Of a stretch of 49,305 nt of DNA, positions 1 to 49,305 are shown piece by piece. Position numbers and translations under genes: made by a program. The stretch lies in IMG/VR virus record IMGVR_UViG_3300033067_000179, positions 1 to 49,305 of that record; one strand, given 5' to 3'. Numbering within the stretch: the stretch's first letter is position 1; every line of letters begins with the position of its first letter. Origin of the DNA: a virus (taxonomy: Duplodnaviria > Caudoviricetes). Under the pieces are notes generated by a model. It was given only the letters and a program-made list of their open reading frames with translations, searched no databases and was not told the origin of the DNA.

Positions 1-119
1 TCCTCCGAAGCATTGGGTTGAGCATAAAGCAGCTTAAGGTCGATCATTATGGCCGCTGACTTTATGGAACTGTTGATTTGGGTTTTTATCGGAATGTACT
101 TGCTTTTTGGATTTACAAA

Positions 120-281
120 ATGAAACACCGTCTTTATAAGTACCGAGTTGTTGGACTTAAGGATGGTAAAGTATGTGGATTTGATTTGACGTGGTTCTGT
201 GCGTCTGGTGCGACAAAAATGGCAGAAGTAGTTTGTCGTGCTCGTGGAATTAAATTCTTTACAGTAATGCCCCCTGCGTAA
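120..281 (+). CDS. small hypothetical early protein (53 aa)
   Basis: ATG at 120 within ORF 78..281; ends 6 nt before tRNA-Leu. Confidence 0.4.
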   Translation: MKHRLYKYRVVGLKDGKVCGFDLTWFCASGATKMAEVVCRARGIKFFTVMPPA

Positions 282-287
282 TTGAAT

Positions 288-372
288 CCCCGAGTGGTGA
301 AATTGGTAGACACAACGGACTTAAAATCCGTCGGTTACGGCCATGCCGGTTCGAGTCCGGCCTCGGGGACCA
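288..372 (+). tRNA. trnL: tRNA-Leu(UAA)
   Basis: acceptor CCCCGAG/CTCGGGG, A discriminator plus CCA, anticodon arm ACGGA-CT-TAA-AA-TCCGT, long variable arm, GGTTCGAGTCC T-arm. Confidence 0.96.
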
Positions 373-398
373 TTATATTTGTTTAGGTCGATCACAAA

Positions 399-475
399 CT
401 GCCCGTAGCTCAGTTGGATAGAGCACGAGCCTTCTAAGTTCGGGGTCGGGGGTTCGATTCCCTCCGGGCAGACCA
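399..475 (+). tRNA. trnR: tRNA-Arg(UCU)
   Basis: acceptor CTGCCCG/CGGGCAG plus ACCA, D-arm TAGCTCAGTTGGATAGAGC, anticodon arm CGAGC-CT-TCT-AA-GTTCG, GGTTCGATTCC. Confidence 0.96.
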
Positions 476-499
476 TCTAAACTAAACCGAAAGGCCAAT

Positions 500-793
500 A
501 TGAGTGCAGAGACGAAACGTTCGGATACAACTCCGGAACGCTATGTTCATATCGAATTCAAGGATCACCCCCGATTCCATCATGGCACCCTCTTCGCTCG
601 CCAAATTCCCAATGGCGACTGGCAGTATTCTGTATCTCTTTGCGTTCATGGCGATCAATTCAACCGTGAGGTTGGCCGCAAGGTCGCTCGCCGTAAGTAT
701 TTCAACGGTAAACGCTTCCCTTTCCGCATGGATAACCCGAAAAATTTCTATAATTGCGCGGAGCATTACCTTGCCTCGCACGCTGATGCCTGA
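500..793 (+). CDS. hypothetical protein (97 aa)
   Basis: ATG with AAGG upstream; stop overlaps start of next gene. Confidence 0.7.
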   Translation: MSAETKRSDTTPERYVHIEFKDHPRFHHGTLFARQIPNGDWQYSVSLCVHGDQFNREVGRKVARRKYFNGKRFPFRMDNPKNFYNCAEHYLASHADA

Positions 794-1166
794 AGAGGCA
801 GGTAAACATCCGGTATTTGTCTATGGTTCCCTGAAGAGAGGGTTCCATAACCATGATTGCCTTAGAGGTGCTGATTACATTGGTGTAGATTGCCTTCTTA
901 ATTTCCTTATGATCTCACTTGGGTCTTACCCGGGGATTATTCCGGCTCCTCAAAGTGGATTGATTGTATACGGTGAATTGTATGTCGTTGATGATGCTAC
1001 GTTTAAGAGGTTGGATAGGTTAGAGGGATACCCTAACCTGTATACCCGGGAATTCGTAACCCTTGGTAGTGGCCGTAAGGGTTGGGTATACATTTGGAAT
1101 GGGGATCATGATAATCAACTTGTCGTCGAAACTGGACAATGGAGCCAGAAGCATGTCTACTGCTAG
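786..1166 (+). CDS. gamma-glutamylcyclotransferase (AIG2/YtfP-like)
   Basis: VFVYGSLKRG, YPG, GELY, LDRLEGYP..Y.R motifs; true start likely ATG 786 within ORF 504..1166. Confidence 0.92.
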   Translation: MPEEAGKHPVFVYGSLKRGFHNHDCLRGADYIGVDCLLNFLMISLGSYPGIIPAPQSGLIVYGELYVVDDATFKRLDRLEGYPNLYTREFVTLGSGRKGWVYIWNGDHDNQLVVETGQWSQKHVYC

Positions 1167-1398
1167 GGACAACCTCGTCTTTTCGTGTGTATTTCAGACG
1201 GTCGATCATCAGCTTGGAATCCAGTTCGCTGGCCCTAAGCGCGGTGAAACGGTTACGGTATTTGGTATCAATGACGAAACGAATCAATTTCGTGTGTCGG
1301 GTAGCATGGATAAAGTTCCGCACCATGTCCGAGTTGAGGCTGAGCAGAAGTATGCGGCCATGACTAAGGGGGGCGTATTTACACGATTCCCATCTTAA
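1153..1398 (+). CDS. hypothetical protein (81 aa)
   Basis: ATG 1153 preceded by GGAG; overlaps GGCT stop. Confidence 0.6.
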   Translation: MSTARDNLVFSCVFQTVDHQLGIQFAGPKRGETVTVFGINDETNQFRVSGSMDKVPHHVRVEAEQKYAAMTKGGVFTRFPS

Positions 1399-1460
1399 CT
1401 ATTGTTTTTTATTTCCTTATTGGTTTTGTTTGTGTTTTTACTCTTAAATGGATTCATACT

Positions 1461-1646
1461 TTGGATGCGGTTCAAACATGGATAACTTTGTTTTTCTGGC
1501 CTATTGTTACTTCGGTTTATATTGCTTGTTTTATAATGGTTCATTTGGATGATGGGATAAACGACCTCGTTTATTTGCTCAAGAAAAAACTTAAGGAACG
1601 AAAATTGAAAAAGCAAAAACCAACCGAAGAAAACGACGATGAATAA
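1461..1646 (+). CDS. small membrane protein
   Basis: one hydrophobic segment then Lys-rich tail; start uncertain. Confidence 0.45.
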   Translation: MDAVQTWITLFFWPIVTSVYIACFIMVHLDDGINDLVYLLKKKLKERKLKKQKPTEENDDE

Positions 1647-1837
1647 AGCATTCAAAGCTCTCATGGTAGCGGCTGGTGGTGGCGGTGCAAGCAGCGATTT
1701 TTAAGGGCACAATTCAAGATCTACTCGAACAAGAACAAGAACAACCAAAAGAGTTTGCAGATTCCCTTTTCTTCGGATGCAGTCCCGAAGTTTCGGATTT
1801 GCTCCATCACCTGTTGTTTGATGCCAAAGGCGGATGA
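1639..1837 (+). pseudogene. small gene apparently interrupted by a single extra base (frameshift or assembly error)
   Basis: MNKAFKALMVA in one frame continues as LVVAVQAAIFKGTIQDLL...DAKGG* in the +1 frame; both ends overlap neighbouring genes. Confidence 0.45.
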
Positions 1838-2130
1838 TGCAGAAGCTTTTAGCGGGTGAAGTAAGTTCTCAATTGGAATTTAAAAAGGACCCTAAGCCTC
1901 GAGGGGATCCCTTGTTTGAGGAAAGGAAACCGTTTTACCACAAAACTTTTGGAAATTTTCTCTTTAATCTCGGAGATAAAGTCGTTCTTAGGGATGATAA
2001 AGAGGCTGGAACTTTCCGAGTTCTTGATCATTGGATTCTCAACGAGACATATATGTATCTAATCATGCCAATGTCAGATAACTTTAATGGCCGTCTTCGG
2101 ACGGCAGAAACTAATCTGGTGAGCGCTTAA
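1834..2130 (+). CDS. hypothetical protein, possible SH3-like barrel (FNLGDKVVL)
   Basis: ORF with ATGA overlap upstream and TAATG overlap downstream. Confidence 0.65.
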   Translation: MMQKLLAGEVSSQLEFKKDPKPRGDPLFEERKPFYHKTFGNFLFNLGDKVVLRDDKEAGTFRVLDHWILNETYMYLIMPMSDNFNGRLRTAETNLVSA

Positions 2131-2891
2131 TGGACTATCGAGGGGAGTTTCTGCAAGAAGCTAGATGGTGTTGGACAGATGATTTTGTAATTCCTAATGT
2201 GCCACCGGGCCATGCTTGCTTTGCATATTCCCAAAAAGGTAAACGGGACCACCATAAATACTTTTGGTTTTTCCTTAATCATACTGTTGTTGGAAACAAT
2301 AACTACCCGATTTTGAGTAGTTACTTCAAGGATGTTCTGCGTCTCTTCCCGAAAGCTTGTATGGTTGTTCCGGGGATTGATAAATACCTTATCTTTGTTC
2401 TTAATTTTGAGAATTACGTATGGCATCCGACCGAATTTCTTGCCTGCTTGACCCTGTTACGGAATGCTGGTGAGTATCCGAGGGATGTTCTTGGGTACAC
2501 TACCTTCCGTCAATGGGGGTGTACTATTTCACAGGCTGTTTTCCTTAGTCAGTTTTACCATCCAGATACCATGAAAGATTGGACTCTGAATGGTCAAAAA
2601 TTACAAGGTCTGTACCGGCCATTCGCTGGGCACTCCTTTGCTGTCTCGGGGACCCCTACTACTCTGGTTGGTTATTCAATTCCCGATATTACTAAGACTA
2701 TTCGAGCAAAAGAAGGTTTCAAATTTACTGGTAGGTGGGATGTTCAACGAACGTATGGTTCCTATAAATTGGACGAAATGAAAAGACCAGAGTATTTTAT
2801 TAGTGAAGCAGAAGTAAAGAAACTTATTGCTGAGGCACCTGTCGAAAAACCTAAAGCGAGGAAACGAAATGCCGGCGATTACGTGCTTTAG
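2130..2891 (+). CDS. hypothetical protein (253 aa) leading the amidoligase cluster
   Basis: long ORF coupled to neighbours; no motif recognised. Confidence 0.8.
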   Translation: MDYRGEFLQEARWCWTDDFVIPNVPPGHACFAYSQKGKRDHHKYFWFFLNHTVVGNNNYPILSSYFKDVLRLFPKACMVVPGIDKYLIFVLNFENYVWHPTEFLACLTLLRNAGEYPRDVLGYTTFRQWGCTISQAVFLSQFYHPDTMKDWTLNGQKLQGLYRPFAGHSFAVSGTPTTLVGYSIPDITKTIRAKEGFKFTGRWDVQRTYGSYKLDEMKRPEYFISEAEVKKLIAEAPVEKPKARKRNAGDYVL

Positions 2892-3534
2892 CATGGGTGA
2901 GGGGACGTTCTATCCCTTCACGATGTTGGGATGTAAAGATAAGTTCATTGTGAACAGTCTCGAGGTACTTAAGATTGCTAAGGCTCGGCCAAGCTTAGTG
3001 ATTTTTTGGGGTGGTCAGGATATCCATCCCAGTTTGTACCAAGAAAAGCATTCTGTTTACAGTGGCGCTACTTCCGAGCTGGTTGGGCGTGATGTGTTTG
3101 AGCGGGATGCGTATGCGTTTTGCCTCGAGCACGGCCTGCCGGTAGTGGGCATTTGCCGTGGTGCCCAACTAATGACGGCTCTTAATGGGGGTAAGCTTAT
3201 TCAGCACGTAAATGGTCACGGTGGCGACCATCCCGTGCGAACGATCGATGGGCAGGAATTTAAAGTAACCAGTACGCACCATCAAATGATGCTTCCGAAA
3301 GGGGAGTTTGAATTGGTGGCGTGGTCTAAAGAAAAACGTTCTGATGTTTACATGGGAGCTGGGGTTAAAGAGATTGAGGAATGCCATGCAGACGACTTTA
3401 AGGAACCAGAGATTGTTTTTTTCCCGAAGACCCGCACCCTCGCAATTCAAGGTCATCCGGAATACCTGAGTGAGAAGTCTCCCTTTGTCCAGTACACCCT
3501 CAAACTGATTCAGGAGAAGCTGCATGTCGGCTAA
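2869..3534 (+). CDS. class I glutamine amidotransferase / gamma-glutamyl hydrolase (peptidase C26, PuuD-like)
   Basis: GGQDIHPSLY, RD..E, GICRGAQ nucleophile elbow, STHHQ, QGHPE triad. Confidence 0.93.
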   Translation: MPAITCFSMGEGTFYPFTMLGCKDKFIVNSLEVLKIAKARPSLVIFWGGQDIHPSLYQEKHSVYSGATSELVGRDVFERDAYAFCLEHGLPVVGICRGAQLMTALNGGKLIQHVNGHGGDHPVRTIDGQEFKVTSTHHQMMLPKGEFELVAWSKEKRSDVYMGAGVKEIEECHADDFKEPEIVFFPKTRTLAIQGHPEYLSEKSPFVQYTLKLIQEKLHVG

Positions 3535-4297
3535 GCTGACCCTTGGTTGTGATCCGGAAGTTTTCTTTGTTAAGGGCGACAAGCCTTTTTCCTGTGCGGA
3601 GAAGCTGCCCGGGAATAAGAAATCGCCTTACTGGTGGAAGGAGGGGTTTGCGATTCAGTGGGATAACGTGACGTGCGAATTTAACGTCCCTCCCACGCAA
3701 ACGAAGCCTGCTTTCCAGAAAGTTATCCGTGATTCTCTGAAGTATATTCGAGAAGAATGGGCATCGAAATTTGGATGCGGGGTGGATATCTCTGCGTCTA
3801 AGATTTTCCCTAAATCAGAACTGAATTGTAAGGGAGCAATCGAATTCGGGTGTGACCCGGACTTTAATATCTGGACCTTACGCCAGAATCCCCGTCCTGC
3901 TGCTCGGAACAAAGGACTTCGTTCCGCTGGTGGGCATATTGGCTTTGGCGTTGGTAATGAGGTCGATCATATCTGGATTATTCGGTGGGCGGATCTGCTG
4001 ATCGGTGTTCCTTCGGTTATCCTTGATGGCGATGTTCGCCGTCGGGAATTGTATGGGAAGGCCGGTGCTTTCCGACGCACTCCGTGGGGCATGGAATACC
4101 GTACCCCCTCGAATTTCTGGATTAAAGATGATGCTTCGGTTGGTTGGGTCTATGACACGGCACACCGTGTTTACGATGAAGTGGCAAATAAGCGGATTAT
4201 TCCTATCGAAGATGCGCGGAAGATTGTGGAATGTATCAATAAATCCGATATGGAACTTGCCCGTGAACTGACGAAGAAATACAACCTTCTCTACTAA
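3524..4297 (+). CDS. phiEco32-like COOH-NH2 ligase type 2
   Basis: LGCDPEVF, DNV..EFN, FGCDPDFN, RSAGGHI, RRELYGKAG.FR...G.EYRT.SNFW. Confidence 0.92.
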   Translation: MSAKLTLGCDPEVFFVKGDKPFSCAEKLPGNKKSPYWWKEGFAIQWDNVTCEFNVPPTQTKPAFQKVIRDSLKYIREEWASKFGCGVDISASKIFPKSELNCKGAIEFGCDPDFNIWTLRQNPRPAARNKGLRSAGGHIGFGVGNEVDHIWIIRWADLLIGVPSVILDGDVRRRELYGKAGAFRRTPWGMEYRTPSNFWIKDDASVGWVYDTAHRVYDEVANKRIIPIEDARKIVECINKSDMELARELTKKYNLLY

Positions 4298-4953
4298 TGC
4301 CTGCTGAATCGAAAGAGGATTTCCTCCGTAAATACGGGGGGTGTTATGCAACTGTTAAAGAGACAGGAGAGATTATTTATATCGCAATGGCTGATGAGCA
4401 GATGGGTGGCGCGCAGGCACTTTCCATCGTAACTCCAGATCATGGTGAGGTTAACATCAAGTATTCTGATGATGCTATTGCTAAATTTAATTTGGATTTC
4501 CCGGCTACCGGGTTTTTCCAACACGGTAAGTGGGCGTACTTTCTTGTACGTGGGTATCAACGTCAGTTTGTAAGGGGGCTTTCCAATAACACGGCATCTA
4601 TTTTGAATCCCCTCTCGTATTTTGGACGTATGATTAAAGTTCCCCAAGCTCCGAAAATTACGTTTGAAACTGCGGCTTCGATTCATAACCGCGCTCGTAA
4701 TCGAGTTAGTATTTCAGAGGGTATTACTCAGTTAGTTGAGGAAAAGAAGAACTCTGTTCGGTTAGCTAAGAGTTGGGCATTAAGCCTCTCACATGCCTCT
4801 AATGGGTATATTCTCTGGAATGAGGTCTCTCCTGTCGCTGAGGTTTTTCCAGACGACAAGAAAATTGTTATGGTGGATACTGTGTTCCAGCAAGAAACCG
4901 AAGACTACCTTAATCGAACGGGAGATAAGAAATGGCAAATCAAGACCCGGTAG
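4297..4953 (+). CDS. hypothetical protein (218 aa) within amidoligase cluster
   Basis: TAATG coupling; no motif recognised. Confidence 0.8.
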   Translation: MPAESKEDFLRKYGGCYATVKETGEIIYIAMADEQMGGAQALSIVTPDHGEVNIKYSDDAIAKFNLDFPATGFFQHGKWAYFLVRGYQRQFVRGLSNNTASILNPLSYFGRMIKVPQAPKITFETAASIHNRARNRVSISEGITQLVEEKKNSVRLAKSWALSLSHASNGYILWNEVSPVAEVFPDDKKIVMVDTVFQQETEDYLNRTGDKKWQIKTR

Positions 4954-6371
4954 ATAAAAACAAGAAGGAGACAATCCTCCAGCTATACACGGATATTGGT
5001 AAATTAGGGAGGCATCGTGTTAAGACGTGGAAAAATACGATTACCCTTGATCGAGGGCAACTCCGTGTTCTTTATCCGGATATCATTTATGGTATTGAAT
5101 TTGAGGTTGAGAATATCCGAGAGCTTCGTCCCGCTGAGACGTGGCAGCATATTTTCACTATTGATAAAGATGGTTCGTTGCGAAATGGTGGAGTTGAGAT
5201 AAAATTGTGCTCGAAAGGAGAGCATCTTGAGACGGCGCTCCATTTTTACGACAGAAATCTACCCAAGGAAGCTGATTTCTCCTTCAGGACTTCGATTCAC
5301 GTACACGTAGATGTGCGGGATCTTACTCCTGAACAAGCTTGGAATATGATTGCCCTATCGATGTTGTATGAACGGACCTTTTACCGTCTTGCCGGCCTCG
5401 AGCGCAAGGCCACCGCGTTCTGTGTCCCCGCCGGGGGGACCGCACTACCGGCGGTCATCCGCAGTCACGCTGCGAATGCACTTGAAAAGGAAGACTATAA
5501 GAATCAATTAGAAATGTGTCGTAGGAATTGGTCTAAATACTTAGGTACGAACATCCTCACAATGCACGACTTTGGAACATTTGAGTATCGTCAAATGCGT
5601 GGGCATCGTGATATGGGACTCCTTGTTAACTGGTTAAATCTGTTGGGTGCCCTAAAACAACGGACGAAACAGCAGCCATTTAAGAAACTAATCTCCGCGA
5701 TTCGCGAATTGAATACGAATTCTCACTATTTGGAATTTACTCGAGAGACTTTCCCGGGACATTCTAATATCTTGACGAGGGATGAGCACTTTATTCAAGA
5801 TATGGAACAAGGAGTTATCTTCTGTAAGCACGCCTTTTCTCCAGTCACTAAGGTATTGGAGTTCTTGAGGAGTGTTAAGGAGGACTCCTCTTACTATCGT
5901 ACCTTTCCATCAGACATCATCCACGACAAGCGGAAAGAAGTCCTTGACTTCGGGCAAGAAGGTGATCCGGAAGCGGGCGGTGGCCTTGCGCGACGACTGG
6001 TAAATCGAGAAGTTAGATTCGACCAGATGGTTATTAATGCCCCTCGGCGTCCGCCGCGTCGAGAAAAGTTAACGGAAGCCGTTTATACGCAAATCATGAA
6101 CGATTCTACAGCGTGGACACGTCATGTAGTTGTAACCGCAGGGGAGAATATACAGCAAGCATGTCTTGATGCATTAAATAAGCAATTAGATAACTTAAGC
6201 GGTCTTTATAATGATTTTGATAGTGGGAATGTTTCTGCTGATTGGAATATTCTTTGGCGGGAGTACAAAGTAATTGTTAATACTGAGTATGTCCGAATTA
6301 CAGAATTAAGAAATCTACTAGAAGATCTTATTCACGCCCGTGAGGTACAACAACTCGGAGACCCTAACTAA
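4932..6371 (+). CDS. putative amidoligase (Amidoligase_2, glutamine-synthetase-like fold) with C-terminal extension
   Basis: GIEFEVE, DGSL...VEI, SIHVHV, KY...N, GTFEYR motifs. Confidence 0.88.
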   Translation: MANQDPVDKNKKETILQLYTDIGKLGRHRVKTWKNTITLDRGQLRVLYPDIIYGIEFEVENIRELRPAETWQHIFTIDKDGSLRNGGVEIKLCSKGEHLETALHFYDRNLPKEADFSFRTSIHVHVDVRDLTPEQAWNMIALSMLYERTFYRLAGLERKATAFCVPAGGTALPAVIRSHAANALEKEDYKNQLEMCRRNWSKYLGTNILTMHDFGTFEYRQMRGHRDMGLLVNWLNLLGALKQRTKQQPFKKLISAIRELNTNSHYLEFTRETFPGHSNILTRDEHFIQDMEQGVIFCKHAFSPVTKVLEFLRSVKEDSSYYRTFPSDIIHDKRKEVLDFGQEGDPEAGGGLARRLVNREVRFDQMVINAPRRPPRREKLTEAVYTQIMNDSTAWTRHVVVTAGENIQQACLDALNKQLDNLSGLYNDFDSGNVSADWNILWREYKVIVNTEYVRITELRNLLEDLIHAREVQQLGDPN

Positions 6372-7861
6372 TGTGCGGCATCGTCGGAATTCTCACTTCA
6401 TATCAGAATGGGTTTTCCCAAAAAGAACTTTCCTTTTTTGAAGAGATGTTGTATGTGGATGCTCTTCGGGGGTTAGATTCTACGGGAGCATTCACGGTTA
6501 AGAATTCTGGAAATTTCCAGTGGGCAAAGGGAGCTGTATCTCCGTCAGCATTCCTAAGAAATAATGAGTGGAATATTCTGAAAGCCGCTGCTATGGGTAC
6601 TGGTACATTTATTTTCGGGCACAATCGTAAGGCTACGGAAGGGTCGATCAACAATAAGAACGCCCACCCGTTTGTCGAGAACGACACCATCCTGATTCAT
6701 AACGGTTCTTTGCAGAACTGGAGATCTCTGATGCGTGTTGAGAAACGTGATAAGCTGGGAATTGAGGTTGATTCCCACCTTGTTACTTACCTGTTTGCTC
6801 ATGAGAATTACGTAGATGTCCTTAAAGAAATTGAGGGCGCCTATGTCTTTGTGTGGTATAATGCCAAGGAAAAGATGCTTCGTATTGCTAAAAATATTGA
6901 TCGGCCGTTCCATTTTGGACATGAAGAAAAGTCCGGCGCAATCGTCTTTTCCTCTGAACAGGGGATCATGCGTATGGTTCTTAATCGACGCCATGACTGT
7001 GAAATTAAGAAAGTTGATGCCCTTAAAGAAGGTTTTGTTTACGGATATGAACTTCAGAAGAATGGTAAACCAAAGATGATTGAGGAGACCCCCATCGTAA
7101 AAAAGTCCCTCGCGGGAAGCGCAAGTGAATGGTACAAGAAGCGCTATCTCGCGGAAGACTCTAAAGGTGTTGCTCTTCCGCAACTAGAAGAAGTAAAGCC
7201 GGTAACTCCCAATACACCGGCTATTGTTCATACTCCCGCACAGACCACACCTGCCAATCCCGGGGGGAATAGAGTACTTAAACTTGCTAAAGTTGTTGGT
7301 GAAATTGGAACCATGAGTTCTCTGCCTAATAATCATCAATATATTCCTGAGCAATACCGACACAATATTTACTATGGTAATCGAGATCTTGCGGACTACT
7401 CTATTCGTCCGTATGAACGCTGCTTATTTATGATTGATGATTACCAAGCTGTTGCTGGATCTAACAATCATTGGACGTTCCAAGGTGTGCTTGTGGCGCA
7501 TCCGGAGAAACTGGTCCGTGGTTTCTACAATGGCGAAGAAGCTGATTTGATTAAAATGTCTGGTGATGCTGTTGTTGGATATCTGCAACGTGCTACCCTT
7601 GTTGGTGGTGAGGGCGTTAAACCGCATTGGGTTCTTTCCGTCCGGCATCCCGTACCTGCACAGATTGTGGAAGTTGCTGATGGGGAATTTATGGAGAAGG
7701 AAGACTTTCTCCACAAAGTAAAGGAATGTCGTGGAAATTGTTTCTGTCAAAAGGAGATTAAAAATATGAGAACTACTGAGATTGCTATTCCTGATCCTGA
7801 TCGGGATGGTGATGAAATTTTCTGTAAAGCCTGTGTAGGTCCTGCTGCAAACAAGCAATAA
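6371..7861 (+). CDS. class II (Ntn) glutamine amidotransferase with long C-terminal extension and terminal Cys cluster
   Basis: MCGIVG N-terminus, RG.DSTG, GHNRKAT.G, NAHPF, HNG, VDS. Confidence 0.93.
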   Translation: MCGIVGILTSYQNGFSQKELSFFEEMLYVDALRGLDSTGAFTVKNSGNFQWAKGAVSPSAFLRNNEWNILKAAAMGTGTFIFGHNRKATEGSINNKNAHPFVENDTILIHNGSLQNWRSLMRVEKRDKLGIEVDSHLVTYLFAHENYVDVLKEIEGAYVFVWYNAKEKMLRIAKNIDRPFHFGHEEKSGAIVFSSEQGIMRMVLNRRHDCEIKKVDALKEGFVYGYELQKNGKPKMIEETPIVKKSLAGSASEWYKKRYLAEDSKGVALPQLEEVKPVTPNTPAIVHTPAQTTPANPGGNRVLKLAKVVGEIGTMSSLPNNHQYIPEQYRHNIYYGNRDLADYSIRPYERCLFMIDDYQAVAGSNNHWTFQGVLVAHPEKLVRGFYNGEEADLIKMSGDAVVGYLQRATLVGGEGVKPHWVLSVRHPVPAQIVEVADGEFMEKEDFLHKVKECRGNCFCQKEIKNMRTTEIAIPDPDRDGDEIFCKACVGPAANKQ

Positions 7862-7873
7862 GGAAAAGACACC

Positions 7874-8641
7874 ATGCCTAAACGACTTATCTTCTATCCC
7901 TATAACATGGGATCTGAATCCTGCAAGAAAGTTGCCCAGCAACTCGACGCCACCCGGGTACGTCCCGCAGGAAAGTATAAGTACTTTCAAAATCATCTTG
8001 TTATTAATTGGGGCTGTTCTGGTATCCCGAATTGGTGGACTGCTCGAGTTCGTGTTATCAACCACCCCAATCAAGTAGCGCTCGCTACGAATAAGATCCG
8101 CACCTTTAAGACCTTACAAGAAGCTGGTGTCCAGATTCCGACATGGTTTACAGACGTTAAGTATGTTACTGAGTTCTTTAAGAATAATCCGAAGGCTGTT
8201 ATCATGTGCCGAACGGTACTTGATGGGCATTCTGGGCGGGGTATTGTTGTTGCCCAAAAAATTGAGGACATTACTGCTGCTAAACTGTATACGGTACATT
8301 TGCGCCATGCTGACGAATTCCGTGTTCACGTATGCAACGGAAAGGTCATTGATGCCGTCCAGAAGAGGAAAACTCGGGAGGGTGTTAAGGATGCCTTTAT
8401 TCGTAGTCACGACAATGGTTATGTTTTCTGTCGGGAAAATGTGGTAGTTCCCGAAGATGCAACTAAACAAGCTATTGCTGCTATTAAGGCTCTTGGTCTT
8501 GTTTTTGGTGCCGTTGATATTGCTTACCGCCGGAAAGAACAGAAAGCTTTTGTTCTTGAGGTGAATACTGCTCCGGGCCTCGAAGGACAATCTATCCAGA
8601 AGTATGTAGATGCCTTTAAGGAGATCCAAAATGCGGTGTAA
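7874..8641 (+). CDS. ATP-grasp peptide/amide ligase (RimK-like)
   Basis: INWG, NK..TF..L, GHSGRGI, EFRVHV, GL.FGAVD, LEVNTAPG; AAGGA RBS. Confidence 0.92.
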   Translation: MPKRLIFYPYNMGSESCKKVAQQLDATRVRPAGKYKYFQNHLVINWGCSGIPNWWTARVRVINHPNQVALATNKIRTFKTLQEAGVQIPTWFTDVKYVTEFFKNNPKAVIMCRTVLDGHSGRGIVVAQKIEDITAAKLYTVHLRHADEFRVHVCNGKVIDAVQKRKTREGVKDAFIRSHDNGYVFCRENVVVPEDATKQAIAAIKALGLVFGAVDIAYRRKEQKAFVLEVNTAPGLEGQSIQKYVDAFKEIQNAV

Positions 8642-8825
8642 GGCATGTGATGCGGAATTGCAACCGTGGGATCTTCGTCGAAAATCAGAACGAACGGGAG
8701 AGTATATTGACCTCTGCTCTCCCTGTTTTCGATACATTGCGGATGATGTAGAACTGGCTAATCCTGAAGTAGAGGATCTTTCCGATCTGGATGAAGAGCA
8801 ACAGGAGGAACAGAAATGGCAGTAG
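8631..8825 (+). CDS. small Zn-finger protein with acidic tail
   Basis: MRCKACD...DLCSPC; AAGGAG RBS. Confidence 0.75.
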   Translation: MRCKACDAELQPWDLRRKSERTGEYIDLCSPCFRYIADDVELANPEVEDLSDLDEEQQEEQKWQ

Positions 8826-9055
8826 AGAAAGCTACTGAATGTAATCGGTGTCATTGTGAGATTACCAAGGAAAATATTTGGGAAAAACGAGAGTCTTGTG
8901 AACGTCGTAAATGTACCATGCGCCGCGATGGTGGGTTCTCGGCTGCTTGTGACGTGCTCGAGATTGATCCGGAATCGGTTGTCCCAATTATTGCAGGAGA
9001 GTGTGATTTGTATGAAGAGAAGATTTATTCCTACTATGGTGGGCATTTCAATTGA
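8816..9055 (+). CDS. Cys-rich hypothetical protein
   Basis: GGAGG RBS; several Cys. Confidence 0.6.
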   Translation: MAVEKATECNRCHCEITKENIWEKRESCERRKCTMRRDGGFSAACDVLEIDPESVVPIIAGECDLYEEKIYSYYGGHFN

Positions 9056-9082
9056 ATACACAGATCGAGAAGGAAAAGAACC

Positions 9083-9316
9083 GTGGCTGACCTACACCCC
9101 GAAGTCGAGAAGATGACCGAGGCGGGGCCGACAGCGGAAGAGTGGGAACACTGGGGCGAACACGGAAACTTTGTGCCATTCGCCCGCCGCATCGCCGCGC
9201 TCGCGGTGGAGAAGGAGCGGCAAAGCAATTCCGAGGCAGCGATGAAGGCTAACGGAGCATCATTCGATGACTTGCACATCTGCGGGAACTGCAATGGAAC
9301 CGGATACACCGTCTAG
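9083..9316 (+). CDS. hypothetical protein with C-terminal CxxCxGxG, GC-rich
   Basis: GTG start with AAGGA RBS; CGNCNGTG. Confidence 0.6.
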   Translation: MADLHPEVEKMTEAGPTAEEWEHWGEHGNFVPFARRIAALAVEKERQSNSEAAMKANGASFDDLHICGNCNGTGYTV

Positions 9317-9330
9317 GGGGAAGCCGTGAC

Positions 9331-10059
9331 ATGGCGACATTTGTAAAACATATTGGATGTCCTAAATGCGGAAGTAGAGATAATAGGGCCGTCTACGATG
9401 ATGGCTCTGAGTGGTGTTTTGGTTGTCGTGATTATAAGGGGGGTGAGTTTAGGCGAGAAAAAATGCTTGACAAAACGCCTAAACCTCTGAATTACCCCGA
9501 TGATGCACAAAACTATATTCCTGTCAAGCCCTTGACATGGCTCAAAGGATATGGTATCACCGATAAGGAAATGGTCGATCATGGCATCGCGTTTTCTCCA
9601 AGCAAAAACCTTCTTGTATTCCCCTATTACGGAGACTCTGACCGTGTTTCTCTTGTTGCGTGGCAAGGCCGTAACTTTGGATCTGAGGGGCCTAAATGGT
9701 ATGGGCGTGGAAATCTCCAAGACCTCCTGCATCTTGTGCCTGTATGGAATCCAAGAGTGGAGAATGCCCGAAATACAGTTTGCATCGTGGAGGATATCGT
9801 TTCCGCGATCAAAGTTGGCAGATGTACAACGGCTTGCCCTATCTTTGGCTCGAACATATCTCTGAAAACGCTTGTAAGGCTCTCAGAGCGCTTTGAGGAA
9901 CTGGTGATATGGTTGGATATGGATAAGCACCGAGAAGCGCTTAAATCTAAATCTAGAGCTTCTCAGTTACCTTTTAATAAAGTGTCGGTTATTTCCACCG
10001 AAAAAGATCCAAAGGCACTTACCGATGGAGAGATCAATGAAGCTCTACGAGCTACCTAG
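9331..10059 (+). CDS. DNA primase (Zn finger plus Toprim), T7 gp4-like primase domain
   Basis: CPKCGSRDN...YDDG..WCFGC; IVEDIVSAIKV; WLD.D; KDPK. Confidence 0.9.
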   Translation: MATFVKHIGCPKCGSRDNRAVYDDGSEWCFGCRDYKGGEFRREKMLDKTPKPLNYPDDAQNYIPVKPLTWLKGYGITDKEMVDHGIAFSPSKNLLVFPYYGDSDRVSLVAWQGRNFGSEGPKWYGRGNLQDLLHLVPVWNPRVENARNTVCIVEDIVSAIKVGRCTTACPIFGSNISLKTLVRLSERFEELVIWLDMDKHREALKSKSRASQLPFNKVSVISTEKDPKALTDGEINEALRAT

Positions 10060-10204
10060 AAAATCTCATTTCATCTTAGAAGATCCAGAAAAAATTTTTC
10101 TATTCGAGCACATTGACGGTATGTATAGCCTATGCTACAATGATAAAGGTGAGGTAGTTCATTTCGCAGCATGGACGGAGGTTAAACCTATTGACAAACG
10201 ATAA
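10037..10204 (+). CDS. small hypothetical protein (55 aa, below ORF-track cutoff)
   Basis: hand translation MKLYELPRKSHFILEDPEKIFLFEHIDGMYSLCYNDKGEVVHFAAWTEVKPIDKR; GGAG RBS; fills the primase-helicase gap. Confidence 0.7.
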   Translation: MKLYELPRKSHFILEDPEKIFLFEHIDGMYSLCYNDKGEVVHFAAWTEVKPIDKR

Positions 10205-10219
10205 ACAACCTGTTAAAAT
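10191..10219 (+). promoter_or_regulatory. sigma70-type promoter
   Basis: TTGACA-17 nt-TAAAAT with TGn extension. Confidence 0.7.
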
Positions 10220-11453
10220 CAATTATTACTTATATATACTTAGATATATACTTATATATAATTATTACAATAAATATAGTAAATACATTAATATTAAATT
10301 AATTAAAGATAAGTATAGAGAATTATCTCTTGTTTTTGATGAAGCTATTTCCTTGTTAGAAAAGCACAAGCGTGATCTTACGCTTGATGAGCTAAAACTC
10401 TCTTTCTTTGTTTCCTATCCAAAGCTTAAAGAAGAACAACAACGTGCTTTCGAGGCGATCTTCCAGTCCTTGGAACAGATCGAAATCAAAGACGATATTG
10501 TAGTAGACGTATTCGAGAAGTTGCGGCAGAGGAACGTCGCATACACCCTGTCTGATCTGTCCTACGCTGTAGGCGAGGGTGAGCGAGACTGGGATAACTT
10601 ATCCGAGTTTATCTCCAAGATGTCGGATGAAAAGTCTGTTGAGCAACCTGTCCGTTTAGTGTCTCAGAACATCGCCGATCTTTACCCCGATGGGGATTTC
10701 CCCGAAGGGCTACGGTGGCGATTAGATTCCCTTAACAAGATGCTTGGTTCTCTTCGTCGTGGTAATTTTGGATTCATTGTGGCCCGTCCAGAGACGGGTA
10801 AGACTACGTTCCTTGCTTCAGAAGTTACCTTCATGGCCGCGCAAGCGGATTCACCGATCTTGTGGTTCAACAACGAGGAAGACGAAGCCGCAGTACTTAT
10901 GCGGCTCTATCAAGCAGCTCTAAAGTGCCATACTAAAGACGTTCTCGGTAATCCTAAAAAGGCGTGGGAAGCATATGTAAATACCACCCGTGGAAATATT
11001 CAACTCATTTCGGAAGCAGCCATTCACCGTAAAGATGTTGAAGCTGCCTGTGAATTCTATAAACCGTCTCTTGTACTGTTTGACCAGCTCGATAAGATCA
11101 AGGGGTTTGATGCGGATAGGCAAGATTTGTTGCTTGGACGCATTTATCAATGGGCACGAGAGATTGCTAAGACTTACTGCCCTGTGATTGGCGTATGTCA
11201 GGCAGACGGTACGGCTGAGGGAGTCCAGTGGATTACCATGCAGCACGTAGCCGATGCCAAGACTTCTAAACAGGCAGAGGCCGATTGGATTTTAGGGATT
11301 GGTAAGACTTACAGGGATGGTTACGAGAATGTTCGTCACCTTCACCTGTCTAAGAATAAGCTTATTGGCGATAAAGATACTGTGCCGGAACTTCGTCATG
11401 GAAAACGGGACGTAATCATTGAACCCGAAATCGCTCGATACAAGGACATCTAA
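10191..11453 (+). CDS. DnaB-like (SF4) replicative helicase
   Basis: Walker A ARPETGKTTF, NNEE, LFDQLDK, QAEADWILGIG, SKNKL; exact start uncertain. Confidence 0.92.
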   Translation: MTNDKQPVKINYYLYILRYILIYNYYNKYSKYINIKLIKDKYRELSLVFDEAISLLEKHKRDLTLDELKLSFFVSYPKLKEEQQRAFEAIFQSLEQIEIKDDIVVDVFEKLRQRNVAYTLSDLSYAVGEGERDWDNLSEFISKMSDEKSVEQPVRLVSQNIADLYPDGDFPEGLRWRLDSLNKMLGSLRRGNFGFIVARPETGKTTFLASEVTFMAAQADSPILWFNNEEDEAAVLMRLYQAALKCHTKDVLGNPKKAWEAYVNTTRGNIQLISEAAIHRKDVEAACEFYKPSLVLFDQLDKIKGFDADRQDLLLGRIYQWAREIAKTYCPVIGVCQADGTAEGVQWITMQHVADAKTSKQAEADWILGIGKTYRDGYENVRHLHLSKNKLIGDKDTVPELRHGKRDVIIEPEIARYKDI

Positions 11454-11454
11454 A

Positions 11455-11868
11455 ATGCCCGTTGCTGTGTTGAATGAAAGAACCAAGAAAGTTCTTAAAA
11501 CCTTTAAACGTGCTGATATAGAGAAGTTTTACCGGCAGTTGGATGATATTGGATTGGATAAAGAACAGTCTCCCACTTGTTGTGGTGTAACTGAATTAAC
11601 TGGTTTTCAAGTGGCTGGTACTTGGGGGGGTTATGCAAATGAAAAAAACCTTGTTAAAGACGCTAAGGACCAACTTCTGAAATTGATTTTTACTGTAGAG
11701 AAAGGACAGCTCATGATGTTTCATGCACCTAACACAAGACATTATCAGCACGTTTTTAAAGCCCTCAGATCTCTGGGATTCAAACAGATCTGCCCTGAGT
11801 GGAAGAATGGTGTTCATGGTTATCGAAAAGAGGGGGTAATTTCTCTGTTCTGTTATAAAGATGTATGA
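11455..11868 (+). CDS. hypothetical protein
   Basis: ATG 11455 with AAGGA RBS; TCCG motif. Confidence 0.7.
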   Translation: MPVAVLNERTKKVLKTFKRADIEKFYRQLDDIGLDKEQSPTCCGVTELTGFQVAGTWGGYANEKNLVKDAKDQLLKLIFTVEKGQLMMFHAPNTRHYQHVFKALRSLGFKQICPEWKNGVHGYRKEGVISLFCYKDV

Positions 11869-12118
11869 ACGAAGTCTCTTGGTTTTGGGTGGGTTTCTTC
11901 TCGGGCTGTTGTTTGGCAGTTTATCTGTTCTCAAACTATACACGCCTCCCGAAACTCCGTATAAGAGCGCCTTCGAGGAAGAAAGACGAATCCGGATCTC
12001 CCACGAACGGGGGATCCTGAGTTGCATTAACAATGGTGCCTTTATTTTCATGCCGGGGTATAAAGACATTGGTAGATATGTAATCTGTACTCCAAAACCC
12101 TTGAGGTATAAGGATTGA
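11861..12118 (+). CDS. small protein with N-terminal transmembrane helix
   Basis: LLVLGGFLLGLLFGSL; overlaps both neighbours. Confidence 0.6.
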   Translation: MYERSLLVLGGFLLGLLFGSLSVLKLYTPPETPYKSAFEEERRIRISHERGILSCINNGAFIFMPGYKDIGRYVICTPKPLRYKD

Positions 12119-13257
12119 ATCCTCTCGTAATAGACGTAGAATCCACAACCCATGCTAAAGGTAATCCTTTTCATCATCGTAATCAACTTGTGTGTATTGG
12201 GTATGGTAGCAACGTGTCATGGTGTGATATCGCTTTATCTTCACAAGACAAGGCAGCAATTGAGCACGCTATCGATGATGCAGATTTACTTATTGGGTTC
12301 AATTTTAAGTTTGATCTTCACTGGTTGGAGCGCTATGGTATTAGTAATTGGAAAGACAAACTTATTTGGGATTGTCAGTTAGCTCAGTTCATCATTCAAG
12401 ATCAGCAAGTACGTTTTCCTAGCTTGAATGGTTCCTGTGAGTATTGGGGTCTTCCGGGTAAACTCGACACTATTAAGACACAGTTCTGGGACAATGATAT
12501 TGATACCCTTGAAATTCCTAAGAACCTCCTTGAAGAATATCTCCGACAGGATTTGGCTGCTACTTATTCTCTTTTCTTGAAGCAGACCGATTTCCTCAAA
12601 CAAAAACAACAAAAACTGAGGCTTATCAAGCTCCACAACAAAGACCTTCTTGGTCTTCAAGAAATGGAGTACAACGGGCTAAAGTTTAACTTTGAAGAGG
12701 CTAAAGCCCGAAGTGCAGAGTTGGAAAAGCAAATTTCTGGAATCGACGCCGAGCTTTGTTCTCGGTTTGGTAATTATCCCTTTAATTTTAACAGTGGGGA
12801 TCATCTATCTGCCCTACTATATGGTGGTAAGATCACGTTCAAAAGAAGTACCCCATACGAGCACACCTTTAAATCGGGTAATCGGGCCGGACAAACAGTA
12901 ACTCGTTTTAAGCATGACGAAGATGTTGTGGAGTTCCCCCGAGTGTTCACGCCTCTCCCACGTTCTGAGCTGAAAAAGTCCGGTTTGTGGGCAACAGATG
13001 AACCAACCCTAAAGCAATTAAAGGGGGACAAAAAGCTTATCCAAACCTTACTCGAACGAGCTAAGTTAGATAAGTTAAAGACAACTTATTACGATGGGTT
13101 TCCTAAGATGGCCGAAGAAGCTGGTTGGGTAGATGGGTATCTACATGGGCAATATAACCAAGCAGTAGTTGGTACAGGTCGTTTGTCTTCAAGTAGACCT
13201 AATCAACAAAACATCACGGAGGAAGTAAATGAGCTTATTGAATCAAGATATCTATGA
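12115..13257 (+). CDS. polA: DNA polymerase family A, N-terminal part (3'-5' exonuclease plus thumb)
   Basis: ExoI VIDVE, ExoII FNFKFDL, ExoIII Y..QD; ends after TGRLSSSRPNQQN. Confidence 0.92.
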   Translation: MNPLVIDVESTTHAKGNPFHHRNQLVCIGYGSNVSWCDIALSSQDKAAIEHAIDDADLLIGFNFKFDLHWLERYGISNWKDKLIWDCQLAQFIIQDQQVRFPSLNGSCEYWGLPGKLDTIKTQFWDNDIDTLEIPKNLLEEYLRQDLAATYSLFLKQTDFLKQKQQKLRLIKLHNKDLLGLQEMEYNGLKFNFEEAKARSAELEKQISGIDAELCSRFGNYPFNFNSGDHLSALLYGGKITFKRSTPYEHTFKSGNRAGQTVTRFKHDEDVVEFPRVFTPLPRSELKKSGLWATDEPTLKQLKGDKKLIQTLLERAKLDKLKTTYYDGFPKMAEEAGWVDGYLHGQYNQAVVGTGRLSSSRPNQQNITEEVNELIESRYL

Positions 13258-13552
13258 TTGGGGTAATGATGTAGAACCCGGATGGAAACATCTTGTAGAG
13301 CCACTTGTTTCTGAATGTAAAAAGAGGGGAGTTAAAATCGCTCAAGTAAAAGAGAAATTTGGAACTCTTAGATTTTATACCTATGGGCATGAAGACGAAG
13401 AACTCTCCAAACTTATTCGAGAAGCGGAAAAGAAGAGTGCTGTTACTTGTGAGTTTTGTGGAAAACCCGGTACTTTAGATGATTCTGGTGGTTGGTGGAA
13501 AACGACGTGTCCGGATCATACTTATGAAAAACGAAAAGCAACTATGAAATGA
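13229..13552 (+). CDS. hypothetical Zn-ribbon protein separating the polymerase halves
   Basis: QVKEKFGTLRFY and CEFCG...TCPDH; overlaps both pol halves. Confidence 0.8.
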   Translation: MSLLNQDIYDWGNDVEPGWKHLVEPLVSECKKRGVKIAQVKEKFGTLRFYTYGHEDEELSKLIREAEKKSAVTCEFCGKPGTLDDSGGWWKTTCPDHTYEKRKATMK

Positions 13553-14262
13553 TTGTTTCCGGTGACGTAAAAGGTCTCGAGGTTGTTGGTTGTGCTTATT
13601 TAAGTAGGGATGAAACTCTGATCCAAGAGATTCTTAACAAGGAAGATATCCATGCAAACAATCAAGCAGCGTTTAAGTTACCTAGCCGACTTATCGCTAA
13701 GATTTTCAAGTTTAGGATGATCTATGGAGGTACGGCTTTCAGCTACGCCAATGATCCAGATTTTCAGGGAGTATCAACCTCCACAAAGTTCTGGGAACGA
13801 GTCATTAGCAACTATTATGACAAGTACCCCGGTATCAAAAAATGGCACGATACCCTCATCCGAACTGTCAATGCTACAGGAATGTTGGAAATGCCTACTG
13901 GAAGATGTTATCAATTCGAGAGAGGCGGAGCGTATGGACTCCCAGAGACCAAAATTAAGAACTATCCAGTTCAGGGTCTTGGGGCTGACCTCGTGGCAAT
14001 TGCACGGGTATCTCTCCGTAGCTCCCTTAGACGAAGCGGCTTAGAGTACAAATACTTCAATACCATCCACGATCAGATTGGTGTTGACACACCTGCTGAT
14101 AACGTGTATAATGTATGTTCTCTTATGAAACAGGCTGTGGAAACTGTTCCAAATAATTTCCACAAACTCTTCGGAGTTACATTTGATCTGCCCCTTGAGT
14201 GCGAAATCAAAGTTGGTCCCAACTTCAAACAAATGGAGAAGTATGCTAATCCAAATCAATAG
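13549..14262 (+). CDS. polA: DNA polymerase family A, C-terminal catalytic part
   Basis: motif A DVKGLE, motif B RLIAKIFKFRMIYGG, NYPVQG, motif C IHDQ. Confidence 0.92.
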   Translation: MIVSGDVKGLEVVGCAYLSRDETLIQEILNKEDIHANNQAAFKLPSRLIAKIFKFRMIYGGTAFSYANDPDFQGVSTSTKFWERVISNYYDKYPGIKKWHDTLIRTVNATGMLEMPTGRCYQFERGGAYGLPETKIKNYPVQGLGADLVAIARVSLRSSLRRSGLEYKYFNTIHDQIGVDTPADNVYNVCSLMKQAVETVPNNFHKLFGVTFDLPLECEIKVGPNFKQMEKYANPNQ

Positions 14263-14734
14263 TATTGCCTTCGACGAAGTTAAAAATGCGAAGGGTGGTT
14301 ACAAAACCGCTGTTGTTCAGTACCTTAAAGATGGTAAAAATGAAGAGAAGAAAATCATGTCGTTTGCTAATCCGGGTGTGTTTGCTGCCCTGCAAAACAT
14401 GGCTAATTTTCCGGTTCAAGTTGATGTCAAGAACGTGAAGAATGCCAGGGGTTATTGGGAGTGGTCTGCTATTGGTGCCCCGGGCGCTGCCCTTGTTGGT
14501 GCTGCTGCTCCTGAAGCTCCGCGTAAAGTGAGTAATTTTGAAAGCTCGGAAGAGCGAGCTGCTCGTCAGGTGATGATTGTTCGTCAATCGTCTCTGTCGA
14601 ATGCGATTGCTCTCATGACCCTCCAAGGGGATAAGAAAGTTGGGGAAGAGCAAGTCATTGCCCTTGCCAAGAAATTTGAATCTTACGTCCTTGGTAATCG
14701 TGTGGAGCAAATTGAAGATGACATCCCCTTCTAA
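14243..14734 (+). CDS. ssb: single-stranded DNA-binding protein
   Basis: C-terminal EDDIPF tail; GGAG RBS before ATG 14243; replication context. Confidence 0.75.
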   Translation: MLIQINSIAFDEVKNAKGGYKTAVVQYLKDGKNEEKKIMSFANPGVFAALQNMANFPVQVDVKNVKNARGYWEWSAIGAPGAALVGAAAPEAPRKVSNFESSEERAARQVMIVRQSSLSNAIALMTLQGDKKVGEEQVIALAKKFESYVLGNRVEQIEDDIPF

Positions 14735-14900
14735 GTATAAGGTCGTGGTTTTTGAGGGCCTTCCTGAAATTGCTCTCAGTATGAATGAAGATGATCCTAA
14801 ACTTACTTGGCGAGAAGCAAAAAAAGCTCTTCGCCAGTGGTACTTGGATCAAGCTAGTGCCCTCCGAAAAGTAACTGAGGATAACTACTTCAACAAGTGA
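14718..14900 (+). CDS. small hypothetical protein
   Basis: ATG 14718 with GGAG upstream; GTGA overlap with exonuclease. Confidence 0.55.
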   Translation: MTSPSKYKVVVFEGLPEIALSMNEDDPKLTWREAKKALRQWYLDQASALRKVTEDNYFNK

Positions 14901-15685
14901 TTGCTCTGATTGATGCAGACATCGTGGCCTTCCGCTGTGCAGCTACAGCGGAAGGTCTTGATGAAAAGATTGCGATAGCTCGGACAAACGATCTCATTGA
15001 AACCATTCTTCGAGATACTGAAACCGACAATCCGATTCTTTACCTAACTGGTAATAATAACTTCCGTAAAGAAATCTTCCCTGAGTACAAAGCAAATCGA
15101 ACTAAACCCGCTCCTGAGCATTTACAAGCCTGTCGTCAATACCTTATTGATGTGTGGCAAGCAGTAGTTACGGATGGGTGTGAGGCTGATGATGCGCTTG
15201 GGGTAAAGCAAGTTGGCTTTACGGTGGAAAATCCATATGATCCAGATGCTCCCGTTGATCTGCAATCAATTATCTGCTCCATCGATAAAGACCTGTTGCA
15301 GATTCCCGGAAGACATTACAACTTTGTTAAACAGGAATTTCAAGAAGTAAGCTGGCTGCGTGGTATTCGTGAATTCTATACTCAGATGCTTGTTGGAGAT
15401 ACGGCAGACAACGTTAAAGGTGTAAAAGGCATTGGCCCAAAAAAAGCTCAGGCATATCTGGAAGGATATGAGAATGAGCAGGAAATGTTTGATGCCGTCA
15501 GAGCGGCATATAACAACGATAATCAGTTCCTACTCAATGGGAAACTGCTCTGGATCTGGCGAAAGGAAAACGACGTATGGAATCCATCCGAATTGATGGG
15601 CAATATGAAACTCGACGAGGAAGTAAAGCACGAATCTATGCCCTCGATGGTGGCGGAGAACACCCAGTCCACGGCGCTTGGCTAA
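14897..15685 (+). CDS. 5'-3' exonuclease (T7 gp6/FEN-like)
   Basis: LIDADI, NFRK...PEYKANR, EADD, SIDKDL.QIPG, GDTADNVKGVKGIGPKKA. Confidence 0.95.
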   Translation: MIALIDADIVAFRCAATAEGLDEKIAIARTNDLIETILRDTETDNPILYLTGNNNFRKEIFPEYKANRTKPAPEHLQACRQYLIDVWQAVVTDGCEADDALGVKQVGFTVENPYDPDAPVDLQSIICSIDKDLLQIPGRHYNFVKQEFQEVSWLRGIREFYTQMLVGDTADNVKGVKGIGPKKAQAYLEGYENEQEMFDAVRAAYNNDNQFLLNGKLLWIWRKENDVWNPSELMGNMKLDEEVKHESMPSMVAENTQSTALG

Positions 15686-15810
15686 ACGAAGCCGAGCAAG
15701 AATGGATTCCCTGTACTTGGGACAAGTTTGGTTTCTTTTTAGATTATAAGCATGAACGAGGAGTGGACTTGTGCCCGATAAGTACAAATCGAAATTTGAA
15801 ATCAGCGTAA
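15577..15810 (+). CDS. small hypothetical protein overlapping exonuclease C-terminus
   Basis: YETRRGSKARIYALDG...PVHGAW; AAGGA RBS. Confidence 0.65.
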   Translation: MESIRIDGQYETRRGSKARIYALDGGGEHPVHGAWLNEAEQEWIPCTWDKFGFFLDYKHERGVDLCPISTNRNLKSA

Positions 15811-16151
15811 GCAACGAGCTAAAACGAAAGCGAGCCGACTTTAAATATGAGCCGTTTAAAATGCCATTTACTCAACCCGAAAAAAGGCGAAACTACATCC
15901 CCGATTTCGAGGTCCAAAGAACTACCGTACTTATTGAAGCCAAAGGCAAGCTCACCAAAGCCGACCGAGACAAGCTCCTCTGGGTCCGCCAACAGCACCC
16001 AAAGAAAGTAATTGTTCTCCTTTTTCAGAACGCTCGAAATAAGTTACGTAAAGGGTCGTCTACATCCTATGCTGATTGGGCAGAGAAAAACGGCTTTGAT
16101 TATGCTGATTTTACCCGGGAAGGTATCCCTGACAGGTGGTTGAAGAAATGA
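15771..16151 (+). CDS. endonuclease I / Holliday junction resolvase (T7 gp3-like)
   Basis: YKSKFE, YE, YIPDF, IEAKG, DR.K, Y.DWAEKNGF. Confidence 0.92.
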   Translation: MPDKYKSKFEISVSNELKRKRADFKYEPFKMPFTQPEKRRNYIPDFEVQRTTVLIEAKGKLTKADRDKLLWVRQQHPKKVIVLLFQNARNKLRKGSSTSYADWAEKNGFDYADFTREGIPDRWLKK

Positions 16152-16330
16152 AATTCTCTTTTCGAGAACCAACAGACGAAGGAGTTGTGGTATTCGACGG
16201 TGAATTAAACGCTCAAGATGTTAACTATCTACTTCAATATGCGATTATGGATCTTATCCAAAAAGGTGCACTAATCAACAAACTAAAAGTAATCGAGGTT
16301 CCTGATGAAGATTCTGCTCCTAGACATTAA
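16148..16330 (+). CDS. small hypothetical protein
   Basis: ATGA overlap with endonuclease stop. Confidence 0.6.
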   Translation: MKFSFREPTDEGVVVFDGELNAQDVNYLLQYAIMDLIQKGALINKLKVIEVPDEDSAPRH

Positions 16331-16357
16331 AGTACTTCTTAATCGGTGGGATTCCCG

Positions 16358-17095
16358 ATGAAAATTCTTTTGTTGGATATCGAAACCGCCCCCAATACGG
16401 CTCACGTATGGGGATTGTGGCAACAGAACGTAGGCTTGCCGCAAATTCTTGAGTCTGGTTATGTTTTGTGTTGGGCTGCTAAATGGCTTGGAGAAAAGGA
16501 AGTGTTCTTTGACTCGATCTATGAGTCTGGACATAAGACCATGCTACGTGGGATTCACGTCCTATTAAATCAAGCTGATGCTGTTGTCCATTATAATGGA
16601 ACTAAGTACGATATTCCTACGCTAAATAAAGAGTTTGTTATTCACAAGATTGATCCTCCGGCTCCGTACAGCCAGATTGACTTACTTAAGGTTGCTAAAC
16701 GGCAATTTAAATTCCCGTCTAACAAGCTTGATTATGTTGCTAAGGCCCTTGGGGTTGGTGAGAAAGTTAAGCATATGGGCCATGAGCTTTGGATCCGTTG
16801 CATGAGTAAAGATCCAGAAGCTTGGGCAATGATGCGTGAATACAACATTGGCGATGTAATTCTTTTGGAACAAGTGTACTTTCGGTTACTGCCGTGGATC
16901 AAAGGTCATGCAAACTACAATCAACACCAAGACGATAAAGGATGTCCGAATTGCGGCTCTGGAAGGTTTGTACGTAGGGGCTTTTCCCATACAGCGACTT
17001 ATTCTTACCGACGCTATAAATGCAGTAATTGCGGAACGTGGTTCAGATCCAACAAAGCAGAAAAGCGAGAAGGGGAACGCTATGTCGGTGTATAG
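16358..17095 (+). CDS. DEDD/RNase H-like 3'-5' exonuclease with C-terminal Zn ribbon
   Basis: LLDIET, HYNG..YD, YN..DV; CPNCGS...YKCSNCG. Confidence 0.85.
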   Translation: MKILLLDIETAPNTAHVWGLWQQNVGLPQILESGYVLCWAAKWLGEKEVFFDSIYESGHKTMLRGIHVLLNQADAVVHYNGTKYDIPTLNKEFVIHKIDPPAPYSQIDLLKVAKRQFKFPSNKLDYVAKALGVGEKVKHMGHELWIRCMSKDPEAWAMMREYNIGDVILLEQVYFRLLPWIKGHANYNQHQDDKGCPNCGSGRFVRRGFSHTATYSYRRYKCSNCGTWFRSNKAEKREGERYVGV

Positions 17096-17417
17096 TCATG
17101 AAGATTACGGGGTTCTCATTGAAGGTACGATTGATAAAATTAAGAAGCTTCCTTTCCTTAAAGGTGGTGAGTATGCTGGAGACGTAGATCGCCTTGCTAA
17201 CTTCCGTCGTAATGCTGTGGCCCTTGACCTCACTATGGAACAAGTCTGGGCGGTCTATGCTGCCAAGCATTGGGATGCTGTAATGCAGTATGTTAAGGAT
17301 GTTAGCTCTGGTAAAGATCGCCCTCGAGGGGAACCCATCAGTGGTCGCTTAGATGATCTGATTGTTTACGCAATTCTCATGAAAGCGATGATTGATGAGC
17401 GAGAGAACGGTTCGTGA
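17082..17417 (+). CDS. nucleotide-modification-associated domain 1 (DUF1599-like, MazG-related helical) protein
   Basis: KG.EYA...D.LANF, KH.D, E.I..RL.DLIVY pattern. Confidence 0.6.
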   Translation: MSVYSHEDYGVLIEGTIDKIKKLPFLKGGEYAGDVDRLANFRRNAVALDLTMEQVWAVYAAKHWDAVMQYVKDVSSGKDRPRGEPISGRLDDLIVYAILMKAMIDERENGS

Positions 17418-17631
17418 TTTTGCAGCAGATGTTAGTCTTGCCTTATTTTCAGCAGCAGCAATTGCTATGGTCGGTTTGGGATACCCTGTACAAGCAGGTA
17501 TATACGGCCTCCTATCAGAACTTCCTTATGCTTACTTTGCTTGGAAGCTCCGCTCTTGGGCGTTTTGGGGACTCATTATCTGGTGGTCAGCATGGTGGGG
17601 AAAAATTTTAATTTATGGAACCGTGGATTGA
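17392..17631 (+). CDS. small multi-pass membrane protein (PnuC-like pattern)
   Basis: three hydrophobic helices, Trp-rich. Confidence 0.55.
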   Translation: MMSERTVRDFAADVSLALFSAAAIAMVGLGYPVQAGIYGLLSELPYAYFAWKLRSWAFWGLIIWWSAWWGKILIYGTVD

Positions 17632-18148
17632 GACTGTAAGTGGTAAGAAGTTTTACTTCCTAGACCCACAACCAGATCAAATTGATATCGAAGATATTGC
17701 AACTGCCCTAGCACACAACTGTAGATATACAGGGCAAGCTAAAGGTTTCTACAGTGTTGCTGAGCATTCTGTTGCTGTCTGTGAATTAACTAACAATTCT
17801 GTCGAAGGTCTTTTACATGATGCTAGCGAAGCTTACTTACAAGATATTGCTAGCCCAGTAAAAGCATATCTTCAGAATTACAAAGAAATGGAAGATGTTG
17901 TATTGAAGGCCATTGCTAAGAAGTTTAATTTCGAGTACCCCTATGGACCGGAGATTAAGTATGCTGATGTTATCCAGCTTTCAACTGAAGCTAGGCACTT
18001 ACTCCCCTCCCGGGGAAATGATTGGAACTGGGAGAAAATTTGGGCTTATGGTAGACCAAAACGGTATGGCATTATCCCAAGATTCTTGCCTCCGAAAAAG
18101 GCTCGAGATCTCTTCCTTAGAAAATATGAGGAGTTATATGGAACGTAA
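17615..18148 (+). CDS. HD-domain 5'-deoxynucleotidase (YfbR/YfdR-like)
   Basis: DIA.ALA..CRY.G, YSVAEHS, LLHDASEAY..DI.SPVK. Confidence 0.9.
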   Translation: MEPWIETVSGKKFYFLDPQPDQIDIEDIATALAHNCRYTGQAKGFYSVAEHSVAVCELTNNSVEGLLHDASEAYLQDIASPVKAYLQNYKEMEDVVLKAIAKKFNFEYPYGPEIKYADVIQLSTEARHLLPSRGNDWNWEKIWAYGRPKRYGIIPRFLPPKKARDLFLRKYEELYGT

Positions 18149-18284
18149 GCTTCACCCAGAACTACCCTACGCTTGTATTATTTATGAGAATGAAGACCCG
18201 GTGTATGTATTACCCCCGCCGGTATTTACCAACGAAGATCCTCTGTTTGAGGATAAGCTTCAACCGATTGAGGACGAACTGTAA
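18138..18284 (+). CDS. small acidic hypothetical protein (48 aa)
   Basis: GAGGAG RBS, TAATG coupling to holin. Confidence 0.55.
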   Translation: MERKLHPELPYACIIYENEDPVYVLPPPVFTNEDPLFEDKLQPIEDEL

Positions 18285-18805
18285 TGGGTGATATTCTTAA
18301 GACAGTGGCCCCGTGGTTGGCATCTGCTATCGCTGGGCCTCTTGGTGGAATGGCAGTTAAATTCATTGCCGATAAAATTGGAGTTGAAGCCCAGACAGCA
18401 GAAGATCTGAGCAATGCTATTCAAGGCATGACTCCTGAAAAACTAGCGGAGCTAAAGCTTGCTGACAAAGAACTGGAAGTTCGGCTTAAAGAGTTGGGAT
18501 TTAAGAATCAAGAAGAGCTTTACAAGTCTGAGGTCGCTGATCGGACCTCGGCTAGAACTCTTTTTCAGACCGGAAACAAACTTATCGGATGGATTTCTGT
18601 TCTCACTATTCTTGGGTTTTTTGTGTCTTGCGGATTTATTCTTAAGGGCGGGCTGAGAGGTCTTGAGCCAGAAGAGTACATTATTGCAGGCACCGTAATC
18701 GGCTACCTCGCAGCATATACTCAACAGATCTATAATTACTTTTTCGGATCCAGTTCGTCGTCTGATAAAAAGACTGATATCATGTCGGTACTTGGAAAGA
18801 AATAA
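18284..18805 (+). CDS. putative holin (3-TM GTA-holin-like)
   Basis: VAPWLASAIAGPLGG N-terminus, DR.SAR, two TM helices, YFFGSS. Confidence 0.7.
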   Translation: MGDILKTVAPWLASAIAGPLGGMAVKFIADKIGVEAQTAEDLSNAIQGMTPEKLAELKLADKELEVRLKELGFKNQEELYKSEVADRTSARTLFQTGNKLIGWISVLTILGFFVSCGFILKGGLRGLEPEEYIIAGTVIGYLAAYTQQIYNYFFGSSSSSDKKTDIMSVLGKK

Positions 18806-18996
18806 TGCCTAAAAAACCACTGACTCATCTAGAGCTGCTGGAACGTCTTAAACAGGTCGATGAAGTATCTTTGCTTGAAATGCTGGAGATTTACTCTGAT
18901 GAGTTAGTGGATAGGTTTCAAGACAAAATCGAAGCAAAACGAGAGTTTCTTCTCGGGGAATTAGAAGAGGATGACGAAGAGCCGCAGGAGAATTAA
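18805..18996 (+). CDS. small acidic hypothetical protein
   Basis: LT..EL.ERLKQ.DEV.LLE.LEI.S.ELVDRF.DKIE; TAATG coupling. Confidence 0.7.
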   Translation: MPKKPLTHLELLERLKQVDEVSLLEMLEIYSDELVDRFQDKIEAKREFLLGELEEDDEEPQEN

Positions 18997-19138
18997 GGTA
19001 CATGAGGAGCTACTCACCGATCCTCAATTCCGGCATCAAGTCCACAAACTTAAAAAACAAAGCCTTCATCGCCAACAAGAACGGGAATGGAAGCGAGAAC
19101 TTAAGGATTTTCTAACTGATGAAAAACCCAAAGATTGA
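18971..19138 (+). CDS. small basic protein with ArfA-like motif (55 aa, below ORF-track cutoff)
   Basis: hand translation MTKSRRRIKVHEELLTDPQFRHQVHKLKKQSLHRQQEREWKRELKDFLTDEKPKD; fills gap, overlapping both neighbours. Confidence 0.55.
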   Translation: MTKSRRRIKVHEELLTDPQFRHQVHKLKKQSLHRQQEREWKRELKDFLTDEKPKD

Positions 19139-19445
19139 TTTACATTATCCGATGGTGTTAATCATCTGGGACGACGCTTCTGGTTTCCGTCACGGATGGA
19201 TGGATAAGGTAGATGAACCCCGCCCACAACTTGTAATGAGTGTGGGCTTTCTTATCAAAGATACACCTGATTACATAATTTATGCTTCAGATACGGATAC
19301 CGATGGTGCCCATAATGGGCGTACTCAGATCCCTCGAGGCATGGTTAAAAAGATTCAGATTCTTCGTCACCCCACTAAAAAGGAACAGCCCCTTGCAGAA
19401 AAACAGATTCAAGAACCACTTCGCGGAAAACATCTTCCGGAATAA
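19119..19445 (+). CDS. phage hypothetical protein (W.DA...GW / SVG.L pattern)
   Basis: IIWDDA, SVGFLI, IPRGMVKKI; AAGGA RBS. Confidence 0.75.
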   Translation: MKNPKIDLHYPMVLIIWDDASGFRHGWMDKVDEPRPQLVMSVGFLIKDTPDYIIYASDTDTDGAHNGRTQIPRGMVKKIQILRHPTKKEQPLAEKQIQEPLRGKHLPE

Positions 19446-21024
19446 ATACGCCCAAGGTCCTAACGATACTTGGGATAACCTGTGTGAACGCCTTGTTGCT
19501 GACGTATGTAACGAAACCCACCGCCCCCTTATGGATAAAGAAGAGCAGGGGCAGTTGGTTGAGTACATGAAAGAAATGAAGTTTCTGCCCGGTGGTCGTT
19601 ACCTGTACTACGCTGGTCGTCCAGCTAAGTTCTACAATAACTGTTATCTGCTTCGTGCAGAGGAAGATACGAGAGAAGAATGGGCGGCTGTTACGTGGCG
19701 GGCTATGTCCTGCTTAATGACGGGAGGCGGCATTGGAATTGACTATTCGAGACTACGACCGGCTGGTAAGGTACTTGCACGAACTGGAGGGCAAAGTAGC
19801 GGTCCTCTCCCACTCATGTACTCTATTAATGAAATCGGACGAAACGTTATGCAAGGAGGTTCTCGCAGAAGTGCAATCTATGCAAGTCTCAATTGGCAGC
19901 ATGAAGATGTTGGTGAATTCTTGCAGGCCAAAAATTGGTCGCCAGAGGTGGCCGAACTAAAGAAAAAAGATTTCAATTTCCCAGCTCCGCTGGACATGAC
20001 TAATATCAGTATTAATTACGACGACGCTGCTTTGAATAATCTGAGTGAAAATAAGATTTTCCTTGAGAACTGCAAACAAGCAATGAGTACCGGGGAACCG
20101 GGATTCAGTTTCAACTTCGATAACAAACAAAATGAGACCCTTCGCAATGCGTGTACAGAGGTAACTAGTGAGGACGATTCCGATGTATGCAACCTTGGAT
20201 CAATTAACCTTGGCAATATCGAATCTCTTGAAGAATTCAGATGCGTCACGATGCTGGCTTCCAAGTTCCTTGTGTGCGGAACTCTCCGAGCAGCTTTACC
20301 CTATGACAAAGTTTATAGAGTTCGAGAAAAGAATAGACGACTCGGGCTTGGTCTCATGGGAATTCACGAATGGCTCCTCAGACGCGGACAGGGATATTCT
20401 GTCACTCCGGAATTAAAGAAATGGCTCGAGGTTTATCGGGATGAGTCTAAAGCTGCTGCTGATTCTCATTGTGCTCGTTTATTTATTTCTTCTCCAGTGG
20501 CATATCGAGCGATTGCTCCGACAGGATCTATCGGAATTTTGGCGGGAACTACTACTGGGATTGAACCTCTTTTTGCTGTGGCTTACAAGCGGCGTTATCT
20601 TCGGGACGCTACTCGTTGGCATTATGAGTATGTGGTGGATGCTGCTGCGGACCGTATAATTAAAGAGGGTGATATTAACCCGGATAAAATTGAAACCGCT
20701 CTTGATCTAGCAGAGGATTATGAAAAACGAATCAAATTCCAAGCAGATGTACAGGATTACGTTGACATGTCAATCAGTTCCACAATTAACCTCCCTGCTT
20801 GGGGAACTAAGGGGAACAACGAGGACCTTGTTGGCCGATTCGCAGGATCACTTGCGAGATTTGCTCCTAGACTTCGTGGGTTTACTTGTTACCCGGATGG
20901 AAGTAGAGGAGGTCAACCCCTCACCAGAGTTGACTACCAAGACGCCTTGAACCATAAAGGGGTGGTTTACGAAGAAGTAGATGTCTGTTCAATTACTGGT
21001 AAAGGAGGGACGTGCGGTGCCTAA
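19393..21024 (+). CDS. nrdJ: class II (adenosylcobalamin-dependent) ribonucleotide reductase, compact form
   Basis: PGGRYL, NNCY, GGGIG, RRSA, GEPG, NACTE radical Cys, CNLGS, APTG, C-terminal Cys pair; no beta subunit or activase in genome; start probably TTG 19393. Confidence 0.88.
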   Translation: MQKNRFKNHFAENIFRNKYAQGPNDTWDNLCERLVADVCNETHRPLMDKEEQGQLVEYMKEMKFLPGGRYLYYAGRPAKFYNNCYLLRAEEDTREEWAAVTWRAMSCLMTGGGIGIDYSRLRPAGKVLARTGGQSSGPLPLMYSINEIGRNVMQGGSRRSAIYASLNWQHEDVGEFLQAKNWSPEVAELKKKDFNFPAPLDMTNISINYDDAALNNLSENKIFLENCKQAMSTGEPGFSFNFDNKQNETLRNACTEVTSEDDSDVCNLGSINLGNIESLEEFRCVTMLASKFLVCGTLRAALPYDKVYRVREKNRRLGLGLMGIHEWLLRRGQGYSVTPELKKWLEVYRDESKAAADSHCARLFISSPVAYRAIAPTGSIGILAGTTTGIEPLFAVAYKRRYLRDATRWHYEYVVDAAADRIIKEGDINPDKIETALDLAEDYEKRIKFQADVQDYVDMSISSTINLPAWGTKGNNEDLVGRFAGSLARFAPRLRGFTCYPDGSRGGQPLTRVDYQDALNHKGVVYEEVDVCSITGKGGTCGA

Positions 21025-21202
21025 ACGTGCTGTAATTTTTCGCTGGGTATCCGGCTTTGCCGTAGGGTTTGATATTGACTTTGATATGGCAGCCGTAAAT
21101 ATTTGGGTTGGTATTGTTTCTGTTACCGTTATCTGGAACCTTGAAAACTTTCGAGATAATCTAATTGGTCTTAGTAAAGATAACCTAAAGGGAGAAGAGT
21201 AG
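21017..21202 (+). CDS. small hydrophobic hypothetical protein
   Basis: AAGGAGG RBS plus GTG. Confidence 0.55.
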   Translation: MPKRAVIFRWVSGFAVGFDIDFDMAAVNIWVGIVSVTVIWNLENFRDNLIGLSKDNLKGEE

Positions 21203-21666
21203 TGGATCCAGTTACCGTAGAAGTAAACAACTTCAAGAAAGCTTTAGAGTTTACCTCGAAGTGGGAAGGTGGGTGGTCTAACCATCCGTCTGACCCGGGT
21301 GGCAAAACTAAATATGGAATTACTGAGGCCGTTTACCTTCAGTATTTTCCGGGGCAAAAAATTGAAGACTGTACTCGAGACGAAGCAGCAGCTATTTATC
21401 GGAATATTTATTGGAATGGTACTAAATGCGGGGATCTTCCTTTTCCTCTGGCTGTTGTCGTTTTTGATTCGGCTGTTAACTGTGGGGTTTCTCGAGCTAA
21501 TAAATGGCTAGAGAAAACACAAGACCCCAAAGAATACATCGAACTCAGGCGTCAGTACTACTACGACCTGATTGAACGACGTAAATCCTTTGAGGTCTTT
21601 AAGAGGGGTTGGTTAAATCGAATTAATGATTTAAGTAAGTATGTAGATATCTTACTCCTCTCGTAA
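21202..21666 (+). CDS. endolysin, glycoside hydrolase family 108
   Basis: EGGWSNHPSDPGGKTKYGIT, IY...YW, FD.AVN.G, F..GW.NR. Confidence 0.93.
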   Translation: MDPVTVEVNNFKKALEFTSKWEGGWSNHPSDPGGKTKYGITEAVYLQYFPGQKIEDCTRDEAAAIYRNIYWNGTKCGDLPFPLAVVVFDSAVNCGVSRANKWLEKTQDPKEYIELRRQYYYDLIERRKSFEVFKRGWLNRINDLSKYVDILLLS

Positions 21667-24600
21667 GTACTTTTGCTGTTGCACGAAGCGTTGACTGCGG
21701 CTCCGGCGGTTCAGAACTTGTTCCGTCGGAGTCCAGTTCTTCTTCTCCGCAGTTGTATACAGGTTCCTCACCTGTTCGTTGGTCGCTCCAAGCGCCAACA
21801 TCTTATCAATCTCCTTGGCAGGAAACTTCTCCCCCTCCCGAATTTTACGAATAGCTGCATCCCGAGCGGAGTTCATTTGCTGTTTCTGAGCTTCGACGTG
21901 CTGCTGTAACAGGTACTTACGGTGAGTCTCTACAGACTCTCGAATAGAGCGGACACCCAATGCCCGCATATCTTGCTCTCCCTCCGTACGGTGGACCCGA
22001 ACCCCTCGCTGTGGATCTCGGACGTTAATGACATCACCATTTTTCTTGGTGTTTGCCTGCTCAAATGCCCAACGGTACGGGCCTCCTTGTGGGAGGACTT
22101 GATTGAGAAGGGGATTAACATCCCGTTCTTTAATCGACTGCACACCACCCATAACTGTTTCCCCGATTTTTCCGGGAATTACAAACAAGTTATCAGGGTT
22201 AGTCATAGACGGAGCAGAGAACGACAGAGATACATCCGCTCCAGTCACAGCCGACACCGCCCCAAAATTCATGGCGCGATCCCAAACTCCCTTGTTATTC
22301 TTGGCACTGTATACCCGATCCTCAATCTTCCATTTCGAGAACGGATCGATAATCCCGGCCTTTTCCAGAACACCCATAACCCGGTCATAATCTTCCCGGA
22401 GAGGCATTCCAATTAATCCGGAAGTAAGGTAAGTAGCCGCTAACATCATACCAGCCGGATACAAGTATTGGGGCTTCAGACCGTTTCTGGCGGCCTCTAC
22501 GAACAGGGCAGACATCTGACTAGCGTAGTTCATTTTAAACGTCGCCAGCGGGCTTAAAAGGTCTCCCAAGGCCCCTGCCTTTTGGAAGACTAAGGGTTTA
22601 GAAGCTGGGCGGTAGTCAACCATCTTAATATTAGTGATATTACCGGCAGTCTCGAGGAGCTGTTTGCCAGACAAACCACTATCTTTAAGATAATGGAACA
22701 TACTCAGGTAGAACTGAGTACGGGCTACCTGTTCCGAATAACGAATAAGGTGGGCACCAGTAACCCAGTCCATTACCCTATTATTGATAATATCCTTGTG
22801 GAACGCTCGCATTTCCTCGATAAAGTGGGGCTTAATAACGTCGTGTTGTTCGGCCCACTTCATGGCCTCTCGAATCTCTTTTGGAGGTCCGGCCTTATCC
22901 CACGCTTTTCCAAGGAAATAACGGTTGAAATCAACCATCCCTTTAAAGAGGGCGGGAGTAACTGTACCAGCACCACCAACCCCCTTAGACCCAAGTTCAG
23001 CAAACGCGGGCATAATGGATTGCAAAGGCTGGACAAGTTGGGTTCCAACATAACGCATGTTATATCCACCAAAGAAGTTTAGCATTACTGCCGACTTCAA
23101 GGCGGTGGCTGTAGTGCCAAACACATCGGCACGGATACCAGTAAGCTGTGATAAGCCCCCGGTAATAGCGTCTACTGCCGCATCAGCGACTCGTCCAATA
23201 GTCGGAAGGTCTCTCCGCATAGCAACATCCCAATGCTGCCTAGCATATGCCTGAGCATTAGCTTGTCCCGGAATGCTGTTACCATCCGTAATAGCACGGA
23301 CGTACTTATCGTGGCGATTAACCTCCGCCCATTCAGCCATTTGTTCGGCATAGTAAGTTGCAGCACGGATTCCATCTTTAAAGTTATCCAGTCCAGAACG
23401 CATTGGATCAAATCCAAGGGTTCCGTAGATTCCTTTTTTCTCTTTAAAGTGTTGGTGGCCGCTAGACTGTTTTTCAACTTCCTTAGCAATCGCCTCAGTG
23501 ATTAACTCTTTGGCCGCAGTAACTCGAGGATCAGCATTTTCATCCAAATGCTTCATCATATCCTCGAAGATAAGTTGGGCATTATCAACAGCACCTCGAC
23601 CTCGAGTTGTCGAGCGAGTACGAGCTTCAATCTCCCCGAAGTTCCAGTCCGGATGTTCCGCCTTCAACTTAGCGATCACTCGCTTCAGCGAACCCAGTTC
23701 TTGGGTTCCAAATCTCCCCACAATCTTATTATCCACAAACGCATTGACTTGCCACCGTCCGGCAAATTGACCCGGGAAATAGCCCGGGCGTTCACGAACA
23801 GGTTTCATCCCGTTTGCCACACGGACTTCGTTAACAGTAGCAAGGATGTCTTTCATGTTCTTTTGGAGGTGGCCGTACCACTCAATAACCTCCGGAGACC
23901 AGCCTTGAGCTTTAAGCTCTTCCGCAGGAACCCAACGCTTACCCTCTTCTTTCCAGATAACGTCTGTCCAGAATTTTCCGATTTCTTCCTTGAGGGCTTT
24001 TGAACGCATCAGTTTGGCAGAGGACGCAACAATACCCGAGATTGGGTGACGTACCCAATTCTCAATATGGTTACTGATATCTCCCTTTGCCTTCTCCATA
24101 ACAGAGTAGACCGCTTTAAGTGTAGGATTGTTTGTTGTGCGGGCAGTATCGGAAAGGCTAGATTGCAGGTCGTGGATCAAAGTTTTAAGGCTAGTCCACT
24201 GAACACTGTCTCCCCACTTCCCCTTAAAGCCAGTATCAATATCTTTGTGGCCCTGAAGATCCTTGACCATTTCCTCAACCGGCTTAAGTTCCATTCGGTA
24301 ATCAGAGATTCCCGTGATTTGTTTAGAAGCTTCCGCAGCCGTTTGGTTTTGATATGTTTCGACAGGAGGAGCCTTCTTTCCACCATGCTCGATTTCGTAC
24401 ATAGTCTTTAAGACTTCCTCGGGAATACCCCTGTGCTCGGGACGCTTGGCATACTCAACCAGAGTAGGCTTCCCACCGAAGAGGTCGATCACTCCTGCCT
24501 GCTTTCCTCCGGGTTGTCCCATAGGCATTCCTTCCCGAATAGCATCGGGCATAGGACGGTAGGTTGGATTTGTAGAAATGGATCCAGAACCGCTTGATCT

Positions 24601-26769
24601 TCCTTGAGCTTCTGGTACTAATCGGCTAGGCCAATTCCGATCAAAGGCTTCACCATTAAAACGATCATGAGTAATGAGGACTGGGACTTTCTCAATTCCT
24701 TGACGAGCAAACTCATCCATACGGTGACGACCTTCATGAGAAGTCACAAACGTACGTCCATTAGTATGCGTATCTACTGTGAGTTGGGGACCATCCATTA
24801 ATCCAGTCTCAGTAGCTAGTCCTTGACGAATTGATTCCCATTTTTCAGGGGCGAGTTTCATCCTCTCAGAACCGCGAGGACCGGCTAATTCCAAGAACTC
24901 TTTCGGAGACATCCAAACAACACGATCTCCAGAATTCCATTGATCTGGTTGTGCTTGTTTGGTAGCGGCCTTTAGAGTTTCTATCCATTTCGGACTAAAT
25001 GTACCGGCAAATTTATCCAAAGCACCCACATTACCAAGCTTCCGAATAAGAGCCGATACACCAAAAGTCAGAATGTCAGGATCGATTACGCCGCTTTGCT
25101 TGCCACCGGGCTTTCCCCGTGGGACGGGGCGACCCTCCGGCACCCCAAGATTAGGACGTTCAGTTTTAACAATACCATCAGGATAAACCTTATGGACTCC
25201 GTAATCCGAAACCTCTCCCGCAGACGACTGAGTATCACGACGATACATTTCAGCCTTCTCCCGGTAGAATTGGAGTTTACGTTGCTCATACTTATCAAGG
25301 TACTCCCCATAACGTTCTTGGAGTTCTCGAGCAGTTTCAGTGATCTGCTTAAGGCTGGCCTCTAGAACTCGTTGGGTAGCTCCCGAAGGACCACGATTAA
25401 CAGTCCCTTGGTTAGTTTTACCCATGCGGTAATCCGAGGCGGCTTGCATGTTAGCCTCAACATCATCCCACAGCCGACGAACCTCTTTCAGAACATTACG
25501 AATAGCTGTAGATTTATTAGAAGCCCGCTCAATAGATTCTACAAGGTTGGGACGAACATCCGTCGTATTGTAATCAATACCTTTACCAGACTCTAATGAA
25601 TCTGCTTGTTTACTTAGCTCATCCGCCTTTTTAAATAAATGCTCAACTTCAGGGAATGATTTTCCTTCATTCAATAGGCGATTAGCTTGTTCATAATAAA
25701 TTTCTGCTCTACGGCGAATAATGGCAGGATCGCCTTTAGGAGTGGGCGGAGCATCTTCCGCAAGACGAGGACCAACTTCCGCTCCTGCTTGGCGGATCGC
25801 TGCTTGTGTTTCTTTAGGCCCCATCCCAGCAATATTTTCGACTGGGTTAGTTCCTTGAAATTCATCATTTAGGGTGCGGAGTTCTCCCGGAGTAGCACGA
25901 TCAGCCAGTGCTTCCAGATCTCGACCACCGTAATGCTCGCCACCTTTTTCATACACCCGCGCATCAAATTGTGGGGCAGTATAAGGATTGATTCGTTGAC
26001 GATCAATTGCATTTGTAGCCAAGTCTCCCTTTACTTCAGGAGCGCCTTCAGTAAGTCCGGCTTCCTTAAGCACTTGTTCCATAGCCAAGTCTTCAGCAGC
26101 TTTGGCTTGGGCGTCCTCAGCCGCCTTTGCAGCCCGTGCTTTAATTTCAGCTTCAGCTTTAGCACGGATTTCAGCAGCGTGACGAGCACGCATATTAGCC
26201 GGAAGTTTTGCAGCAGGAGAAAGTACCGCAGCACCCATTCCCACATCAAACATACCTTCACCAGCACTCTGAGCAGCCGCATTATCCGGGACATCTTTAT
26301 CTCCGCGAAGAATACGATCCACAATCATAGCGGCTGGACCAGCAGCAACTAACGGATTACTCGCAATACGTTGCGCTTGGTTCCCAGTCTGCTCTTTAGC
26401 CCACTCAAAAAACTTTCCAATTTTTTCGTCATAGTATTTAGACGAATCCTGCATAGTTGGAAGTTCGAGTTTATTCTGTTCAGGGTGAACTCGTCCTGCG
26501 GTATTAAGTGATTCTCCTTGAGATAAATCAGAAGCAACTTGACCTGCTTGTGTTCCCATAGATAATGGGAAGTTTACCAGACCTCGTACAAGAGATTCAG
26601 CAAGTCCTCCAGCATTTTTGAGAGTGTCTGTTGCAATGTTTCCAGCACCATCTTTCCCCTGTTGCGCTTTGATGTGAGAATCAGACGAACGAATCTGACT
26701 AATCGTTTGGTTCAGATTAGTTTCATCCGCAATATTGTATTCAATCCCGTCAATACGGAACTTACCCAT
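21652..26769 (-). CDS. large internal virion / DNA ejection protein (1705 aa) containing a ParB/Srx-like module
   Basis: last gene of structural arm after other ejection-type genes; helical composition; EGRHR motif region. Confidence 0.75.
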   Translation of the reverse strand: MGKFRIDGIEYNIADETNLNQTISQIRSSDSHIKAQQGKDGAGNIATDTLKNAGGLAESLVRGLVNFPLSMGTQAGQVASDLSQGESLNTAGRVHPEQNKLELPTMQDSSKYYDEKIGKFFEWAKEQTGNQAQRIASNPLVAAGPAAMIVDRILRGDKDVPDNAAAQSAGEGMFDVGMGAAVLSPAAKLPANMRARHAAEIRAKAEAEIKARAAKAAEDAQAKAAEDLAMEQVLKEAGLTEGAPEVKGDLATNAIDRQRINPYTAPQFDARVYEKGGEHYGGRDLEALADRATPGELRTLNDEFQGTNPVENIAGMGPKETQAAIRQAGAEVGPRLAEDAPPTPKGDPAIIRRRAEIYYEQANRLLNEGKSFPEVEHLFKKADELSKQADSLESGKGIDYNTTDVRPNLVESIERASNKSTAIRNVLKEVRRLWDDVEANMQAASDYRMGKTNQGTVNRGPSGATQRVLEASLKQITETARELQERYGEYLDKYEQRKLQFYREKAEMYRRDTQSSAGEVSDYGVHKVYPDGIVKTERPNLGVPEGRPVPRGKPGGKQSGVIDPDILTFGVSALIRKLGNVGALDKFAGTFSPKWIETLKAATKQAQPDQWNSGDRVVWMSPKEFLELAGPRGSERMKLAPEKWESIRQGLATETGLMDGPQLTVDTHTNGRTFVTSHEGRHRMDEFARQGIEKVPVLITHDRFNGEAFDRNWPSRLVPEAQGRSSGSGSISTNPTYRPMPDAIREGMPMGQPGGKQAGVIDLFGGKPTLVEYAKRPEHRGIPEEVLKTMYEIEHGGKKAPPVETYQNQTAAEASKQITGISDYRMELKPVEEMVKDLQGHKDIDTGFKGKWGDSVQWTSLKTLIHDLQSSLSDTARTTNNPTLKAVYSVMEKAKGDISNHIENWVRHPISGIVASSAKLMRSKALKEEIGKFWTDVIWKEEGKRWVPAEELKAQGWSPEVIEWYGHLQKNMKDILATVNEVRVANGMKPVRERPGYFPGQFAGRWQVNAFVDNKIVGRFGTQELGSLKRVIAKLKAEHPDWNFGEIEARTRSTTRGRGAVDNAQLIFEDMMKHLDENADPRVTAAKELITEAIAKEVEKQSSGHQHFKEKKGIYGTLGFDPMRSGLDNFKDGIRAATYYAEQMAEWAEVNRHDKYVRAITDGNSIPGQANAQAYARQHWDVAMRRDLPTIGRVADAAVDAITGGLSQLTGIRADVFGTTATALKSAVMLNFFGGYNMRYVGTQLVQPLQSIMPAFAELGSKGVGGAGTVTPALFKGMVDFNRYFLGKAWDKAGPPKEIREAMKWAEQHDVIKPHFIEEMRAFHKDIINNRVMDWVTGAHLIRYSEQVARTQFYLSMFHYLKDSGLSGKQLLETAGNITNIKMVDYRPASKPLVFQKAGALGDLLSPLATFKMNYASQMSALFVEAARNGLKPQYLYPAGMMLAATYLTSGLIGMPLREDYDRVMGVLEKAGIIDPFSKWKIEDRVYSAKNNKGVWDRAMNFGAVSAVTGADVSLSFSAPSMTNPDNLFVIPGKIGETVMGGVQSIKERDVNPLLNQVLPQGGPYRWAFEQANTKKNGDVINVRDPQRGVRVHRTEGEQDMRALGVRSIRESVETHRKYLLQQHVEAQKQQMNSARDAAIRKIREGEKFPAKEIDKMLALGATNEQVRNLYTTAEKKNWTPTEQVLNRRSRSQRFVQQQKYLREE

Positions 26770-27755
26770 TACTTTACCCTTTCAACTCCGGGAGGAAGAT
26801 CCCCGGATTGAGGTAACGGCGCCCCATCCCTACCCATTCTCGGATCAGGAATTAGGGAACCTTTTGCAGCATCAGCAGGAGGTTGGCGAGTCGGATCCGC
26901 ATTAGTTACTTTAAGTTGAGCAGAGATACGCGCTTGTACGTTCGCTCGAATCTGGCCCGAAGGATCATTCTCATCATTAAGTACAGCAAGAATTCCCATC
27001 CCCTTAGCAATAGATGCGGGGCCATTTGATTTGTTAAAGGCATCTAACTGCGCTTTAAACGAAGTTGGGTCTAATTTACCACCAGCCCCACGCATTCCAG
27101 CAGCGGTAATACGTGCCATAGCCCCAATAAGGGCAACTGTCTGTGCAGACTCACCCCGAGCCTGTGCTACAGCAAGTGCTTTTTCATAGTCTTGGAATTT
27201 TTTATCAAGAGCACGTTGATGGTCTGGAGTATTTACTCCGGCGGTAGCCGTAGCCTCTAACTCGTTAGAACCAACAAACTCTCCGGGAGTCCGACCTGTC
27301 ATTCGTTGCATAAGCGTTTGCATAACCGGATTAAGCTTAGTTCTCATTTCAAGAGCTTGCTCCGGTGGAAGCTTTTTAAGTAATTGATTAATTGCATCTA
27401 ACCTAGTAGCAGCATTAGAATAATCAAGAGTATCTGCTTGTTGCCCAAATAATCTACCATGCGAAGATTTATAAGCAGCTTCAGCTTTCTTCCCCTCAAG
27501 ATCTGCATTAAGCATTTCTTGAACCATAGGAAGCTTAGCTCTGGCTTGAGCCATCTTAAGCTGGTCTTCTGCTTCTCGAGTGGGAGCATCCCTAAGAAAC
27601 TCAGAGACAGTCGTTTTCAGTTTAACGTTATTCAACGCATCCGTCATCAAATCTTGTTGTTTATTCAGATCGGAATAATGTTGTTTGTCTGAGTTTAAAA
27701 CTCCCCCAAGAAAACCACCAATAGGGTCAGTCTGAACGTCGTTGAAGGTAGCCAT
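26769..27755 (-). CDS. putative internal virion (ejection) protein
   Basis: position, Ala/Gln-rich helical sequence, TAATG coupling. Confidence 0.65.
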   Translation of the reverse strand: MATFNDVQTDPIGGFLGGVLNSDKQHYSDLNKQQDLMTDALNNVKLKTTVSEFLRDAPTREAEDQLKMAQARAKLPMVQEMLNADLEGKKAEAAYKSSHGRLFGQQADTLDYSNAATRLDAINQLLKKLPPEQALEMRTKLNPVMQTLMQRMTGRTPGEFVGSNELEATATAGVNTPDHQRALDKKFQDYEKALAVAQARGESAQTVALIGAMARITAAGMRGAGGKLDPTSFKAQLDAFNKSNGPASIAKGMGILAVLNDENDPSGQIRANVQARISAQLKVTNADPTRQPPADAAKGSLIPDPRMGRDGAPLPQSGDLPPGVERVK

Positions 27756-27758
27756 ATT

Positions 27759-29000
27759 TTACGAGAAGAAAGTCTTCATAATATTGTTGTAAATATCATC
27801 TGTTGATTGCCTCGAACCTCCAAACAACCCAGATGTTGCTTCCCTAGCTGCAAAGCCAAGGTTAGAGTTAGCTTGATTAACAACCCCAAGTCCTTTAGAA
27901 GTGAGATCGCCCTCGATCCCCGCAGCAGTACTTGGCGATTGGTACAGACCAGCCGCTTTAAGGTTGGCGTCATAATTAGGATTAAAGATCGATTGCATAC
28001 TACGATTAGTCACGGTGTCAGCAATCTGGTTGACTCCAGAACCAGAGTTGTTAAATCCTCCAGCCGCAGCTTTACGAGCGGCTTCGTCGGTAAACTGACC
28101 AATCATAGGCTTCCAGTATTGGTTCATGTATCCCTGTGGATCATCACGCATTTGGCGAGCAATCGGCAGCCACTCGTCCCACGGACGTTTGTATTTATCG
28201 GCAATCTCTCCAGCCTTAGTGAAGTACTTATCGGCGAGATCATCAGTCATTTTGTAGCCAATAAGACCACCAAGGATTTTGCCCCAATCTAAGCCCCCAG
28301 TTCCGGTTGGAGCAAACAGACTATTACCATTTCCAAATAAACTTCCAGCCGCAGGACCAAGAATAGAACCAAGTAATTGACTCATGCCCGGAGGTAGGTT
28401 AGGCCAACCACTGCTATTTGGAGTTGGTGTTCCAACTTCAGGAGTACCTCCCTCCCACTGAGACATCCAATCAGCGCTCGAGTCTTGTGCCCACCAGTCG
28501 GCTAAATCTCCAGATGGTTGCACAACTCCATCCACTGTTGTACCAGCAAATCGTGGATCCGCATTCCAAGCCATTTCAGCTCCTCCCCCAGTAGCAGCAG
28601 CAGCGGCCCCAGCCGCATCCCCACCAAGTCCAGCAGGTCCAAATCCCCAACCAGCCTCAGTCATTCCGGATGTAGCAGCAGGTAATCCACCACCCGCTCC
28701 TGCAACTCCGTACGCGCCAAGCGCGGCGAGCAGAACCGGCAAGCCACCAAACTCATCACCACCAACAGGCGGCGTGAGCCAGCTCATATCAAACTCTGCA
28801 TTCGGATTGCTAAAATCAAAATCCACCGGGGCCTGACTTAAAAGACCACGTAAAATTTGTCTCCCAGTCCCTTGACCATGCCCAATAGAAATGTCCATAT
28901 TGGTAGGAAAGTCGTATCCGGGAGAAGTAATCCCAGCACCGTCCTCTCCACCACCATAACGAGTTCCTAAGTGCTGATTCCAAAGTTCTTGTAAAGTCAT
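27759..29000 (-). CDS. Gly-rich putative ejection / DNA pilot protein
   Basis: Gly/Ala-rich hydrophobic segments, AAAGG...SG motif, position after tail genes. Confidence 0.65.
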   Translation of the reverse strand: MTLQELWNQHLGTRYGGGEDGAGITSPGYDFPTNMDISIGHGQGTGRQILRGLLSQAPVDFDFSNPNAEFDMSWLTPPVGGDEFGGLPVLLAALGAYGVAGAGGGLPAATSGMTEAGWGFGPAGLGGDAAGAAAAATGGGAEMAWNADPRFAGTTVDGVVQPSGDLADWWAQDSSADWMSQWEGGTPEVGTPTPNSSGWPNLPPGMSQLLGSILGPAAGSLFGNGNSLFAPTGTGGLDWGKILGGLIGYKMTDDLADKYFTKAGEIADKYKRPWDEWLPIARQMRDDPQGYMNQYWKPMIGQFTDEAARKAAAGGFNNSGSGVNQIADTVTNRSMQSIFNPNYDANLKAAGLYQSPSTAAGIEGDLTSKGLGVVNQANSNLGFAAREATSGLFGGSRQSTDDIYNNIMKTFFS

Positions 29001-29006
29001 AGGTCG

Positions 29007-29393
29007 TTAACCCTCGTAAATTCCAAAAAGTGTAAAAGTATTTCCAGAAGCAGCTTGTGTTGCTAGATAGCATCTAGAGTTTGTTGTATCAATGTGGCAA
29101 GTACCTACCGCAGTATTGTCGGTCTTATTTGTCATTACAGCCATTCCGGATAATCCTTTTGCAGCAACAGGTAAAGTCATGTAAGTAGTCCCAGCAGTAG
29201 AGGCAATACTTGTTGCAGCGGAAAACTGAACTTGGAATTCTACAGCCCTACCAACCTTCCGATATTTACCACTATAGGAGGTAGCTCCCACAACAGTAAG
29301 ACTCGTAAACGTAGGAGTAAACGACTCCCATTTATCTTGTCCAGCAGCGTCTCGCTGTGAAAATCGTTGAAGTTCATTCAACATCCACCTCAA
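29007..29393 (-). CDS. putative tail component (beta-rich)
   Basis: W..FTPT, G.Y.KVGR.V, TLPV patterns. Confidence 0.6.
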   Translation of the reverse strand: MRWMLNELQRFSQRDAAGQDKWESFTPTFTSLTVVGATSYSGKYRKVGRAVEFQVQFSAATSIASTAGTTYMTLPVAAKGLSGMAVMTNKTDNTAVGTCHIDTTNSRCYLATQAASGNTFTLFGIYEG

Positions 29394-30897
29394 TAGATTC
29401 TAATCTTAACGGAGAGTTTGATGTGTTTACAAACTTAAAAGCACGTCTCCGGAAAGATCCTAATTGTTTGATATAAGCTCGCTCATCTGAAAGATCTACT
29501 TGCCGTGCCGTTGACCATGTTTGATAATCATCATCTGACCATGTAATATCCACTGGCGTTGAATCATTTTGTTGATCTCCGACCAATTCCAATCTGGACA
29601 TAAACTTTCTGTACATGGTTCCATTATCAAACTTAGAGGTCTGAATTGTAACAGTATAGTTTGATCCATCATCCTGAAACACAGGAGAGGCAGGGTTAAT
29701 TCGGTAGACTTTCCCACTTGTAGACTCCCGGCTAATCGAATACATTACGTTGGTTGCTTTTGTGTTCCCAGCAAATCTGTACCATAATCTAGCATTACCA
29801 GATGTCCACTCATGCCACATATTGTCTTCTTCCACATACACATAGGTTTGTCCAGAACCAGTCTGGACAAAGACAAACGTTTTACCAAAGATTTTAGCGG
29901 CTGATACATCTAAGGTTCCACCATACGCCAGAGCGATTTGGGCCTCTACGAATGGCGTACTAACACGCTTAGGAGTATTCCCATCCATTGTGTATACAGC
30001 AAACGAACCAATATCCGTTGAAGCTACCCAATACAACGAATCCTCAAGTTGGGTCATAGCACGGCTAGAAAGGCAGCCAATACGATGGAATCCTTGCTCA
30101 ACCCGGGCTAATGGAGAGCCAATAGCATTTCCGGCATTGTAGAACATTTCAACGGTTTCCGAGCCAAAAGCAAGAATATACTGCTTGTATCGGATTAGAC
30201 CGATCCCCATATCCGGATACATCTGAGCTTTAATGTTGTTTCCAGATGTCCACGCCGACACAGAGTTTAAGTCTGAGTTATAGATATACCCAGACGAGTC
30301 CATAATAAATGCGTAACCATCAAGATGGGCAAAAGTACCCACGTTAGCACTTGGGAAATCTACGTCCGTAATTTGAGTCATTGCCCCACCATCGGGGTAA
30401 TAATATGCGGTTCCGTTTTCACACGGAATTACTAAGGTAGTAGTGCCAGTCGCCGATGTTTCGGTAATGTCTCGAGCCACGCTTGCAAGAGTCCCTAACG
30501 ACGTAGTTCCATTATAGATATTACTTGTTGTAGTACCAAAAGCACTGATTACGTCTGTCCCGGCCCCCTTACCTGCCCAGATATGAATAGCTGTCCCACC
30601 ATGCCCGGAACGAGGTGTATTTACAGACTCGAATCCCGGCCGTTTAGTACAATAGAACGTTTGTTTGCCTGTGAGGGGGTTTTCAAGTTTCTCAGTAAAG
30701 CAGTTCACGTACCGTTGATCTTTTGACGATTGCGAAATCGAACCAACAATCATAAGACCAACAATCCCCAAGCCAACAATTCCGCTTGTGGAAGGAGTGC
30801 CAATTAGGTCAGTAAATGTCCGGTTATTGTATGTCCCTGCTAACGGAATCCGTAATGGTTCCGCTGCATTAAGGGCAGACGATTTACTCAGGGGCAT
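29374..30897 (-). CDS. tail nozzle / packaged-DNA stabilisation protein (P22 gp10-like)
   Basis: KRPG, DGY.I, FG..T.E.FYNAG, WSDD...TWS, LGSFRRRAF. Confidence 0.82.
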   Translation of the reverse strand: MPLSKSSALNAAEPLRIPLAGTYNNRTFTDLIGTPSTSGIVGLGIVGLMIVGSISQSSKDQRYVNCFTEKLENPLTGKQTFYCTKRPGFESVNTPRSGHGGTAIHIWAGKGAGTDVISAFGTTTSNIYNGTTSLGTLASVARDITETSATGTTTLVIPCENGTAYYYPDGGAMTQITDVDFPSANVGTFAHLDGYAFIMDSSGYIYNSDLNSVSAWTSGNNIKAQMYPDMGIGLIRYKQYILAFGSETVEMFYNAGNAIGSPLARVEQGFHRIGCLSSRAMTQLEDSLYWVASTDIGSFAVYTMDGNTPKRVSTPFVEAQIALAYGGTLDVSAAKIFGKTFVFVQTGSGQTYVYVEEDNMWHEWTSGNARLWYRFAGNTKATNVMYSISRESTSGKVYRINPASPVFQDDGSNYTVTIQTSKFDNGTMYRKFMSRLELVGDQQNDSTPVDITWSDDDYQTWSTARQVDLSDERAYIKQLGSFRRRAFKFVNTSNSPLRLESIEVDVE

Positions 30898-31843
30898 ACT
30901 CAGTTCCTACCTCAAAGAACACAGAGCCATACTCAGTATCCGATTCTTTCGCTTGGTCGAGAATCATCCCCGGGCCGTATACCTCTTTCCACAGGGCAGC
31001 TCGTTCATCTTTAGGTACTCCATAGTCGGGAGCAAGTTCATATGCAAGCCCCCAAATAAGTGCCCTAATCCACGATTGCGGAAAATCGGGAGTATCCGTA
31101 GCCGAATCAAAATCTTCAAATGGTCGTTGGATAGTGAGTTCAATAACTCGATCCCCATCTACAAATCGTGGGAAGAAACTTAGAGTTCCCGAGGAGAGTT
31201 GAGCATCGTAGTACACTTGGTTAGGAACACCCTCAGACGATAGATTACCAAGGCTGTAGTAAGTGTCTCGACCAACCATGTTAATCTTGTACCGATTTCC
31301 AAGGCCCGGATTCACTACATACGCATTAATAACTCGCAACGGCTTATTCAGCTTCGTCTGATAAATATAGACATCAGCATCGGTATCCACATCCCCAGTT
31401 AACGCTGAAGTAAGAGTCACAACCGAACCTGCTGGAGCACCGTTTACAGTAGTCCAGTGCATAGTTCCATCGTCCATTTCAACACCAATGTAGTATCCAT
31501 TAGAGATTCCAGTAGTCGAATCAACCGTAATAGTACTACCTCCACTGGACGAAGCAGCGGATGTATTCGTGTGTGTATAGGAGAGGGTTGCATGACCTCC
31601 AGTAGCGGATAATGTTACAGCGGAGGTATTAGAAACTGGTAACACATAAGCTTGGCTCGTTGCCCAAAGTGGCATTCCAATACCATGCCACGCTTTAACA
31701 AGAGCATTAAAAGCAATAGCGGCTTCTGAGACTTGGGTAGCATTGGGAGTTTCCCCCTGCCCAATAGCCTCAATCTTTTGTAAAGCGGCTTTAATGATTT
31801 GATCTCTATTGAGTTCAAAATCTACAGAGGCGCTGGTAGTCAT
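30884..31843 (-). CDS. head-tail adaptor (P22 gp4-like)
   Basis: II..AL.KI...G.GETP; DFPQ.W..AL.W.LA.ELAP.YG. Confidence 0.75.
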   Translation of the reverse strand: MTTSASVDFELNRDQIIKAALQKIEAIGQGETPNATQVSEAAIAFNALVKAWHGIGMPLWATSQAYVLPVSNTSAVTLSATGGHATLSYTHTNTSAASSSGGSTITVDSTTGISNGYYIGVEMDDGTMHWTTVNGAPAGSVVTLTSALTGDVDTDADVYIYQTKLNKPLRVINAYVVNPGLGNRYKINMVGRDTYYSLGNLSSEGVPNQVYYDAQLSSGTLSFFPRFVDGDRVIELTIQRPFEDFDSATDTPDFPQSWIRALIWGLAYELAPDYGVPKDERAALWKEVYGPGMILDQAKESDTEYGSVFFEVGTEYAPE

Positions 31844-32082
31844 TTAATAAAATGCTCCTTAATTACAGTAAACAAAAACACAACTAATGTTACAGCTCCC
31901 CAACCAAGTACATGAGCCTTAGCCTTCTCCCAGAGTTCTTGTTTTCGTTGTTCCTTCTTCATCCACGCCTGCACAAATTGGTGGGCATCTGATGTCATGT
32001 GCTTGTCAATAGCATCATCTAAGAGTTCTTTGACATCTTCTTTAGTTAGGAAATTTTGCCGTCTTTCAACTTGACCACTCAT
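31840..32082 (-). CDS. small protein with C-terminal TM helix
   Basis: ERR start, coiled segment, hydrophobic C-terminus. Confidence 0.6.
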   Translation of the reverse strand: MSGQVERRQNFLTKEDVKELLDDAIDKHMTSDAHQFVQAWMKKEQRKQELWEKAKAHVLGWGAVTLVVFLFTVIKEHFIK

Positions 32083-32369
32083 TGAAGTCCCTCTCGTTTT
32101 GCAGCCCCTTCACAATGTCCGGGATCAATAGTGTTTAAAAGAGTACAGAGCCATTTACAAAGGAAACAATTACTTTTCCCACATTCAGCACTTACGGTAT
32201 ATTCCCCACTCCAACCAAGTAAAGCTGCCATTACTTTATCAAGAAGTTTTAAGAGTTTCTTTGCATATTCCCAATCAATAAAGGTAGCAACAAAAGAAAC
32301 CGGAATTGCAATAAGTGCGGCAATACTAAAAGGAAGCCATAGTACCAATAAAACAACTAAGAGTTTCAT
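32079..32369 (-). CDS. membrane-associated hypothetical protein
   Basis: N-terminal TM; TVSA.CG...LC..L..IDPGHC. Confidence 0.65.
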   Translation of the reverse strand: MKLLVVLLVLWLPFSIAALIAIPVSFVATFIDWEYAKKLLKLLDKVMAALLGWSGEYTVSAECGKSNCFLCKWLCTLLNTIDPGHCEGAAKREGLQ

Positions 32370-32743
32370 GGTAATCTCTGTGCGCGCAGCGCCTTGATCT
32401 GGTCGTCGAGCGCCTTCACGTTCTGCATACCGGCGGTGAGCATGAGGTCTGGACCGCCCTGCTGCTTTGCGATCAAGGCCATGCCGAGCATGAACTCGCG
32501 CACGCCACGGACGTACCCCGGCCGCGCGGCCTCCAGCGCAGCGATCTGCCGGTCGATCCCGGCGTTGTGCTCGATCTTCGCCACGTCCACGGCGTCGAGT
32601 TCTTCCTGCGTCGGGCGGGGGCCGAGCTTCGCTTCGTCCCAGTGTGCGATGTAGGGGCCGGAGCCGTCGTCCTGCACCCGGTAGTCCGCGAGGGGGTTAG
32701 CGTTGGGGTAAAGGTGTCTGAGGATCAGGCCGAGGTTGTTCAT
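32366..32743 (-). CDS. tail fibre assembly chaperone (XkdW-like)
   Basis: LYP.A.P..DY.VQDDG.GPYIA.W...LGP.PT..EL; follows fibre gene. Confidence 0.75.
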   Translation of the reverse strand: MNNLGLILRHLYPNANPLADYRVQDDGSGPYIAHWDEAKLGPRPTQEELDAVDVAKIEHNAGIDRQIAALEAARPGYVRGVREFMLGMALIAKQQGGPDLMLTAGMQNVKALDDQIKALRAQRLP

Positions 32744-33912
32744 ACGCCCCCCTGCGAGATGCGATGCCCCGTAAGGTACGAGTTCCCGCCTACGGCAATA
32801 CTGTTCGGTGAGTTATAAACGTACCCTTCCAGATAGTCGGAGGTTCCGTTCATGACTACCGCCACCGTTGTGTGCGCCCCTGTGGCAGCCGCCGTGCTGT
32901 TCGCGTTATAACTTTGCGTGTAGATACCGCCGTTCTTGTAGATGTAGCCGATCAGTTGCCCGGCGGAATCCGTTCCAATGCCAACATTTGCGGAGCAGTA
33001 GTACACGCCAGCGACGTTTGGTTGATACCTGTAATTCGTTACGCTGTCGTATACAGAATCGAAGTCAAAGTGCTCTGTACCGTTTTGGACCTTTGTTTGT
33101 GTGGCCGCCCCCGTGTTGCCTCCGTTGCAGTAGGCGAAGAACGCGCAACTCGGAATCACGAACGGAGCTTGGTCGATCTGCGTGATGGCCGCCGCCCACG
33201 TTCCCGCAGTCGTCTGCGTCGAGAGCATCTTCGCCACGCAGATCCACGGCACGTTGCTGCGCGCCGTCGTAGAGTAGACACCCGTGGCCGAGTCCGCTGC
33301 ACCCGCGCCACCTTCTGCCGTAGTGCTGACGAGACGCGCCTTGCCGAACACGCCGGGGTAGTCGGGCGGCAGATTGGACACCGCAAGCTCAGCGGTGCCG
33401 GAGTTGTTGATAAGGTAGACGAAAATGTGCTGCGCGATGGCGCTTGCGTGGCCGAGCGTCGAACCGCTCGACACGACCACCGAGAGGGCCGAAGTGATCG
33501 CCACGACGTCGAACCCGGAGTCGGTCAGCGTGGCCTTGCGGAACAGCACGTAGACCGGATTGGTACTAGACGGATCGTTGCCGTCGTCGCCTTTTACTGC
33601 AATAGTAAGAGCATTTGACCCCACACTAGTACTAATCTTACCATTGATAAGTAAGCCTTGTCCAAACGGCATGGATTTTGCCATAGCTGTAATAAGACGA
33701 AGTTTTTTACCTGTAGCAGCACTAGCATCATAAGCTGGGACAAAATCTGCAATTTTATCTGGCGACGTGTCTTCCGTTAACCCAGAAACAAGAGCACCGG
33801 CAGCAGCGGGCTTATCAGTAGGATCGCCAAAGATCGTATAATGAAGTCGGTTGACATCATTAAACCAGTCCGCATCTGTTAGTGTTACACCATTAGTAAA
33901 AGTAGTATCCAT
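32740..33912 (-). CDS. tail fibre / receptor-binding protein with C-terminal C1q-like beta domain
   Basis: FD...YDS.TNYRYQP.VAG.Y, IYKNG, MNG..DYLE.Y. Confidence 0.75.
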   Translation of the reverse strand: MDTTFTNGVTLTDADWFNDVNRLHYTIFGDPTDKPAAAGALVSGLTEDTSPDKIADFVPAYDASAATGKKLRLITAMAKSMPFGQGLLINGKISTSVGSNALTIAVKGDDGNDPSSTNPVYVLFRKATLTDSGFDVVAITSALSVVVSSGSTLGHASAIAQHIFVYLINNSGTAELAVSNLPPDYPGVFGKARLVSTTAEGGAGAADSATGVYSTTARSNVPWICVAKMLSTQTTAGTWAAAITQIDQAPFVIPSCAFFAYCNGGNTGAATQTKVQNGTEHFDFDSVYDSVTNYRYQPNVAGVYYCSANVGIGTDSAGQLIGYIYKNGGIYTQSYNANSTAAATGAHTTVAVVMNGTSDYLEGYVYNSPNSIAVGGNSYLTGHRISQGGV

Positions 33913-34208
33913 TAGCTCAGACTCATGTTAAAAGTACCAGTTGGAATTGTAGTTTCTTGAGTTCCAGTAGATTCCGAAATATAGGAAACAGTTTGAAAAT
34001 CATCTGTAGTTTTTTCTGGGCGGGTAAATGGCAACGGCCCAGACTCAGCCCTGCCCTTTAAAAAGTCTTGTGGGTGTCTTGGTTCCCAACACCGATCACA
34101 CACCATGAAACCAGTCCATTCTTTTTTTAGATCAGTATTTTTGAGTTTACGGAAGCATCTATCACAGATGACATTCCATTTGCCTAACTCAAGTCTTGTG
34201 TTATTCAT
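33912..34208 (-). CDS. Zn-binding virion-morphogenesis protein
   Basis: ICDRC...KEWTG.MVC..CWEPRHPQ. Confidence 0.75.
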   Translation of the reverse strand: MNNTRLELGKWNVICDRCFRKLKNTDLKKEWTGFMVCDRCWEPRHPQDFLKGRAESGPLPFTRPEKTTDDFQTVSYISESTGTQETTIPTGTFNMSLS

Positions 34209-34449
34209 TAATAATTACGATGGTAGATCCACCGCCCCCAACTGTAGGAACTAGTGTTCCGGTTAAATAAGATTGTTGTTCAAATTGTCCCGGACCATAA
34301 ATAGTACCCGTTCTAACATCATCTATATCAGGAAATCTATGATGTGAGTGGTACGGTGTAGGTGTATCCCGTAAAACAACTGTTGTCGGTGTTGCGTGCT
34401 GTACCCGAAGTACTACTTTAGAGAAATTTGGGTAATTAATGTAAGCCAT
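34201..34449 (-). CDS. hypothetical structural protein
   Basis: DVRTGT.YG...TGTL motif; TAATG coupling. Confidence 0.6.
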   Translation of the reverse strand: MAYINYPNFSKVVLRVQHATPTTVVLRDTPTPYHSHHRFPDIDDVRTGTIYGPGQFEQQSYLTGTLVPTVGGGGSTIVIINE

Positions 34450-34991
34450 TACGTACCATCAATATTAGTTGGAATTAAGGTATTAGCTGTTGCTCCACTC
34501 CTATCTGGACTTCCTGATAAATAAGCAACCACATAATGGGCAACTCCGGGATATTGTGTAGGGATATCAAAACTTCCGTCTTCTCGAGATTGTACTTCAT
34601 AACCACCATAAGCATCATCGGAGGTTCTGAAAGCATGAATATCAGCACCCGATAATGGGGCATCAGATGTGTCTACAGCCATCCCTTTGATGAACTTCAA
34701 GGTCTGTGTACCCTCTCCGTCGCAGGAATAAGGTTCAAATAAATCTTTCATCGAGAGATCATACCAACTTGCCCCATCACTACCAATAGGGGAGCCAGCT
34801 CCTACACGACAACCGAACGACCAGAGTGAATACCAGCAGTTCTTGTCCTTCCACGTCTTAGGTGCTCTGCATTGCCATTGCCATCTAGGATCGTGCCGGC
34901 TTTCGTCGAAAGCCGGTTGTAACGTAGCAGGTTGAGCAGAGAATCCTCCACCAGTTGCCCCGACTGTGCCAAACCTTAATTGAACTCCCAT
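34449..34991 (-). CDS. hypothetical structural protein, C-terminal beta-sandwich
   Basis: coupled ORF in structural arm. Confidence 0.65.
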   Translation of the reverse strand: MGVQLRFGTVGATGGGFSAQPATLQPAFDESRHDPRWQWQCRAPKTWKDKNCWYSLWSFGCRVGAGSPIGSDGASWYDLSMKDLFEPYSCDGEGTQTLKFIKGMAVDTSDAPLSGADIHAFRTSDDAYGGYEVQSREDGSFDIPTQYPGVAHYVVAYLSGSPDRSGATANTLIPTNIDGT

Positions 34992-35278
34992 TACATTACA
35001 TCCGCAATTTCGTTTCGGGCAGCAATTAATTTTTGCTCTTCCGGAGTTCTATAAAGGGCTGTATCATAGCCGGGAACAACTAATTTATGCCCGGTTTCTA
35101 ATTTTCGACGTGCTTGTTGGGACATTAAATAGTCTCGAGCAGAATCAAGCATTTTCAGGATGTAATCTTCATCCGTAATTGTTCCACTGATTGCCATATT
35201 CATCCCACGAGTTAACGTAATAGTTACAGAAGCAACTACAGGATCTCCATGAAGATCATCTAAAGTTTGCCTTTTCAT
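34991..35278 (-). CDS. hypothetical protein
   Basis: ATG 35278 in ATGA overlap with upstream small ORF. Confidence 0.6.
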   Translation of the reverse strand: MKRQTLDDLHGDPVVASVTITLTRGMNMAISGTITDEDYILKMLDSARDYLMSQQARRKLETGHKLVVPGYDTALYRTPEEQKLIAARNEIADVM

Positions 35279-35436
35279 GTCGTACGTTCCCAAAAAACTA
35301 CCCACAAAGGGGAAGCTTCTTCTGTTAAAAAGGGATGAATTACAGCTTGCACAAAATTCCAGCCCTCTGAAGAACGAATAGCAAGTCTCTCATCCAAATA
35401 AGAATCAACAACCTGCTCACGAACACATTCAATCAT
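35275..35436 (-). CDS. small hypothetical protein (53 aa, below ORF-track cutoff)
   Basis: hand translation MIECVREQVVDSYLDERLAILSSEGLEFCASCNSS...WERTT; ATGA overlaps at both ends. Confidence 0.5.
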   Translation of the reverse strand: MIECVREQVVDSYLDERLAIRSSEGWNFVQAVIHPFLTEEASPLWVVFWERTT

Positions 35437-35864
35437 TCGTCAACCACCGCATGAATATCCACAACAGCGCTATTAGCAGTAATATTCCATGCAACTAAGG
35501 CTTGTCCACCGGCGGGGAGTACAATTCCTCGCGGGAACGTAAATACCGCCGCCGCCCCAACAAGAGCGGCTAGTGAAAATTTTCGGAAGAATTGAGTAGG
35601 AACAGTGGGCGCAGTGCCGAACGCAACAGCGCCCTGTGTAACTCCAGTCGGTCGCCCTTCATCTTCGGCCAAGAATGCAACACCACCCGTAAGGGTCGGG
35701 GTGTTGGCAGATCGACCAAAGCCAACAACGCACGCAGTCGCGGCGCCATTGAAATATCCCCATTCCATACAAGCTGCTTCGTTTGTAGCAGGAGAAAGGA
35801 AAGCATGACTTGCGGCGGCAATAGTAGTTACTGTAGTACGTTGTGCTAAAGAATAAATAGCCAT
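35433..35864 (-). CDS. putative virion structural protein
   Basis: AAGGA RBS; Ala/Thr-rich beta protein. Confidence 0.7.
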   Translation of the reverse strand: MAIYSLAQRTTVTTIAAASHAFLSPATNEAACMEWGYFNGAATACVVGFGRSANTPTLTGGVAFLAEDEGRPTGVTQGAVAFGTAPTVPTQFFRKFSLAALVGAAAVFTFPRGIVLPAGGQALVAWNITANSAVVDIHAVVDE

Positions 35865-35874
35865 CTAAATTCCT

Positions 35875-36498
35875 TTAAGTTGTTTCCGTGTATTCAATAC
35901 TAACATGAACGGTTTGGGTTGTAGATAAATTAACAATGAGTGCATTGTTAATTCCACCATCTAAATAACGTTGACCCGCTCCAATATTTCGTGCCCAAAT
36001 AGCTCCAGCTTTTAAGGAGACTTTATAAAGTGTCGATCCCCCAACGGTAAATTTTACAATAACAGTAACATCAGCACTATTTGCTCCATCAGCAGAAAGA
36101 CATAAATAACCAAGACGTACCCGATTACTTGCTGTTGGTGTATGAATTGTAGTATCTCCAGAGGCACTCGCTGTTACTGATTTAGCTAATGTTGTAGTAT
36201 CCGGAATATCAACAGTTAAAGAGCCTCCATTATCTGTTACAGGGTATGTTGATGGGAAGTTATTAACCCCCACTGTACCATCAACTGTAAGACTTCCGCC
36301 GTTATCATCAACACTAATTGGCTCATTTAATGTCGCTGAGACAGTACCAGAAACAGGTACAGGGGTGGCCCGTAACTCTGCATCAGTTAATCCACCGCCT
36401 GTACTTGAAACAACATTAACCCGAACGGCATCGTTTACATCATCAATAATTGCATCACCATTTGGGGTTTTAATGTCCTTGATGATGTCACGAGCCAT
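35875..36498 (-). CDS. putative virion structural protein with internal repeats
   Basis: GLTDAELRATPVPVSG and two DNGGSLTVD repeats. Confidence 0.7.
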   Translation of the reverse strand: MARDIIKDIKTPNGDAIIDDVNDAVRVNVVSSTGGGLTDAELRATPVPVSGTVSATLNEPISVDDNGGSLTVDGTVGVNNFPSTYPVTDNGGSLTVDIPDTTTLAKSVTASASGDTTIHTPTASNRVRLGYLCLSADGANSADVTVIVKFTVGGSTLYKVSLKAGAIWARNIGAGQRYLDGGINNALIVNLSTTQTVHVSIEYTETT

Positions 36499-36500
36499 TA

Positions 36501-36902
36501 TTAATCCTTCTTACGAAGATACAAAGTAATAGAGGCTTTATCTCCCGCAGTATGTCCAACGGTAGTCGCCACAATATCCCCAGTACCTCCTGCCGAATTA
36601 GGATCAATAAATCCTTGATACTTTCCTTTTTGGGTGAAATCAATTCGGTTATATCCCGATAACATAGCAATCTCGTCATCTGTAGCATGGTCAAATTCAA
36701 GAAGAATCTGCATTCCATCCACGTTATGCTCAATGCGTTCAATAACCAAACGACCCGGTTCAGTACCATCAGGACCAGTAAATGTACTACGATCCACAAG
36801 AATTGCATCTGTGGATCCTGTTCCATCCGAATAAATCTCAGCTTGTACAACAAGCCGACGAGGGCCGTTATATAAAGTAGTCAGGCTAACGGTATCAGCC
36901 AT
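36501..36902 (-). CDS. putative virion structural protein
   Basis: GGAGG RBS; SDGTG..D...VD.S, GTGDI..TT.G. Confidence 0.7.
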   Translation of the reverse strand: MADTVSLTTLYNGPRRLVVQAEIYSDGTGSTDAILVDRSTFTGPDGTEPGRLVIERIEHNVDGMQILLEFDHATDDEIAMLSGYNRIDFTQKGKYQGFIDPNSAGGTGDIVATTVGHTAGDKASITLYLRKKD

Positions 36903-37395
36903 GAGTCACTTCCTCCCAATATTTCGACATCGCAGCAACCGCTTGCCTCACTTTATTCTCTTGAGTACGAACAGCCGCTTCTTGTTTACTCAGTACTTGA
37001 GAACGAAGATCAAGGTTTTGGAGAAGGGTAGCATTAGCAAGTTTAGCATCTTCAACTTCCGCTCGAATTTGACGAGTCCCCTCAAATTCCCTTTTAAGCG
37101 CTTGGTAGCGTTGTTCCAATTCGGTTTCACGCTGCTTTAAATGATCTTTGGCTTTGGCTTCCTTCGCCGCCATATATTCGTCAAAGGCGGCCTTGTCCAC
37201 CGCAAGCTGGTCTTTTTCAGCTCGCAAAGCATCTTTCTGTGCCTCCAGTTCTTCCATTGTCTGGAATTTCTGAGTCTGCGCTGCAAGACGCTTTTCAGCG
37301 TCCTGCATTGCTTTCATTTTTTCAGTGTACTTGCCGTCGTCTTTAACGAGATCAACAAGTGCCATTAACTCACGGATATCCAGCTCTTTAGCCAT
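36895..37395 (-). CDS. coiled-coil hypothetical protein
   Basis: heptad-rich E/K/A/Q sequence. Confidence 0.7.
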   Translation of the reverse strand: MAKELDIRELMALVDLVKDDGKYTEKMKAMQDAEKRLAAQTQKFQTMEELEAQKDALRAEKDQLAVDKAAFDEYMAAKEAKAKDHLKQRETELEQRYQALKREFEGTRQIRAEVEDAKLANATLLQNLDLRSQVLSKQEAAVRTQENKVRQAVAAMSKYWEEVTHG

Positions 37396-37397
37396 GA

Positions 37398-38120
37398 TTA
37401 ACGCTCGATAGCAGCAAAGATATAGTCCACCGTCATAGTCTTGGCAACAGCTTCACCGTTTTTGAGACCAAACGAAACAGTCAGTTCCGTATTAGGCAGG
37501 TACGTCGAAGAGGCATCAAGAGTCCCTTTATGGACATCATTAATAAAGTACTTAATGCTCGAAAGACCATCATATTCCCAACCAAGGGTGACATAAGTAG
37601 CCGCAGCCATTGTATGAATACCTGTGGCCGAAGTTTGTCCGGTAGTTGTGTCTTTTTGGCAGTAAATAGCCAGCGAGGTCGAACCATCTTCCTTCATGAA
37701 GAAGACACCATCGGTAACACCATCACCAGCCGTAGACGAGAACGGGTCGGTATCCGTAACCATCAGACCAGCATAGAATTCCGATTCAGTGGCATCCGAG
37801 ATTTTAAGACGAGTTTTAAACCAAGCCTTTTTACCAGCGGTGAGCAAGAACGATTCCCCAAGTTTCTGGAAGAAATCCGAGTCATTATCAGCCGCATCGT
37901 TAGTAACGAGGAGTTCGCCAAACGAGCCGTCAGTAAGCGCTTCTGTGGCCGAACCAGCTCCGGCCTCAATAGTTGTAAGGGTCCAGTCTCCGACGTTGTA
38001 CTCGTTAAAGTCGTTCCAGTAAACGTGAAGTTTAGTGGGATCCGGAGCAGGATAGTTAGAAAGAGTTGTGTTGGCATCAGCGGTCGAGATACCAGCAGTA
38101 TAACGAACAGGATTAGGCAT
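37398..38120 (-). CDS. putative capsid-associated (decoration) protein, beta-sandwich
   Basis: directly after MCP; NDF..Y..GDW, ends VDYIFAAIER. Confidence 0.7.
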   Translation of the reverse strand: MPNPVRYTAGISTADANTTLSNYPAPDPTKLHVYWNDFNEYNVGDWTLTTIEAGAGSATEALTDGSFGELLVTNDAADNDSDFFQKLGESFLLTAGKKAWFKTRLKISDATESEFYAGLMVTDTDPFSSTAGDGVTDGVFFMKEDGSTSLAIYCQKDTTTGQTSATGIHTMAAATYVTLGWEYDGLSSIKYFINDVHKGTLDASSTYLPNTELTVSFGLKNGEAVAKTMTVDYIFAAIER

Positions 38121-38144
38121 AGTCACGTTCCTTTTAGTGAGGAA

Positions 38145-38171
38145 CGAGGGGAGCTGTTCAGGCCCCCCTCG
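38145..38171 (-). terminator. GC-rich hairpin after major capsid gene (weak terminator/attenuator)
   Basis: CGAGGGG...CCCCTCG stem; only a short U-tract. Confidence 0.5.
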
Positions 38172-38189
38172 TGATTACAAATTTACTGC

Positions 38190-39095
38190 TTAGGCTCCCG
38201 GCGAACCGAAGAGAGCACGCGGATCAGTCCATCCGAACGAACCACGCCACATAGCTTTGAACTTGGCGTTATCCGTATCGAAGTCATTATCCGTCGAGAA
38301 GTTCAGAGGCGAACGCTCAAAGTACTTCATGCCCGAAGGAGCATTGGTACGAATGAACCACGCATCGGTATCCGTCAGATAATGGTTGACCTTGAGACCC
38401 TCGGGGAACTTACCCTTCACCACGTTAACCGTAAGGTTAGCCGTAAACGGTTCAGTAGTAGTCTTGAGGATTTTCTCGGCCGTAAAGACGAGATCCACAG
38501 GCACAATCAGGCTACGAGGCATGATCGAGATCTTCAGTCCACGGTCGTTTGTGAACTTCATGAGGTCGATACACGCTTGTTCCAACGCCGCTTCCGACAG
38601 GTCGGCAGAGGTCGTCAGTTCGTTAGCCCACGTTCCACCAGCAATATTCGGGTGGTCAGTAGCCAGAAGTTCCTTGGCATCACCACCAGTATAGCTCGAG
38701 TTGAACGCACGGTTGTACACGTTAGCCGCAAGCGTCTCAATCGTTTGATTGAAAGAGAACGCCAGTCCCTTGGCACGCCGTTCTCCGATGATCTCATATT
38801 GGTCATCTTCAAAGGCGTTTTTCGTGATAACGAAACCAGAGGCAAACTCCGCGTGGGTGTAGCGAGTAATGAAACCTTGCTTTTCCGTATCGTAGTTAAT
38901 CCCTTGGCCTTCGCCACGTTGATGGAACAGTCCGAACGAGGACATCCCAACATCTTCTTCAAAAGCCTTACGGCTCTTGTATGTATCGAAGAGGTCGGTA
39001 TACTCTTTCTTGTGCTCCGAATAAGCCTTGCCCCACCATTCATTTACACCGGGCCAGAGGGCTTTTGCAAAAGTACCAGTATTGATAATAGACAT
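38190..39095 (-). CDS. major capsid protein (HK97 fold)
   Basis: AKALWPG, EG..I.YD, P..LIVP.DL...A..IL, NHYLTD.DAWF, FDTDN.KFKA..R.SFGW.DPR; high-expression codon bias. Confidence 0.9.
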   Translation of the reverse strand: MSIINTGTFAKALWPGVNEWWGKAYSEHKKEYTDLFDTYKSRKAFEEDVGMSSFGLFHQRGEGQGINYDTEKQGFITRYTHAEFASGFVITKNAFEDDQYEIIGERRAKGLAFSFNQTIETLAANVYNRAFNSSYTGGDAKELLATDHPNIAGGTWANELTTSADLSEAALEQACIDLMKFTNDRGLKISIMPRSLIVPVDLVFTAEKILKTTTEPFTANLTVNVVKGKFPEGLKVNHYLTDTDAWFIRTNAPSGMKYFERSPLNFSTDNDFDTDNAKFKAMWRGSFGWTDPRALFGSPGA

Positions 39096-39111
39096 TTACC
39101 TGTCCTCCCTA

Positions 39112-39714
39112 TTAAACGCCAGCCACACCACCGCGCAGCGAGTGATCCATAAGCATCACGAGCCACTTGGCGTGTTCACCGTAGTTGTTATCAGGAGTTG
39201 GGTTGAGTCCGATAATACGGAGGTTAAGCCCCGCAGTAGTCGCCTCAGTACTGTTATCCAGTTCCATTCCCGACATACCAGTTGTAGTATTACCCGAACC
39301 CACAACCACGTCAGCGTTGAGACCAACTTCGGCGTTAGTCAGCGCAGTACCACCCGACACCTCTTGAATCTCGAAGAGCAGATTAGGATCATCCGCCACG
39401 AGAGCAATACGGTTAGTGGACGCTGTGCGATAACGCAAAGCAAGGTTCGACGTATCCGGAAGGAAGCCGATAATTACCCCAATCGAAGGATCTCCAGCCG
39501 CCGACTGAATGACGGTCGGCATACCCTCGCAGTTCTGTCCATTCACAAAAACACCCGCCGCACCAGCAGCAGCTCCCGGTTTCACAAGGTCTCCAACAAA
39601 CAGAGCTGTACCATCCGAAGAAGGCACAAGATACTGGTTGCAGGCACCATTGTAGGGAGCACCACTCGCGTAGCGCACAGGGCGGAGGCCCTGTTGACGA
39701 TCAACGTTAGCCAT
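39112..39714 (-). CDS. capsid cement/decoration protein
   Basis: MANVD...GLRPV, F.GDLVK, V.DDP..LFEIQ; AGGAG RBS; upstream of MCP. Confidence 0.7.
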   Translation of the reverse strand: MANVDRQQGLRPVRYASGAPYNGACNQYLVPSSDGTALFVGDLVKPGAAAGAAGVFVNGQNCEGMPTVIQSAAGDPSIGVIIGFLPDTSNLALRYRTASTNRIALVADDPNLLFEIQEVSGGTALTNAEVGLNADVVVGSGNTTTGMSGMELDNSTEATTAGLNLRIIGLNPTPDNNYGEHAKWLVMLMDHSLRGGVAGV

Positions 39715-39760
39715 TGATTTAGTCTCCTAGAAAGGCGTCAGCGGGGTACTTAAAAGCAAA

Positions 39761-40177
39761 CTATCGGCCTAAATGCAGGCCGCCATATTCACCTTCTCGT
39801 TTACCCACTTCACGCATATCAGCCACGGCTGCATCAACCGCGGCTTGTTTGGCGGCTTGGTCCTCATTATAGAAGTCTTTCGGAATTCGCATAAGAACGG
39901 CTACCACCCCATTGCCAACTTTTTTAACATAGGCCGAACCGTATTTGTCCGACGCTTTGTTAACAGAAGGCATCCCAATTTCATGTTCCGATGTAACGAT
40001 TTCATAGCCAGCAAGTTTGAAACGATCAAGACGACCCTCTTCATCATTCACCCAACGGTAAACATAATTCGGATCCTTACCAGCAACAGTCATTACATCA
40101 CGCGGCCCACTAACGGGAATTCTCCGGGGTCTTTCCGGGACAGTCTTTACTTCGTCGGTCTTCTTCACCTTAGTCAT
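39761..40177 (-). CDS. head-module hypothetical protein
   Basis: PNYVYRWVND, GYEIV, VLMRIPK.FY.EDQ. Confidence 0.75.
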   Translation of the reverse strand: MTKVKKTDEVKTVPERPRRIPVSGPRDVMTVAGKDPNYVYRWVNDEEGRLDRFKLAGYEIVTSEHEIGMPSVNKASDKYGSAYVKKVGNGVVAVLMRIPKDFYNEDQAAKQAAVDAAVADMREVGKREGEYGGLHLGR

Positions 40178-40190
40178 TTTTGAGTCTCCC

Positions 40191-41006
40191 TTATCGGACT
40201 TTTTTCAGTTCTGCGATATATTTCTCTTTGGTCATGTGACCCGAGCGAATAAGATCTCGCATAACTTTCTTCTCAATATCGGTCATTTCAAAATCGTCAG
40301 CAGCTTCTTTACGTTGCCGTCCAGATCCATTTCCTCCGGTGGGGCTAGGAGCCTCCCGACGACCTTCAAATTTTTCAGGATACGCTTTACGAATCTTGGC
40401 TTCCACATGGGCAAAGACTTCGGCCTTAGTAGGCTCTTTTCCTTGTCCTTTCATGCGTTGGACATAAGCAATGGCAAATCCATTAGCGTCCGTCTGCATT
40501 TCAGTGTCCGTGGTATACCACTTGTTCTTTTCAGTCCAAGCAGCCACTTCAGGATCCATTCCGACAGATTCCTGAGTTTTGACCTTCTCAAGCTCTTTGG
40601 CTTGTTTTTCAAAGGTCTCTTTCTCTTTGGTAATCTCGTCGTCAATCTGTTCAGCCAATTCATGCTCACCCTCACGGATGGCAAGTCGTTTTTGCGCTTT
40701 TAGCTCATCTAGGGCCTTTTTATGGGCTTGTTCAAAGACAGTTTCGTGATGTTGTGCGAACGCTTTGAGAGCTTGGTCTTGCATCGACACCTTTTTGTTG
40801 AGGGACTTAATCGTAGTCAGTAGTTCACCACGATCAATAAAGTCACGCGCAGAGCGCCACTCATCAGGGTCTCGACCATCCTTTACCCAATCTTCTTTGG
40901 GTTTCCATCCTTGCCCCATTGCAACTTGTTCAGTTTCACTTGGGATATACTCCTTAACTTCTTCAGTAACAACCGGATCAACCGGGTCTTTAACCTCTTC
41001 GGTCAT
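40191..41006 (-). CDS. capsid scaffolding protein
   Basis: GWKPKEDW...W.SA..F, coiled coil, W...N.WY; between portal and MCP. Confidence 0.75.
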   Translation of the reverse strand: MTEEVKDPVDPVVTEEVKEYIPSETEQVAMGQGWKPKEDWVKDGRDPDEWRSARDFIDRGELLTTIKSLNKKVSMQDQALKAFAQHHETVFEQAHKKALDELKAQKRLAIREGEHELAEQIDDEITKEKETFEKQAKELEKVKTQESVGMDPEVAAWTEKNKWYTTDTEMQTDANGFAIAYVQRMKGQGKEPTKAEVFAHVEAKIRKAYPEKFEGRREAPSPTGGNGSGRQRKEAADDFEMTDIEKKVMRDLIRSGHMTKEKYIAELKKVR

Positions 41007-41299
41007 TCTTGTACTCCCTTCAAGATGATATCTTCATCGTTACAGGCAATCATCATTTCTCCGTTGATGTCCATGACTCGAGCACCATATTTGGAGTAGT
41101 ACACTTGATCGCCAACTTTAATTGGGGGTTCATCGTAACCGAATTGCTTAAAGGCACTTTCGCCGATGTAAACAACCTCTCCAATTTCACAATCTACTGC
41201 AATTTTTCGTTTATCGTACGAAATTACAATCCCGCTTTCCGTCTCAGTTTCAATCTGCGGACGGAGAAGAATCCGATACATTATCGGAAGAAACTTCAT
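41003..41299 (-). CDS. groES: co-chaperonin GroES
   Basis: P...RIL, T.SGIV, GEVV.IG..AF, IKVGD.V.YSKYG, NDEDI. Confidence 0.88.
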   Translation of the reverse strand: MKFLPIMYRILLRPQIETETESGIVISYDKRKIAVDCEIGEVVYIGESAFKQFGYDEPPIKVGDQVYYSKYGARVMDINGEMMIACNDEDIILKGVQE

Positions 41300-41489
41300 A
41301 TTCAACCTCCAGAACTTCAGTTAACGCCCTAATAATTCCCACCAGCAACCTGTCGTTGTGGGGGTCCATTCCTGCACTTACGGATAAAATGTCTTTGGCT
41401 TCGTTGATTCGTTCTTGAATCCCCATGAAAACCAATTTAGTGACCCTATCCTCTTTCCAAAGTTGAAACTCTTCTTTAGTAACTGACAT
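41250..41489 (-). CDS. small head-module protein
   Basis: T.EEF..WK...VT pattern; directly after portal. Confidence 0.65.
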   Translation of the reverse strand: MSVTKEEFQLWKEDRVTKLVFMGIQERINEAKDILSVSAGMDPHNDRLLVGIIRALTEVLEVEYEVSSDNVSDSSPSAD

Positions 41490-41493
41490 TTAA

Positions 41494-43620
41494 TTAGGCA
41501 GTTTCCTTTTTCTGTTTATATTGAAATTCCCGATCTTTTCGGGCTTCAGCAGCGGCACTAACCATACTCATCAGGTCAATACCCTGTTGATTCTTTTGGA
41601 GTTGGATGTTATCCGAGTGCTTGTTAATCTCATCAATGCGCGACATTCTCTGGTCGTATGCACTTTGGAATTGAGCAATCTCATCCAGTACCATTTGGTA
41701 TTCTTCCAGAGCCATCCCCTTCTCTTCAGAGGCAGCTTTAGCAACAGCCAGCATAGCTTGGGCTTTGGCAAGAATTTGTTTAGCTTCCGATTCAAGGGCC
41801 ATAAGAGTAACTTTAGCCGATTCAATCTTGAATCGATTATCAATGTCCTTATTCTTGAGAACAACTTCAGGATCAGGCTGAGGCGGCGGCACTTGCAGCA
41901 ACTTCTCAATAGCCGGATATTCTTCTGCTTCCAGAATACGACGTTTAACTTCTTCCCCATTAAGGCCAAGGGCGAGCAGTTGGACCAGACGTGCAGCCTT
42001 CTGCACACGCTCCTGTTGGCTTCCCGAGGCTGGGTCAGCCGACGGGCAGATGTCATAGTTGTCAATATCGTACAGTTGTTTGGCCGGGATCGGTTGTGGA
42101 GAATCAATCATACGTTGAATCTGCTCATCTGTACGGTAAATCTGATTCAAACGATAAATCTTCTTAAGTTCTTTTTCCAAGGCACGGTAGTTACGTTTAT
42201 AGATAGCTGTAAACAGCTTCATACCTTGGTTAACTGTTTCCATCGTAGTAGTAGCTGGAGTATTTTGCCCGGGCATTTTACCCACAAAGATCTCAGCAAC
42301 AGACGCCAGTTTAGTTCCAGATTCCACCAGCATTCCCAGTAATTTAAAAAGAACGTCCGAAGGCTCTCTAACTGGGAGAGGGAAGATCTGTTGTTTCAAG
42401 TCTTGGCCGGTGGCATTAACTTCTTTCCATTCACCGGGCCTGAATCGCAATTGGTCCGATCTTACCCGCAATCCTTTTCCAAGGAAACCCGCTTGTAGGT
42501 TGGACATCGAACCAGCATCAGTCAGTTGGTTAACAATACTATCTACCGCATGGTTCAAAGAGCCAAGCAGAAGACCAAAGCCCACATCATAAAACGAACC
42601 ATCCGGGCTTTGAATGAATGGGAATTTCGTGTAGTACTCAACTGGAGTAATCTTTACGACCTTCTTACCATCCATTTTAATTCCACGGGAGTCCCAACGG
42701 GCCACCATCCGCAGAAGTTTTTTAGTGCTGTAATCTACATAGAAGATGTACGGTTCTTTGTACCCATCTTCATCCAGATCATAAAATCCATGTTGCTCGA
42801 GAATTGTGTGCGGAAGATATTCAGTATCCGTTGGGGCTTCTGTACCAGTCGCTTTAGTAACTGGAGTAAGTTTAGTACGTTGAGGCTCCCCAAGATCCAC
42901 ATCAAGATATTCTTTAAGACGCTTTTTCTCTTCCACTTCATTAGGGAAGATAAAGCACACTTCCGTTTTACGTTGAGCATCCTCAAGCGATTTTGCAAAG
43001 TAATCAACTACCAGATCGAGAGGGTGAACAAAACGGCTACAAACTCGTTGGGTATTGTTATTGTAATACGTCTTTTTAAACGCACAACCAGCAATAGGAA
43101 GTACAAGTAGGAGTTTATCCATCTCATCTTCCCAATCATCCATCTCATACAGAATTTGCCCAGACATGTCTTTTGACACAGCCCGAGCTTTTGCATCCTT
43201 GATCCCTTGTGGGTCAAAACCAACGCCGCGAACGTTTACAACGTTCCCATTCACAGGCACTAAGGCAGGGTATGCCCTAGCCGCAAATTGCATAGCCGCT
43301 GTGGATAACAGCGGATATTTGACGTTACTGGCACCGGGCCACGGATACGTCTTCTGCTCAGAAACTTGAAGGGCCAGTTTAGTCCACTCGGAAAGCTTCT
43401 TTTCCCACGTTTCCCGGGACTTCAGATCTTGCTCAAATCCCCGAACAACCTCTTCTCCAATCTTATCCCGCTTGTCTTGCTTAATATTCTCTGCTACGTT
43501 GGCGAGCGCGAGCATTCCATCCAACGATGGAGCCTCTGCTTTCTCTTCTGCCGGGGAATCCACAGGTTCTTGGATTTCCTCTTCAGTATCCGGTAACGGG
43601 GTCTCTTCCATCGTAGTCAT
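41494..43620 (-). CDS. portal protein
   Basis: D..SR..W, PW.GASNVKYPLL..A.MQF.ARAY, G.AFKK.YY, F....DG.FY..G.G; follows TerL; start uncertain. Confidence 0.9.
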   Translation of the reverse strand: MTTMEETPLPDTEEEIQEPVDSPAEEKAEAPSLDGMLALANVAENIKQDKRDKIGEEVVRGFEQDLKSRETWEKKLSEWTKLALQVSEQKTYPWPGASNVKYPLLSTAAMQFAARAYPALVPVNGNVVNVRGVGFDPQGIKDAKARAVSKDMSGQILYEMDDWEDEMDKLLLVLPIAGCAFKKTYYNNNTQRVCSRFVHPLDLVVDYFAKSLEDAQRKTEVCFIFPNEVEEKKRLKEYLDVDLGEPQRTKLTPVTKATGTEAPTDTEYLPHTILEQHGFYDLDEDGYKEPYIFYVDYSTKKLLRMVARWDSRGIKMDGKKVVKITPVEYYTKFPFIQSPDGSFYDVGFGLLLGSLNHAVDSIVNQLTDAGSMSNLQAGFLGKGLRVRSDQLRFRPGEWKEVNATGQDLKQQIFPLPVREPSDVLFKLLGMLVESGTKLASVAEIFVGKMPGQNTPATTTMETVNQGMKLFTAIYKRNYRALEKELKKIYRLNQIYRTDEQIQRMIDSPQPIPAKQLYDIDNYDICPSADPASGSQQERVQKAARLVQLLALGLNGEEVKRRILEAEEYPAIEKLLQVPPPQPDPEVVLKNKDIDNRFKIESAKVTLMALESEAKQILAKAQAMLAVAKAASEEKGMALEEYQMVLDEIAQFQSAYDQRMSRIDEINKHSDNIQLQKNQQGIDLMSMVSAAAEARKDREFQYKQKKETA

Positions 43621-45097
43621 CATTATACTTTTCAAGCTCCGAGTCTTGTTCCATCACGGAAATCTCTTCCCGAGTTGGAGATTCTACCATTTTGTCAATA
43701 ATTAGACCAAGGTACGCCATTGAGTCCACTTGGTCATCATGTTTGTCTCGCGGAAACCGGCACATTTCTTCTTCGAGAAGTTGATACCAATCCGCTTCTT
43801 TATCAAATTTCACACCACCTGCTCGCATCCGGGCTTGAATTGACCTCGCCCGGGTTAATTTATCTGTCGAGGGCTTAATCATCACTAAATTAGGATACAC
43901 ATTCTGTTTGTGCATCTCCTCATAGACGAACGGGAGGATGGATTTAGAGATGATGTGGTCTTCAACAGCGTGTGCAACTGGTTTATAAAGCTTTTCAAGA
44001 GCTAACAAAGTGTCCGAGATCTGTTTAGCATCCATTCGGTCTCGAATAACGTTCCGAATCTGTAATCTTCCATCCGGATCCATTCCACCAACCGTAAAAA
44101 CCGTCCAGTCTGCCTTCTGTTTCTCCGATACCGCCAAGTCACAAGCAATATAGAAATTCAGGGGCTTCTCTCGATCCTCTTTTTTAATGGGAAGAAAATC
44201 ACTCTTACGGAACAGAGCCGTCGCCTCATCAATTGGACGGTTCAGATACTCTTGGTAGTACACATCCGTAAGGCCCTGCTCTTTGTAGTTCTGGTAAATC
44301 CGTTCTAATTCTGTTTTTGAGTGTTTATCCGGCCACAGAAACTTAGTCTTCTCTTTATTGTGGGCCATGTATTTCACGGCTTTCCAAGAAGACCGCTTAG
44401 GGGTCCAGATCTTTAACTCTTCAAACACAGTCATTTTGTCGTGTTCGGCAGGCATCAGACGCTCCAGTAGGGAATCTAGATGCAGAATAGTACCTACAAT
44501 CCGAACAATGCCGTTTTCTCCACGACACGGAAGAAGGGCACCGTAAAACCACCTACGGAATTTCTCCCGTCTTTCTGGGTTCATGACAATTTCGTCGTTT
44601 TCAAGGTCATCACAGACAATCAAGTCCGGACGTTTAGAACCCCACTTAAGGCCACGAACCTTTTGTTCGGATCCTTTAGCCATTACTCTGAATTGAGCAC
44701 CGTCTTCAAACGCTACAATGATGTCGGTCTCAGAATCTTTAATGAACTTAACTCTATTCTTTTCGTCCTTAGCAATCCCGAAGAGTTGTTGAAGGTCTTC
44801 GTTATCTTCCAGTTCCTTTTTGATGTCTTGCAGGAACAGAACAGCTTGTGTTTCTGTATCCGAGACAATCAAGGCATACTGGCGTTGACGAAACAACAGA
44901 CACGCAAGGGTATAACTATGAGTAATAGCCGTACTCTTTGCATGTCCTCGAGGTGCAGCAATAGCTACAAATCGTTCTGGGGAGGTACACAGCTTCCACC
45001 ACTCTCGGTGGCATTCTGGAATCGGAGCAGGTTGGTCAAACTTCTTTGCCAGTACTGATCCTACAAACCCCTCAATAATTTGTGCATCTAGTTGCAT
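43583..45097 (-). CDS. terL: terminase large subunit
   Basis: Walker A APRGHAKST, Walker B LIVCDDLE, VGTILH, nuclease CDLA...HDDQVD; AGAGGA RBS before ATG 45097. Confidence 0.95.
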   Translation of the reverse strand: MQLDAQIIEGFVGSVLAKKFDQPAPIPECHREWWKLCTSPERFVAIAAPRGHAKSTAITHSYTLACLLFRQRQYALIVSDTETQAVLFLQDIKKELEDNEDLQQLFGIAKDEKNRVKFIKDSETDIIVAFEDGAQFRVMAKGSEQKVRGLKWGSKRPDLIVCDDLENDEIVMNPERREKFRRWFYGALLPCRGENGIVRIVGTILHLDSLLERLMPAEHDKMTVFEELKIWTPKRSSWKAVKYMAHNKEKTKFLWPDKHSKTELERIYQNYKEQGLTDVYYQEYLNRPIDEATALFRKSDFLPIKKEDREKPLNFYIACDLAVSEKQKADWTVFTVGGMDPDGRLQIRNVIRDRMDAKQISDTLLALEKLYKPVAHAVEDHIISKSILPFVYEEMHKQNVYPNLVMIKPSTDKLTRARSIQARMRAGGVKFDKEADWYQLLEEEMCRFPRDKHDDQVDSMAYLGLIIDKMVESPTREEISVMEQDSELEKYNDDYDGRDPVTGY

Positions 45098-45110
45098 ATA
45101 TCCTCTAAAT

Positions 45111-45184
45111 TGGCACGAAGGTAGGGATTTGAACCCCAACGAGCTGTTTTGGAGACAGCCATGCTACCGTTACATCACCCTCAT
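45111..45184 (-). tRNA. trnW: tRNA-Trp(CCA)
   Basis: acceptor ATGAGGG/CCTTCGT plus GCCA; GCTGT-CT-CCA-AA-ACAGC; GGTTCAAATCC. Confidence 0.88.
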
Positions 45185-45186
45185 GT

Positions 45187-45262
45187 TGGAGCAGCCACCC
45201 GGCCACGATCCGGGAACGCCTGCTTGGAAGGCAGGGATTTTGCCTACTTAAACTACAGCCGC
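45187..45262 (-). tRNA. trnG: tRNA-Gly(UCC), atypical T-loop
   Basis: acceptor GCGGCTG/TGGCTGC plus TCCA; CCTGC-CT-TCC-AA-GCAGG; T-arm CCCGG-ATCGTGG-CCGGG. Confidence 0.82.
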
Positions 45263-45273
45263 TTTAATAATTC

Positions 45274-45348
45274 TGGTGCCCCCTGAGAGACTCGAACTCC
45301 CTTCCGCCTGTTTACAAGACAGGGCTTCACCATCAAAGATTAGGAGGC
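45274..45348 (-). tRNA. trnT: tRNA-Thr(UGU), atypical D-arm
   Basis: acceptor GCCTCCT/AGGGGGC plus ACCA; CCTGT-CT-TGT-AA-ACAGG; GTTCGAGTC. Confidence 0.8.
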
Positions 45349-45354
45349 TATGGC

Positions 45355-45615
45355 TTACGCCACGCTTCCTGTTTTAGTTCGCTTAAACGACCTATTCTTT
45401 GCAGCGGAAATAACCCGCCAGTTGGTTCTAAGGTTCGAGCCACCTTTATCAAGGGGCTTAATATGATCTACGTCCATCCCGTCTCCCTTATGTACTTTAC
45501 CAGCTTTCATAAGAGTCGCCCGGGCTTTATTACGGAGTACTCGACGTTTGATAATCGAGGAACGTCCTTGGTATTTATCATACTCGCGGCGATAATCCCG
45601 CTTACCATCTTTCAT
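45355..45615 (-). CDS. small HNH endonuclease
   Basis: DVDHIKPLDKGGSN...N.RV.....NRS. Confidence 0.85.
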   Translation of the reverse strand: MKDGKRDYRREYDKYQGRSSIIKRRVLRNKARATLMKAGKVHKGDGMDVDHIKPLDKGGSNLRTNWRVISAAKNRSFKRTKTGSVA

Positions 45616-46100
45616 GTAAGGGATTTTGTCATCTCCTTGTTACCCTTTGATAAATTTAGAACTGCGGGGATAACTCGCAAATTATTCCAAACATGTAGTC
45701 CACAAACATTCTCACCATTTAATGGGATAATGTGATCTATATGCCATTTAAACCCTGTGCATTTTTCTCTTTGTCTAGCTAGGCAGTAAGCTTCTTGAAA
45801 AACAAAGGAAGTTAATTCATCGTGTCTAGAGGCAACTTTAGTTCTTTTATGTCTTTCTAAAACCCTAAAATTCCGCTTTTGTCTTTGTTCTGGAGACCAG
45901 TTTTGATATGATTTTTTATTTAAAGTTCTCCAATATTCTCGATTATTTTTTTGATGATTTTTTGTTTCTTGAAATTCACAATCTCGACAACGAGAAATTA
46001 AAATTGTTTTAGGAACTTTATTCCAAGTAGTAATGCGCTGCCTAAATAACCCTGTTTTTTTACATTTAGTACATAATTTATCACTGTAAATGTACGGCAT
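45612..46100 (-). CDS. HNH homing endonuclease with N-terminal Zn finger, AT-rich
   Basis: CTKC...CRDC; WHIDHIIPLNGENVCGLHVWNNL.VI....N..K.N. Confidence 0.88.
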   Translation of the reverse strand: MPYIYSDKLCTKCKKTGLFRQRITTWNKVPKTILISRCRDCEFQETKNHQKNNREYWRTLNKKSYQNWSPEQRQKRNFRVLERHKRTKVASRHDELTSFVFQEAYCLARQREKCTGFKWHIDHIIPLNGENVCGLHVWNNLRVIPAVLNLSKGNKEMTKSLT

Positions 46101-46600
46101 TATTGGGCCTCGAGTTGAACAGGGCCGATTACTTCCCCTGCCACTACTTTCTCTTCCCTAGCTTTAGTCAAGGCCGAGAATTGTTCCGCAAGCTTTGCCA
46201 GCCTGTCTCCGATAGCCTCTTTGCTCGAGATCGAAGTTGGTTTTCCACGGAGGAGGTTTCGTCGATTAATAATTTCAGTAGTAACTTTAGCAGCATCTTT
46301 CATGTACACAGGACGACGTTTAAAATCTCCTGATTTGGGGTCAAACATGAAATCCCCACGTTCCAGACGGTCTAGAATTACTTCTGTCGATTTGTCAATT
46401 AATTTAGATAATTTCCCATCAAGGGCATGGTCTTCTTCGCGTTGGATCTCATCAACAAGATCTTTGTACCACTCCCGGGTACGCCAATCTCGGATTGTCT
46501 CAAGCGGAATTCCAGTAGCCGCAGCAATCATTGGGGCCTTTAGGCCCATTGCATCAGCGGTAGCAGCTTCTACACGCTTCTGGTCAGACCAAGCTTTCAC
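46100..46600 (-). CDS. terS: terminase small subunit
   Basis: N-terminal HTH (IAAATGIPLETIRDW), helical oligomerisation region, upstream of TerL. Confidence 0.7.
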   Translation of the reverse strand: MKAWSDQKRVEAATADAMGLKAPMIAAATGIPLETIRDWRTREWYKDLVDEIQREEDHALDGKLSKLIDKSTEVILDRLERGDFMFDPKSGDFKRRPVYMKDAAKVTTEIINRRNLLRGKPTSISSKEAIGDRLAKLAEQFSALTKAREEKVVAGEVIGPVQLEAQ

Positions 46601-46908
46601 AGGGGTGTAACCTCTTCAAAAGCTTCTTTCACCAGTTGACCACCATCACCAGACTCATCAACCACACGAATAACAGGTCCTTGATCCAGCCAACAAGCCT
46701 CATACGTCTTTTCTTGCCACACTACAGTGGCCGCTTTTAGATGCGGCCGAATATCCGGTCGAATTTGGGCAAGTACGCCTGCCTTCGATACACACGGAGT
46801 ATTGTGCAAAGTAACGGAATCTCCGGAAGGAGTCTTGAAACGCCAGTCCGCAAGGCTAGATCCTGAAACCAAACACGCGAAAGCGAAAACAAGAAGTTTT
46901 TTGAACAC
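46597..46908 (-). CDS. secreted/periplasmic protein with signal peptide
   Basis: AAGGAG RBS plus GTG; KK-hydrophobic-SLA|D; two Cys in mature part. Confidence 0.7.
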   Translation of the reverse strand: MFKKLLVFAFACLVSGSSLADWRFKTPSGDSVTLHNTPCVSKAGVLAQIRPDIRPHLKAATVVWQEKTYEACWLDQGPVIRVVDESGDGGQLVKEAFEEVTPL

Positions 46909-46950
46909 GAGAAGTTCTCCTTTTGAGATTATTACCTGCATATGACTATT

Positions 46951-46979
46951 ATTATACACGAATAATTAAAAAAAGTCAA
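46951..46979 (-). promoter_or_regulatory. sigma70-type promoter for the structural arm
   Basis: TTGACT-17 nt-TATAAT on minus strand. Confidence 0.8.
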
Positions 46980-47007
46980 GAACTATTTGTAATTTCTTTT
47001 ACAAGAA

Positions 47008-47130
47008 GTATTATATAGTATTTATATATATTATATATATATAGTATTATATATAATTATATGTATTTATATAGTATTATATATATATATAGTTATATAT
47101 GTATTTATATATAATATATAATAATATACA
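47008..47130. repeat. extremely AT-rich TA-repeat tract (candidate origin or terminal region)
   Basis: repeats AGTATTATATA x3, ATGTATTTATATA x2; lies between divergent arms. Confidence 0.7.
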
Positions 47131-47653
47131 GTCCCCCGAGCAAAAGAAGTCCATGCGAGGGGTCGTCTTTCCCCCGAGCACATTAAAAGTTCCAGCAGGG
47201 GCCTTCTAAGGCTCCCTGAGCGATTTATCGGACAAGGTAGTACCCTAGACACTACCCGGAATCTAAAATTAACTAGCGCCGTTATAAACAGCCTTCCACA
47301 CTTTTTCCAGCCTCCAAGTTTTCCCCCCCACCCCCTTCATCCAGCCCTGCCCAGAATAAATACTCTAATACGGACATTAATGGATAATGTATAAGTTATC
47401 AATGTGTGTTTATACACTGTCTTTATAATCAGTAGTTTGCTTTGTCTCCTTAATAGGGATTGGCTATCAACATTCCCCCACTGATCCGGCCCTTAATGCT
47501 GGATACTAAGCCCGTAATCGGGAGCGAGGTTTCGATAGAAAAATATCATAGCCCCTACGCTGCGCTAAGGATCTGGCATTAACGCGCAGAGAATCAATGA
47601 CTTACGGATCAGACCTACTAGATCTAGTGGGGCTTGACAGGTTTTAGCGCGAC

Positions 47654-47681
47654 TTGACTGTACCGCCCACTATGGCACAAT
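47654..47681 (+). promoter_or_regulatory. sigma70-type promoter for GC-rich first gene
   Basis: TTGACT-16 nt-CACAAT with TGn; extra TTGACA at 47634. Confidence 0.5.
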
Positions 47682-47742
47682 AGGAGTGTGTCGCGCACCT
47701 GCGCTACACGCAGTACCCAACCTACCAAACGGAGATTCAACG

Positions 47743-48354
47743 ATGGCTAAAAAAGTTGACAATGCGCAAGTGATCGGTGAGATGAACGAAGCGGATCAGG
47801 CGGAGATGCTGGTGATCGCGGAGAAACTCGAAGCCGCGCAGGGCGAGGGCTGGGCGTTCACTCGCCGCGTTATGTCGGAGATGTATGCTCCGATCCGCGA
47901 GGCCAAACAGCCGGGGCCGCTCGTCAAGCGCACGATCCTCATTGAAAACTTCCTGATGTACCTTCCCCCCGTCACTCCGGCCTATGCGACTTTCCGCCAG
48001 TACGCGCAGCGCATCGCGTCGCTGCTGGTGTCGGGGATCGCGGTTCCGGGTTCGAACGACGATGCGGATGCGCTCGTTAAGGCCGCGAACGCGGATCTCG
48101 GTATCGGCCGCCGGGAGAAAGCCCCGAAACAGCCGAAGGGCGCGAAGGGCGCGCAGAACAACGCTGCCCCGGAAAACGCGATCGACGTAGTGCTGGCCGT
48201 GCTGAAGACGGAAGGCAAGGGGAAGGCGAAATTCCTTGCGGCCCTTCGGAAACACGGGTACGAGTTGATGCCCGTTCTCGAAGCGGAGAAGCTTCGCGGC
48301 GACGCGAAGCACAACGCGGAAGCGCCGGCCCCCCGGCAACTGCGCGCCGCCTAA
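47743..48354 (+). CDS. GC-rich hypothetical protein (203 aa), monocistronic
   Basis: GGAG RBS plus ATG 47743; strong GC3 bias; own promoter and terminator. Confidence 0.85.
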   Translation: MAKKVDNAQVIGEMNEADQAEMLVIAEKLEAAQGEGWAFTRRVMSEMYAPIREAKQPGPLVKRTILIENFLMYLPPVTPAYATFRQYAQRIASLLVSGIAVPGSNDDADALVKAANADLGIGRREKAPKQPKGAKGAQNNAAPENAIDVVLAVLKTEGKGKAKFLAALRKHGYELMPVLEAEKLRGDAKHNAEAPAPRQLRAA

Positions 48355-48375
48355 CCTGCGACGCTCCACCCTCAC

Positions 48376-48403
48376 AACCCCGGCGCAAGCCGGGGTTTTT
48401 TTT
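48376..48403 (+). terminator. rho-independent terminator
   Basis: CCCCGGC-GCAA-GCCGGGG followed by T8. Confidence 0.92.
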
Positions 48404-48485
48404 CGCCCATAGTTTGTGTAATTCCCACCTAGTACCAGACCCTAAGCGCATAGCGCTAGGGTCGATCATTAATTGGGTAGACGCG

Positions 48486-48536
48486 CGTGTATGTATGTGT
48501 GTGTATTACTACTATGTATGTATGTATGCGTATGTG
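48486..48536. repeat. GT/TATG microsatellite-like tract
   Basis: GTGTATGTATGTGTGTGT...TATGTATGTATGTATGCGTATGTG. Confidence 0.6.
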
Positions 48537-48600
48537 AAAAGGTCGATCATAAACGGGGCATCATGGGGCAGGCAGGCAGCTACATCGGCATTAGCACGAC

Positions 48601-48628
48601 TTGACCCTACCGTCAAGTATGTTATAAT
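48601..48628 (+). promoter_or_regulatory. strong sigma70 promoter (extended -10)
   Basis: TTGACC-16 nt-TATAAT with TGn. Confidence 0.8.
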
Positions 48629-48662
48629 ATATATGTTGGGTAGTTGATTCGATACCAACCCC

Positions 48663-49153
48663 GCCCCTTAACAACTCACTAAAACGCGGTACTTACAACA
48701 ACAGTATTAAGTTGTAAGTCCGTACCAGAGTAGGTCCACCGAGAAATCGGCACGCGGCCGCAATCTTCTGCGGCCCAATAGTGAGTTCCTGTCCAACGCG
48801 ATTCGCAGAGTGTCAGCCGGGTTCGATCCCCGGTGAAGCTAGTTAGAGCCTGATTTTAGGTAGCTATACTAGTTTGGGCTAAACCAAAGGCGTCCATATA
48901 CCAACGAGTTAGAGCTAGTTGGGTATGCGGTCCGGCACAACGGTAGTGATGGTGCTCACTCCCTAAGCTGTAATAATCGGTGTAGTAGCTCTGGTGATTA
49001 GTCTGATTAGCAATCTCTCTTAGTGTGAGTGCGGAGGGAACAGGTGTCCAAACCTATTGCGAAACGCGAAAGGATTAATCCATAGCCCCCTAACACCTAA
49101 CAGGTCTGCGGTCAAAGTAGCAGCGGGGGCAAAGGGTCTCACCCTTTAAGGGC
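48663..49153 (+). ncRNA. candidate large structured non-coding RNA (~490 nt)
   Basis: no ORF of 60 aa or more; closing helix CCCTTAA/TTAAGGG, 9-bp AACTCACTA/TAGTGAGTT, many nested hairpins, T-loop GGGTTCGATCCC, GAAA tetraloop. Confidence 0.7.
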
Positions 49154-49179
49154 ACTAGCACTGTGCTAGGAGAATCACT

Positions 49180-49305
49180 ATGAAATGCAACAAAGTCACT
49201 GCCCAAGTCATCCTTGGTGTCCTCACGATCATGGGATACATTCGTGTCCCGCGTCTGATGGACGATCCGCTCGCGCCTATTGACTGGGTGCTCAAGCGGA
49301 TCACG
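49180..49305 (+). CDS. small hypothetical protein, continues across the window junction (48 aa if circular)
   Basis: AGGAG RBS; 42 codons to the end, then in-frame SSEALG* at 1-21. Confidence 0.6.
   Translation, partial: MKCNKVTAQVILGVLTIMGYIRVPRLMDDPLAPIDWVLKRIT

Follow-up and report, generated by a model that had tools for sequence, protein, structure and literature searches.

The window, that is, the whole stretch of DNA analysed here (49,305 bases), is an entire virus record. Its plus strand carries genes for an amidotransferase, a COOH-NH2 ligase, an amidoligase, an ATP-grasp protein, a primase, a helicase and a ribonucleotide reductase, together with a DNA polymerase gene split over two ORFs, while terminase, portal and capsid are encoded on the minus strand. 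In the polymerase region (12115-14262), a 107-aa ORF is located between the two polymerase ORFs, and the gene is also split in Alcaligenes phage vB_Af_QDWS535 (hereafter QDWS535). This phage is the nearest annotated or cultured one (capsid, 58.8 %; ligase, 43 %) and shares the gene order of the window. From an ORF that reads across the join and from the gene order of QDWS535, the window ends are taken to be joined. Rfam recognizes five tRNAs in the whole genome and nothing else. If the ends join, tRNA-Leu and tRNA-Arg follow about 420 nt downstream of the element described below; the first-pass annotation of this DNA had put them about 440 nt downstream. Three further tRNA genes (Trp, Gly and a third one found by Rfam only) are present on the minus strand at 45114-45348, directly before the terminase gene.

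Between the terminator of an early gene and a small ORF that runs over the window ends lies a stretch in which no plus-strand ORF of at least 50 aa is present, in agreement with the earlier statement that it holds no substantial ORF (Table 1). Just two of the ORFs listed overlap its ends, namely a 77-aa one (48414-48647) with its tail and a 5'-open minus-strand frame (49090-49305), and it is one of the three gaps of at least 300 nt without a 60-aa ORF in the genome. The promoter directly in front of it (TTGACC-16-TATAAT with TG) was rightly called near-consensus, and transcription would be expected to start near 48633-35. QDWS535 also has a terminator in the slot equivalent to that of the upstream terminator. 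The 3' limit of the element was set at 49169 because the likeness to the relative in public run X3 stops there, at the end of the last hairpin. No intrinsic terminator was found at the 3' end, and no plus-strand promoter-like site is present between the element and position 1087, so that one transcript likely carries the RNA, the small ORF (the first 42 aa of which have no PHROG match) and both tRNAs. The promoter and the position of the element suggest a discrete transcript and very early expression, but the missing terminator keeps a leader acting in cis in play.

Table 1 Features of the element and of its immediate surroundings
Feature	Coordinates	Strand	Basis or remark
Intrinsic terminator of upstream 203-aa early gene	48376..48405	+	9-bp stem and T run
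Sigma-70-type promoter, extended -10	48601..48628	+	11/12 consensus; no difference listed in X3
Structured non-coding element, whole	48635..49169 (~535 nt)	+	z -3.74; fewer differences than upstream; X3 likeness ends at 49169
5' hairpin, weak, predicted	48635..48659	+	Pair probability 0.45; z -0.46
P1 end-closing helix, 5' strand, predicted	48663..48671	+	Pairs with 49146-53; two registers
Domain 1	48673..48787	+	9-bp closing helix and four hairpins, one with GAAA tetraloop
Domain 2	48788..49044	+	Closed by 48788-92/49040-44, probability 0.45
Canonical tRNA-type T-arm	48817..48833	+	5-bp stem, 7-nt T-loop; invariant in X3, X18, X19
Long hairpin, redrawn from variants	48839..48872	+	Helix 48839-46/48864-72
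Hairpin, apical stem 48907-09/48914-16	48895..48927	+	Two one-sided changes keep pairs; one change in loop
D-arm-like hairpin	48936..48948	+	Possible T-loop partner, lead only
Candidate long-range partner of 49021-32 loop (pseudoknot or kissing, predicted)	48952..48959	+	
7-bp helix with 12-nt loop	49014..49039	+	Flush against Domain 2 closing helix; two compensatory pairs, one G-U to G-C, in X3
3' three-way junction	49085..49130	+	Closing helix probability 1.0; one variant breaks terminal pair 49095/49105
P1, 3' strand	49146..49153	+	Competes with hairpin 49131-47
Last hairpin, end of conserved element	49155..49169	+	Next to ribosome-binding site of following ORF; no T run
Small ORF	49180..49305, continuing over window ends	+	48 aa if read through
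tRNA-Leu(UAA)	288..372	+	Rfam, ARAGORN; likely co-transcribed with element
tRNA-Arg(UCU)	399..475	+	Rfam, ARAGORN; likely co-transcribed with element

Parts of the element were present in three metatranscriptomes from three studies, each with one contig at a depth of 2-3 (X18, 48667-48925; X19, 48756-48943; X20, 49046-49229). Two of these contigs lie wholly within the element and one extends 60 nt into the next ORF. Contigs of this kind carry neither strand nor ends and DNA carry-over would look alike; they provide a weak hint that the element is transcribed.

Various other features were observed in the surroundings. Low-complexity tracts are present at 46980-47130 (TA-rich; a similar TA tract occurs in QDWS535) and at 48490-48535 (TATG/TGTG), both of which are possibly origin or terminal-repeat features. 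At 47546-47643, 98 bases are swapped for 7 letters in runs X2, X3 and X4 and are retained in X8; this stretch is a variable insert in the likely genome-end region. Between the end of the upstream gene and the terminator (48314-48372) the relatives hold 113-327 different letters, which makes this a variable slot ahead of the promoter of the element. The contig of run X2 matches from 49137 on and has at least 255 unlike letters before that position, as would be expected of a relative in which the RNA body is diverged or absent. A stable hairpin (z -3.9) can be formed over the window ends (49200-49305 plus 1-44), inside the small ORF; this region is probably coding sequence, given that the changes at the loose end of run X2 (49253) seem to preserve the frame. 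The 9-mer GGTCGATCA has nine copies on the plus strand (38, 386, 1200, 3961, 6642, 9573, 24483, 48460 and 48541), eight of them in the early half, and none on the minus strand, while QDWS535 has 11 copies with identical polarity. A similar pattern, with a different sequence, is formed by the nick-site motifs that phage tf and LUZ24-like phages carry on one strand (PMC3517423).

Folding of the plus strand of the element gave the z score listed in Table 1, with none of 100 shuffles being as good, against -2.19 for the minus strand. Among 33 windows of 541 nt taken from the transcribed strand, the element ranked first (z -3.89; next -3.58, -3.54 and -3.23). The z score is a noisy measure, as in an earlier run with 10 shuffles per window the element itself scored -2.35 and five of 27 non-overlapping windows scored below -3.7. 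Thus, the element does fold better than its shuffled controls, but it is barely above the best coding windows, and perfect stems of at least 7 bp are not enriched in it (7 vs. 3-14). Folding energy is modest evidence and on its own insufficient to carry the claim of a structured RNA. Within the element, Domain 1 alone reached a z of -6.34 (0/200 shuffles as good) and the segment 48935-49013 alone +0.69, and four sub-segments have a z above -1.1.

All 23 motifs named in the first-pass annotation are present in the region, and the three helices for which it gave coordinates pair perfectly. In P1, 7/7 pairs can be formed (probability 0.44; alternative register, 0.62) and no variant falls inside the helix. 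The helices of Domain 1 have probabilities of 0.87-1.0, with one variant breaking a terminal pair (48681/48779), and in the closing helix of Domain 2 two one-sided changes (48788 C>T and 49042 A>G) keep the pairs. The earlier drawing of Domain 2 could be retained in part: its AGCTA/TAGCT and CTAAG/CTTAG stems overlap covarying helices and were replaced, while GCTCAC/GTGAGT survives as a possible pseudoknot between the 49021-32 loop and 48952-59. The repeated AGTTAGAGC noted in the same domain did not hold up, one or both copies being changed in all three relatives that cover the repeat. The tRNA-like T-arm, in contrast, is real and not a product of chance: the motif occurred in only 4/5000 shuffles, and the other four of its five matches in the genome sit in tRNA genes. 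The D-arm-like motif is at chance level (1316/5000 shuffles). Long-range pairing of the 49021-32 loop is predicted, as 49025-32 could form eight pairs with 48952-59, two of which are G-U; the stretch is invariant and has a competing partner at 48801-07. In the last hairpin, a variant at 49162 is located in the loop, and behind 49169 the sequence of X3 differs.

Better evidence was sought in strain variation. Of 22 public runs listed, 20 contain part of 48400-49305, and seven were compared. Variants inside the element were taken from X3, X18, X19 and X20, relatives which are ~97 % identical, with one contig per run; the depth of the contig is 11 for X3 and 2-3 for the other three, in which single differences may be errors. 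The changes at 48842 and 48869 are present in two studies. X3 has 17 differences in 580 positions over 48590-49169 and 90 over 47724-49169, which leaves 73 in 866 for the upstream stretch, low-complexity spacer included (Fisher p = 1.2e-5). Likewise, X8 has 14 differences in 546 inside the element (3 in 152 plus 11 in 394) versus 70 in 773 upstream. By these counts, the non-coding element has been conserved better than the stretch in which the neighbouring gene lies.

The element contains 23 variable places, of which 21 were scored; the remaining two, X3 changes at 48867-68 next to a deletion of one base, were interpreted manually. In X3, helix 49014-20/49033-39 carries two compensatory pairs (49018 T>C with 49035 A>G, and 49019 C>T with 49034 G>A) and, at 49016 T>C, a change from G-U to G-C. 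In both X18 and X19, 48842 G>A is accompanied by 48869 C>T, by which a G-C pair in helix 48839-46/48864-72 becomes A-U, and the bulged base 48867 is deleted. The X3 changes in the latter helix, as read by hand, retain the pairs as G-U, and local folding without the variants also recovers this helix. In the redrawn model, 18 variant events fall into three compensatory ones, five one-sided ones with the pair kept, seven in unpaired positions and three breaks at helix ends; the minimum-energy fold explains two compensatory events on the same variants and suffers five breaks. The long minimum-energy helix 48838-70/48979-49011 was rejected, being broken by 49004 and the 48867-69 changes (five breaks vs. 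three). The helix set of the first-pass annotation explains none of the compensatory changes, although such changes do occur in the relatives.

As the model was redrawn after the variants had been seen, a null was computed over all 100 possible stems of at least 7 bp. Two compensatory pairs in one intact stem were obtained in 9/4000 sets of clustered changes and in 0/4000 unclustered ones; with stems of at least 5 bp these numbers were 47/4000 and 1/4000. The single X18 pair was reached in 185/4000 and is marginal on its own. The covariation thus amounts to three compensatory pairs in two helices, in close strains, no distant homologues having been found. Both the tolerance of G-U pairs among the changes and the difference in folding between the strands (-3.74 vs. 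-2.19) point to RNA rather than DNA. We regard it as very probable that the element is a real, selected and uncatalogued large structured RNA. Of the earlier proposal of a new ornate RNA, the parts that stand are that it is structured, selected and outside Rfam, while the word "ornate" draws on three pairs among 97 %-identical relatives and on prediction.

The element is not represented in Rfam, which gave no match to it at E up to 10, neither a full-length one to GOLLD, ROOL, OLE, raiA, tmRNA or RNase P nor any other, and no GOLLD, ROOL, OLE or raiA match at gathering score in the whole window. Using blastn on 50,697 phage records, only 33-nt promoter matches were obtained, and a plasmid collection contained no relative of the RNA. 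In IMG/VR, the T-arm 17-mer pattern yielded at least 122 loci in 25/64 parts, the repeated 9-mer 65 loci, and the proposed pseudoknot pair at least 119 loci in 57/64 parts, none of which was a relative; the 9-mer is a poor probe, as relatives do not keep the repeat. A degenerate T-arm pattern gave 0 loci. Over 334 loci, blastn and nhmmer returned matches centred on the T-arm motif only (best nhmmer E, 0.033). JGI metagenomes contributed 0 and 5 loci and GTDB 3, all eight unrelated. No relative of the RNA was found at protein-anchored loci either (upstream gene, 0; gene at 46100-46600, 0; terminase, 28 at 59 % or less; ligase, 5 at 37-38 %). Two single-sequence covariance models, which are weak tools, found the source and T-arm fragments only, in 55 and 59 sources, and the 5' one of them, run without a positive control, had no match in 17 whole records. 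By blastn, patterns, neighbouring proteins and single-sequence covariance models, which are weak for diverged RNAs, the spread of the element appears narrow, with no distant homologue found. The lineage itself is rare, two neighbouring genes having 3 and 2 protein matches. In the literature, for which coverage is thin for subscription papers, no description of this RNA was found. Six 12-13-letter terms had no match in seven supplementary files of a viral structured-RNA catalogue (PMC10690425), two large files outside the search being able to hold a fragment, and nothing alike is named in the accessible parts of PMC12990946 and PMC10914365.

QDWS535, in which the genes are ordered alike, has only 148 nt at the equivalent slot and no tRNA genes. 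The element is therefore not needed for this genome plan and looks accessory, and within this pair of phages the RNA and the tRNAs come and go together. In the distant relatives L340 and L341, the syntenic gaps hold tRNA genes. At 4361-6427 of L341, tRNA genes and a 453-aa gene occupy the slot where the window has the RNA. By eye, we take the 453-aa protein to be TROVE/vWA-like; used as a query, it had no match in the window.

With slightly better than even confidence, we favour an RNA that acts in free form over a leader. Its two ends are able to pair, which fits a self-contained molecule, the sequence that follows it can be exchanged, and intrinsic terminators are not in excess over the early block. 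The host RNA polymerase would transcribe the element early in infection, from a start near 48635. As in the usual maturation of tRNAs, RNase P could then cleave at tRNA-Leu, and trimming to the 3' hairpin or P1 would release an RNA of about 490-535 nt, which would fold into a compact multi-domain form. The invariant T-arm is the one feature that points to a function. Given that the RNA and the tRNAs also occur together, it suggests that the RNA mimics the tRNA elbow as a decoy or is a translation-side binder. The T-arm would act in trans as a decoy of the tRNA elbow for host tRNA-binding or tRNA-cutting proteins, a last step that is a guess. As a whole, the decoy role is tentative, and we place it within a narrow range somewhat below an even chance; there is no acceptor stem, CCA or YrlA-type layout after the T-arm, the D-arm-like hairpin is at chance level, and no protein emerged as a partner. 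A function as antisense RNA to phage genes was discarded, the longest match being 13 nt. In its boldest form, the proposal is that the element founds a new class of large phage RNAs. Such an RNA would be the first to be made in infection, closed end to end, pseudoknotted and possibly multimeric, with a tRNA elbow built from the T-arm and a distant D-loop. As a decoy consisting of RNA only, it would divert host defences that target tRNAs, and the tRNAs transcribed along with it would meanwhile sustain translation; this is distinctly doubtful.

Four other explanations have to be weighed against the decoy reading. The main rival, unlikely as we consider it, is a leader acting in cis, in which the nascent RNA, in the manner of HK022 put or conAn2, would bind host RNA polymerase and carry it past pause sites and terminators across the 22-kb block of early and middle genes. 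The element opens this block, immediately downstream of a strong promoter, and is not followed by a terminator, and no RNA polymerase is present among the phage ORFs scanned (33 in PHROGs, 29 in Pfam). As far as the accessible texts go, conAn2 regions are about 260-600 bp and poorly conserved (PMC8191782), and put acts alone on early phage genes (PMC9378689). However, the 21.8 kb downstream contain two strong intrinsic terminators, no excess over the opposite strand (three) or QDWS535 (two), QDWS535 runs the equivalent block without the element, and further consensus promoters at 10113, 10191 and 14084 reduce the need for read-through. T-loops are common internal folding motifs, and in an RNA-only multimer or scaffold by analogy with ROOL, GOLLD and OLE the T-loop would be such an internal tertiary motif, while the free loops would kiss between molecules. 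The element fits in size and setting, one of its covarying helices carries an invariant 12-nt loop for which complements of 7-8 bp exist at other places in the RNA, and RNA cages built from kissing loops were first noticed as covariation (PMC12286853, in part). Yet Rfam has no match at E up to 10, no loop-loop pair covaries, the sole palindromic loop (49072-81) loses its symmetry in X3 through 49075 T>C, and raiA, likewise large, is described as a monomer in the same source, which leaves a multimer improbable.

That the element is a DNA element (an origin or a protein-binding array) or a spacer folding by chance is very unlikely. It is near the likely genome-end region, has a small folding margin over coding windows and no enrichment of stems, but the compensatory and G-U-tolerant changes, the canonical T-arm, a conservation above that of the coding neighbour and the promoter directly in front all speak for an RNA. 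Likewise very unlikely is a translational leader or riboswitch for the small ORF at 49180: the last hairpin abuts its ribosome-binding site, but X3 retains the RNA with other sequence directly behind 49169, so that the element is not tied to the next gene, no riboswitch family matches, and 535 nt is large for one 48-aa gene.

Whether the preferred free RNA or its main rival, the leader, proves right, the outcome would be new. The former would be a decoy or scaffold in the shape of a tRNA that acts early in infection, the latter an additional type of RNA antiterminator, found in a lytic phage of this layout. A small phage with the element and a cultured relative without it offer a natural with/without comparison, and the element is short enough for direct transcription, probing and imaging.

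Among known RNA kinds, YrlA and other bacterial and phage Y RNAs resemble the element in having a T-arm 5' of a D-loop-like element; according to the accessible text of PMC4201824, YrlA requires an acceptor stem and Ro60. The element differs in that it lacks a loop-closed acceptor stem after the T-arm, is much larger and has no Rfam match; no Ro60/TROVE gene turned up among the ORFs scanned, 33 of them in PHROGs and 29 in Pfam. Behind the T-arm, a register that resembles an acceptor stem, examined by hand, is not kept in X3, X18 or X19. Inspection by eye against consensus sequences revealed no complete YrlA-type permuted tRNA, group I core or canonical 11-nt tetraloop receptor at 48962-67. With tmRNA, two-piece forms included, it shares a canonical T-arm inside a large RNA, but it has no acceptor strand or CCA after 48833 and no tag frame. 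The earlier view that it is not a tmRNA, an RNase P RNA or a group I or II intron is borne out by ARAGORN, which reported no tmRNA, and by Rfam; an intron is also at odds with the flanks, which are a promoter and a ribosome-binding site and not a split gene.

Like put and conAn2, the element would be a structured RNA without coding function, placed close to where a long operon of a mobile element begins. In contrast to these systems, no operon rich in intrinsic terminators lies downstream and its ends are predicted to pair; conAn2, moreover, follows its partner gene within an operon, whereas the element is preceded by a terminator and a promoter of its own. GOLLD and ROOL, encoded by phages near tRNA islands, form RNA-only cages of unknown function, with ribosome binding reported for GOLLD in pull-downs (PMC12286853, in part). 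What the large ornate RNAs known from phages do is an open question, and the element is unrelated to them by every model tested. At approximately 535 nt it is close in size to ROOL (550-659 nt, as given in the accessible parts of PMC12990946 and PMC12286853). It further resembles both in being a large multi-junction phage RNA near tRNA genes, apparently accessory and with loops open to long-range pairing, and it differs from them in matching no Rfam model, in its narrow spread, in heading an early operon and in its canonical T-arm. Judged from sequence and position, the best reading is that the element is GOLLD/ROOL-like in its setting and stands outside both families.
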